Shown in pieces: positions 1 through 64,000 of a stretch of 64,000 bases of DNA. The translations under genes were made by a program, and so were the position numbers. This DNA comes from Trichosphaerium sp. ATCC 40318 (taxonomy: Eukaryota; Protista; Tubulinea). Within the stretch, counting starts at the first letter, position 1, and each line of letters opens with the position of its first letter. A model generated the notes under the pieces. It was not told where the DNA came from and searched no databases. It saw nothing but the letters and a program-made list of their open reading frames with translations. The stretch lies in the NCBI GenBank assembly GCA_038496445.1, contig JALMLS010000320.1, forward strand, positions 248,001 through 312,000, given 5' to 3'.

Positions 1-3000
1 AAACAGCATAAAGCTGCCCAAGAAAGTAGTTATAGAAGCTGATATTAATGAGATACCAACATGTCCAAGAGCGTTTCGTAGTTTCTGGAGACGTATTCCC
101 TTCTTTGAATAATCTGCTTTTGCCACTCTAAAGTCAATCGCCAAATGCAAAGTATAATCAACACTCAATCCAGCCAAAACAGCAATAGAAATTGCTTCGA
201 TGATACCTATTTTAAACAAACAGTTAATCACACGCTGAATGAGATATCTTTCGTTAATAAAATAACATACCAAGATCCCATCCTATCCATACCATTGTTG
301 CAATGATGGCACAAACAACTCCACAAATCGAGAAAAAAGCAAGAAAAGAGATCAAGATATCGGATGTTGCAATAATGAGAACAAACGCAACAATACCAAG
401 TGATATACCCAATCCAACAAGTGCTGCTTTCACAATCTGTTCTTCGAACTCCATACCTACATACTGAGGACTAGTCTGATACATTCTACGAAGAGAAGGA
501 GGAGTTGTGGGCAAAGCATTGATATTAGCGCTCCACTCTTGCATACTTTCATAAATAGGTCGCACAGTATCAGCAGGATCCAAGAAAGTAAAGGAAGAGA
601 ATCCAAATATCTAATAGAACAAGTAAACAAAAGGTTGTAAGATTGACAAGATTATTAACACTAAAAATGGTACAAAAATAATCGTAAAAGCAGACATACC
701 GAAAACCAGACAATTTGTTGGTCTCCGTTTCCATCTGTTTGACATTGCATCGCTATATTCCATGTATCTTCTTCAGTACGCTTTGCAAAACGTTTCCATG
801 AACATATATTATCAACAAAGGTCTTCTTATCAGTAATAGGCCAAGAATTGTTTGGTTGAGAAACCCAAAAGTCTCTGAAAGCAGTCATAAAACAATTCAT
901 GTTTGATGCAGAGATTAACGGATTACCATCCTCTAAAGTATGTACTTTAATATTGAGCTTTTAGCAACGGCGATTATAAATGCCATTGATGTTACTTACT
1001 TCCTTTTTGTAGAGCAAGGGAATCACAAGTGGAGATTACAGATGATTGAACAGCTACTATGTCATCAAGAGTGAATTCAGGATCGAAAATGGGTTCTCCC
1101 AGTTTCACATCTTTCAAATCAGCTCGAGATCTATCTAATCCTTTTAAACCCCATACAACTGATACTATAACACCATTTCCTCCTGCACTCTAAACCAGAA
1201 TAAGTAAAGGGGAAAAAAACACGAAAAACAGAATACATTGCAAAGTTGTTAGAATTCAACAGAAGATAAGTGTCGCCACATTTCCACTGTCACAAAGAAT
1301 AACGAGCTGTTTTGTTGTTACGTACTTCTGTCGCCAAGAAGAATTTTCCAGTTTTAGTAACAAGTTGTTGAATTGGATGACTGTCAGGAAGGAACGCTAA
1401 CAGTGATTTTAAGCGAAATGACAAAATATAATAATGAGTACCTTCCGCTTCTTGTATAGGCTTTATTGTGGTTGCAAAGTAAAGTGTAACACCAATAAAC
1501 ACAATAAATAAAACGATTATAACAAACCTTGCTTTGTGAACATAGGTCGAGAAAGGTCCTTCAAAGAATATCTCCATCCATCTTCTATCCTGTTGATCCT
1601 TGTCATGAGAGCCTAAAAAACACCTTTAGTAAGGAGAAGCCACAAGAAGTTATCATTTACAAAGCACATACTCTTGTCTTTTAGATTACTTCGTTCAATA
1701 TCATCGCTAATCCCTTCTTCTGATTCGGGATCTCTACAACACCAACAACCATGCTTACAATACTTTAGATTGCATCCTTCGTCATCACTATTATCTTCTT
1801 CTTCTGGCTCGGGATCTTTGAAACAACAACAGCAGCAACTCTTACAATACCTATTTGCGAGAATAACACAAGCAGGCCAAAAAGTGATGGCCATTGCATA
1901 ATCAACTCTACGAAAAACATGAGTAACAAAGCAAGCTGTTACTTTTTCTCTGAGAAAACGCACAAAATGATTGTTCCAGCAAAAACACCAAAGTTTCTTA
2001 TTGAAGGTATGATTGAGAATGCGTTTGCATAAAAAGCGCCAGCCGTTGTTATAGTGGTGATGAGCATAGCAACAGTAGACTTTTTGTATGCCCAAGCAAG
2101 TCTCGTTTCTAAAAAACACGTTAGAACAAAGACAAGCACTTGAATTCGTTTTTTAAGGTTGAGTGTACTTAAACTTCCTGAAATTACAGGTGCTTCAAAT
2201 GCAGATTGTCTCCATGCATCCATAAATACAAATTCATCATCTGTACCAATTGCGACAATAACATAAAGTGCCAAGAAGTTAAAATTCCCAAACACTCTTT
2301 GCTGAAAAATCTAAGAATTGTTTAGAGATACTAATTTCTTATTTTTTACTTAATGTACCGCTTGTGTTATAAACAGAGCTGTAGGAAATGCAATACATAT
2401 TTCTACAAGACCAAGGAAAGCAAGAATACCCGATCTAGCCCATCAGTTTAGTATCAGACAACTAGATTCGCTATGTACCTGAGATGAAACCACATGTAAA
2501 AGAAAACCATTATCAATCCAACAACAGCAAGCAAACCATCCCTAAGATTTATTAATACTCAGTAAGTGTAAAAGAAAGAGTTTGTTTCGGGTACGTTAGT
2601 AAGAGACTATTGACTTCCTTATCGATAATACCACTTCCAGAGTAAAGTATTGTTAATCCAGTGTCTTTTTCTTTAAACTGTTTTTTCACCCACGAATGAT
2701 ACGAGTCAGCCTAGTATACCTTAGCTGCGTAGTATGGAATAACAAAGTAAAAATAGCAAAGCAGAATCAGTAGTATGAATTTATAGCAAAACAAACAGAG
2801 ACTCTAGGTGAGCGCACAATGAATTTCTCAACTGATTCTGCCTGTGCGTCTTCATTTGATTTTGTATTGTTATATCCTTTCAAAGGAACTCCGAAGAAAT
2901 ACCCCAATCTCATAGCAGAAGTGCTACAAAAAACAATTAGGAGCGTTTCAAACACGTGAACAAATACATAAAACTAATGTTACTACTCAGTACCTTATAC

Positions 3001-3874
3001 TACCATTACCAAAGTCTTTACCAAAGAAAGTAAACTTTAAGTTCTGCAGCGTGTTAGTAAGCAAGTACACAGAATGTATGAAATGAGATTAGCGCTACTA
3101 ATGAAGTACCTCCGCCAGTGGTGTCATCGAATCTGATAGTTGCTTAGCCGCCATTGTAGGTGTTACATTAAGAGCTGCAGCATAATCGAAAATATTAAAG
3201 TTGACAGCAGGTGTGCCATCATCTACGGAAAAAATAAATATGCGATTCTATTGCTTGCAGTTAACTACAAATACCTTCTAACCACTGTGAAGTGGTATAT
3301 CCACCAACTGTGGTGATATAGTTGTGTAGTGCTTGTATCCTTTCAAGGCGTGGAGAAGCCATCAAATCAGCGTCTAGCGTCAAATCAGAATTCTACGTTT
3401 TCACATGCAATAGTTTTTTGTAAGTTGTAAAATTCTTGTTTACCTTCTGGATCAGCTATGATAGTGAGTTGTAGGTTATAGTCGGGTTCAGAACGCTCAG
3501 GTTGCACAAGCTAGATGAATACTGTTAGAGTTTAACAAAACACAACGAACGTGCGCTGCTGGGTAGATTGGCGTCATCTACATCTTCTCTGGCAATATTA
3601 AAAGCTTCATCTCTGTCCGCTAGGTCACTTACAACACTGAACGCGGTGAGTATACAAGTTAAACGAAAGATGAAGTGTTAAGAAGTCAGTCGGGTTTTTG
3701 TTGGCAAAGAGCTTACTTGTCCAGTACACCTTGAGAGTCAAGGTTGAATTTGAATACTGTAAATGATAGTATCGACATTAAAACGCATACAGTAAGGGAT
3801 ATTGAGAAAACAATCCAGGCACGTGTGATTATCAAGTTTGTAAACCAAAAAGTCTTTGGTTCTGTATGAGGCAT
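1..3874 (-). CDS. Dispatched/Patched-like RND sterol-sensing transporter, copy 1 (multi-exon; 3' end runs off the window)
   Basis: Exon ORFs carry SSD motifs IVAIGTDDEFVFMDAWRQS and AGLSVDYTLHLA. Starts MPHTEPKTFW at 3874. Closely paralogous to 6478-10911. Confidence 0.85.
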
Positions 3875-4902
3875 CTTGGTTATGAATAAAGAGCGGCTTT
3901 GTTGCTTGAGTTAAATGATTTGTACTAGTTTACAGAATACGACAAGGTGTGACTTAACATTGCGAACAAAAAAATTAGTGCTTTTTTTGTCACTTGATGC
4001 CAAACACATCTTACAACCTCATAGAGCTTGATCTGCGTCAGGGTTTTTCGGAAATTGTTGGTCATTTATTGGTACTTACCCGAATCACGTTTACCAAGAT
4101 TCTAGGGTCCATCCGCATCCCAAAGTTTCCCAAGGTCATAGTTAGATGTGCGAATAACCGAAGAAGCTATTGTTTTGTCCCAGACTTTTCATAAATCTTT
4201 TCACGTGCCAAATATGGGTAAACACGAGAATTGCCCAAAAAAAAACTAAAGCTGTTTTACATCTTGTCTTTATTGCTGTTGTAACTATGACTGCTATTAT
4301 ACGGCGGTTTCGAGACTGCTGAGCTTTTGTGTTACGGCACTTAACTGTTTTCCGGAAATCGAAATTGTGGAATCCAAATAAACATAGCATCAGAGGAAGA
4401 CCCAAAACACGTGCGGTTAAACGACAAAAAACTTGCGGTACACTTTAAGACCAACAATGAATTAGTTTGGAGACAATAGAATATGTGTTTACCAGCTAAC
4501 AAGCAAACCAAGGCTTTGAAGTTCCCATAATACTTTCTCTGATACCTTTGACATATGTACACTCTCAGCCCATGCACCGTTTATATGCCATACTTAATGA
4601 CCGTCTACTAAGTGCTACGCCAAGACCATTATGCCACTCTTTTTATTCTCCTGATAACTTACTGTTCTCATTGTAATATAGTACATTCTTCAAATTTAAC
4701 ACAATGTGAGTAATAAAGCAAGTTGCGACTTTTCCTTTGAGTCAGTTCGCTTCCACGTGATAAGCTCAGTCACAATGGACCACAGAGGTAATAAAAAACA
4801 GTTTGAACTGGCCTCTGATGCATTAAATCAAAGGTAAAACGTGTCTTTTGATTTACATCGTGCTAAAACAATAGTTGTAGTGCTGAAACAACATTATTGG
4901 AC

Positions 4903-5739
4903 ATGCCTATTGAGATTCTAGCTATTATTTTAACTCATACGACAAAAGATCGATTTGCAGCTTGTCAAACATGTCGTATGTTTTCTTCTATCATTTATGA
5001 CATTGTCGGATACGATAGAATAATTATAAGAACAGAAAAACAAGCAAAAGAAGTTGTAAATCACTCCGGAATCATGAAACACACAAGAATCAATTTACTT
5101 TTCGTGAGCAATGACGTAAAGATTCTGGAACTATTTGCAGGAGCTCATACAATTGATCTTAATTTCTCTTATGTGACAGATGAAGGACTGAAAGCAATTG
5201 CAGGTGTTCATACAATATATCTTCAACTTACATCAGTAACAGATGTGGGAGTAAACGCGCTTGCTGGTGTTCATACAATTGATCTTTCTTACACCTCAGT
5301 GACAGATGAAGCAATTAAGAGTCTTATTGGTGTACACACCATTACCCTTCGCAATTGTAACATTGCAATTGAAGGAATTAAAGCACTCAAAGGTGTTCAT
5401 GAGATAGCGCTGTCCAAACCAAAAGATTCATGGCTCAAACACCTTTGCAATGTACACAGTATCACTTTTTTTTCTGCTGAGGATATAACAGATGATGGAA
5501 TCAGAGCATTGACCAATGTCAAACATCTTTACCTTAGTCATTGTCCTGATGTCACAGACTTGGGCTTTAAGACATTGGTCAACCTTGAACAACTCGAACT
5601 GAATAATTGTCCAAAGATTACAAATGACTGCTTGAGGTACTTGAGATCTCTAAAACATATTACATCAAAGTATTCTGGAGTCACAAAAGAGTGTGTTGAG
5701 TCAATGGGTATTCAATTTCGTACCATGTATTGCAACTAG
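4903..5739 (+). CDS. F-box/LRR protein, intronless
   Basis: N-terminal MPIEILAIIL..ACQTCR F-box, then repeated VHTIDLSYTSVTDEG LRRs. Confidence 0.85.
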   Translation: MPIEILAIILTHTTKDRFAACQTCRMFSSIIYDIVGYDRIIIRTEKQAKEVVNHSGIMKHTRINLLFVSNDVKILELFAGAHTIDLNFSYVTDEGLKAIAGVHTIYLQLTSVTDVGVNALAGVHTIDLSYTSVTDEAIKSLIGVHTITLRNCNIAIEGIKALKGVHEIALSKPKDSWLKHLCNVHSITFFSAEDITDDGIRALTNVKHLYLSHCPDVTDLGFKTLVNLEQLELNNCPKITNDCLRYLRSLKHITSKYSGVTKECVESMGIQFRTMYCN

Positions 5740-6477
5740 TTCAAATAAACACCTACAACATACAATTATTAAAGTACCAAATCTTAGCACATTTTATTTT
5801 TGAAGGTGTTGTTTTAAAGCCCTGAAATAAAAGATTCAAATACCACAGTTCTAGATTAATGTGAAAAATGCGGTATGCCTGATGCTCATTATCCTCAGAA
5901 GTATTGAGGACGTTATCATGATCAGGGTATCCACGTGTCGTTGTTCGTTTTGCACAAATTATCTATGTATGATCACGAGACATCCTGTACGCATAGAAAC
6001 ACATGTGAAGGTATACTCTTTAGCTATGTAGATCTGAACTCCACACCAACAATTGGCGCAACAAGGAAATTGGGTAACATAATCGTTAAAATTTTCAAAC
6101 CAGTAGTCTTTACTGTCGTAAGTACTTATGGTTAACAACCGCTTGCTTACAAATAAAGAATAGGTACAAATGAATAATCATTCCTTACATAATAAAGAGC
6201 GTCTTGAATCTGCTAGGCATGGATTTGTTTTTATCTACAAGTTCAGGTGACAAAAACCTACAGATAAACTTTCCAGTTGTAGTTCAACCACGAAACGTGT
6301 TGTTGATGAGCGAAGATGCTACAAAGTTAAGACGTTTGACTGCAATAGACCAGATTTTTTAATGGCAGACTTATCACAACATAACAGTAGGAAATAGTAA
6401 GGAAACTCAACCTTAATCCTAGGTGTTATTGGTAAACAAAGTTGATCTCTATTTTTTTTTTATTGTTTGAGTCTGTT

Positions 6478-9400
6478 TTACAAATTAGCGTCATCGTCAT
6501 CGTCTGAGCTTGTACTCTCCTTTCTTTTCTTTGATTTTATCGCTCCTTTGGCGTCTTCGCCTGATAGGGAGAAGTGATAACGGTATTGCTAGTAAAGAGT
6601 TATTGATTATTGTTTTACAAATCTGAACAAGAAATTTCAAGTACGTACAACTTTTCTTCCAAGTAGTTTCATGAGCCAATACCACCATGAAAATCGATTA
6701 TCACGTGGTCCAATAAATGCAAGTAATGATACAAATAGTAGAAAGGCAAATATAAGTGAGTAGCCAACTACCATAACCATGAATGCGCCAAACTAAACAA
6801 ACGAAATGTAAGGAAAAAAGTAAGAAAAAAATGATAAAAACAATTCTCAAAGACCTTTTTTCGATATTCTCAGTAATTGGAGCGATTTCAAGTATTAACA
6901 AGGCGAAAGATTGATAAGCGTACCTTGAAGAAGAAGCGAAGTTGTGCGAAAAAAAGCATAACACTTCCGAAGAAAGTAGTTATAGAAGCTGATATTAATG
7001 AGATACCAACATGCCCAAGAGCGTTCCTTATTTTCTGAAGACGTATTCCCTTCTTTGAATAATTCGCTTTAGCAAGTCTGAAATCAATCGCCAAATGCAA
7101 AGTATAATCAACACTCAATCCAGCCAATACAGCAATAGAAATAGCTTCAACGATACCTATTTTAAACAGTTAATCACACGCTGAATGAGATATCTTTCGT
7201 TAATAAAATAACATACCAAGATCCCATCCTACCCATACCATCGTCGCAATGATGGCACAAACAACTCCACAAATCGAGAAAAAAGCAAGAAAAGAGATCA
7301 AGATATCGGAAGTTGCAATAATAAGAACAAATGCAACAATACCGAGTGATATACCCAATCCAACAAGTGCTGCTTTTACAATCTGTTCTTCAAACTCCAT
7401 GCCTACATACTGAGGACTAGTCTGATACATTCTACGAAGAGAAAGAGGTGTTGTAGGCAAAGCATTGATATTAGCACTCCACTCTTGCATACTTTCATAA
7501 ACAGGTCGCACAGTATCAGCAGGATCCAAGAAAGTAAAGGAAGAGAATCCAAATATCTGAAAAAAGTGAGAAGTCATAGAAAAGTTTTTAGATTGTTGGC
7601 TTAAGGGGTGAGGCTGTTTTTATGTCGTATGCTGAAAAAGGCTGTGAAACGCAAAAAAAAAGCTGCTAACAGCAAACATACCGAAAACCAGATAATTTGT
7701 TGATCTCCATTTCCATCTGTTTGACATTGCATGGCTATATTCCATGTATCTTCTTCAGTACGCTTTGCAAAACGTTTCCATGAACATATGTTATCAACAA
7801 AGGTCCTTTTATCAGTAATAGGCCAAGAATTGTTTGGTTGAGAAACCCAAAAGTCTCTGAAAGCAGTCATAAAACAGTTCATGTTTGATGCAGAGATTAA
7901 CGGATTACCATCCTCTAAAATAGATATTAATATTGAGCACGTGACATTGTGATTAGAAAATACATTGATGTTACTTACTTCCTTTTTGTAGAGCAAGGGA
8001 ATCACAAGTGGAGATTACAGATGATTGAACGTCTACAATATCATCAAGTGTGAACTGAGAGTCATACACGGGTTCTCCTAATTTCGCATCTTCAAAATCC
8101 GCCCGAGATCTATCTAATCCTGTTATACCCCACACTACAGATACTACAACGCCATTCCCTCCAGCGCTCTAAACCAGAATAAACAAGGGGAAAAAAGAAC
8201 ATAAAAAAATGAGATAAAATAGAACAGTGTGACGCGTCACAAATTTTTTTTTGTATGAGTAATGCAATATCATTGAGTTACAGAGTGGGGGAAACTTGAA
8301 GAAGACGGTTGTTTGATTGTTACGTACTTCTGTCGCCAAGAAGAATTTTCCAGTTTTAGTAACAAGTTGTTGAATTGGATGACTGTCAGGAAGGAACGCT
8401 AACAGTGATTTTAAGCAAAATGATAAACTATAATATCAATTACCTTCCGCTTCTTGTAAAGGCTCCAATGTGGTTGCAAAGTATAGTGTAACGCCAATGA
8501 ACACAATGAATAAAACGATGATAACAAATCTCGCTTTGAAAACGAATGTGGAGTACGGTCCTTCAAAGAATATCTCCATCCATCTTCTATCCTTTTTGAT
8601 AGCCTTTTGATCCTTCTCATAAGAACCTGTCGTAAGAAAAAAGTTAGTGAGGATGGAGATCAACTAAAAGGACTTAAAAAGAACAGTACTCATTTTGGAT
8701 TTTAGATTGCTTCCTTCAACGTCATCGTTATTATCTTCTTCTTCTGGTTCAGGGTCTTTGAAACAACAACAGCAGCAGCTCTTACAATACCTATTTGCGA
8801 GAATAACACAAGCAGGCCAAAAAGTGATGGCCATTGCATAATCAACTCTACGAAAAACATGAGTAACACAAAGCAAGCTGTTAATTTTTCTCTGAGAAAA
8901 CGCACAAAATGATTGTTCCAGCAAAAACACCAAAGTTTCTTATTGAAGGTATGATTGAGAATGCGTTTGCATAAAAAGCACCAGCCGTTGTTATAGTGGT
9001 GATGAGCATAGCAACAGTAGATTTTTTGTATGCCCAAGCAAGTCTCGTTTCTAAAAAAAACACGTGAGAACAAAGACAAGCACTAGAATTCGTTTTTAAG
9101 GTTGAGTGTACTTAAACTTCCTGAAATTACAGGTGCTTCAAACGCAGATTGTCTCCATGCATCCATAAATACAAATTCGTCATCTGTACCAATTGCAACA
9201 ATAACGTAAAGTGCCAAGAAGTTAAAAGTCGCAAACACTCTTTGCTGAAAAATCTAAGAAGTTTCTGAAGTTAGCTCTCTAAATACTTGTAGTGTAGTGA
9301 TCATACCGCTTGTGTTATGAATAAAGTTGTAGGAAATGCGAGGCATATTTCTAGGATACCAAGAAAAGCGAGGACGCACGATCTGGAGCACATCAGTGGA

Positions 9401-10911
9401 GTTCGTAAAGAAAAACAATTGTGTAGAGTCAATGTTCGTTATGTACCTAAGATGAAACCACATGTAAAAGAAAACCATTATCAATCCAACAACAGCAAGC
9501 AAACCATCCCTAAGATTTATTAGTACTCAGTAGGTGTAAAAGAAAGAGTCTTCTTGGGTTACCTTAGTATAAGACTGTTGAATTCTCTTGTGATTATACC
9601 ACTTCCAGAGTAAAGTATTGTTAATCCAGTGTCTTTTTCCCTAAACTGTTTTACAACCCAGTTATAATATGAGTCCACCTAGCGACATTTTAGATTCATT
9701 ACACAACAAAAACTATACTATCAAACTAGTGCAATAGACTACAGAAGAAAGTAAAAAAATTACTAGTGCAAACGTGACGAGCTTCTCATTGAGCCGCCTA
9801 AAACCACGTACAATAAATTTCTCAACTGATTCTTCTTGTGCGTCTTCATTTGATTTTGTATTGTTATATCCTTTCAAAGGAACTCCGAAGAAATACCCCA
9901 ATCTCATAGCAGAAGTGCTACAAAAACAATTAGCAGCGTTTCAAACATGTGAACAAATACATAAAACTAATGTTACTACTCAGTACCTTATACTGCCATT
10001 ACCAAAGTCTTTACCAAAGAAAGTAAACTTTAAGTTCTACAAGCTTGCGTCAGTAAATGACAAAAAAAAACCAAGCAATGAATATTTTGTAGGAAAATTA
10101 GTTTTCCCGAACTCTGTTATGCTATTTATGTACCTCTGCCTGTGGCGTCATTGAATCTGATAGTTGCTCAGCTGCCAGTGCAGGTGTTACATTAAGAGCT
10201 GCAGCATAATCGAAAATATTAAAGTTGACAGCAGGTGTGCCATCATCTACGGAAAAAATAAATATGCGATTCTGTTGCTTGCAGTTAACTACAAATACCT
10301 TCTAACCACTGTGAAGTGGTATATCCACCAACTGTGGTGATATAGTTGTGTAGTGCTTGTATCCTCTCAAGGCGTGGAGAAGCCATCAAATCGGCGTCTA
10401 GCGTCAAATCAGAATTGTAGTTTTGTCACGTGCTGTGAATTGCCTTTTTGAATATTTTAAAATTCTTGTTTACCTTCTGGATCAGCTATGATAGTGAGTT
10501 GTAGGTTATAGTCGGGTTCAGAACGCTCAGGTTGCACTAACTAGATGAATACTGTTAGAGTTTAACAAAACACAACGAACGTGCGCTACTAGGTAGATTA
10601 GCATCATTTACATCTCCTCTAGCAATATTAAAGGCTTCATCTCTGTCTGCTAGGTCGCTCACGACACTGAACGCGGTTATTAGATCGTTTACGCAAAACA
10701 AACGAACGATGGAATGTTTTTAAAAGTCTGAGGTCTTTGTAGAAAAAACTTACTTGTCCAGTACACCTTGAGAGTCAAGGTTAAATCTGAATATTGCAAG
10801 TGATAGTACTGACATTACAATACATACACTAAGAGATATTGCGAAAACAAACCACGTGTGCGTGATGAGCAAGTTTGTAAACCAAAAAGTCTTTGGTTCT
10901 GTATGAGGCAT
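6478..10911 (-). CDS. Dispatched/Patched-like RND transporter, copy 2 (complete, multi-exon)
   Basis: Same motifs and exon structure as copy 1. Spliced C-terminus ends ..STSSDDDDANL*. Confidence 0.85.
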
Positions 10912-11771
10912 CTTTTTTTATGAAGAAAAGAACACCTTTCGTTGCTTTGGTTGAACGCGTTGTACTGATTTATAGAATAATGACAAGTCGTGTCACGTGA
11001 CTTAATTTTCCGGAGGAATAGATTAAAGTGCTTTTTTTAGAGTACTCGATGCCAAACGCATCCTGCAGCATAATGGAGCTATATCTGCGTCGGGTTTTTT
11101 GGAGATTTTTGGTAAAGCGATACCCGACTATTGATGACGTTTACTCAAGATTCTAGGATCCAACCGCCTCCTAAAGTTTCCCAAGGTCATCACCAGGTAC
11201 ATTAACAACCAGAGAAGCTATAATCGGGGTCCGGGCAAATCATATACCTTTTCACTGTCCTCGTCAAATTAAGGCAAACAAGTTAAAAAATCAACATCAA
11301 AACAATGCCTAGAGATGCTTTTCGTACTGTTATTTTTATTGTTACATAGGACTTGTTTGTCATAGCTCTTCATTGGTTGACAACATTTTTGCACGTTCGC
11401 TTGCTAGAGAGTGTACCTCAGGATCGTATGTAACTAAGAGTGTTAGTATACTGCGGTTTAAGACTATTGATATTTGTTTTGTACCGTTATTTTGGACAAT
11501 GGTGGTAAATGAATATGTACAGAAATTACAACAACACTAAGCAAATAGTTAGTGTTTGTGGCTATGGACAAAAAATAATCCCGAAGAGACACTATTAGTT
11601 GAAACTGTTAAAAGCGTCTTACGACTTTTTGAGGAGTCTGTGTATTACCCATATGTAAATTCAGGCTGACGAGTTGTTTTTACTGACAAAGGGCGTTCCG
11701 AACATCAAGGAAAAAGTTTGAATAGTTATTGTTCAGTTGGTTTTTTAAGCGTTCGTAAGTTTGCAGTGAGT

Positions 11772-12445
11772 TCACAATGGTGAAACAAACTTAGGAACAT
11801 AATCAATAACGTTTTTTCTTTCAAAAAATCATGGAATTTCTACCACGTGCTAGTTGAAAAGATATCAAAATCTATCTAAACGCACGCAAAAAACGACAGT
11901 AGCAAGCAATCCACAAATAGATAATAGCCAGCAAATCATACGCATATCTTTACAATCAGCATCAGAAAGACTATGTGAAATACAATAATCAGTAACATCT
12001 GGTCCTGCGTTTACTATTGCCAAAGACATTAAAATAGTTCCAGCAAGAGCAGATGCAATCAATACACCAAAATACTAATGTCAAGAAAGTGTCAGCGACA
12101 TTTTAGAGAAATGTTCTCTTGATGTTGATTAAAACAGTTGTAGCGATACGTACAGCTTGTGCGACGCGCACTCGAGGTAGGAAAGCGGCAACTAACCCAA
12201 ATAGACCAGTCAGAATATAAATTACACCTAGATGGCGTTAGACGCCTTAATTTAATACTTAAATGTACGAAACACGCACCAGCTGCGACTTGATACCAAT
12301 TTGTTAGTCCACGAATAAATGTGGTAGCTACAACTACTACTCCACCAAGCTAGGACAGAATTAAACAAAATGTCGGCAATAATTTGCGTACAATCATCAA
12401 TCCAGCAAATACTTTGAGGTAGGCAGTCCACGCGCGAAGCGTCAT
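11772..12445 (-). CDS. Small multi-pass membrane protein (tetraspanin-like topology)
   Basis: Four hydrophobic segments with a Cys-containing loop (YCISHSLSDADC); exons joined by GT-AG introns. Confidence 0.55.
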
Positions 12446-12767
12446 GACGTTACTACGCCCACGGCTCATTGTGGTGGTTCTCATGACATCAGAAGCAAAA
12501 TAACTTGACGCAGCTAAGTCACATTTACATTAAACCGTCAAAAACAGTTATACGTGAGTTCGACAACGCTAAGCGATAAGGTGCGCGTTTGTAAGTTATA
12601 TTTTTACTTTCTGTGTCTTTCGATGTAAACGTTCAATGTTTGTCGTAAAACACTGCGGTGCATTGTTTAGAACCTAAACCAACGTTTAAACAAAAATAAC
12701 TAATAATCATCAAAGGCACCCGTTATTCCGCAGTGCAGCGTCCAGCACATACTGTTTACACGCCACA

Positions 12768-13806
12768 ATGATATTTGCAACAATTGGTGCATCATTTCAA
12801 GTTGCCTTTGCTTTAGCAGGTACGAAAACAACGTGTACATGCGCCACACACAAAATAGTAAAGTTAAACTGCGTCTAGAGTTTAGAATATTTTGGTTATT
12901 AGTAGGCTTGCTAGCTGGAGCCCTTATTGTGTTACTATACGCTGACCTGTGCGTGATCGTTGTTCCTAGAGGGCTACAAACTGTAAAAGAAATAAGCGAC
13001 TTTCTAGAAGGACAAAACCCAATCAAAGATAAAGAAACAGATTCTGATCGTCCTTTAAAGCCGATATCTAATGCAAACTCGTACGTCCCAACAGTTGGAC
13101 GCTAAAACGCCGTTATTCCGGTTTCGGATGAATTCAAACTCCACTAATTGTCCGTTCGTTGGGTTAATACGTGTACTAGGTGGCGTAGTATACCAGTTAT
13201 AAAACTACCAAACAAGCCAATCGGTAGATTTAGATCAAATGGTGTTCAATCCGCTCCATCTCTCAGCTCTGATATTGAAGACACAGAAGAAGATGAAGAA
13301 GAGCCTGAGGCTCAAGGTTTCTTGGCTTTTACTGCACCTAAGGCTTTGAATCAGTTTAAAACTGAAAGGCTAGAAAAGAAGAAGGCACTTGAAGAAGCAG
13401 AAAAAAAAAAAGTTAAAAAAAGAAGATGGCGAAGAAACAGAGGTCAAAAAACTGCTTCTGGAGGTCTTGAAAGATCTACTACAAGTGTTACATTCAATGA
13501 TAGCGATTCAATGTTTACAGACGACACAATATCACATAATAACATATCCAACGACATGGTGCGTCCGAACATCTTTGGTCGTTTTTTTTTCGGAAAATTA
13601 CTTGACAACCTTCTGATTAAGTTCTTTTTTGACAGGTTGCACAATCTAAGATTTGGTTTCTTGGTCGATGGCTCATTGCTAGCTTGTTAAATTCACCTCT
13701 TACTCTTCTAGTTTATGTATGCAAGTATTTTGGTATTGAGGTAAAGTACAACAAGCCAAGACCAAAAAGAGTTTCTCCATGAAAAACTTTCTTGTAAGTC
13801 CTTTAA
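12768..13806 (+). CDS. Hypothetical protein with N-terminal TM segment and acidic/basic region
   Basis: Exon ORFs at 12833-13105 and 13148-13690 can be joined by short introns. End is approximate. Confidence 0.45.
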
Positions 13807-14026
13807 TAAAAAATTCTGTAACACCATTAATTTAATCTATCTCTTAAATCCCTACGCCGTCCCTCAACAGTGTCGGTTGCAAGTTGTTTATGGATAACAG
13901 GTACAATTTTGGAAGTCTTTCTTTTTTTGCTTGATTCAGTACACCTAATACGTTGAGTCCTTGTCTGGTTTTTTTCTGGAAGCTTATTACGCTTACCATT
14001 ACGCTACGAAAACTTTTTAACTCGGA

Positions 14027-15757
14027 ATGCGATCAAAACGAGATTCTGGAAAGCCCCGCGTAAAGAGAACGTACGAGGAACTTACACTTGCGTACAAGGA
14101 AGCGCTAGTAAGTAAAGTGTTACAAAAACCGCTAAAAAGTACATAGAAACGCATAGGAGACCAAGAATGCACGCTAGCGGACTACAAAGATGAGAATACG
14201 CAGTTATCCACCCTACGCTTACACTTGTACAACACGTATGGTTAAATCAATAGTTTAAACGCGCAACAACGCTCACGACTATTCAGAAATACAGAACTTT
14301 CTAAAAAGCTGGAAACATCCTCAACATCGTTAAAAGAGGCGAAAAATACAATACATCAACTCAAATATCAGATTAAATGCCTAAAGGATATGCTGGAGGA
14401 TAATAGCACCTCAATAATGGTAAAATCAAAAAACAAGTTTTTCTTCATTGAAAAGAAAATCGAGTTGAACTGACACCGACTGACACTTGTTGAAAGGAAC
14501 TTGAGCATGATAAAACAAACTTAAAAACGAAGCTACAACATACAAGTAACTTTGTAAATGAGCAAAAAGAATTAAACGAGGAGGCACACATCGCACTTGA
14601 CACACTTCGTGAAGCAATACATGAAAAAGGTGATAGAAAAACCAATTAACATGGCTTCTAACTGCTGTTTGTAGGTTACGTCATTCGTAATTCTGCTGAA
14701 GAGTCTATGCACTCTCCTACACACGATAGAAGATCCCGTGGTCGCGGTATGGGTACTGCTACAGCATCTGAAACGCTATCGCCGAGATCAAACCAACGCA
14801 GACTAAGGCTTGAAACAGTTAACGCCAAAGAAAGTGTTCAGCATATAGCTGACCTTTCTAAAGGGCTTGAAGGTTATAATCCTTCCAATAGACCAGGTGG
14901 AGCAAGCTGTGACTTTTCAAAGATGAGAAGTAGGTTGAGATCTAATTCTAATCCTACTTCTTGGAGTGTACCTCCCTTTGCCTTGAGGTCCTCATATGAA
15001 GACGGAGATAAAATAGATGCGACTCCTGATATACACATAATAGATAAACCTCAACGTTACCAAGAGTCAGTACGTGGATATTTAATCGAGAAAAGACTGT
15101 CTTTCTTGGATTGTTTTTCAGGTTTTCTGAACTAATTATAAAATAACATAAATAGGATTGGCTTGAGTATCGAAAGCGAGGTTGCCCTATTAAAGAAATT
15201 ACTATTGGTATTACTGGAATCATGGGAAAGATAGAAAAGTACGAGGTAAGGACATCTTTTTTTTGATATAAACATTAACGTTTACTTGTGTAGGTTGCTG
15301 CTGCGTTGAGATTTAACTGTATGAAATACCCAATATTAAAGCATATTAAAAGGCAAACGTTGGAAATAGAACTACGAGAGTCTTCACATACTCAATGCTC
15401 TCTTTGCTTGCAAGATGTAAGTGATGTATTTTTGCTTTTTTCTTCATTCTTGACCAGCGTAAATGCTTCTACTTTGCGATTGTCGTTTCTTCTTATCAAC
15501 TCATGGAGCTAACAGGTATTGTCTAGATAACATGCAAGCACGTTTTGTTGATTAAACACAGTTTACATATTTGTGGGCATTGCCGAAATCGTATTGTAAC
15601 AGTATGCGATTTCTACGCTTACATTAGAACTCTTCAGCGTTCTTCTGGTATTCCAGATGATCTCAATGAAGAGTACAATAAGTTTCAGCTATATAGACTT
15701 GCTATGGCTGCTTCTTACATGAACATTAACCTATCAGAAAAGTACTTACCCAAATAA
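14027..15757 (+). CDS. Sec2/RAB3IP(Rabin8)-like coiled-coil protein (putative Rab GEF)
   Basis: Coiled-coil N-half. C-terminal HICGHCRNRIVTVCDFYAYIRTLQ..YRLAMA resembles the Rabin8/Sec2 C-terminal motif. Confidence 0.6.
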
Positions 15758-16187
15758 TCCTAAACAAAAACAAGAAGCCCAAACCAACAAGCTGTCACCA
15801 ACAACCTTCAGTAGAAAATCACTACTGATAAAAAGGATAGACTAAAATACAAAATTTTTACAGCAACAACAATTGGATCGTTTACATATTAGATACAATG
15901 GGCGCAGGGTCTAACAAGGAAGAGAAAAGACAAGAAAGTCAAACTAACCTCTCTACGCCGTCCAAAGACCCTACTAAACTTAAACCTTCAAAATGTGCCT
16001 TATCTATTTTATTGCTCTCAGAGATAATTTACTAAAAGGGAGTTTTTAGCGATTTTAAAAGTGTCATCGCGTTCTACTATTTCAAAGGGTGCGTATACTG
16101 GGTATAAACAAACTTGGGTACCAATAGTATTGTGTACTATTTTTTTATTTAGGGACATTTAACAACAACGCCCCAAACAGTAACAAC

Positions 16188-18649
16188 ATGTCCCAATTAT
16201 CAACTACATACGATCGAAAGGTATGCTCCAACATGCGTCTTCTATCCCACAGTTGTACCTAATTTCCCTAAAGGTTAGACCTTTGCTAGATACAATAGAC
16301 AAGCTACGGGAATACGGTCTTGAGAAGGACATAGATCTACCAGCAATCGTCGCTATTGGTGACCAGTCAGCGGGAAAATCTTCAGTTCTTGAGGCAATTT
16401 CTGGTACACTTTTTAATACGAAACAATTGAGACACTGTAATCGTACTTAGTTTTTCGCAGGCGTAAGCCTACCACGCGGAGATGGTATTGTAACGCGGTG
16501 TCCCATCATAATTCAACTCAAGCGCTCTAACACTCCTTGGCACAGCACTGTGAAGGTTGAAGACTTAGACCCCCAAAAATGCGATGACCCAGAGAAGCTA
16601 GGTGAGCTAATTCGCATTGTTCAAAACTCTGTTGCTGGAGGTACGTTTTCCAGAATATCTGAACTTAGTTTGATCTCTTAATTTATTGTCGTAGATGATA
16701 GAGGTATTACCACAAAGCCTCTTACTTTAGAAGTAGTGGACAAAAATATTCCAGACCTGACCTTGATTGACTTGCCTGGTATAGCACGGGTATGTGTACA
16801 CTTTCAGTTGTGAATCCATGGTGTTCTTACGTTGCGTTAAGGTTGCTGTTGGAGACCAGCCTAAAGACATTTATGCTCAAACTAGCGACCTCATAAAGAG
16901 CTATATCGAAAAAAGAAACGTAATTATATTAGTTGTAATCCCATTAGGCAATGATATAGAAACTTGTGAGGCGCTCAAGTGGGCTATTGAAGCTGATCCC
17001 GAAGGAAAAAGAACCGTTGGGGTACTAACGAAGCCTGACTTGCGCGACAAGGTAAGTACACTTAACACTACCGTTTTCTGATTGAGTCAAGGGAAGCGAA
17101 GGAGGAGTTACAGCAATTCTACAAAACGAAAAGCACGTGCTCAATTTGGGCTACGTTGTGGTCAAGAACAGGTCTCAAGAAGACATTAACAACGATTTGC
17201 CTTTAAAAGAAGCTTTGGCTAAGGAGGAAGCGTTCTTTAAGTCTACAGAACCATACAAGGTATTACCAGCAGTTTCTTCTATTTTTCTTATAATTTTTGA
17301 AGCACATGAACCCAGATTATTATGGAACGAGTACCCTAACTAACCGGTTAACGCGTTGTTTGACAGGGCATATACAAGTATGTCACTTGTGGTAGAAAGA
17401 CGTAAATTAACTGTCTTTGTCTATTTAGAACACCTTACCAGAGCTTCGTGCTCAAGTTGAAGAGCAACTCAAAGAGACACGCGATAGAATAGATGCTCTT
17501 GGTGTAGAAATTCCTGAAGGGAAAAGCGAGCAAAAAGTGTAAGTCACACTCAATTCAGTAGGTAGTTGATCTATCACAACAGGTTTGCCAATCGTTTGTT
17601 GATGGACTTTGCAAAGAGGCTCAATGACTTGGCTCTTTCTTCCGTTCCTTTATCGAAAGGCGGGAGCACCGTGCAGTCACATTTGAAGGTTAAGTTATAT
17701 CCAGGATTGAAGAGTTCTTTTGAGAGTCTTAAAACCTACATTCCGTCTGCGAACAACCTCAGTACCCTTAAAAACAAACCTTTGACAATACAGTATACTA
17801 AACTTCGCCATAGAAAGCGTGCTTGAGAAAAACCGAGGACCTGAATTACCTGGCTTCTATTCGTTCGAAATCATGAAAAGATTAGTTCAAAAAATAATAC
17901 GGGAAGTTGAAGATCCAGGTATGTTTCAACTCCACTTACAGCACTAATCATTACAACTAATGACTTACTTAGCATTTGATTTACTTGACGACGTTAACGG
18001 TCTTCTCCGTGAAACCTTCTTCAACGCTTCAGAAGAGGAACTTGCTCAATTTCCTCAATTGAAACGCATGGCTATTAATGTCATCGATGACATTCAAAGA
18101 CAATGCCACGTAAAAGGAAAAAAGGAGCTTAAGAAAGCAGTACAACGTGAACGTGATGTTCTTTACACCCAGAACCCAGATTTCTTAAAGAAGAAGGAGC
18201 AAGTCCCTGTGGCTCAGGTTCAACCAAATGGAACAATTGTTCCTATTACGGAATCATCAATACTCGAAAGTGAAGCAAAAACGCTTGAAAATGATGTCAA
18301 AACATACACTGAAATTGTTTGTGTTCGTTTGAATGACCTGATACCACAGATTGTGGAACACGAGATGGTATCAATTTTCTTTTTTTTTTAGTTCAGCCAC
18401 TCATCCTGTACCACGTGATGACCACTTTGTAGGTTTTGAAGTTTACACAGAAGGTTGAAATGGAGATAACTCATCTTTTGAGTGACACAGATGCTGAAGA
18501 CGTTCTGTTTGAGGATGAGGTATACCTTTTGCTTTTTAAATCGGCTGACTCGTAATAAGGCAACAAAACTGAGAAGAAATGACCTTGTTGAGAAAAAGAG
18601 ACGCCTCACCAGAGCTATGGCTGAACTATCTAAATTGAAGTCACCTTAA
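16188..18649 (+). CDS. Mx-like dynamin-family GTPase
   Basis: [77 protein letters not shown] and a C-terminal GED; no PH or PRD domain seen. Confidence 0.9.
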
Positions 18650-18947
18650 CCTTGACAGAGGGTTCCTTTTGAAACGTGTAACCTGTACATGTTTGAAATA
18701 ATACATTTTTACATTTCACTTTACGTCCCCAACTTCTTTGCCATCTACATTACATCGAGAACGGCTGGCAAGTGGACTGTACTATTCTTTAAACGTATGT
18801 ATTTCATCAGTATCTAGAATCAATTTGTATTTTAGTGAGAAAGTCACGACTTTTTATTTTTTTCCAAGTCAATCAACGTGGGTAAAAGTATACCGAAATC
18901 ACTGAATTTTACTTGTTGTTTTACATTTATTTTCAAACACTATTAAA

Positions 18948-19776
18948 ATGGCCTCTCTTGCAGTAAGTTTGTGTATTTAAATAGTTGTAAACGTAACAAG
19001 CATGGTTAGGATATTATGCGCGAGCAAGAAAACGAAAGTGTTGCCCAAAAGCTCCAAGACGAAGAAAACGCATTTATTAAAGAACAAGAGTCTATTTGGG
19101 CGCGTTTTAAACCGAAACAAGCGCAAACACAAACAGATATTGATAAAGATGCCCAACTCGCCCGTCAATTGGCGGGACTTGATGTCAAGGATGATGCGCC
19201 ACCTACAGACCAAGGTATGGAGATAATTATTATCTTTAAAAACAAGAATTACCCGTTAATCCACGGATAGAGGTCCTAGCGCTTGAACAATTACGTGCAG
19301 ATGAAGAATTCGCTCTCGCTCTTCAAAATCAAGTACGACACACAACGCCAGTCCATTTTTTGAAGAAAAAAATTTAAATTCTGTTCCTACGAAGGTTTTT
19401 TCCTCTAACCAACCTCTCTAGGAGCGCGCTCAATTTGTGGTATCTCAGACAAGCGAAAAAGTTCTATCATTGCAAGAACAGGTTAGATATTTGATTAACT
19501 TTAATAGAATATGCAGTTTTTAATTAGTTGATACAGAGGGCATTATACGGAGGTGAAGAAATGGAAGATTTTGCTCCTGAGGCACAAGAAGTACTAATGG
19601 AACAATACGATTACAGTTCATTCCGATCTGATGAGGAAGAGGAGCTACAATCTCAGATGAGAGAAGACCAAGTACGCAAAAAACCAAAACCCAGAAGTCA
19701 CGTGACACAAACTTCTTCTGTTTTTTTTACGCTCCTTAACTTGTTCGCTTCAAGCGTCATTTTGTCTCAGTTGTAA
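18948..19776 (+). CDS. Small acidic protein with UIM/MIU-like ubiquitin-binding repeats
   Basis: Repeats ESVAQKLQDEE, DAQLARQLA and DEEFALALQ. 3' end is ambiguous. Confidence 0.5.
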
Positions 19777-19904
19777 CGTTTCTGTTGATCAAAATGAAAC
19801 AAGAGGACAAGCCTTTGCAAGCGAATGCTAACTGTGATTTTTTAAAGGAAATTGCTTTCGTCTACAAGCGTACAACTGTATTTGGGAACTCTTCTCGTAT
19901 TTCT

Positions 19905-20667
19905 ATGCATCACAAAGCATACCAAGGGAAGAAAAAAAAGTCAAAGAGACCACATAAAGGACCAATAGGAGGTAATCAGCGAGTATTCAGGCGAAAATCA
20001 AAAGGATTCGATTATGGTCTTGTAACTGGTACGATTTTTGGTCTCTATTAATGTACCTTGCTCTTCAACAATATTATCTCAAATTAGCAGTCCTTTTGAA
20101 TTTATTTTTCTTCTTTAGGGATACCAGGTGGCGCAAATATCCAAGTTTTTTTATTTTCGGATTGTAGAACAGTATTATGTAGAGTACCAGGTCGTATGAA
20201 ATATGGTTATAACACAGAGAGTCACTGGTTCCGTAGAGGGTAAGACCCACTTTTTTTTTTTCCGTTTTTATTCTCAGACGGAACTTTTTCTTTTCAGTTC
20301 TGATACCCTCCTGTAATCACGTGCTTACTTTTTTATCATCAGGAGTGTAGTTCTTATTAGATTAAAGAATAATGAAACTGTATTTATCCCTGAACTAGCA
20401 CTAGTATACACAAACGAAGAATACGATTTACTTCGTTCAGAAGATGCTTTTAAAACAAAAGACTTTGTCAGAACAATGCCTACAGAAATAGTACATAAAA
20501 TATTGAATATGCTAGATGAAGAAGATCTTGTAGAAGTATTACCAAGTGTAGCACCACATTGGTCTATTGTTGTAAAAGAGATAAGACACCTTGAACTAGA
20601 TGTAAAACAAGCCAATAATGTTACAACAGAACAAACACATGAAGATATTGATATTGAAATGCTGTAG
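19905..20667 (+). CDS. eIF1A-like OB-fold protein fused to a C-terminal F-box
   Basis: Spliced product: basic N-tail, DYGLVTGIPGGANIQV..CRVPGRMK..WFRRGSVVLI..VYTNEEYDLL, then MPTEIVHKILNMLDEEDL..VAPHW. Two GT-AG introns keep the frame. Confidence 0.65.
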
Positions 20668-20864
20668 CAAAAATACGGAATAAAAGAAACTAACTTCATT
20701 CTGATGGAAATTGTGTACGGCATCCATAGGCCGATAAAAAACGCTAGCTAATCTCCTTTTCTTGTAAGCGTCAATTTTCTTGAGCACGAGTTGTAAGAGC
20801 TGTGTTTCGAGTACATAAACCAAAAAAGAGTGTAAAAAATCGTTTAACATTATTAGTTTTTCCT

Positions 20865-20940
20865 TACCTTTCATATTCATGGTGCAATTACCGCAGACAC
20901 CCTCATGGTATGATATTCTGAATGTCAAGGTTGGGCGTTG
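20865..20940 (-). pseudogene. Degenerate SDHB (succinate dehydrogenase Fe-S subunit)-like fragment
   Basis: PTLTFRISYHEGVCGNCTMNMKG versus the canonical [21 protein letters not shown]. The first Fe-S Cys is lost and no other clear exons are nearby. Confidence 0.6.
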
Positions 20941-21119
20941 AAAGGTTCAAGCCAAAAGGGATGTACTTGTAGTTAAATTTCTTTGAAAGTTTGCCAATCA
21001 AGCTTGAGGCTTCCAATGTTTCTTTGAAATTTTACCAAACCATTCGTTAAGTGCATCCGTTGGTTCATGTGAAATCACAAGGAAGTTCCACCACAACCTC
21101 ATAACCTAAAACCACGAGA

Positions 21120-21988
21120 ATGTCGCAACTAACGCTCATCGTTTGTCTTATTCTAGCTATGTATGTCACGGTTTACTCTATTTCAACAACTTGTTGATCC
21201 CTCCTCTTTGCCATTAGCTTCGTCTTCAGGACTACAACAACAGCAGTAATATACAATGCTCTCGGTCTCGTCACACCAACATACCCTCAATGGATGCGAA
21301 CATGCTCCATCGGCGGTATGACAGGCGTTCGGACTGTTGCTATTGGAGGCCCAAGAATATTTCTTTGGAAATGCCTCCACGACGCTGTAGATTTCACAGG
21401 CGCTCATACAAATTATGTATCAATTTACGGAGAGGCTTTCTATCACGTGTGCCCATCAGGCTACGTTATGAAGAGTACGTTGAGTAATCGAACCAAATAA
21501 AAATCTCAACAGTTTTTTGCAGCTATTCGAGGAGTTCAGTGGCATCGTACTCAATATGACCGATACTTTAGACTCCGTTGCGAGTGCGTGTGAATACCAA
21601 TACATATTTATTTTAAACTATGAGTTTAGAACACAAGGAGGAGTAAGGTGTGAGACAAGCAACAGCGAGTGGATTTGTAAGTTCTATTTTTTCAACCTTG
21701 CCTTGACTTCCGCGCGAGGCTTATACATATGCTGAGTGGTTCAGAAGGTTGTTTACGGTTATATATTGATCCTTTAATGTAGCTATGTTTAATGTTGTTC
21801 CTGGTCATGATGGCGTAGGTGATATCAATTGCCCTTATGATAAGCCGTATATTACCGGATTCAGAGTGGGTAGCCCTAGGTACGTTGCAACGTATAAACA
21901 TGGCGATCACTTATTGTTTTATTGTAGTAAAGCAATGCCTTCTGATCGCATCTGGTTCATGCAGTGTTCCACTGTAGAATGTAGCTAA
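21120..21988 (+). CDS. Secreted Cys-rich dermatopontin/hemagglutinin-like protein, copy A
   Basis: Signal peptide plus three internal repeats of type C..G..TG....(D)R.(F/W)..C. Paralogous to 30381-31218 and 31700-32436. Confidence 0.6.
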
Positions 21989-22103
21989 TCAATTAGTTCT
22001 TACTTGTTTTTTGGTTTCTCAACTGTTTTTTCAATGAACGGAATGTCATGTTCAATAAATGTCTGTACATTGTCTTAACAACCAAATAAACACCCTCAAC
22101 GCC

Positions 22104-22559
22104 ATGAATATTTATATAAGATCATCGAATGATAAGAAAATAAGTCTTAAAGTGACAAGTAGTAACTCAATGCTTGATATTAAAAAACAAATTTTCGTAA
22201 AGCAAGGAGTGTTACCACAATTACAAATGTTGGTTTTTGCCGGTATCTCACTTGAGGATCATTACACTATATCTGACTACGACATCCCAGATGAAGCTAT
22301 AATAGATATATTAGCAGAATTTGAAGATCGCATTCAAATCTGTATTGAAAGACTGACAGGGGAAAAGTTTACAATTTTAGTATTTCACTCTGAGAGCGTT
22401 GGAGATGTAAAGCAAAGAATAGAAGATCAAGAGCGTTTCTATGTAGATAGACAGCATCTTTACTTCAAAGGCAAGCCAATGGAGGATGACTCTTCAATAT
22501 GTGAATATGACATTACAAGCGGTGACAAGATTTACATGGCTATCCGTTTGGATGGATAA
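22104..22559 (+). CDS. Tandem di-ubiquitin-like protein, intronless
   Basis: Two Ubl folds (QMLVFAGISLED..DYDI and QHLYFKGKPMED..EYDI). Ends IRLDG*. Confidence 0.85.
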   Translation: MNIYIRSSNDKKISLKVTSSNSMLDIKKQIFVKQGVLPQLQMLVFAGISLEDHYTISDYDIPDEAIIDILAEFEDRIQICIERLTGEKFTILVFHSESVGDVKQRIEDQERFYVDRQHLYFKGKPMEDDSSICEYDITSGDKIYMAIRLDG

Positions 22560-22759
22560 CAGAGATAATTTCTTGGACGTTCAGAAAATACAAGAACGGT
22601 GAAGAGGACTTGTACAACACAATAAACTACTATTATCTTCTGAGCTGTATGTTTATTACAAACACCAAACTTTTTCCTTGCGCCAGCCTTACCCAAGAGA
22701 TAACGGCGATGCCCAAAAGTACTCAAACATGTCAGGGCTAAACAATCGTGAGAATTTTA

Positions 22760-23180
22760 CTAGTGATTTATTGGTTCTTCCCATCGTTTATGTAATGCTT
22801 CAACAGCTTCTCTTGTAATCCTGCTTATACCATGAGAGTACACAGATTTAAGAGATGTCATGTGATTCAAGCACGAGTTTGTAATGTTGTAGCAATCCCA
22901 AAGTTTAAGATTCTCCAGATTAACCAAGTGTTTCAAACCCAAATCTGTAACACCGTTGCAATAAATCAGATACAAGCTTTTGACATTGGTCAATGACTTG
23001 ATGCCATAATCTGTTATTGACGAACCATAAAAAATACTCACAGTATGAACATTGCCAAGGTGCATAAGCCATGAGTCTTTTGGTTCATCAAGTGTAATTT
23101 TAGAAGCATGTTCAAGTGATTTTATTCCTTCAGCAGTAATATTGTGACAACCATAGAGTGAAATTGTATGAATCAAGTCA
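22760..23180 (-). pseudogene. 5'-truncated LRR fragment paralogous to the C-half of 4903-5739
   Basis: EGIKSL..EPKDSWLMHLGNVH..TNVKSLYL..VTDLG..LVNLE matches the 4903 protein. No F-box or ATG start. Confidence 0.6.
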
Positions 23181-23219
23181 GAGAAACATATAACGGAAAC
23201 CAAAATTACCTCAATTCAA

Positions 23220-23520
23220 GATCCTGTCTTTGCTAGTTTTGTAAAAAATTGGTTATATGCCTTTGAGAGTTACACTTAAATGATCGTGAGTAAAATTATT
23301 TGATCTATTTGGTCTTTGATAGATCAGGTACGCACTTGCACTGCATATATTTTAATCTGTGATTCTGCAATTTTTTCAAGTTCTTCTTCCCAATCAATAT
23401 TCTCAACATCTTTCAAATAATCTAGAGTTCTGAAATAGTAAGTAAGGATTGGTGTTTCTAGATATTAACAAGAAAGTAGCCATACTTGTAATCATCGAGA
23501 TTGTGAGGGACATTAAAATA
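23220..23520 (-). pseudogene. vWA-domain-like gene fragment
   Basis: ENIDWEEELEKIAESQIKIYAVQ, then an intron, then a frameshifted FFTKLAKTG. No upstream exons or start found. Confidence 0.4.
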
Positions 23521-23853
23521 TTGAATATTGGAAGAAATTAACGTGAATCACGTGATTCAGAAATCATTATGAAAATGGTTTGTTAACATGGCTTAACATA
23601 ATCACTTGTCACTCTTGCGTATGTAATCCAGCTGACCTCTATCATCAAACATGATCTCATGTTTATCGAGAAAGTCAAGCAGTCTTGGTAGAGAATGTGC
23701 CAAACATTTCAGGCAAAAAAGGAAATATGAACATCTCCAAACCATCTCTTTTGGCACAATAAGTCAACCTCAGTCACAACAACAAGGGAATAAAACGCGT
23801 GGTTCCTTGTTCCGCTTTATACCTGTTGTTTACTCACCCACAACAAAATCTAA

Positions 23854-24783
23854 ATGGAAGAAAGCGCAAATACACTTTGTAGTCGGCAGCAAACAGAACT
23901 TCGTTCACGTGAGCACGTTATCAATCTGTTAGCGCTTCCAGTCGAAATTATAGCTCATATTCTTAAATACCGTACAAGTGTAAGACATTCAGCGTTAACA
24001 TGCCACTTTTTGCGAGATGTCATCCATAACCATGTTGGCTACGGTAGAATCAGGGTTTATATTAAAGAGGCAGTGGAAGCATTGGCTGGGAGCCCATTGC
24101 TTCAAAATACACCTATTTATTTGTATGGCACCAATGCTGACATTCACTTTACATCGTTTGTGGGTGTGCACACTATAGACTTGCATCGCTCCGAAATACC
24201 AGATGAAAGCATCAAGGTTTTGGCAGGCGTACATACTATTAATTTAAGTGGTACAAATGTAACAGATCAGGGTGTCAAGGCGTTGTCTGGTGTACATACT
24301 ATTTACCTTGCTTGTACAAATGTAACAGACGAGGGAATCACAGCTTTGGGTGGTGTACATTCTATTGACTTGACTAATTGCAGGCTAATAACAGATGAGG
24401 GTGTCAAGGCTTTAGCCGGTGTGCATGTAATAAAGTTAAACTTTACAAAAATTACAGACATTAGTTTGCATGCTCTGGCTCCTGTACACACAATAGAATT
24501 GACTTGTTGCCAGTCAATTACAGATGAGGGTATTAAATCTTTGGCAGGGGTGCATAGTATTAAATTAGGTAGTTGCAACTTAATAACAGATGAAGGTGTC
24601 AAGGCATTGTCTGGAGTATATGAGATTGAATTATGTGATACAAATGTAACGGATGAATGCTTGAAGGTATTGGCAGGGGCACACACTATTGACGTGAGTT
24701 ATTGCAATAATATAACTCCCAATGGCAGGAAAGCACTAGCTAATGCACACACACTCAATATGGCATACTATGGGTCAGATTAG
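23854..24783 (+). CDS. F-box/LRR protein, intronless
   Basis: LLALPVEIIAHIL F-box followed by about 9 GVHTIDL..VTDEGVKAL repeats. Confidence 0.88.
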   Translation: MEESANTLCSRQQTELRSREHVINLLALPVEIIAHILKYRTSVRHSALTCHFLRDVIHNHVGYGRIRVYIKEAVEALAGSPLLQNTPIYLYGTNADIHFTSFVGVHTIDLHRSEIPDESIKVLAGVHTINLSGTNVTDQGVKALSGVHTIYLACTNVTDEGITALGGVHSIDLTNCRLITDEGVKALAGVHVIKLNFTKITDISLHALAPVHTIELTCCQSITDEGIKSLAGVHSIKLGSCNLITDEGVKALSGVYEIELCDTNVTDECLKVLAGAHTIDVSYCNNITPNGRKALANAHTLNMAYYGSD

Positions 24784-25624
24784 GGAACTATAGTGATTGT
24801 TGATTTGGTTCCTATTGCCAAGCATAAAAAGTTTTGCTTTATTTACTTAGCAATCAAACACAATAAACGTACTCTTTCCTTCAAACAAGCGCTGCTATTG
24901 TCTACTACTATCCTGACTAGTTATAATTATAAGTATAACCCAGAGCTTTCCATGCTTGACAAAAGTGTTTCTTCATCTTTGTCGGTATTAGCAACGCTTA
25001 CTTGTTGTTGAAAAAAAATCGGTGTTCCCCATACGCAATCTTTGATTCGGTAGGCTATGATTCAAACGTATCACAGTCATCTCTTGTTGCTCTCACGTGA
25101 TACATTTCTTTCCGAAAAAATACCATGTTCGCCTAATCCAAGTTTCTCGAATGAAAAATCATGTAACACGTAGTAAAGATTAGTTCCACAAAATTATAAC
25201 GCACATACGATTCACACGTGAAAATTGTGCCAACAGCGAAATATTTACAACGAATATTCGTAAATCTTCGAGAATTTTGTGCAAAGCGCTATAAATGCTC
25301 TTATACGCATTTTCTACGCACTGGCAGCACTCTAACACCAATTTAGAGTAGTTTCAAAATAGGAGTTGACTAAAAGTCAATACCCGACCGTAAGTCATGT
25401 AGGGATAACCTCTGTATTGTATATTATATCCATTCGAGCTCGAGAGCTTGATAAATCTCGTGACAAGGTAGAAATTCATGAGTTTCAGTTAAAAAAACTT
25501 GCGTTCCTCAAGAAAAAACACAACCTACCCGATCAAGAAGTCGCCTGAACTTAAAAAGACAAATTCAGTTCATCAAGTAAAGAACAGCACCTCAGACCTT
25601 TGTAGAAATAAAAACAAGTCAGCA

Positions 25625-27559
25625 ATGAAGTGGGATAAGCTTCTTTCAGTGCTTGCAGTAGCTTTCGGGGCTTTAATATTTGCTGACCTACTGTCAACCT
25701 TGATGTGGTTTATTGGATCGCTTTCTGTGCGTTTCTGTTGTTTTAGAATACCAATTTCCGTAATCTGTTTTATAAGCGCTTACGCTATTGTTTAGAATAT
25801 AGGACTCATCGTTCTGTTAGTTTTACTCTGTGTGATGGCTTTTGGTGCTATTTTTGCTACCATTTTTCTAAAACTTACCGACAACTTATGTGCGTTCATA
25901 CGCTTTGTTTAGTAGCGGTGTTGATGTTTTTTAGGTTTTAAATGCGATTATATCTATGTTGTTACTATTGGTGTTGCCGTCTTTATGGCACTATTCGTTG
26001 GAGGGCTTATCGGTTTTCTATCTACAGCGTTGTACGAGTTTGATGCTGATGGTACGACGAGGGCGTCGCCCTTATTTTTTCTTCTTTCTTGTTATGCAAT
26101 TTTGTTCATTTTTCTTTGTTTGGCTGACGATTGTTGTGTTATAGGAACTGTATCAATAACTCCTGATGATATATCAGACTTTGGTACAGGTTTATCTGTC
26201 GCAAACAGAGACGCTTTCGGATACTACTTGGGACCTAATGGTGCTCAACCATCACCAAACACTTCTCAGTACGTCTTACAAAATACTTGGGGTTTTTTGT
26301 CCAAATATGAGTAATTCTAACTGTTTTTGGAATTCAGCTGGGGAACACAGTTTAGAAGATGCGGTAAACACTCAACTTGTATGACTTGTTCTGCTCCTAT
26401 ATCATTTCACCCAAACACCAACTTATTGAACGGAACTGTACGTGTTTTGTATTGACCAATACGTATCTGCTTTCGCTTTTTTGTTTATCAGAGATTTCTT
26501 CTATACGCACTTGCACATTTATTTTCGACGCAATTTCTGGGTTTGTCAGCCTTTGTAGGGCTGTTCTTTTTTCTTTGATATCACTACTGTGAGTTTTGTG
26601 GTAGTCCAGATATCCAGGCATCCTTGGATGATGGCTGTCGACGTTGGCTTTGGTTTCTGTGCTAACTTGTAAAACAGGAACGCATCGCATTTTGGATTGG
26701 TTGCCGTTACCAAGGAACTCGCTTAAATAGGGATTGTACCACAGAGTCGTCTGGGTGTGTTGCTGATTGGCGTCGTGCTGGTATTATCTCAGAAGGGATT
26801 AATGTTAAATCGAGCCACGCTGCTGCAAGAGGAGGAGATTTGGTTGAAGAAGTAGGCATACTTTTGTTGGTTTTTTTTAAAAGGAAAAAGTTTTTGCTTA
26901 CATTTTGACTGTGGCTTTGTTCATAGAATTAACTCCAATTGTAATTACTTTGTCAGGCATTTTTTGTCCAGGACTCTTTTTAGGAGTTGTTTTTTTGGAT
27001 TGTTTTCGAGCTTTTGCTTCTTTTTTTTTTGAAACGATCACTGCCTTCTCTTTCTTATTCTTGTATTTTTCTGGTTCACAAGTACTCACTTTTTTTCTTA
27101 AAGAGCGCTCTCACATCAAGCATTTTCTTTTCAAATAGTGTTCAAGAACCTGTATATCTTATTGGAGGTGATATAGAAGGTGCGGAAAAAACTGCTAGGA
27201 ATATATTTATTGGAGTCATGGTGGGTATCAACATCTGGTATTTGCTTGTTATAAGTATCTTGATCTTCTTCTTCAGAGAAATCTTTAAAGGCTCATCGTC
27301 GATTTCTTTGTGGAAGTCTTCTTCTTCATCCTCCGGATTCAGTTCTTCAACACGAAAGAAGATTAAGAATAATAAAAACACAAAAGCAAAGCACTTCCCT
27401 GATCCTATGGCAAATGCTGTTAATGAAGATGATAGTCTAAGTTCTATATCTTCCATGTCTGGTCCAGCTGTAAGTGTTAATATTGGTACCAAAGTCGTAA
27501 AGGAAAGTGAGCTTGAGTACGATGCAGCAAATGATATTGGTTCACCATATGATGAATAA
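25625..27559 (+). CDS. Multi-pass membrane protein of unknown family
   Basis: Series of hydrophobic exons starting MKWDKLLSVL, with a Ser-rich cytosolic tail. Confidence 0.55.
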
Positions 27560-27652
27560 TAAAAAAAAATATCAATAAATTATACAATAAATTTCTACTC
27601 TTAGTTTTAATGTTTGCTTGTTTTTCTCTTTATTTAGGCCTTTTCTACTTCT

Positions 27653-29894
27653 TTAATACCATACATCAGCCATAGTCTTACTATTTTCTACATTTTCTGG
27701 ACCAAGAATGCGGTTTTTAGCTATAAAAAAAAGAAGCAAATGTTAGGCTAAATGTAGCAAATAAAGAGCAGTACCTAGCTCACCACGCCTATTGGATCTT
27801 GCTTTGGCACTTATCTCTTGTTTCCACCATTTTTTTGATTCCCCTAGACGATATCCATCACCCTTATATATACCAGTGCCTTGAAAAATAAAGTCAATTT
27901 CGAAATGTCTTCAACAAACAAAAACCACATTTTTCATGATTCAATGGAAACCTCTCTCGTACTTGTTGTCTCGTTTCTTGCACTAATATAAAATCTTGAT
28001 TTATCAACCTCATAGTCTAGGCAGATACCCGCTGGGAAAACAGATAAAACTTCAAAGAAAAAATCTACAAATGAAGAAGTCAGTCTGGTGAAGAAATCAC
28101 GTGATAAAAAAAAGTAGTTCGTATTTGCGTACTTTGCCTTGGTGGATATACTTTTGGAGCATATTGTCCATATTGAATTTGTGGTCTATCGAAAACTAGG
28201 GGCCTTAACACAAAAGACATTAGATGTTGCCTGTACAGTGAAAAAAATAGAAAAAAAAAAATCTTCAGTAATAAAGCACCAACCTCATAAACATATCCCA
28301 TAGCTGATTTAAAAACGATTTTGTAAACATAACCACTCTATAAGTACAATACGCAAATACAGGTAAATAAAGTTTACTACAAAGAAAACGAACAAGTCAG
28401 TAAAAACAAGCAAAAAAGGCGACAAAAAAAATGAGTAAATGCTAACATACCTTTTCTTCGTGTTTTTTCCCCTCCTTTCTTTATAATCAACCCACATAGG
28501 AATAGCATAGAAAATCACGTTATTAAAGTTAGTCATACGAACAATAACCCTCAAAATGAATGTTAGCTATTCTGTTTAAACAAAGAGCATACGTCATAGA
28601 CTCAGAATTAGCAATCTCGAGTACATGTGAAGCATCTTTCACTAATTCATTATCAACTCCTTCAGCTTCCTCAATAAGAGACCCTAATACTTCAACAATA
28701 AAATCATGATGAAGATCTTCCCATTGCTAATAAAAATAGGTTGTTAGTACAATGAGCATCTAGAATAAGACATACGCTATCAGCTCTTCGTGATGCAATA
28801 TCACTTATAGAAAGTAATGTTTTGCATGCTTCAAGCTGTATTGGCACGTAATCACATGTACATAGATCATGAACTACACTAGTAAATCTAGAATATATTA
28901 GTATTCCCAATCGCAGTAATAGTGAATTGACAAGAAAGACAGGCGAAAACAAACCAACAAAAAAAAGGTCAGAAATGTTTTGGCAATTAAAACAGTCTGT
29001 GACTTCTTTCTTGGCATCAAACTACTGAATATAGGCACGCACGATTCGTATATATCATCAAAGAACTTCTCATCTATATACATGCACATGAATCCTGAGA
29101 GTTTAAGACAAAAGCAAATATGTTCAAGTGTTTCTTCTGGAAGTGATTCAGAGTCATTACTTAAATCATACAATTGGCTTAAATTATCGAATACAAAGGC
29201 CATAAGTCGTTTAATAAACAATTTAGCACAATCAGTACGGTAAAGACCCATAGTGTATGTACATGTGATGATTGTTAAAGCCTAAAAAAGCCTGTCAACG
29301 AAGGAAATTACTGGTTTTGGCTTTTGTTTTAGGTGCTCACCAATTTCTTTATTTCATAGTTTGTCGACCTTATTAATGCTTGCAACTCTTTGTCTACACT
29401 GTCAAATATCCTGCGTACTACGTCATGGCTTTGCTGGCTCACCAAGACTCGTAGCAAGACGTTCAAGCCGCCCAGTCTTATATCATCATGTTGGTCGCTC
29501 TTAGAAGAGGTGTTAGAGCCAAGAAAGTGAATGTCTTGTTGTACCAGCAATTCTCCCACCAAACAATCAATAAACGGTCCGGAAGGTAGCTTGTTGCGGG
29601 TCGCGAAGTACGCCCCAAGCTTATTGCTCCCTCCTTGCCTTCAAATAAGATCAAAAAAGCTGAAAATAGCTTTTCCTGCGTACTTTGCCAACCATTTTAT
29701 CCAGTTACGCCTTAGAGTAGTCCTAAGCGTCTTTAGGAAGATTATTTATTTAATATTTACTACACATACGCCTTTGGACTCATTATATCATGCATTAGCT
29801 CCTCATCTGCGTCAATGAACCTGAGATGGATTTGTTTATCCTCTTCTCGCTGGTTTTGTCGGCGTTTGCCCTTTTTCTCCTTATTTTTACTCAT
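27653..29894 (-). CDS. Helical-repeat protein, possibly a divergent IFRD (interferon-related developmental regulator) family member
   Basis: Basic N-terminus MSKNKEKKGKRR. DLCTCDYVPIQLEACKTLLSISDIA recalls IFRD LLSCDDVNMRIAAGESLALLFE. C-terminal KARSNRR. Confidence 0.45.
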
Positions 29895-30380
29895 AATGCC
29901 AAAGCAATAGTCGTCAGGCTTGTATAACCGCTTTTGACTATCTACAGACTTTGATCTTTAGCATGAAACAGAATTTTAACATTTTTCGTTATCTGAACGA
30001 TACACAGTTACTGAAAAAATTCTTTGTACAATAAACCAGACAATCTCATACTTCGAATGGCATCGCTGTAGTTTGCGAAAATTGTTTCTGATTGGACTTA
30101 ATGGAAATCAAACCACGCCCGGTAATTTTTGATTTACTTTGATTCTGTACAATCAAACTTGTTTTTGTAAAGAGTATCCTTGTGTTTAAATGGAGATTCT
30201 GTGTTACACCAACTTTAAGACATTGTTCGCCTGACTATCAGGAAAACTTCAGTCTCAAATATAACAAATAACCAGGTTTTGTCTTTAATTTAATGCACAA
30301 TTTGCTAATTATTCAATGTTTATTGTTACTTTGTATGCATCTAATCTGGTCGTTTACTTTGTATAACGTAGAATTCTAGA

Positions 30381-31218
30381 TCATCTACATTTTACAGTGG
30401 AGCATTGCATGTACCATATACGATCAGAGGGTACCACAGAGCTACACAATGTTAATTATACTTTTTTTTTTATCACCTGTTGATGTACCTAGGATTGCTG
30501 ACTCTGAATCCAGTGATGTATGGTCTTTCTGGTGGGCAATTGAGATCTCCTACACCATCATACCCAGGAACAACATTAAATACAGCTAGACAAATGATAA
30601 GCTTGATGACATAATTGCTAGCTGTTTGCTTAATTGTAACGTACAAATCCATTGACTGTTGCTTGTCTCACAAGTCATTCTTCTCTGTGTTCTGGAATCA
30701 CGTGTTATTAAGCACTGCAAAAATACTCTACGTACTCGCAGCGAAGTCTGAAGTATCTATCGTTATTAACTACAGACCAACCAGTGCCTCTGATTGCTAA
30801 ACAAGAATAAGACTTTTCGAGGTTCGAATAGGCTTCTAGTTTAACTTACTCTTCATAACATATCCTGAAGGGCACACGTGATAAAAACCTACACCTACAG
30901 CTGATGCAAAGTCTGTATGAGGTCCATTGAATCCGATAGTGTCGTGGAAGCATCGCCATAGAAATACTCGTGGGTTACCCACAGCTACCGTTCGTACGCC
31001 TGTCATGCCACCATCTGGGCATGTTCGTATCCATTGAGGAAGCGACGGCGTGACAAGGCCAGCGGCATTGTATATTATTGCTGATGTTGTACTCCTGCGC
31101 GTGGTTTAGTTAGTACGACGGCTTTGAGTTAGAGCTAGCGTCTGTTCGTTTTGAAATAGAGTAGAAACGTTACTTACACGGTGAGAAAAAGAGTAACGAT
31201 GAGCGTTAGTTGTGACAT
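30381..31218 (-). CDS. Dermatopontin-like secreted protein, copy B
   Basis: WIRTCPDGGMTGVRTV, HVCPSGYVMK and SDRIWYMQC motifs, with similar intron positions. Confidence 0.6.
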
Positions 31219-31699
31219 TCTCGCGGGTTTTTTTGTTTTAGTTGGTTTCGGTGTTTAGGAAGTTCCGTTTTACTCGGTTTTCACATGAACAGTCACAAAC
31301 ACTTAACGGGATTTGCGTTTGAATAACTTTCAGAGAAGTATGAGATGGGGCTTCGCCGCGTAAGGCGCTCAAGATTATGATACGTTCTCTATTCGTTATT
31401 CTTGTTGAACGAGAAAAAGAACTTAAGCGTTCCAGAGCGTCTGTTTATTATCGCGGTAAAGCCGTCAAAAAAACCGCTGTCTAACCATTTACATTCGAGC
31501 CATTTCGCACTTTCTCAACTATTTCCAGCACGTGAACAAAATAAACATATTTCTCATAAATTAGCCTCAACAAAATCGTTTGTTCGCATGAAGGAATTTA
31601 ATGCAGGCAATAAATCAATAAATAGTGGCCAATGCATTAACGAAGATATTATTTATTAACAAAGGTGTCATTGTTCCAAAGAAGTAAATGGTTTTACTA

Positions 31700-32436
31700 C
31701 TAACTACAATTTACAGAAGAGCATCGCATGTACCATATTCTATCAGAGGGTACTGCTACACTAGAGGCGTGTTAAAACTAGCAATTTTAAATGATGTACT
31801 TGGTCCCGCTGACTCTGAATCCAGTAATGTATGGTGTATCGGGTGGGCAATTAAGATCTCCTACGCCATTGTAACCAGCCACAACATTGAATACAGCTAA
31901 GCCAAAAGCGTTAAGAATACAATTTCAAAAAGTTTATTAGACATACGTATCCATGTGCTATCACGTGTACCACACGTCATGCCCCTCTGGGTCCTAGTAC
32001 ATGGTAAGTCATAATATAAAGTGATAGTAATTATACGTACTCGCAACGAAGTCTGAAGTATCTATCGTTATTAGCTACAGACCAAGCAGTGCCTCTTATT
32101 GCTAAACGAAGTATAAAATGACAAGTTTTGAATAGTTGGATTTAACTTACTCTTCATAACATAGCCCGAAGGGCATACGTGAGAGAAGGCTACGCCTACT
32201 GCTGATGCAAAGTTTGTATGAGGTCCATTGAATGCGATAGCGTCGTGGAAGCATCGCCAAAGAAATATCCTTGGGTTCGGACCGAGAGTGACAGTGCGAA
32301 CACCTGTCATACCACCATCTGGGCATGTTCGTATCCATTGGTCATAAGGAGGTGATACTAGACCAGGAGAATTGTATATTATTGCTGATGTTGTACTTAC
32401 AGCAAGAATAAGAGATAAGACGAGCAGCTGTGACAT
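31700..32436 (-). CDS. Dermatopontin-like secreted protein, copy C
   Basis: MSQLLVLSLILAVSTTSA signal peptide and the same motifs. Lacks the first intron seen in copies A and B. Confidence 0.6.
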
Positions 32437-33068
32437 AGTTTGGACTTCTTTATTGTTTGTTTCAGTCGGTTGTGTTCTTTCACGTGAACTGTCACGTTTA
32501 TTGCAACTTGCAAGAGAGTTGGCTAACATTCAATGAACCAATAAAATTGAAGACCCGCAGGAGCCTCCTATAACTGTCAAGTTAATCACATTAGTTAATT
32601 GTTGGAATCAAATAACGGTTCACATGAAATAAACAATATTTCTTCAATATAATTTCTGACTGCATACTAAAAAGTCCTACGAATGGTTTTGTTGAAGGTC
32701 TTCGTGTAGTGAAGTTTTATCACTTTCATACCTTCTCATGTGAAGTATTGGAAGTTATACATTTGTATATTGTATTATATTAGTTCACCTGAAAAACGTG
32801 CTTTAAAATACAAATATAAATGCTATGTTGGTACCTTTGCCTTCAAAACTATGCCAAGCTATGCCTTTATTGAATGCAGTCCAGTCTTTTTGTACTCCAT
32901 TAATTAACCGCCCTGAATTGTTTGTTGAATAAAACTGCTTCAACAAAATTTTTCAATTTCGATTTTCCGACTTGTTTTTTTTTGTTTTCTTTTCTCATAA
33001 TTGATTTGTTGGTAACTTGCGCTCCAACCTGGCCGGGGATTAGACTTACAGCGAATTATAACAACCAA

Positions 33069-33140
33069 GGGTCTGTAGCTCAGCGGTAGAGCAGTCGGCT
33101 GCAGTCCGATCGGTCGTCGGTTCAAATCCGATCGGGCCCT
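33069..33140 (+). tRNA. tRNA-Cys(GCA)
   Basis: 72-nt cloverleaf, loop CT-GCA-GT, GTTCAAATC T-loop, U73, followed by a T5 terminator. Confidence 0.95.
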
Positions 33141-33266
33141 ATATCTTTTTGTAGCATCCCGTTCTGTACACAAAACATGCAAAGAAGTAAAGGAATAGTA
33201 TTTGCAGACTACTCAAGATTATTTTTGGTATTTCATAGCGGAATATTATTTTATTTAAAGTTTTTG

Positions 33267-34936
33267 TTACTTAGGGCCCATCATGTTCATAACAGTTGCT
33301 CGTAATTGTTGCACTTGTTCACGCTATAACATTGGTTAGTTCTTGTCATTAGTGCAGTTCGCATACTTGTTGTGGTGGTAAGGATGCAACTTGTTGAGGC
33401 GTAAGCGTTATTACTTGTTGCAAAAGTGCTTTCGCATCATTGTTCATATTCATTAAAAATTGTGGCGAGTTCATATTACCAAGATTTAACATAGACGGTG
33501 GAGCGCCAGGAGGCGGTGCACCTCCAAACTAAAGAGGTTAGTGAGAAAACAAGGCAAAAGATGCAAAAGGTTATAGGGCCCGATCGGATTTGAACCGACG
33601 ACCGATCGGACTGCAGCCGACTGCTCTACCGCTGAGCTACAGACCCTTGGTTGTTGTTGATAAGGAAAAATATTATCGATACAATATTGAAAAGGAAAAT
33701 ACGCACTCCGCCAGGCATAGGCTGCCCTTGTGGTGGTCTGTTGTTTCCGCTTGGTGGAGGATAATATGGTGGAGGTCCGCCAGGCTGCATACGATTCTGT
33801 GGTGGTTGGTTCATTGGAGGTGGCCTCATGCCACTAGGAGGCATATTCATTCTATTAGGACCAGGTGGACCGCTTCTCATTGGGTTCATGCCAGGCGCAC
33901 CTGACATATTAGGTGGACCTAATAATAATATAAACAAAAAAAACATGTGTACTTTAGCCTCTTTGCACTTACCTGAACCCATAGGCATAGCTCCTCCTTG
34001 TACATGCAATTGCTTTACAAATAAATCAGCTTCAACAAACCGTAGTCGATAGAGTAAGTTACATACTTGTGCTTCTGTGTTATTAATAATTCCTAATTTT
34101 ACTTGTGCTTGTAGTAATGCGTAGGCAACAGCTGGATTATTCAGTAGTAATTGTCGCGCTGAACCTGGATCTTGTTGTGCCAATTTCTAACAATAACAAA
34201 ATGTCAAAAAAAATAAATGTTGAAAATAAAAAACAATCTCCGCCTAGATGTCTTCGCGTGCCTTCATTTGAAGCATTATATCATACAATTGTTTTAACGT
34301 CATAGCATCTAATATTTTAGCAACTTGCTCAGGCTATTGACGCGTGTCAGAACAAAATAGCTCACAACTACAAAAAAAACCAATCATCGTACATTTAACG
34401 GTTGTCCAGGGTTCATTGCAGGTAGTTGAGGCAAAACGCTCTTCTTTTGCAGGTGTCAGTTTGAGTACAAGTTTGAAATAACGTACTTTGTTACTTCGCC
34501 AATTTCCTTCTCCCTGGCCTTCTCGCTTCTCGTTTTCGGCGAAATCGACGCGTAATTGGCGTCCCATAAATTCGGCTCCATCCTGTTTGCGTTTTAGTCG
34601 ATAATTTATCCTACACTAGCACGTACAAGATTTTTCATGGCGGATTGAGCCGTTTCTGGATCTCTAAACTCGCAAAAGCCATAACCTCTTGGCTTTCCCG
34701 TTTCTCTGTCCCATACTAGCCTAATTCACGTTAAAAAAGGTCCACACACTGCTTTGACGCGCCTAAATTTTACAACCTACAATACATCAGATACGCCACA
34801 ATTACAAACGTACTTGACCAACAGTCTCAAAAAACTCTTTTAACTGCTGCTCTGTAGCATCAAACGGAATATTCCCAACTAACGACTATTAAAACAATAT
34901 AATCCTTTAATCAGTACCAAACACAGAGCGACTCAT
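33267..34936 (-). CDS. CSTF2: Cleavage stimulation factor subunit 2 (CstF-64/Rna15)
   Basis: [46 protein letters not shown], hinge [19 protein letters not shown], and a C-terminal [15 protein letters not shown] domain. Confidence 0.92.
33575..33646 (-). tRNA. tRNA-Cys(GCA), identical second copy inside a CSTF2 intron
   Basis: Exact reverse complement of 33069-33140. Lies in intron 33529-33706 on the host strand, with T4 runs downstream. Confidence 0.95.
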
Positions 34937-35365
34937 CGGTTTGTAGGGGCTAAGAACGAAACAATAAATTATATATTCAACGACATTCGCTCAGTCTTGG
35001 AATATTCCCGTGCAGAGAATATATAACTGACACGTGAAAATACTCCTGGCGGCTAGGCTACTGAGCCAGTTTCCCTCTTACCAAAAGAGTACGACATCTC
35101 GTGATGTTTGCAACTAGGCAACATTCATTCTATATTGTAGCATGTGCCACATGTTAATTGTGTTTACATTGATTCTTCTCACTTCTATCCTTAGCCTCCA
35201 CCATGTTCGAAGAATTTATAGCTTGAAACACATTTGACAAGCACGTCGATGTGCAAGTGACACGTGCATAAAATCATGTTAGTCACAAAATGTGCAAAAC
35301 GGTGGTTGCGTCTCGTGCCTCCTATCAGTTACGACAGCCAGTAGTACACCATCAAACACCGACAA

Positions 35366-35458
35366 GATACGAAGTATAAAATTGAGCCTAATTCAATCGC
35401 CTTAACCACTTGGCTACTCTCCTGTTGATAGGAGAGGCGGGATTCGAACCCACGAGAG
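35366..35458 (-). tRNA. Circularly permuted tRNA-Leu(UAG)-like gene (3' half precedes 5' half)
   Basis: Minus strand reads ctctc-GTGGG TTCGAAT CCCGC-CTCTCCT-A-tcaac-AGGAGAG-TA-GCCAAGTGGTTAAGGC-G-ATTGA ATTAGGC TCAAT. The 7-bp acceptor stem is perfect across the linker. Confidence 0.8.
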
Positions 35459-35784
35459 TTTGTTTTTTTGTTATTTGGTGTGACAGCATACTGGGGGTAT
35501 GAGACACGGTGACTGAGATTATTGCACCGCACTGAAAGAGAGAACCAACACGTTTAAGTACACGTAATAGTTGACAGAAAAAAAATTGTGGGATTAGCTT
35601 TCTGCTAAAATTAGCACAACGCTGATTCAAGGATTTTAAATGATAATTATCATCGTGTTATCACGTGTTTGTTGTGTAGTTTTTTTTTATTTTACATTAA
35701 ATGGTTTGTTGTACAATCGCGAAAGCACGCACTATGGTAAACAGTGGTTTTTTCAGCAATGAAAAGAATTACAAGTTTTTTTTC

Positions 35785-36550
35785 TTTAACTTGCAAAGTC
35801 TCCATATGAGTGATCAAGAAACTCAAGCTTTACCTGTATAGTTCCTGTCACTTTTTTCCTATCTCTACCACAAAGAATATATTTTCTGCACGTGACCAGA
35901 AGTTAAAAATAAAACCTCGAAAAGAAAAAAAAAGCAAAAAGTCATACTTCGTGACAACTTCCGTTTTTGCCGTTGATAAATCCTCAGGTGGTATTTGGAA
36001 TTTACCCATAAAATCGTCTCTGGATAATAAGTCTTTATCCCAACACTCCAACCGAACATAAGAATTTACGTTCACTTCCCTAACCACCATCTTTTAGTCT
36101 TTCAACAATATCTTCAAAAAAAAACCCGACAAAGTCAAAACACCAAGAAGGTTATAACGTACTGGAAGGTGAAATCTTCGTACCACGTTGGATTCTACAT
36201 AGTACAGTAAGTACAATAATCAGTTCAAACACAAAAAAAGGGCTGAGGACTGTATTTAAACGAAAGCAAGGCGTTGGGCTTGGTTTTTGTTGACTGATTG
36301 GTTTTAAATGTTGTAGTACAATTATTACGCCATTTCTGGTTATAGGTCGTATGTTTTGATACGTACAAGAGTTTTAGGCTTTGTTGTTGTAGTCTGTTTC
36401 TGAGACCCGACTTTAATAACTACATACGGGTCTGAAAACCCGTTAGAGTCCTTTGATACTAGATTTGTGCCTTTATCGACTATACAAATACCATAAGCGC
36501 CAAACATAATTATTTGCAATTTAATTACCAGATATCTGTAGTGTACCCAT
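35785..36550 (-). CDS. Single C2-domain protein
   Basis: NLVSKDSNGFSDPYV, NPTWYEDFTF and ECWDKDLLSRDDFMG. End is approximate. Confidence 0.85.
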
Positions 36551-36945
36551 GTGTTTATCAATATTAAGCGTATTAAAACAAATTGACTGGACTTGAGCTG
36601 TTTACTGGCTTAAACAAAAAACCAACACGTCAACTTCTCAAGGCCTTCTTTTTATCTAAACACGTGGGTCAAGAGCAGTAGTGAATCACTTTGTGAATCA
36701 ATTGGTACGGCATAGAGCACCTTAATTACCTTGATTCTAAGAACAGCAATGAGTTTGAGTGCAACGGTCAAAACGTTATGTGAACAAAAGTCAGCTGTCA
36801 AAAAAATGTTGGATATCCAGTTTTTGTTCACAGAAGATGTTGCAGAGAATCTCGCTGCCTCTGTGAACTTCGTATCCAATTATGTAACAGTCCTTTAACA
36901 AATACAGTAGAGTCAAAACAAACGCAGAGATACAGAAAAGTATTA

Positions 36946-38004
36946 TTATTTGACATCTTTAGACTTGATTCTCTTTGTTTGTCTTACAAGTTCTGCTATT
37001 GTAATATTTTCGTCATCATCCATTTGAACTGCTTTACGTTTGTTGATATCCTTCTTAGATTCTTTCGCTTTCTTCTCGAGGTTTCTCTGTCTCACAGCAA
37101 TGGACTGCTTTACTTTTTTTAACACGTGGTTTTTTGTTCTTACAGTCTTAATGTCACGCAAGACTAAGCTTAATCTCGTTCGGATATTACACCCAATATC
37201 CCTCTCTATACTCTTCTCAGATGAGACTTTAACCTACAGGCAATAATAAGAAAAGTTGCTGAAAAGAGATATGTACTAGAGCATGTTGTAAAGTGGTATT
37301 CGTCTTCGGACCAAGAATGAACAGAGATCCAGATTCCATTGCTACAAATAGATGTGGTTTTTCTCCTTTCTTACGTAATTGGAGTTCTCTTGTTTCGCCC
37401 AGAGACAAGATAAATATAGGACTCCCTCAAAGAAAACGTCAATGTCATGATAAAACCTAAGAAAAAAACCCGAAAACGAAAGTTTCATAAAGTTACCTTC
37501 TTTTATATCCTCCATTTTATCATTATGCCAACCAATATAGTCCTCACCACTTAGATACTTTGTACCAATCACGTGATTTACAACAGGCGCTTCACCATTC
37601 CACAATACATTATTTCTAACAGATACCACTAGATTAGAAATATCCGGAACATTTTTAAAGCTTCTATAGGCTAGAACGCTTTCCCACTGCCATCCAGGAT
37701 AATGATATATCCTAACGTTATCTGGAAGGCCATCTTCGTTTTCTCCTAGTATATTTTAAGCGATAAAAACTGAAGAGAAATTGCAGTTACCTTCAACAAG
37801 AAAAAACTTCGTTCTAGGTAACTCATTTCCTCTAAACTTCATCCAGTTTGCTTCTCGTGGTGCACAAGGCGCTTTATCTAGAAGTGTTGATAGTAGTGTA
37901 GATGGTTTAACTTGTTGAGATTGAAGGAAATTAGGTATGTAATAAGAATCTGGTCCGTATTTTGTATGACTTAGTGAAGAGTCATTGCGAATGGAGAAAG
38001 TCAT
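36946..38004 (-). CDS. AlkB-like 2OG-Fe(II) dioxygenase
   Basis: YLSGEDYIGWHNDK (HxD), ILSLGETREL, GSLFILGPKTN..QH and RLSLVLR. Confidence 0.8.
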
Positions 38005-38185
38005 TTTCGGTTTTTACAAGCCATTCCTTAAAGAGAAAAGTTGCTAACTTTTTGTAATAAAGAGCATTCATAGAAAATTATTTTCAATTTAGTAAAAGGA
38101 CTTACCTCAAGTAAGATGAAGGGTTAAACAAAAAAACACGTGGTAAAATAAACCGACAAGTAAAGTTTTTTTTTTCATCAAAATA

Positions 38186-40658
38186 TCAAACAGCGTTTAT
38201 TCTCCATATATCCGATCTTTTCTTATTACTTGTTGCATAGTATAATGTATTACCATGACAACATAATGATGTTATCTTACTTGTTGGTTTAGGATCAATA
38301 TGTACCCTTACAACATTGAACATACGACCCATTATAAACATCTTGTGAAGCCTATGTTTTGATATAAAATACATATCTCCTCTTGAATCAAAGTCGAAAT
38401 CACCTACTTCCCCCTTTTTAAGCTCATATACTGTTGTCACTTTATTTTCAGCAATAACACGTATAGCGTTATAATCACTGACAAACATGACATTCTTAAA
38501 AGGGTACATCTTTGCATGACTTGGACAGTTAAATGTTGCATATTTGTTTGCTTCTGAATCCTCTAGTTCTGTACCAACAATAGATATACCATTTGCTATA
38601 CCATCACGTGTACCTTGTTTCTTTGGGATTCCAGCTATTGTACTTGAAATAAAATAATTTAGTTGGTTGTCAGTAGAAACGCACAAAATTTTGTTTTTTA
38701 ATTTTTATGCTTTGGAAGTCAACATTTTTTTGAATTACTTTTCTCTTTTCTCAGCGTCATTTATTCAAAATGAAAACAATAGTATTTTATTGGAGTAGGG
38801 ATTGTAAACAAAAAAGCGATAATATGAATAAAATTGGAGAACTGTAATTCAACGTGTGAATGAAAAGTTTTCAATTTTTTTGACACTTTTCTCATTTTTT
38901 GTCAATGTGTCACAGAAAAAAAACACAAAGAGATAGATACGGGGTACAATGAGAAAAAAAATATCGTTGATAGTAATACGCACGTGATATCTCCTTTTGG
39001 TGTCATTTTTCTTACGACAAAGTTATACGAATCACATATAATAAGATTCCCGTCATGATCAAATGATAGGCCTTCTGGTGTATGAAAATGAGGTTTAGGA
39101 CTATCTTTAAATCCCCTAGATGGTCCTCCAGCTACAGTGACATAGTCACCTGAAGTGTCGTCTTCTATCAAGCATATACTTGGTCTTCTATTCGACGTAT
39201 TTGAAAAATAAATATCTCCGTTCTCTTTAACTGCAACGCTTCTAGGATACAACATTGCTGATCTACGATAACCACCTTATGTATACATAAGGTTTTGAGA
39301 GACAGTAAAGGCAATTAAACGTACCGATAATGTCAGAATCTTTTAATGTTTTTGTATGTATTTCAGCTATGAGTTGGCGGGTTTTATCAATGAAAACGAT
39401 TGTCTAGACGCGAGAAAAGTAAGTTTGGTGTTCTTTCCGATTGTTTTGTTCTCGTTTTGGGTTAATTGAATGGTACCTCTTTTTGGGCGTTCACGGTCAT
39501 TGCGAGGATGAGTTTGAATGCTCTAAAGTCTGAAATAGCCTCCGTGAGGTTTGTAGACTTGTTAACTGTAAACACAGCCTAAAGGTACTATAAGAACCTT
39601 GTAATGAGCTGTAAAATAGTAAAGAAATGTACTAAAAAGCCAGTCATTCCTTTACAAGCGGTATATCGCAAATGTCAGTGCTGAATCTCTTGCTAACCAA
39701 ACGTAGACCAATCAACTGTGTTAGTGGCGCTATTTCCACTATTCTTGCGAAAACACAGCGTAAAAGTGGCGAAGGCAACGTAGAAAAGTTGTCCATGATC
39801 ACCAATTGCAGTACAACAGACAATAAGCTTAAAAAATCTAATTTGCTTGAAATACTTTAAGCCGTGTTCAAAATCATGTTGGGAAGCATACTCACAACGC
39901 CGTAGCGTCAGTATAACGTTATCAACTGAATAAAGCGGGTAGCACAATTTGGTAGTTAAGTGTTATTATTTTTTGTTGTTGGCGTTCGTATGTACATTGG
40001 TGGAGCGGGTGGAGCATTTAAAAAAATAGGTGGAGGATTTTTAACGATTTTTGGACTCTGTGGCTTTAATCGTAAAAAATCACTTCATCAACTTGTCCAT
40101 TCGCCTGTTATGCCTACGCATTTGCTTCTCAAGGTCTGTATACTCTTTTTCTAGGTGTTTCATATCCTCTGTTTGCCTGTCAAACCATTAATTCACTCGA
40201 TCATTAAAAAAAACAGTTGAGTAGCGAAATAGACAACGTACGCCACTACTTCTTGTCGTATTGCAACGTTTTTATCAACAAATTGATCCAAACCTTGTTC
40301 TATAATATCCAAGTGCTTATCTGTTGTGTCCAAGTCTTTTCTCTGCTGTCTTGTAGCGTTTGCACTCAAAAACGACGATGTAGACTTCAAAGCACCTTGC
40401 CTATTGTAAAACGTTACAAAAATCGGTTAGCTGCATCTTAACGTACCTTGTGAATGTTGTACCAGTTCTTGTACTTCTTATAGGAGCACTGGATATGCCT
40501 GGGTTGCCATATTCGAATTTCTTCGTCCCTGGCTCGAAAACAACTTTGACCTTTTTTTTTTTTTGTAAGAAACAATGTTTAGACAATATGTCGCGTACTG
40601 TTTTCTTGTTTGTTCGTAGAACAACTTCGTTAACAATAATCTGTGTGTAAGAAGCCAT
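38186..40658 (-). CDS. Protein with coiled-coil and Pro-rich region and a C-terminal NHL-repeat propeller
   Basis: YPRSVAV..GDIYFS, FHTPEGLSFDHDGNLIICDSYNFVVRK and STIAG..G..DG. Confidence 0.7.
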
Positions 40659-40709
40659 GAGGTGTAGTGGAGGTAACTTTGAGGAGGAGAGGAATCTACA
40701 TTTAACCAT

Positions 40710-42100
40710 TTAATGCATGAGTAAGAAAAAAAACGTGACGAAAAAAAAATACCTGATATCAAGATGTTGAGGACGAGCACGCAATACAACACTATCTACT
40801 TCAACATAAGACCATTTATGTCCCTTTATAAGTTTCTCCTCGTTTGCTGAAAGAATAGAAAAGCTGTCATTGGCAAAACGAAGAAGCGTTGGTACAACTG
40901 ATTCCAAGTCAAGGAAAAAAAATAAGTCATTCAAGAAAATTTAAAGTGACATAAAAAAAAAAGGATACAAGAACCATCTTTCTTCTTGCAAAGTACTTCA
41001 ATATCCATAAAAACATCTCTTTTAGCTACAGCAACTTTTCTGTTTGTAAACGGTTGAGGTATTTCTTTGTTTTGCTTCTTTCTTCTTATGCCTTGACCAA
41101 TATACGCTGGTAACGATTCTATACCACTATACAGACAATACGTTTAGTAAAGAGTGAACCACAACGTGTAGGTGTATCTGTACCGCAAGTATTTATCTGA
41201 TAGCTGCATATTATGCTTCATAGTGACTACTTTATTTTGTAAACCTGCGATTATCTCACCATCCCTTTCAACTCTCTCCAAAACATCATCTGCTTGAGCA
41301 TTCAAGTCATGCACCATCCCTACTAATCTATTTGATAGATCTGTATCTACTTTAGCCTCTTCTTGCATCATTTGTTGTTGATCTTGTCCATCTACATGTC
41401 AGTGTTAATACTAAAACAGATGCGATTCTTTGATGTTGTTGTTACCTGCTGCTTTGCCCATTAAAATATTTTTTTCTTCTTCAAGTGTTAGGACTGACGG
41501 TGGGTTATGCCATACATATGTAAGCAAGTTATAAGCTTCTACACATTTCGATGTAATAAACCCAATTGAAATCTATAATATAAACATTATAAAAAACCAA
41601 TGAAATCTCATTCAAAAGCGACACATGTCACTAGTTTAACTTTCTTCCAAAAAAAAAAAAAAGCAAAAAAGTCTTTTTGTTATTTTTACCTGTTTTCCGT
41701 CCGTCAGTTTAATTAAAATTTTCTTTTTACCAAACCCTGGGTCATATAATACCTGTGCAACCTTTCTCATTGGTATTTTTTCCTATTTTGTATTATTTTT
41801 TTGAGTTTCTAAAAACGCTTTAAAAGCGTTTGACGCTAAAATACGTACTCTTTTATTTGCTATAGCTGGTTTGTAGCAAATAAAGTTTTGTGATACGTAA
41901 AGTGTACCAAGTCCCTTATTACACATACATTTAAACGCTATTTACTGTTATTAATGTGTTACCGGAACCTAATAAAACCAACAACCTCGTTTCAAAAAAC
42001 TTACTCTGAATTACAGATTCGGTATCTTGTATGTTGAATTGCTTTCTAAACGTGTCTGATACCTTACGCATCTGATCCGACTTCTTTTTAACAGACTAGG
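40710..42100 (-). CDS. GRAM-domain plus SNARE-like coiled-coil protein
   Basis: FRKQFNI..GTLYVSQNFICY (GRAM) and LVGMVHDLNAQADDVLERVERDGEII (SNARE-like). Start is approximate. Confidence 0.6.
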
Positions 42101-42774
42101 TGCAATTAGAATTAAACTCGTATTCTATTTAGTCAAAAAGACGCTATATAATCATTTTACGTCACGCAAGCGCCCATTCACAGTATTCTTTTACCCGGGT
42201 TCACAAGTTTAAAAAAAACGTACCATGATAACTACCTTCGCGATAAGGCCTTAAATATAAGGGTGCTGTCCTCTGTAGTTTAAAATAAGTGTAGTGTGAA
42301 ATTTAGACTTGTATTGACTTCTACTTTTACGCTAACTGCTACACTCCATAGCACAAAGTGTACGTAGTTGTTTGACTTGTGAATTCGACGTTCGTAACAA
42401 CCTACCGCCAAAAATTCTTCTACAATGACGCTAGCGTGAACGTACTGTTGTGGTGATGAGCATACTATGTGTACTGTCCATTTGCGTATCCCTTTTCACA
42501 TTTCAGACTGTTGCACTAACTAAAAAAGGGCAGTACTTCCCTAATCAAACAATTCATTTCTGATCAAACCAAGCAACCAAAATAAAGTTTTGTAGAGTAT
42601 CAAAAGGGTAGGATAAAAACATAGGAGCGAAGTGCAAGGAGGACAAAACGACTTTCAATTGAAGCACAAAAACAACTGCACAAAAAAATTTTGAAAACGA
42701 ATTCGATTTTAAGCTCTACAGCAAGATAAGGCAAAAAAATCTTGATTATTCGTACATGAATTAACATGTGTATA

Positions 42775-45700
42775 TCAAGAGTCGCTCATATCATCATTTT
42801 GAATACCTCCTACTGGCACAAGACGTAATTCAAGAGGTGCTCCAGGAGTCATTTCAAGTATTTCTTCCCAATCGAATAGCAAGTCATCCACAGCACTGTG
42901 GAATGCTCCAAAATCGACTAGAGTTATTGAAAAATCGCTGCTAGATATACAGATGTCAAACACAACTTGAGAGAGTTAAGGAAGATGCCCACGTGAAAAA
43001 GAAAAAAAGCAGAAGAAAAAAAGAAGAAGGATACAAGACTCATCAGGGAACGGTTTTGGCGAACCCAGAATCTTTGCAAAGAATGTGTGCATTGTAGATT
43101 TGATTTTATCCTCTAATTTGGATACTCGTTCATCGTATTCTGTGCTACGTTGGCATGCAGCTAAACAAAATGAGAAAAGACGTTAAAAGGTAAAAAAATT
43201 TACATAACAAAAGAGTTAACCATTTCGTTAGCTCTACTTACCCACTAAGCGTTTATCAATGACAAAACATCTAAACTCAAAGGAAGTATCAATATCAGAA
43301 TATTTCCGCAAGTTCAGCATAACAGGTCTTTCTTCAGCGCCTTCAAAAACTTGCTTTATCCTAAAGTTGTTATTAGTTAAAAAGCCTGATCACATTGCAT
43401 GAACAAGTAGTTTGGCCTTACCAATCTAAATCTTCGGATATTAGTTCTGATCCTTTGATAGCATTCATAACATCACTTGAGTTGCTACATTTTATACCAC
43501 TTTTAGCGTCCTGATTGAAAGTGTATTAGCACAAGAAGTACAATTTATTTTTGTTCTTACCGATGGCATATTCCAATTCAATTTAGGAACTACAGTACCG
43601 CCGAGCTTCTCTATCTTCTTATCAATCTTGCTACATAAAGCCTTATATACGACTGTATCTTGTATATTTTCATTTTCACCTGGTGAGGTGGAGTTAGTAA
43701 ATATCACAACAGTTGCGAAACTTTACCAGAATTTTCAAGCCATGACACAATTGAGGTTGGCAATCGGATAGACTGTGTTGGGAATGTAAGATTTTCAAAA
43801 CTTGGATACCATTCAGATAGTTGACTATTAATATATAGCTTCTGTTCTTGAGGGTTCAACTCTTCTTCTTCCTTGAAGAAAGCAATTAAAGAACTAGAAC
43901 ATAAAAAGAATCTAAGTTATGTTTTACCTCTTCATCGTCCATTGAAAAGGGGTTTTCATAGCTCCCCCATACTTCTGGCCCTTCTTCCATCTCACTTTCT
44001 GTTAATAGACATTCGTCCAAGCATTTCCGGACAGCCTTCTCGTTCATTTTAACACCAATCATAACAAGCTAAATGTTACATAAGGTTCAAAAAAGCAGTT
44101 GTTATTTCGTTTGCACCTCAATCTTCCTATCACCGTATTTTTCTTTACACTCTTGTATTTTTTTCTTTATATCCTCAACACCTGAGTTAGGCCATTCCTC
44201 TTCTGGTAAAGCTGCTAGCCACATACCTCCAGCTTGAAAATTGTACTGGGCTTTTAAAAATGTCAGCCTTCTTATAGTTTCAGCCATTACATTCACGCAC
44301 TTCCAGCTCCGTTCCAGTTAAAGCAAATATTCATTTCTGTTGCTAACCAAACTATACCTATCGTATTCGCATTAATACATGCTAAAATATACAAAAGAAC
44401 AGAAAACCTCAAAGTTCTTCAAACTTTTTAATTAGACTAGTGAAATAAATAAAGTCAATTTCATTGGCTTACCTTTTGATCGTACAACGCCTGGAATTCC
44501 ACTTTCAAGCAAGTTCTGAGAAAAAAGAATCCTTCAGCCGCAATGAAAAAAAACCAAATGGTAAAGCGTACAGCTAATCTAACAGGATGAAAGGGTTTGT
44601 TTGTTTTATAAACAAATGAGCTTATTCCGTATTCCTAAGGCACATTAAAAATCAAACCTAGAGACATCTACGTACTTCTGTCTCTGCTTTATGTGTTCCA
44701 CGGATCTCCTGTAACCATCCAGCACACTCTTGGGCTTCCTTGAAGTTGAACGATTCTGGAAAAGCATCAAATGAGTAAAGTTGTATGAGCGTTTGGCTTT
44801 CGCTCAAAGAACACGTCACGTACTTGTGTTTATAATCTCTTTTAGAGGAACATTTGAATAAGTTGATGTTATAATCTTAGCGCTAGGATTAAGCTTCTTA
44901 ACAAGACCCATCACTTCAGCCAGTTCATTTTTGTTAACAAGGTCAATCTAGTTTCAATCAAAAACACGTGATTATTGATTATAAATATCTTGGTGTACCT
45001 TGTTTAATATGAGAACATTGGCAAACTCTACTTGATCGATGAGAAGATGTGATACATCACGTTCGTCTTCAGGTGTTGCAGCTAATGTTAACAAGTAAAC
45101 AATGAGGTTTTTTCAAAACTGCGAAAGCACCGAACATACATTCTCCAAATCTTTGTTTAATGGATTCTATGCTATTTAAATATTCCTTGAAGCGTGCAAC
45201 ATCAATGACTGATACCTTAGGCTTATAGTTAGGATATTGTAATAATCATTAATCGATTTTAAAGGCGTCCAAAAATACGTAGAAAAACACTCGAGAGTTT
45301 TTATCTTAATCCCGTACTAACCATCGTGTCCAATTGTGCAATATCGCTCAAGTTTTTGTTTGCAACAGATGCATCTTTATCTAACGGAACAGCAAATGTG
45401 AAGGTCTCAGCGACAGGCATAGGCTCAGAAATGCCTATTGTACTTTGTAAAAAAAAGTGTACTTTGTGCCAAAGCAATATTGAAATTACTGGCTTACCAG
45501 TTGACTCAATCAATAAGTAATCAAATTTTCTCATACGAGCCAATTTTGTTATCTCTAGAAGCAAGTCTTCGCGAAGTGTACAACAAATACAACCATTATC
45601 CATCGCTACTAGTTTTTCTTCCACCTGAGACGTTTTAACGCGCCATTGAACCACTTTTGCGTACTTGTGAAAGCGCTCCTTGCTCTTTAACCAAATGGGC

Positions 45701-46031
45701 GTCTATATTAACTAATCTTGTTAAAGTCCGTTGTTAAGAGTTTATTATGTATTGGTACGTTCACCCATATCATTTACGATGACAGCAACCTATAACTGTA
45801 AGAATGTGTCACTTTTAATTATTTGTACCTTTAAACCCTCTTTGTTCTCCAATACGTGCTTCAGTAACGTTGTCTATGCGTTTGATCAGTCAAGGAAAAA
45901 AGGACTAACGCGTATAATCTCAAAACCAAGCGTAAGAATACGCTTCTCAGGGTAACGTATGCGCGTAGTAGTACCTTGCCAGAGCCAAGAAAACCAGAAA
46001 GAACAGTAACGGGCAGTTTGTTAAATTCCAT
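42775..46031 (-). CDS. COG0523/CobW (YciC-like) Zn-metallochaperone GTPase fused in frame to a Cdc123/D123-like ATP-grasp domain
   Basis: LPVTVLSGFLGSGKTT, NGCICC, ESTGISEP and CobW_C RSKG..YGDRKIELVMIG. Continues through a GT-AG intron into SEWYPSF..PKLNWNMPSDA..EFRCFV..LVDFGAF..LLFDWEE. Confidence 0.8.
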
Positions 46032-46150
46032 TACGAAAACAACTCTATGGTTATCTTTTGTATCTACAAGCTACCTTTATCAACAACCGAACAGTTTTTT
46101 ACACTCTACAAAAAATCTTGAAGAGTCAACCAGCTTTTACCGCGTTTGAA

Positions 46151-48093
46151 ATGCATTTTTTAGCTGTTGCACCTTTTATATCATTGCTGGTGTACGCAAA
46201 CGCGCAATCATACCTATACGACCCTGGAACAGTTGTATCATGTAACGTCGGATGCCTGAACATATCTTCTGCGTATACGTGGTGGAGCTATCCACCAATG
46301 GATATACATACAGAAGTTACAGGTAGATTGCAACACGGGGAATACGACGGTTGCGAACTTAAAACAAGGCGGGCTGATATTTCAAGTACGTCTTTATATG
46401 ACGTCGAAACAAAGACAAGGAGATATACGCTAAACAAGGGCAAAAAGCGGTTCATAGCCTCTATTTTTAGTGTTTGATGTCATTGCATAAAAAAGGAAAT
46501 ACCGTTCTACACTTACTAAATTATCCTTTTAGACGCTATAGTATATATAAGAGAAAGCGAGAGTACCTGTAGCACATTACAGGGACACATTATTCCTGTG
46601 CAAGTTGCAAAAGCTCAAGAAAATGGAGCAATAGGCTTCGTTGTAATGGTTGGTCCGTTGTAATACAATATCGATGAATACTAGCGATTTTTAATCAATT
46701 GTTAGATAAATACCCGGACTTAGAGCAAATGACTACAAGAACGCTAACAATACCAGTAGTATACATAATTGAAAACTCAACAAGTGATATGGATATTTGC
46801 AACAACTCCCTAATAACGTTTCATTATCCTTCTGCGAGAGGTAAAGTTGTTTTTTTTCGAAGAATTTCTTTCCAACGATTTTTGCCTCTATCATTCCTTC
46901 TGTTTGGCTATTGGCATTTATACAAGTAGTACTGATTTTGTTTTTGTAGTTTTAAAGGCTTTCAGGAAATTTAGGCATTTGTGGATGGCTTATGAAGTAG
47001 TTTTTCCGATATTGTTTTTTCTATATGCAATCTATGCTTGTCTTGTATTTATTGTTAGACAAATTCAGATGCAAAAAAATAAGGCTAGCCAAAGTGCAAA
47101 AGGCGATGGAGGTGTACTATTAAACATAACTCTCGTTGCCGTATTCATTGTGGCCGTAGGTAAATTCTTATTGAATAAACAAGTAAGCTCTTTGTTCTTT
47201 CTAAATTTGTTTCTTAGAACGTTTGATTCACGTCTCACTTGACACATACGGATACAACGGATCGAATATGCAATTTCTGCAAGTTTTTCACATACTTTCA
47301 GATGTATGTACTTTGTCTACTTTAGGGTTTACTGCAGCTTACTGGTAATAGATCATTTTGGTTTTTCTTCATTTTTTCTTGCTTATTTGGTTTTTCCGTT
47401 TAGGCTCCAGTCCGTGACGGACCACCATTTTTTTACTTCAAAACGTATACGCTTACTTACTTACGTATATACGTCGTTAATTGCAGTCGTTGTCATAACT
47501 ATACGAGTATTACAAGTTTCAACAAATGTGTACGCTTTCTCAATTCTTCTTTTGCTTTAAATTAATATACCAACTACTGTAGTGCAATTCCAGAGTTTTT
47601 GATACGAGCTATTCTTGGTGCTAATATTGTAATTTTAACTGTTTGTTTTTTGGTAAGCTTGTTTTGTTTAATGATTTCCGTATACTTACTTAAAAACAAG
47701 ATTGCTGGAACAGCAGTATACTTCAAGTTAAATAGCTTCACACACGTTGACCAAGACATGAATAAGGAGGCGTTGAGACGAGTACGTATTAAGGACTACA
47801 GGACCCACTAGCGTGAATACTTTTCTGATTATTTACCGTAGGTGACATACTGTGTGCTTGTGACAACGTTTGCTAGCCTTTGTTATACTGTCATTATTTC
47901 CTTTAAAGGAATTAAAAAACAGAACTACCTTTTTTGGCTTTACCTACAAAGAACTTTAGAATTAATATTCATCAGTTCAGTGTTCTCTTACTATGCACCT
48001 GTTTGGAGAATGATCTTACTTGTTACTAGACCTATAATACCACAACAAACAAGCCGTGTACCTACATTCTCAACAAAGGAATTACGTAATTAA
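46151..48093 (+). CDS. Signal peptide + PA-like domain + multi-TM (receptor-like) protein
   Basis: VAKAQENGAIGFVVM..TIPVVYI is PA-domain-like and is followed by several TM exons. Confidence 0.55.
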
Positions 48094-48156
48094 TGTTACA
48101 ATAAAAAAGACTGTAAACATAAACAACCAAACTTAATATGAACAATATATTTACTT

Positions 48157-51750
<3,594 letters not shown>

Positions 51751-52038
51751 TCAAACCAAAAAAATACTTTATGGAAAGGGAATTTATGTGAGTCCTTGTT
51801 AAGCTTAACTACCCAACATTCACAAAACCTACCTTAGAAAGTATCTATTGTTACCACTGCAACTAATAATACGGTACAATACATACGAGATGGTAGCTAC
51901 GGTCTAGAAAAGTAAAAAAATAAAACACGTGATTGCTAACCGATGCATTTTTTTTCATATTTCATTACTTTGGTTACCAACGGTTTTTTTGGCAGAGAAA
52001 TTCAGTCAATCCGTTTAAAAACAATTTATCAACGCAGC

Positions 52039-53016
52039 ATGGAGAGTATGCTATCTACAAAGGACAAAAAAGACTTCTTTCCTACAGATACATCAGCTAA
52101 TATCAAACTTTTATACATGCCCACAGAGATATTAGCTTATTTACTCGAGTACACAGATCGCTCTGATAGATTTAAGGTATCTGAAAGCTGTAAACGATTA
52201 TCAGATATCATACACCATCACGTTGGATACAACAGCATTATAATAAGCTCGAGAGAAAGTTTTTCTCTTCTTCACAAAAACCCACTGTTAAAAAACACAA
52301 CTATCTGTCTTTATTGTTTCAGGCAAGCAACAGACAAAGATATTTCTTTTCTTTCTGGTGTTCAATCACTTGAAATGTTTGAGAACAACAGCATTACAGA
52401 CTCAGGCTTAGAACATATTTGTGGTGTAAGTCGCTTAATGGCGGTTAAATGTGCAGGTATTAATAACCCATTATTTTCACATGTGCTTACTTACTTGCAA
52501 TGCTTTTTAGGCATCACAGATGTAGGAATATCAAAGATTGCAAAGCACTTGAAATATTTGGTTCTGCATCGATGTGAGCAAGTGACAAATGAGGGTCTAC
52601 GATCACTCGCAGGAGTTCCAAATGTCAGTTTAAATCATTCACTTATTACGGATGATGTTTTGTCTTGTTTGTCAGGTGTTCACACCATTGAGTTATATGG
52701 TTGCAAATATATAACAGACAAAGGTATTTCAGCTCTGAGAGGTGTACATTCAATCAATTTGGATGGTACAGCTGTGACGGACAAGGGGGTTTCAGCTTTA
52801 GCTGGCGTACATACAATATGTCTTGCTTGGTGTAAGGGTATCAATGGTGAATGTATGAAAAGTCTCTCAAATGCATACGAGGTCAATTTATCAAGAACAG
52901 ATGCAACAGATGATTGGCTTGTTCCGCTTGCCAATGTCAAAGAAGTGTACATTTTCCGTTGTGACAACATAACAGATGAAGGAGTAAAAGTGCTTAAAGG
53001 AAGTGTGTACAGATAA
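52039..53016 (+). CDS. F-box/LRR protein (probably one short intron, ~52457-52510)
   Basis: LLYMPTEILAYLL..SCKRL F-box and GVHTIEL..ITDKGISAL repeats. Confidence 0.85.
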   Translation: MESMLSTKDKKDFFPTDTSANIKLLYMPTEILAYLLEYTDRSDRFKVSESCKRLSDIIHHHVGYNSIIISSRESFSLLHKNPLLKNTTICLYCFRQATDKDISFLSGVQSLEMFENNSITDSGLEHICGVSRLMAVKCAGINNPLFSHVLTYLQCFLGITDVGISKIAKHLKYLVLHRCEQVTNEGLRSLAGVPNVSLNHSLITDDVLSCLSGVHTIELYGCKYITDKGISALRGVHSINLDGTAVTDKGVSALAGVHTICLAWCKGINGECMKSLSNAYEVNLSRTDATDDWLVPLANVKEVYIFRCDNITDEGVKVLKGSVYR

Positions 53017-53221
53017 AGATTTGGTTAAATCTACCAACTAGGTACTAAACAGCAAACCAAATCAAAAAACAAGAAACTTTCAGGAATAGCAAACAAAACG
53101 GTCAGAACTTCTTGCAAACAACAATAATAAAGTCTTGAAAAAAAAACCCACTACTACTTTATTTAGACATAAAAAATCTTGCTTATTTTTTTTTGGTTTT
53201 TGTTCTGCAAACTCTAAGTAA

Positions 53222-56200
53222 TTACTTTGGAAACTTTTCTACTCCTGCCATGCCATCTGTTGGGTAGAAAACAATATTACTTTGTTTTCCCTTTTTGAAA
53301 GAGCATAATTTCTGGGCTTTGACCTAGAGTAGAACAAACTTGTTAGCACTGGGAAGTGGTTTCATAAAAAGCAAGAACTGTTATAATAATAAAAAGGCTA
53401 AAAGTCGTACAGAATCAAAAGTTAGTTTTGCTGACTTGTCTTCACTCTTTGCGCTCTTTGTACGCCATACATTGTAGTCAATTCTAAAAATTTTACTTAC
53501 ATTGAGATGAAATGTATTTGATTAAAAAAAGTACGTACGTATCACTAAAGTTAACAGGTACGTTCATATCTAGGCCGTTACAAGCTAAAATAACCGATCC
53601 AACAAACTCAGAGTACTTATCTTCGCCTATGAGATGTTTAGAGTACAGAACTTTAACTACCAATAAAAACAAGCCGGAAAAAGAAAAAAAAAAAGAAATT
53701 ACGTACCACCAACACCAAGGTCAAGAACAATGTCTGGATGTGGACTATTCATGTGTACAACAACGTATGAGTCATTATGTGGTGACAACCTTTAAAAATA
53801 AAGTTAACACCACTTCCATCGCTTCACCTCTTCAAAAAGGTTTCTAAGGCGTTAAATAAAAAAAACACATCACGTACGAAATAGATTTAATACTTGCGAG
53901 AGGTGTTGCGCCCTTTTTAGCCTTGAATTTACCAGGGTATGCCTTGTAGATATTATTCTCTGTAACAATAATACAACGCTTATCCAATTTATTGCTAGGT
54001 ACCAGTAAGCATAAAGAATAAAAAAATGAGTAAATATACCTGGTATTGGCCTTAAGTGCAACAGCAGAGAATAAAACATTTTGATCATCTGTACGACAAA
54101 CATCAGTAAAGGTATGGCCACCAAAAGATTGAATTGCTGTGACGTACTGTACTTAACAAAGTACGATTGCATTTGCTTAATGTATGTCGACTTAGATGGG
54201 TTATCATCGAGAGCCATGTAGTCACCATAGAATTTTCTTGTAAGGCTACAAAGTAAGTTTAGTAAATTTGGGTAACTTTCGAAAAAGTAGAAAAGCGTAC
54301 TTCCAAGCCTTTTGTTTGTACATTGCATCATAGGCTGCAACCTTCGTCCTCATCTCAATGACTACACCTTGGTCCAACGAATTAATCCATTGTACTGCTT
54401 GCCTAGATACAAGAATAATCAGAAGCTGGAAATAAAATCCCATAAAGAGTCTGAGAAAGCCTACCATGTTTTGTGTATCTTTTGAACGAGTGTGTTGGCG
54501 AGAGTAAGAACTTTTGGATGTTCTGGCCATACAGCGCCATCACCTAGACAGTAAAATATGAGCACAAGCCTAGTTACGAAGCCAAAAATAAACTAGTGGA
54601 ACGGAGCGTACCCCATCTAGATTCCTGCGATAGTTTATCTTCAAACGCTTTTGACACATCAACAAGCCATTTCCTAGACTATAAAAGGATTCTGTAAGCG
54701 AAATGACAACATAAGGAAGGAGAAAAAGTGTTTCGAAAAAAAAGTTAAACGTACACGGTATTTTCTGTAGAACAAGGATAGCTTGATGGCAGCCTTACGC
54801 TTGGACCATTTATTTCTTGCCAAGAAACCACGAATAGTCTTTTGACATAGTATGATAATTTTAGGCATGTGCTTTTCACGTTCTTCTTCCAAACTGAACA
54901 ACTAAGGCCGCATGTAAGTCAATTAAATCTAACCAAAAAAAACAAGTTGAAAAAAAGAAACAAACACGTACAGTCTTTGGATTGCGGATAAACACCTTTG
55001 TTTTACCGAAACGATATTCATCCTCTGGTAAATTCATATGCTTAATTATAGCCTCACATCCATCTTTCTCAGATCCTTGCCATTGTGGCCATGTTCCTGG
55101 GCAAATCATCTTGTATCTACGAACAAACCTACAAAAATAATCAGCATTGACTCAAGAGCTATCTTGTTAAAACATTTGCTCAATGTACCTAGTGTATGTC
55201 TGTCTGTTTGCAAAACCAGCTCTTCTTACTCTGATATTCTCTAATAGACCCAAGTATCTAATTTGATGCTTTACTCTCTCTTCATCAAGTTTTCCTGGAC
55301 GTTTCTCATCATTAGGCTTAACACATCGAACGTAATGAGGAGAACAGACAAGTAGCGTATCAATCAATTCACTGAGTGCATTCTAAAGTAACAAACACAT
55401 GAGAACCACGAACAAACTTATTTCTATACCTTGAACTGAGTAGCAGATGTAGGAGGTCTCTTTCTTTTGTTTCTAATGTTAATCTCTGGGAAAACATCCT
55501 TTACTAGTGTGAGCTCACTAGTTTGTGCAGCGCTAATAAGATCGTTGAAGAAGGTATCTTTGTTCTTCTCCAAGAATCCTTTAACTACATAGTCAACCTA
55601 CAAAAGGATGAGCAAAATTAAAACGCATTTTTCGTACTTCTCCAGCGTAGTGCTTCAATCTGAAGGCATCTCTTGGTATCGCTGTATTTTTACTTGACTC
55701 CCAAGAGTCAAAGTGAGGATGTTTGCCAAAGTTTCTTCAATTAGAGTAAGATAAAAGACAAGAATATTGATCAAAAACAGTACCTGTTTAATTTTTCGAG
55801 TAAGCTGTCATCAGTGAATTCCGACATTAAACAGCACTCGTCCATGTACGAAATGATACCTTGAGGTTTCTAAAAGAAGGTATAAGCTAGCTATAAAAGA
55901 TAACCAACCCACCTTCTCAATAAGATCACAAATGACTTGATTGTTAAAGTACTCAACAGGAGTCCATTCAATACCCTTTTTTTCGATTGTTAATAGATAC
56001 TAGAGTAAAAAAAAACCTCACCTCTCTGAGGTACTCTTCTTGCTCAGTCTTCAATGTAAGCTCGATAAATACTTGTTGTAACTTTTCATTACACAAGTTG
56101 ATACAAAATTGCTCAAAGGAGTTGTTCTAGATGTTGTAAGATAGATAACAAACATGTTAAAAGTTGTTACCTCGAAAATTTCGAAACCATAGATATCAAG

Positions 56201-57971
56201 AATACCAATACTCAATAGATCTCCTGTAGCTTTAATACTCTGGTTTATCTTTCCAACTATCCACAAAAACATTCTATCATATAGTCCTTTAGCCAAGGCA
56301 TCACGTGTAAATTGAGCCTTAAAGAAAGTTAATTGTAGTTCGCTAGCTAGTATTTTTAGCATTCTGCGGCTAGCATACCCCAGTAATATCCAATGGCACG
56401 TTAATGACAGATGTCACACGACCGCCACCACCAGTAATAGTTCTACTACATAAAGCACGCAATAAAGTGTCTGTATCACATTTTAAGCACTTTGCAGCTT
56501 TTTCAACAACTACAAAAAAAATAAGTAAAAAACCGATAGAATTCCGTAGAATAGTTAGTGTTTTTGTGTTTACCGGACTTGTCTTTGATGGTTGCTCTGC
56601 CTTGTCCTGGGCAATGAGGGTCATCAATATACTCTACATTACCAACGTGAAGAATAAAAGCAATAACACGCCAGATCTGGTCTTGGTCTTCGGCAGAAAA
56701 ATTCAAAACTTTCATAGCAGCCTATTAAATAAGAATTAAATCACTTTTAGCTCCGTTGAACATCAAAGCCCGAAAAAAAAAAATGTTCAATTCCCTCCTT
56801 ACCTTCACTATTTTATGTTCTGTCACATCGTTAATACTACCAACTTTATAGCATTCACTCTTTTTCAAGAAGCAATAATCCTCCGGATTGCTTGTCAAGC
56901 CATATTCTCCTTTATCAAGGTTTGTTAATTTTAGAATAAATGAAAACACGTGGTTATAAAGAACTACCTAGTAATGAACCTCCCGCGGCCAGGAGTTGGT
57001 AAAAAATGTGAAAGCTTCTCTCTCCGACAGCTGGGTTAACAACACGAGATTTTTCAAGCAAATCTAGATTAAAAAAAAATGTCACAAACAGAAACTAGGC
57101 CCTAAAAAAAGACGTAATTAAAAAAAACATATCATCGTACAAGTGCTAATTTTTCCACCAACAGGAGCACCATTTCCTTCAAAATGTATCTCCATGTATT
57201 TACCAAACCTTGAACTATTGTCGTTCCTTATTGTTTTTGCATTACCAAAGGCTGGACGAAAAATAGCGATTAGTTTTTTGAACGTTATGAGATGGGACAA
57301 AAAAAAAGTTAAAACGCACCTTCAAGAATTGGATTACTCTTTAACAGTAAGTCCTTAATACGGTCCACTTCTGCAGAACTCGTACTGACCTTCGCGATGT
57401 AGTTCATGATAATTTTTGATGCCTCTGTTTTACCAGCGCCTGATTCGCCACTACCATTTCGTAAGCGTACTGCGTATTCTTTCAGTGGTACATACCTGAT
57501 GATAATACATTGATTTTCCATTCTTTGCAGCATAAAGCGGTATGCGTCATTGGCTAGCGCGTATCTAGCATTAATTGAGCATTTTGCCGAATTGTAGAGT
57601 GGGTTGTATCAAAAAATTGCGTACATGTGCGGCGAGCGTTCATACTTGTATTTTCCGCGATACTCATCGATGTCATTTTGCTACACGACCGTTGGTACAC
57701 AGGGTTTGCCTCAATTTTTCGAATAGAATAAAACGTACTGTAAACATGTTGAGCTGTTTGTACGGGTTAATACTGACTACTACATCACCAATGTATGTCT
57801 GAGCAGAAAAAAAAAGGTTAGCGGTTCGTTAAAACATAATAAAACTAAGCAGTAGCGTACGTAGATAAGGTCCTTTGCATAACGGACTTTGGTATTGTCG
57901 TAGACGGCGTCCTCTGTCAGCTCTTCAAGCAAAACGTAATCAGGTACGCCCTCTCCTTGTTTGACCTCCAT
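53222..57971 (-). CDS. Class I myosin (short tail: IQ + TH1)
   Basis: [64 protein letters not shown]-like [10 protein letters not shown]; no SH3 seen. Confidence 0.93.
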
Positions 57972-58294
57972 TGCGTTCTAGTTCTTTGTAGTTTTGGTGA
58001 AAGTTCGATAAGAACTGCAGCGCTAGAACACAACTTAATATGAGAACTGTTTCGTGGTACACGTACACGTTTGCAAGTTTTATAATAAAAGCGCTGCTTA
58101 CGGCAAAAACTTCCCAAATTAAGATTTTAGTAGGCGAACTGCAAGCTGTCAGCATCCTCAAAACTCTTTACAGCACTACTACAAGACTTGATAAAACCGC
58201 TAAATCGTGTACGGGCTTGTAGAGCGCAGTACAAGGTCATTTACTGCGACATGTGTCAAGTTATTTCTTTTACATTCCGTTCGATTGTAGCAGG

Positions 58295-60518
58295 ATGGCA
58301 AACGACATGAATGCGCTTGATAAATTATTGAGATCACCAGAGGTTACAATTGAGTCTATTGAAGCCGTTATGGCAAAAGTATCTCCTAACACTCAATTAC
58401 CGTTGATGAGAGGTTCCAAACTCGCATATTAATCCGTTTACGTGTTATTAGGATGGATATCACCATTACTGCTCACAATTAAAGTAAATGGGCCATCTTG
58501 TGACGCCATTGTTGCCTATTTGCTTGAGAAAGGAGTGCGTTACGAGAATAATGTAAAACACCGCTGACTTGGTGGAGGCAAACCCTGATGTTGGTGACTC
58601 CAAAGGTACACGTGCCTTGCGGACGCATTATATAAGGTTAATGAACAAAAAGGAAATACGCCACTGCTACAAGCCGCCATGTGGAATAACGACGCTGTTA
58701 TAACGCGCTTAGTGAAGCAGAACGCAGATGTCACAACAAAAACACGTTTTGGTGACACTTGTATTCACAAGGCACTAACACGAACTTGTTACTCCTATCT
58801 AACAGCAACTCGTGCAGTTGATGTCTAGTCCACAATCAAAACCTTCAAAAGAGTGCATATCTTTGCTAGTATCTAAAGGTGCTTCCCTCACAGCACAAAA
58901 TAAGGTCGGAGATACACCACTGATAAAGGCGGTAAGGTACAAACGCGGTACCAGTCTTTGTTGAATAAACTCACACAGAAGTCAGGCAAGGAAACCTACA
59001 AGGAGTCATTGTACTATGCGATATAGCAAAATCAAATACATCAAGCGACGCTGATTGTTTGGCTCTGCTTGATACTAGAAACAAGAAAGGTTATTCTCCA
59101 GTTCATGAAGCAGCAATTTGGGGGCACTTGGATATCTTAAAACATCTTCTGGACAACGGTAAAACGCTCTTTTTTGCTGGACAACTGACATGACTCTAAT
59201 AGGCTTTGATGTTAACTGTACAGATGCAGACCAAAATAGACCCCTCCACCTTGCTGGTATACCAATGGTAACTCTACTATTAAGGCTAAATGCATCTTAG
59301 ATAACAGGAAATTGAACCCTAGACAACCAATGGCGGCACGTCTAGCTTGTGTTCGTGTACTGCTAGAAAAAGGTGCAGATGTCAATGCTGTAAACATTCT
59401 TGGTAATACAGCACTTCATTGCGTTGAAGGAACTGTAGAAGTTGCTCATGAAGTTATAAAGCAAGGATTTGATTTAACTCTAAAGAATGTCGAAGGTGAT
59501 ACGCCATTACTGGCACACCTCAAGGTACAAACAAAGTATTCCTTGATTTTGTTTTTATTCAAAAAAAAAAAAAAAAAGATTGTATTTCTAACCTGCTTCA
59601 AGGCTTCTAAGCTCAATATCCATGTTATTGATGCGCTTATACGCACTATGAAGGAAAAGAAAATAGAGCTACCTTATGACATCATGGGCACGTGGGAAAG
59701 CAACACTCAAGGTGTGATTTAAAAAAGCGCTTTTTTAAAAGAGATTTCTTACGTGCTTTTAGATACTTTACTGCACTTACTAGCTCAATATGACATGGCA
59801 GACACATTGTCAATTATTCTGGGGTCGGGATCTCTCGAAATCACGCAGGTTGGCGACATGAAAAACACAAATGGTGAAACAGTTGCAGATGTTTCTTTAC
59901 GGGAACATAGCGTCTTCTCTCTTCTCTCTCTTTTGCGTGCTGGAATCAAAATTGACTCAGAAAGTGTTAAAAAGTATGTAAATAGTGATGGAGAGACAAT
60001 ACTATACACTGCAATACGTTCCCTAGCTTCTGAAGAAGGCACGTCATTTGTCGTGAAAAATTTTTTCTTATTTGAATATTCTTACGCTCACATTGATGTG
60101 AATAGACTTGGAGACTCTTATTAGTAGTGGTATGGATGTAAACGCTTCTAAACCAAACATGGACGGGTTCTCTGATGGCGGGTTAGTGACTTTGTAGTTG
60201 AAACAGGCAAATGCTTTCCTAATCCTAATATGTGCCACATTTAGACAGCCAGTACATACAGCTTCACAGTGTGATCATGTAGACGCTTTACGCGTACTAG
60301 TATCTCATGGAGCCTCAGTTAACTCACAAAACAATTTTAACAAGAATACTCCTCTACATATTGCTGTAGAGTTTAAGAATGAGAAAGCTACTGTTTGGTT
60401 ATTAAAGAATGGTGCAGACTCAAAGTTAAAGAATGCTCGGGATCTTGACGCACTTGAAAATTCACCATCGACTTGCTTTCCAGAAAGCATTGTATCTATG
60501 TTCTCTAAGGAGTCATAG
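58295..60518 (+). CDS. Ankyrin-repeat protein
   Basis: Multiple GNTPLL/GDTPL/TPLHIA..GADVNA repeats. Confidence 0.9.
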
Positions 60519-60723
60519 AAAAAAGACATTAAAAGGTGTTTAATAATCAGTCTAAAAAAAGTGGCGAGCCATGACGTTTTTTCTTTTTATATGCTCTTGT
60601 GACCGCCGCTAGCACAATTCTTGCACCGTTCGCCGATTTATGAGCTAAAAAGAATAAAACGTCACGAAACGTAGTCAAAAGTGTTCGATCGTAAGTATTA
60701 TCTCTGGTCTTTAGTAGGACGCA

Positions 60724-63538
60724 ATGGCAGAGCCTGACACAAAATCAAACAGCAAACAGAGCGAGGAGAGAGAAAAGTTGATAGACGATAGCGAAGAGGA
60801 GCTGGGACCTTTTAAAGTAGCGATATACACTACAGTAGGATGCAAGTGGTGTCGTAAAGCAAAGGTGCTCCTATTTGTGTTACATTTTTACTCCGTAAGC
60901 TTATTCGGTCATAAAGGCACTCCTAGCAAGCAAAAATGTCCCTGTTCTGAATATTAATCTTACTGAATCGCCTGACCGCGTCACCGAAATGGTGGAACTC
61001 GCAGGTGGTAAGAAGACAGTACCTCAGATATTCTTTGGCACAAAACATATTGGAGTAAGGCTGCTTTTTTTAGTAATGTAAAAATGTTGACACGCATAAA
61101 ACAGGGGTGCTCAGAATTACTCGAGTTGGAGAGCGATGGTAAGCTAGATGATATGCTCAAAAAAGGTAAAAATATCTTATCTAACTACTTTTGTTTTACA
61201 CCCCACTAGCTATGAGTGCTGATTCCCCAGGCACCGCTTCGCCTCAATTTATAGTGCCTGGACCACATATAGCTATTTTCACCTCTCATGGGTGCAAATA
61301 CTGCAAAAGGTACGTCATTCGCTTAAACAACGTTTGCGGACTACTCACGTAAGTTTTCTTTAGAGCTAAAAAGTTACTAAAAACAAAAAACTTGAAAGAC
61401 GAGGTGATTGTTGAAATAAACCTTGATCAAGCAAGCCATAGACGTGATCAAATGGTAGAATATTCAAACGGAAAGAAATCTGTCCCTCAAATCTTTATAA
61501 ATGGAAAACACGTTGGCGTAAGTTTTGCTTTCGACTTTTTTTGATGATTTCTCCGTTTGATTTGCTTCTCTGAAGTTAATGTTTTCTCTTAGGGCTCAGA
61601 CGATATTCATGCGCTTGAAGATGAAGGGAAACTCAATTCTATGCTCGAGCTTGGTATGTAATTGCCTACTTAGTTTTGGATTAGCTCTTTTTTTGTTTAT
61701 TTTTTGTTAGCGCTTATTACAAAGATACCAAAGGAATTCCAAGAGCTTTATGTTCCTGTACAGAAGAAGGTTGATTGTAGTAAAAGTAAGGACAAAGAAT
61801 CTAGCTCTGGATCAGATGACGAAGCGCACCAGGCGATGTTGAAAACGGTTAGTTGGAAAAATTTTGATGTTTTTTTTTGTGTGAGATGTTGAGCTTACTT
61901 CTTTCTTAGTATAGAGAAGCTACCTTAAAAATGCGTAGCCGCATGTATGGTGTTAAAGTAAAGGTACTATACACATGCGCAATCCTGTTCGAAATATTAA
62001 TTGTTTTTTTTTGTAGACAAGAAAATACAAAATGACAACCTACAAGGATTGTTTTATAGGAAAAGAAGCTGTTGACTGGCTAGTAAAGAATGTGACAACG
62101 GTTCACTCAAGACAAGAAGCTGTAGAGTTTGGTACAGGTTTGATGCAGTACCAATTAGTTCATCATGTACGTTGTTAACAACATAGCTGTTAAAAAAGTG
62201 GCAAAGCTCTAACTTTGTTTTTTCGTTTAGGTTTGCAGGAGTCAGCCTTTCCGCGATGGACACTTTTTCTACAGGTTCCAGGCCGATTGTAAAGGAACTG
62301 TACTTAATATGAAGACTGTTTGGACAAAACAAGCTCGTAGTGCCGAGGAGGTTGCTGAAGATTTGAGGAAGCAAATTGCTGATTTATTTGCCGCTCATGT
62401 TGATGATACAGGACGTGGTGTTGATTACGCTGCTATAAGCACTTCGGACAAATTTGATGATTATAGACGTGCTGCATCCGAGTTACAAACAGTACGTTAC
62501 ATCCGTGATAACAACTGTGGCGGTCGTTTTTTTTTCTCATTTTGTTTTTCTTTGAACGCTCGCCTTGAGTTGGTACTAAAATGTATCGGGTTTTTTGCGA
62601 TTTGAGATGTTCTGGCTAACAATGGTTAGGTTAATTTACAATCTTTGCGTCCTCATGCTAAGAAAGCTCTTTTTGTTAACTTGTACAATGCCTTGGTATG
62701 TATTCCTACTTTTTTCTGTTTTTCGCATAAAATTTTATTTCGTTCTCACGTTACTGTGCTTATTTTTGGTTAGGTTATTCATGGTATAGTTGAAGAGGGT
62801 GTACCTGATAGTGCTGTTAAACGTAACTGGTTCTTTGGGAATATTAGTTACAACATCGGAGGCAATTATTTTTCTCTTAATGATATTGAGCATGGTATTC
62901 TTCGTGGAAATAAGAAACCTCCTGGTCCATTTTCTTCAAGACTTATTGGTAAAGATGATCCAAGGTATGTTGTGTTTAGTATGAGGTGATTTGATTTGTA
63001 TGTTGTTTACAAGAGATAGAGCACCATTGGTTATGATTGTAAGAGATGCTCGTATTCATTTCGCGCTAGTTTGTGGTGCTAAGTCTTGCCCACCTATTCG
63101 TATTTATACAACAGAAAATGTTGATCAAGCATTGGATTGGGCTGCTGAGAGTTTTATTGATGACGAAACAACAGTTGATCCTAATAAAAAAGAGGTACGA
63201 TATCTGCTTTCTTTCGGACGCAGAAAAAATAAGAAAAACCAAAAAAAAAGATTTGTTCTTTCTTTGAGTTTAACATGAAACTAGGTCAAGCTTTCACAAC
63301 TTTTCAAATGGTATTCAAGTGATTTTGGAAAGACAAACCTAGGTACATTCTTTGATCTTTTTATACAGCCTTGTGTGTTTGATTTCTAACATCCCTTTTT
63401 TTTTATTTAGAGGTTTTAAAGTTTGTGTCGAAATACGTGACAGGTCAGAAAAAGACTGATCTAGATAAACTCATTTTAAATAAGAGCTTCTCTATTAAAT
63501 ACAGTACATACAACTGGGCCGCTAATAAGCGATCTTAA
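60724..63538 (+). CDS. Glutaredoxin x2 - DEP - DUF547 protein
   Basis: CKWC/TVPQIF and CKYC/SVPQIF Grx domains, DCFIGKEAVDWL DEP, and SLNDIEHGILRGN / DARIHFALVCGAKSCP DUF547. Confidence 0.88.
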
Positions 63539-64000
63539 TTGAAAAAAAAAGCAGACAAACAAAAAAATCCAAAAAAAAAATTAGGCATCGTTTTGTTACT
63601 TGAACTACCCCTTGTATAAAAACCTTGTATGTACTCTATAAACGCTTTATTTTGTAAAATTATAGTCTATTGTTGACTTTTGCCAGAGATGCGAAACATT
63701 TCACGTGCTTTGGCTCAAAACGCAACACACGAGCCAAGTTTTTTAATTTTCTTTCGAAATCATCAAAACAAAACCACTACAGGCATCTTTGACGCCATAC
63801 CATGTCGCTGGTACATCTTCAAAGTGAAAAAAATATTCCATCTCTTCAACACCTCCCACCTGAGATACTTACAGAGATATTGAGTAATTTGGACATGCTG
63901 GAGCGTATAAGCACCACGAGAGTTTGTCATTTATTAAATAACATTATTCGCAAAAACCTTGGATTTGACTGGATAAGAGTGACAGAACCAGCAGATTGTA

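Follow-up and report, generated by a model that had tools for sequence, protein, structure and literature searches.

A transcribed permuted tRNA-Leu(UAG) gene with its break in the variable region in a heterotrophic protist

Organization and detection of the permuted tRNA-Leu(UAG) gene

The window, i.e., the whole 64-kb stretch of DNA analyzed here, carries on its minus strand a tRNA-Leu(UAG) gene in which, as read from the sequence, the 3' piece precedes the 5' piece. The 3' piece (35454-35429) consists of C48 (35454), the T-arm, the 3' acceptor strand CUCUCCU (35436-35430) and the discriminator A73 (35429). The T-stem is formed by nucleotides 35453-35449 and 35441-35437 and encloses the T-loop UUCGAAU (35448-35442), and an exact B-box is located at 35450-35440. 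The 5-nt linker UCAAC (35428-35424) makes the acceptor stem a closed hairpin, and CCA is not encoded. The 5' piece (35423-35381) begins with the 5' acceptor strand AGGAGAG (35423-35417), directly followed by U8 and A9, a class-II D-arm containing the A-box (35414-35399), G26 and an anticodon arm (35397-35381) with U33, the anticodon U34 A35 G36 (35390-35388) and G37. Both pieces were also recognized by ARAGORN and by the covariance model described below.

The nucleotides that follow the anticodon arm (35380-35366) constitute a candidate variable arm, with UU, a 4-bp hairpin AUAC-UUC-GUAU (35377-35367) and C35366, which could act as C48. ARAGORN draws this region as the V-arm of the re-ordered molecule; the hairpin alone is too small for a statistical test. 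An internal T4 run is found just past the anticodon stem (35381-35378). The two acceptor strands form 7/7 Watson-Crick pairs, in agreement with the initial annotation, in which these strands had been described as pairing perfectly. The remaining hallmarks of a tRNA-Leu were found intact as well: A73, U8, A14, G15 (a C that can fill position 48 is present), G18 G19, U33, G37, the G53-C61 pair, the T-loop UUCGAAU and a hairpin at the position of the V-arm. The break had been assigned to the variable region, and this can be stated more exactly, i.e., it is located between the V-type hairpin and the T-stem, at approximately position 47/48 or 48/49.

In its native order the gene escapes the standard programs. 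ARAGORN found nothing at the permuted locus, and ARAGORN and Rfam at gathering score together identified two tRNA-Cys genes and nothing else in the 64-kb window. With RF00005 in E-value mode the locus scored 21.4 bits compared to a threshold of 29, with the V hairpin wrongly taken as the T-arm. When the halves were re-ordered, which was one of the checks proposed along with the initial annotation, ARAGORN returned a canonical tRNA-Leu(tag) with scores between 103 and 119 in 245 of the 312 variable-region fillings tried. The re-ordered 83-nt molecule with the hairpin as V-arm scored 114.4, compared to 118.2 for the window's tRNA-Cys. We also used a covariance model in permuted order (T-arm, acceptor hairpin, D-arm, anticodon-type arm) made from phage and metagenome elements only, with none from the window. 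This model matched 35381-35453(-) over its full length with 67.9 bits (E 1.4e-14, filters off, 64 kb), a score that is inflated since the training elements were gathered with a D-arm word identical to that of the window locus. The second-best match in the 64 kb scored 17.6 bits.

The exact B-box and the D-arm word are each unique in the window. No partner half, flanking repeat or second copy of the permuted locus was found within the 64 kb, and the earlier statement that a normally ordered partner half is missing nearby is thereby upheld. A D-arm-like word with three mismatches (34678-34695) lies within an exon of the neighboring gene and was rejected as a chance match. Exact-pattern scans of metagenome and viral contigs identified no close relatives of the locus, and nothing was on record when orthologous loci were sought via some of the neighboring proteins. 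The sequence, the re-ordered ARAGORN score and the permuted-order covariance model bear out the permuted gene proposed in the initial annotation, and confirm that the permuted tRNA-Leu(UAG) gene is real and far beyond chance.

The two tRNA-Cys(GCA) genes (33068-33141 and 33574-33647) are located 1.8 kb from the permuted locus. They form an inverted repeat with 92-nt arms (33060-33151 and 33564-33655) that are 98% complementary and 412 nt apart, and the genes are followed by T5 and T4 runs.

Transcription and flanking sequences

Four public runs were placed on the region 33800-37800. All of them behave as RNA, with GT..AG introns of 39-87 nt being skipped; all introns seen are thus very short. 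Two minus-strand genes were found in the region (~33800-34957 and 35800-37715), and the permuted locus is located in the gap between them. In the first of these genes three joints from the same donor side were observed across runs at 34724-34812, with skips of 59, 86, and 87 nt and extra letters between, which points to alternative splicing or strain differences.

The permuted locus is represented in one of the runs (X4). A 145-nt contig with a depth of 778 is collinear with 35348-35492, with one differing letter, and crosses the leader, the linker, the trailer, and both half boundaries unbroken. Two further contigs of 54 and 55 nt cover 35468-35521 with depths of 846 and 309, and a sequencing adapter joined at 35523 marks the 5' end of a minus-strand RNA. 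Altogether, these contigs describe a continuous RNA of ~176 nt from ~35523 to ~35348, which comprises the leader, the 3' piece, the linker, the 5' piece, the hairpin and an 18-nt trailer. The neighboring spliced mRNAs have depths of 3-13 in the same run, and the RNA from the permuted locus is roughly 60-450 times deeper. Depth is zero at 35006-35273 and 35542-35675. The silent flanks together with the high depth show that the locus is an independent, real transcription unit. In the other three runs the neighboring mRNAs were covered, while the permuted locus was not, which fits a non-polyadenylated RNA.

The X4 run also contains a contig with eleven extra A's joined at 35459, and leader fragments end at 35463-35459. 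These A's are either a true A-tail on a cut-off leader or the result of oligo-dT priming on the genomic A-run. Position 35492 was considered as an RNA end and rejected, since it equals 35462 + 30 and is explained by the word length at the point where the contig branches in the A-run.

The sole form seen in the RNA data is the unprocessed collinear RNA. Among the listed contigs of the four runs, which as contigs drop rare forms, we found neither back-joined (circular) RNA nor RNA with a mature junction. The collinear contig is unbranched at the half boundaries, and differently joined RNAs are therefore either rare or were not captured in the X4 library. Ordinary RNA libraries capture tRNAs poorly. 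As in known permuted tRNA genes, the transcript is a single collinear RNA, and it continues through the T4 run that follows the anticodon stem. The independent RNA contig keeps the order of the DNA at both junctions, which excludes the assembly artefact that had been raised as a concern.

The 5' leader of 69 nt (35523-35455), as given by the X4 contigs and by folding, is made up of 16 unstructured nucleotides, a hairpin (35507-35480) and a 25-nt A/C-rich stretch up to the T-arm. The hairpin has a folding energy of -6.9 kcal/mol compared to -2.2 +/- 1.5 for shuffled sequences, none of 200 being as good. Its stem letters, AUAC/GUAU, are identical to those of the V-type hairpin 35377-35367(-), so that leader and trailer could also pair mutually; this was noticed post hoc, and the probability of its arising by chance is roughly below 1%. 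The leader had been described as CAA-rich, like those of both tRNA-Cys genes. The stretch before the T-stem does resemble the stretches preceding these genes; however, the RNA starts elsewhere, at 35523, ~70 nt before the T-stem. In length, the leader comes close to the sum of a normal leader and positions 1-48 of this tRNA (58 nt). This length would place the B-box ~73 nt from the RNA start, the normal spacing for a B-box-driven polymerase III unit.

The trailer kept in the abundant RNA is 18 nt long (35365-35348), and no T-run is found at the RNA 3' end at ~35348. The contig 35348-35492 explains all depth in its bin, and depth downstream is zero. The downstream stretch (35347-35287) leads to two T4 runs (35299-35296 and 35290-35287), which by their sequence are candidate Pol III terminators, and no RNA was found at these runs in the RNA data examined. 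Since no T-run marks the observed end and the T4 runs are located further on, this end has probably been processed.

Our geometric scan found no bulge-helix-bulge (BHB) at the V/T junction, which agrees with the initial annotation, where no clear BHB could be drawn. The sole BHB-like geometry involves 35351-35338 and 35494-35481. It is located far from the junction, is one register of a longer helix, and would leave ~50 extra nucleotides in the variable region; 12 of 300 shuffles gave as many such geometries. A 16-bp helix between leader and trailer was present in the minimum free energy (MFE) folds (z -1.6 and -2.2), and in the 228-nt fold extending to the first T4 run the long leader-trailer helix was found in the MFE and centroid structures alike (z -2.2). 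As a terminal stem this helix was rejected, since 172-229 of 1000 shuffled sequences gave duplex energies as good as its own and since the leader hairpin competes with it. A long trailer hairpin, considered as a giant V-arm at the RNA 3' end, was weak (-4.6 kcal/mol, z -0.5) and was rejected as well.

No similarity to the missing halves was found in leader or trailer, where local alignments scored 8 compared to shuffle means of 11-13. A recent tandem-pair remnant was therefore rejected, as the flanks carry no trace of the missing halves and the 64 kb contain neither a repeat nor a partner half. Once the acceptor hairpin is opened, the two pieces are predicted to co-fold and to be 11-19 kcal/mol more stable together than apart, which makes a two-piece tRNA physically possible, as in two-piece tmRNA.

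Relation to known permuted tRNA genes and tRNA-like elements

The 34 permuted tRNA genes listed in a review (PMC3978253) belong to one red alga, four green algae, one nucleomorph, and Thermofilum. They are broken at 15/16, 20/21, 37/38, 50/51, or 59/60, and their intervening sequences measure 1-74 nt. The four break positions named in the initial annotation (20/21, 37/38, 50/51, and 59/60) were right, with 15/16 to be added from this review. In the pathway outlined there for all known permuted tRNAs, the splicing endonuclease cuts the BHB formed by leader and trailer and a ligase circularizes the RNA, whose acceptor loop is then opened by RNase P and RNase Z (PMC3978253). A 2026 review still places permuted tRNA genes in algae and archaea only. 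Full-text searches of the literature for permuted tRNA genes in amoebae, in phages, or with a variable-arm junction gave none. A V-region break had been suggested to represent a new permutation class, and indeed neither such a break nor a non-algal eukaryote was found on record. The locus is a transcribed permuted tRNA gene at an unreported break position, in a eukaryote lineage that is new for such genes.

The window locus shares the order of 3' piece before 5' piece on one strand with the permuted genes of Cyanidioschyzon merolae, Ostreococcus, Micromonas, and the Bigelowiella nucleomorph (Soma 2007; Maruyama 2010; PMC3978253). In the Bigelowiella nucleomorph the intervening sequence is 5 nt, as it is here (PMC3978253). 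The algal and nucleomorph genes also resemble the window locus in that CCA is not encoded and a single collinear RNA is made. The known cases include a disproportionate number of class-II tRNAs (Leu, Ser), and the window locus is also a tRNA-Leu. However, their junctions carry a BHB whereas the V-arm/T-stem junction of the window locus does not, the known permuted hosts are algae while the present host is an intron-rich protist, and the long leader (~70 nt) with a hairpin is unlike that of the algal permuted genes. The permuted tRNA-iMet and tRNA-Tyr genes of Thermofilum pendens (Chan 2011, PMC3218864) have a very short intervening sequence like the window locus, but are broken at 59/60, encode CCA, and have an archaeal endonuclease of broad specificity available (PMC3218864).

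Two families of non-coding RNA have a related order. In YrlA (RF02553; bioRxiv 10.1101/312249), T-arm, closed acceptor-type hairpin and D-arm follow each other as in the window locus; in contrast to the latter, the ends of YrlA leave via the anticodon stem, there is no anticodon loop, and the acceptor-type stem is of variable length. The window locus scored 24.7 bits with RF02553, compared to a gathering threshold of 69, and only the T-arm, acceptor and D-arm parts aligned. In two-piece (permuted) tmRNA the acceptor 3' piece also precedes the 5' piece, and the molecule works as two base-paired RNAs without ligation, which is a precedent for a two-piece reading of the window locus. The score with permuted tmRNA (RF04321) was 11.9 bits compared to a gathering threshold of 47, and the window locus differs by having no tag reading frame and by having a full D-arm and anticodon arm. 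With respect to permuted tRNA genes, the window locus has the gene order, the cloverleaf and the precursor but not the BHB.

Metagenome and viral contigs were scanned for a B-box followed by a class-II D-arm within 12-42 nt, which gave 150 loci. Where the acceptor strands did not match, both elements belonged to ordinary neighboring tRNAs in 108 of 125 loci. Where they were complementary, neither element was part of an ARAGORN-called tRNA in 22 of 28 loci. Two of these 22 (L116 and L042) were rejected as permuted genes, as Rfam identified them as tandem paralogues. Some of the remaining loci look like the algal type, with a break in the anticodon loop, and others have an intact anticodon-type arm and, like the window locus, ends in the variable region.

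One family, termed Class P (alignment A1), consists of 33 distinct elements of 135-155 nt from IMG/VR contigs. Its members include L132:1410-1544 (the same element as L087:5183-5317), L133:1699-1834, L204:1422-1572, L154:4873-5025, and 29 more. They have a T-arm, a covarying 7-bp acceptor hairpin, a D-arm, and then a 5-bp stem with a 7-nt loop. In the alignment 99.5% of the cells are paired. Covariation was observed for each of the seven acceptor pairs, and none of 500 shuffles reached the observed measures. Most members encode CCA after position 73, and the invariant ends form terminal helices that are linked to the tRNA core by A/C-rich single strands. The elements are found near tRNA-Met genes and phage genes (DnaB-like helicase, antirepressors) and on Bacteroidota MAG contigs. 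No match to Class P was found in Rfam or in the phage collection searched, and no paper on the family was found. Class P has the same topology as the window locus, with an intact anticodon-type arm and A/C-rich single strands, and it was the Class P core model that gave the inflated 67.9 bits for the window. The family differs in that U33 is lost, CCA is mostly encoded, and the elements are those of prokaryotic viruses. Its invariant end sequences are absent from the flanks of the window locus. To our knowledge, bacteria have no tRNA-splicing endonuclease. Class P thus shows that this topology is maintainable without BHB processing, and both a two-piece tRNA and a tRNA mimic stay alive as readings of the window locus.

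Permuted tRNA genes were also observed inside tRNA arrays of large viral contigs (L148:243-294, L128:3044-3114(-), L130:1465-1514, and L126:735-786), and all four are missed by ARAGORN. By eye, the gene in L148 (a 347-kb contig) is a tRNA-Tyr(GTA) broken in the anticodon loop and located between two tRNA-Leu genes. In the L128 gene (a 133-kb contig) the anticodon arm (ACG) is unbroken and the leader is complementary to the trailer, which makes this a variable-region break like that of the window locus. As permuted tRNA genes escape the standard tRNA finders, the tRNA sets of protists and phages may be under-counted.

Possible fates of the 176-nt RNA

The chances are about even, in our judgment, that a functional tRNA-Leu, either ligated or in two pieces, is made from the ~176-nt RNA. 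The precursor would be made by RNA polymerase III, placed by the B-box ~73 nt downstream of the RNA start. The transcript would probably reach the T4 runs at 35299-35287, and its 3' end would then be trimmed. RNase P could cut before A1 and RNase Z after A73, both of which require only the acceptor/T-arm half, and the acceptor hairpin would thereby be opened; CCA would then be added, as in the algal permuted tRNAs. The ~70-nt leader and the 18-nt trailer would have to be removed and position 47/48 joined to 48/49, which would need an activity other than the canonical BHB cut. Alternatively, the pieces could stay unligated, with tertiary contacts and the 7-bp acceptor stem holding them together. 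The result would be a class-II tRNA-Leu of 83 nt for CUA and CUG codons.

The high expression, the near-normal tRNA score and the 5-nt intervening sequence, which is within the proven range, favor a tRNA precursor, and so does the setting, with intron-rich host genes around the locus and two normal tRNA genes at a distance of 1.8 kb. Function is suggested above all by the tRNA-Leu features, which are flawless even though the flanks hold no trace of the missing halves. The main argument against it is that neither a junction signal nor a processed product was found. The internal T4 run after the anticodon stem and the 3' end at 35348, which has no terminator, also count against a tRNA precursor.

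The same RNA could instead be the end product, i.e., a stable tRNA-like non-coding RNA in which the acceptor is closed by the UCAAC loop while leader and trailer close the molecule. It would then work by mimicry, for example by binding a tRNA-recognizing protein as the bacterial YrlA RNAs do, and the phage family may do so too. We regard this as possible but somewhat doubtful. The collinear unopened RNA is alone seen, and abundant, as such an end product would be; however, pre-tRNAs are usually over-represented relative to mature tRNAs in ordinary libraries, and a precursor-only signal therefore proves little. YrlA was the best Rfam match in E-value mode (E 0.0038), with the order of T-arm, closed acceptor and D-arm common to both, but its score remained below the threshold and the Ro-binding helix was unmatched. 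The layout of a tRNA core, A/C-rich single strands, and a terminal helix recurs in the 33 covarying phage elements and in L128, and the 228-nt fold of the window locus retains its long leader-trailer helix. Against this stands that the terminal helix is not above shuffled sequences and competes with the leader hairpin, and that the observed ends at 35523 and 35348 differ from those of the helix. Furthermore, a mimic needs no anticodon loop, yet U33, UAG, and G37 are retained along with the exact 7-bp acceptor and A73, whereas U33 is gone from the phage family.

Permuted tRNA genes are usually taken to arise when a tRNA gene is duplicated in tandem and the outer halves are then lost. The same scheme has been discussed as the origin of YrlA (bioRxiv 10.1101/312249). 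A tandem or rearranged tRNA-Leu pair that lost its outer halves in this way may have left a mere relic, in which the B-box still drives the synthesis of a functionless RNA that is turned over. The leader fragments ending at 35463-35459, A-tailed or internally primed, are as expected for a decaying RNA, the leader is as long as a normal leader and the missing 5' part together, and the lack of a junction-processing signal is also in line with a relic. On the other hand, the event must be old, since the flanks carry no trace of the missing halves, and after such a time two flawless pieces, in which all 7/7 acceptor pairs form, the B-box is exact and the anticodon loop is intact, argue for selection. 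The RNA level is also high for a relic, and we find this explanation improbable. That the locus is an assembly artefact or a chance resemblance is extremely unlikely, as the 145-nt RNA contig is collinear with the window past both half boundaries, differing from it in one letter, and the ARAGORN and covariance scores are far above chance; no point was found that counts for an artefact.

Permuted tRNA genes are known from a few algae, one nucleomorph, and one archaeon, and they have always been explained by a splicing-endonuclease cut at a BHB. If the RNA described here matures to a tRNA, this would call for an endonuclease of very different specificity, for another cut-and-join pathway, or for two-piece tRNAs. 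In the two-piece form the acceptor stem and the leader-trailer helix would hold the pieces, as in two-piece tmRNA. We tentatively propose, as a less than even prospect, that V-region-broken permuted tRNA genes without a BHB represent an unrecognized class, which would comprise a multi-gene set in this heterotrophic protist and, of independent origin, the elements of Bacteroidota phages, and whose RNAs would be completed either by a new cut-and-join pathway or as two-piece (nicked) tRNAs.

Elsewhere in the window, an intronless open reading frame of 357 aa at 51943-53016 encodes an F-box/LRR protein. One of its few named relatives is a protein of Hyperionvirus, a giant virus, with 26% identity.
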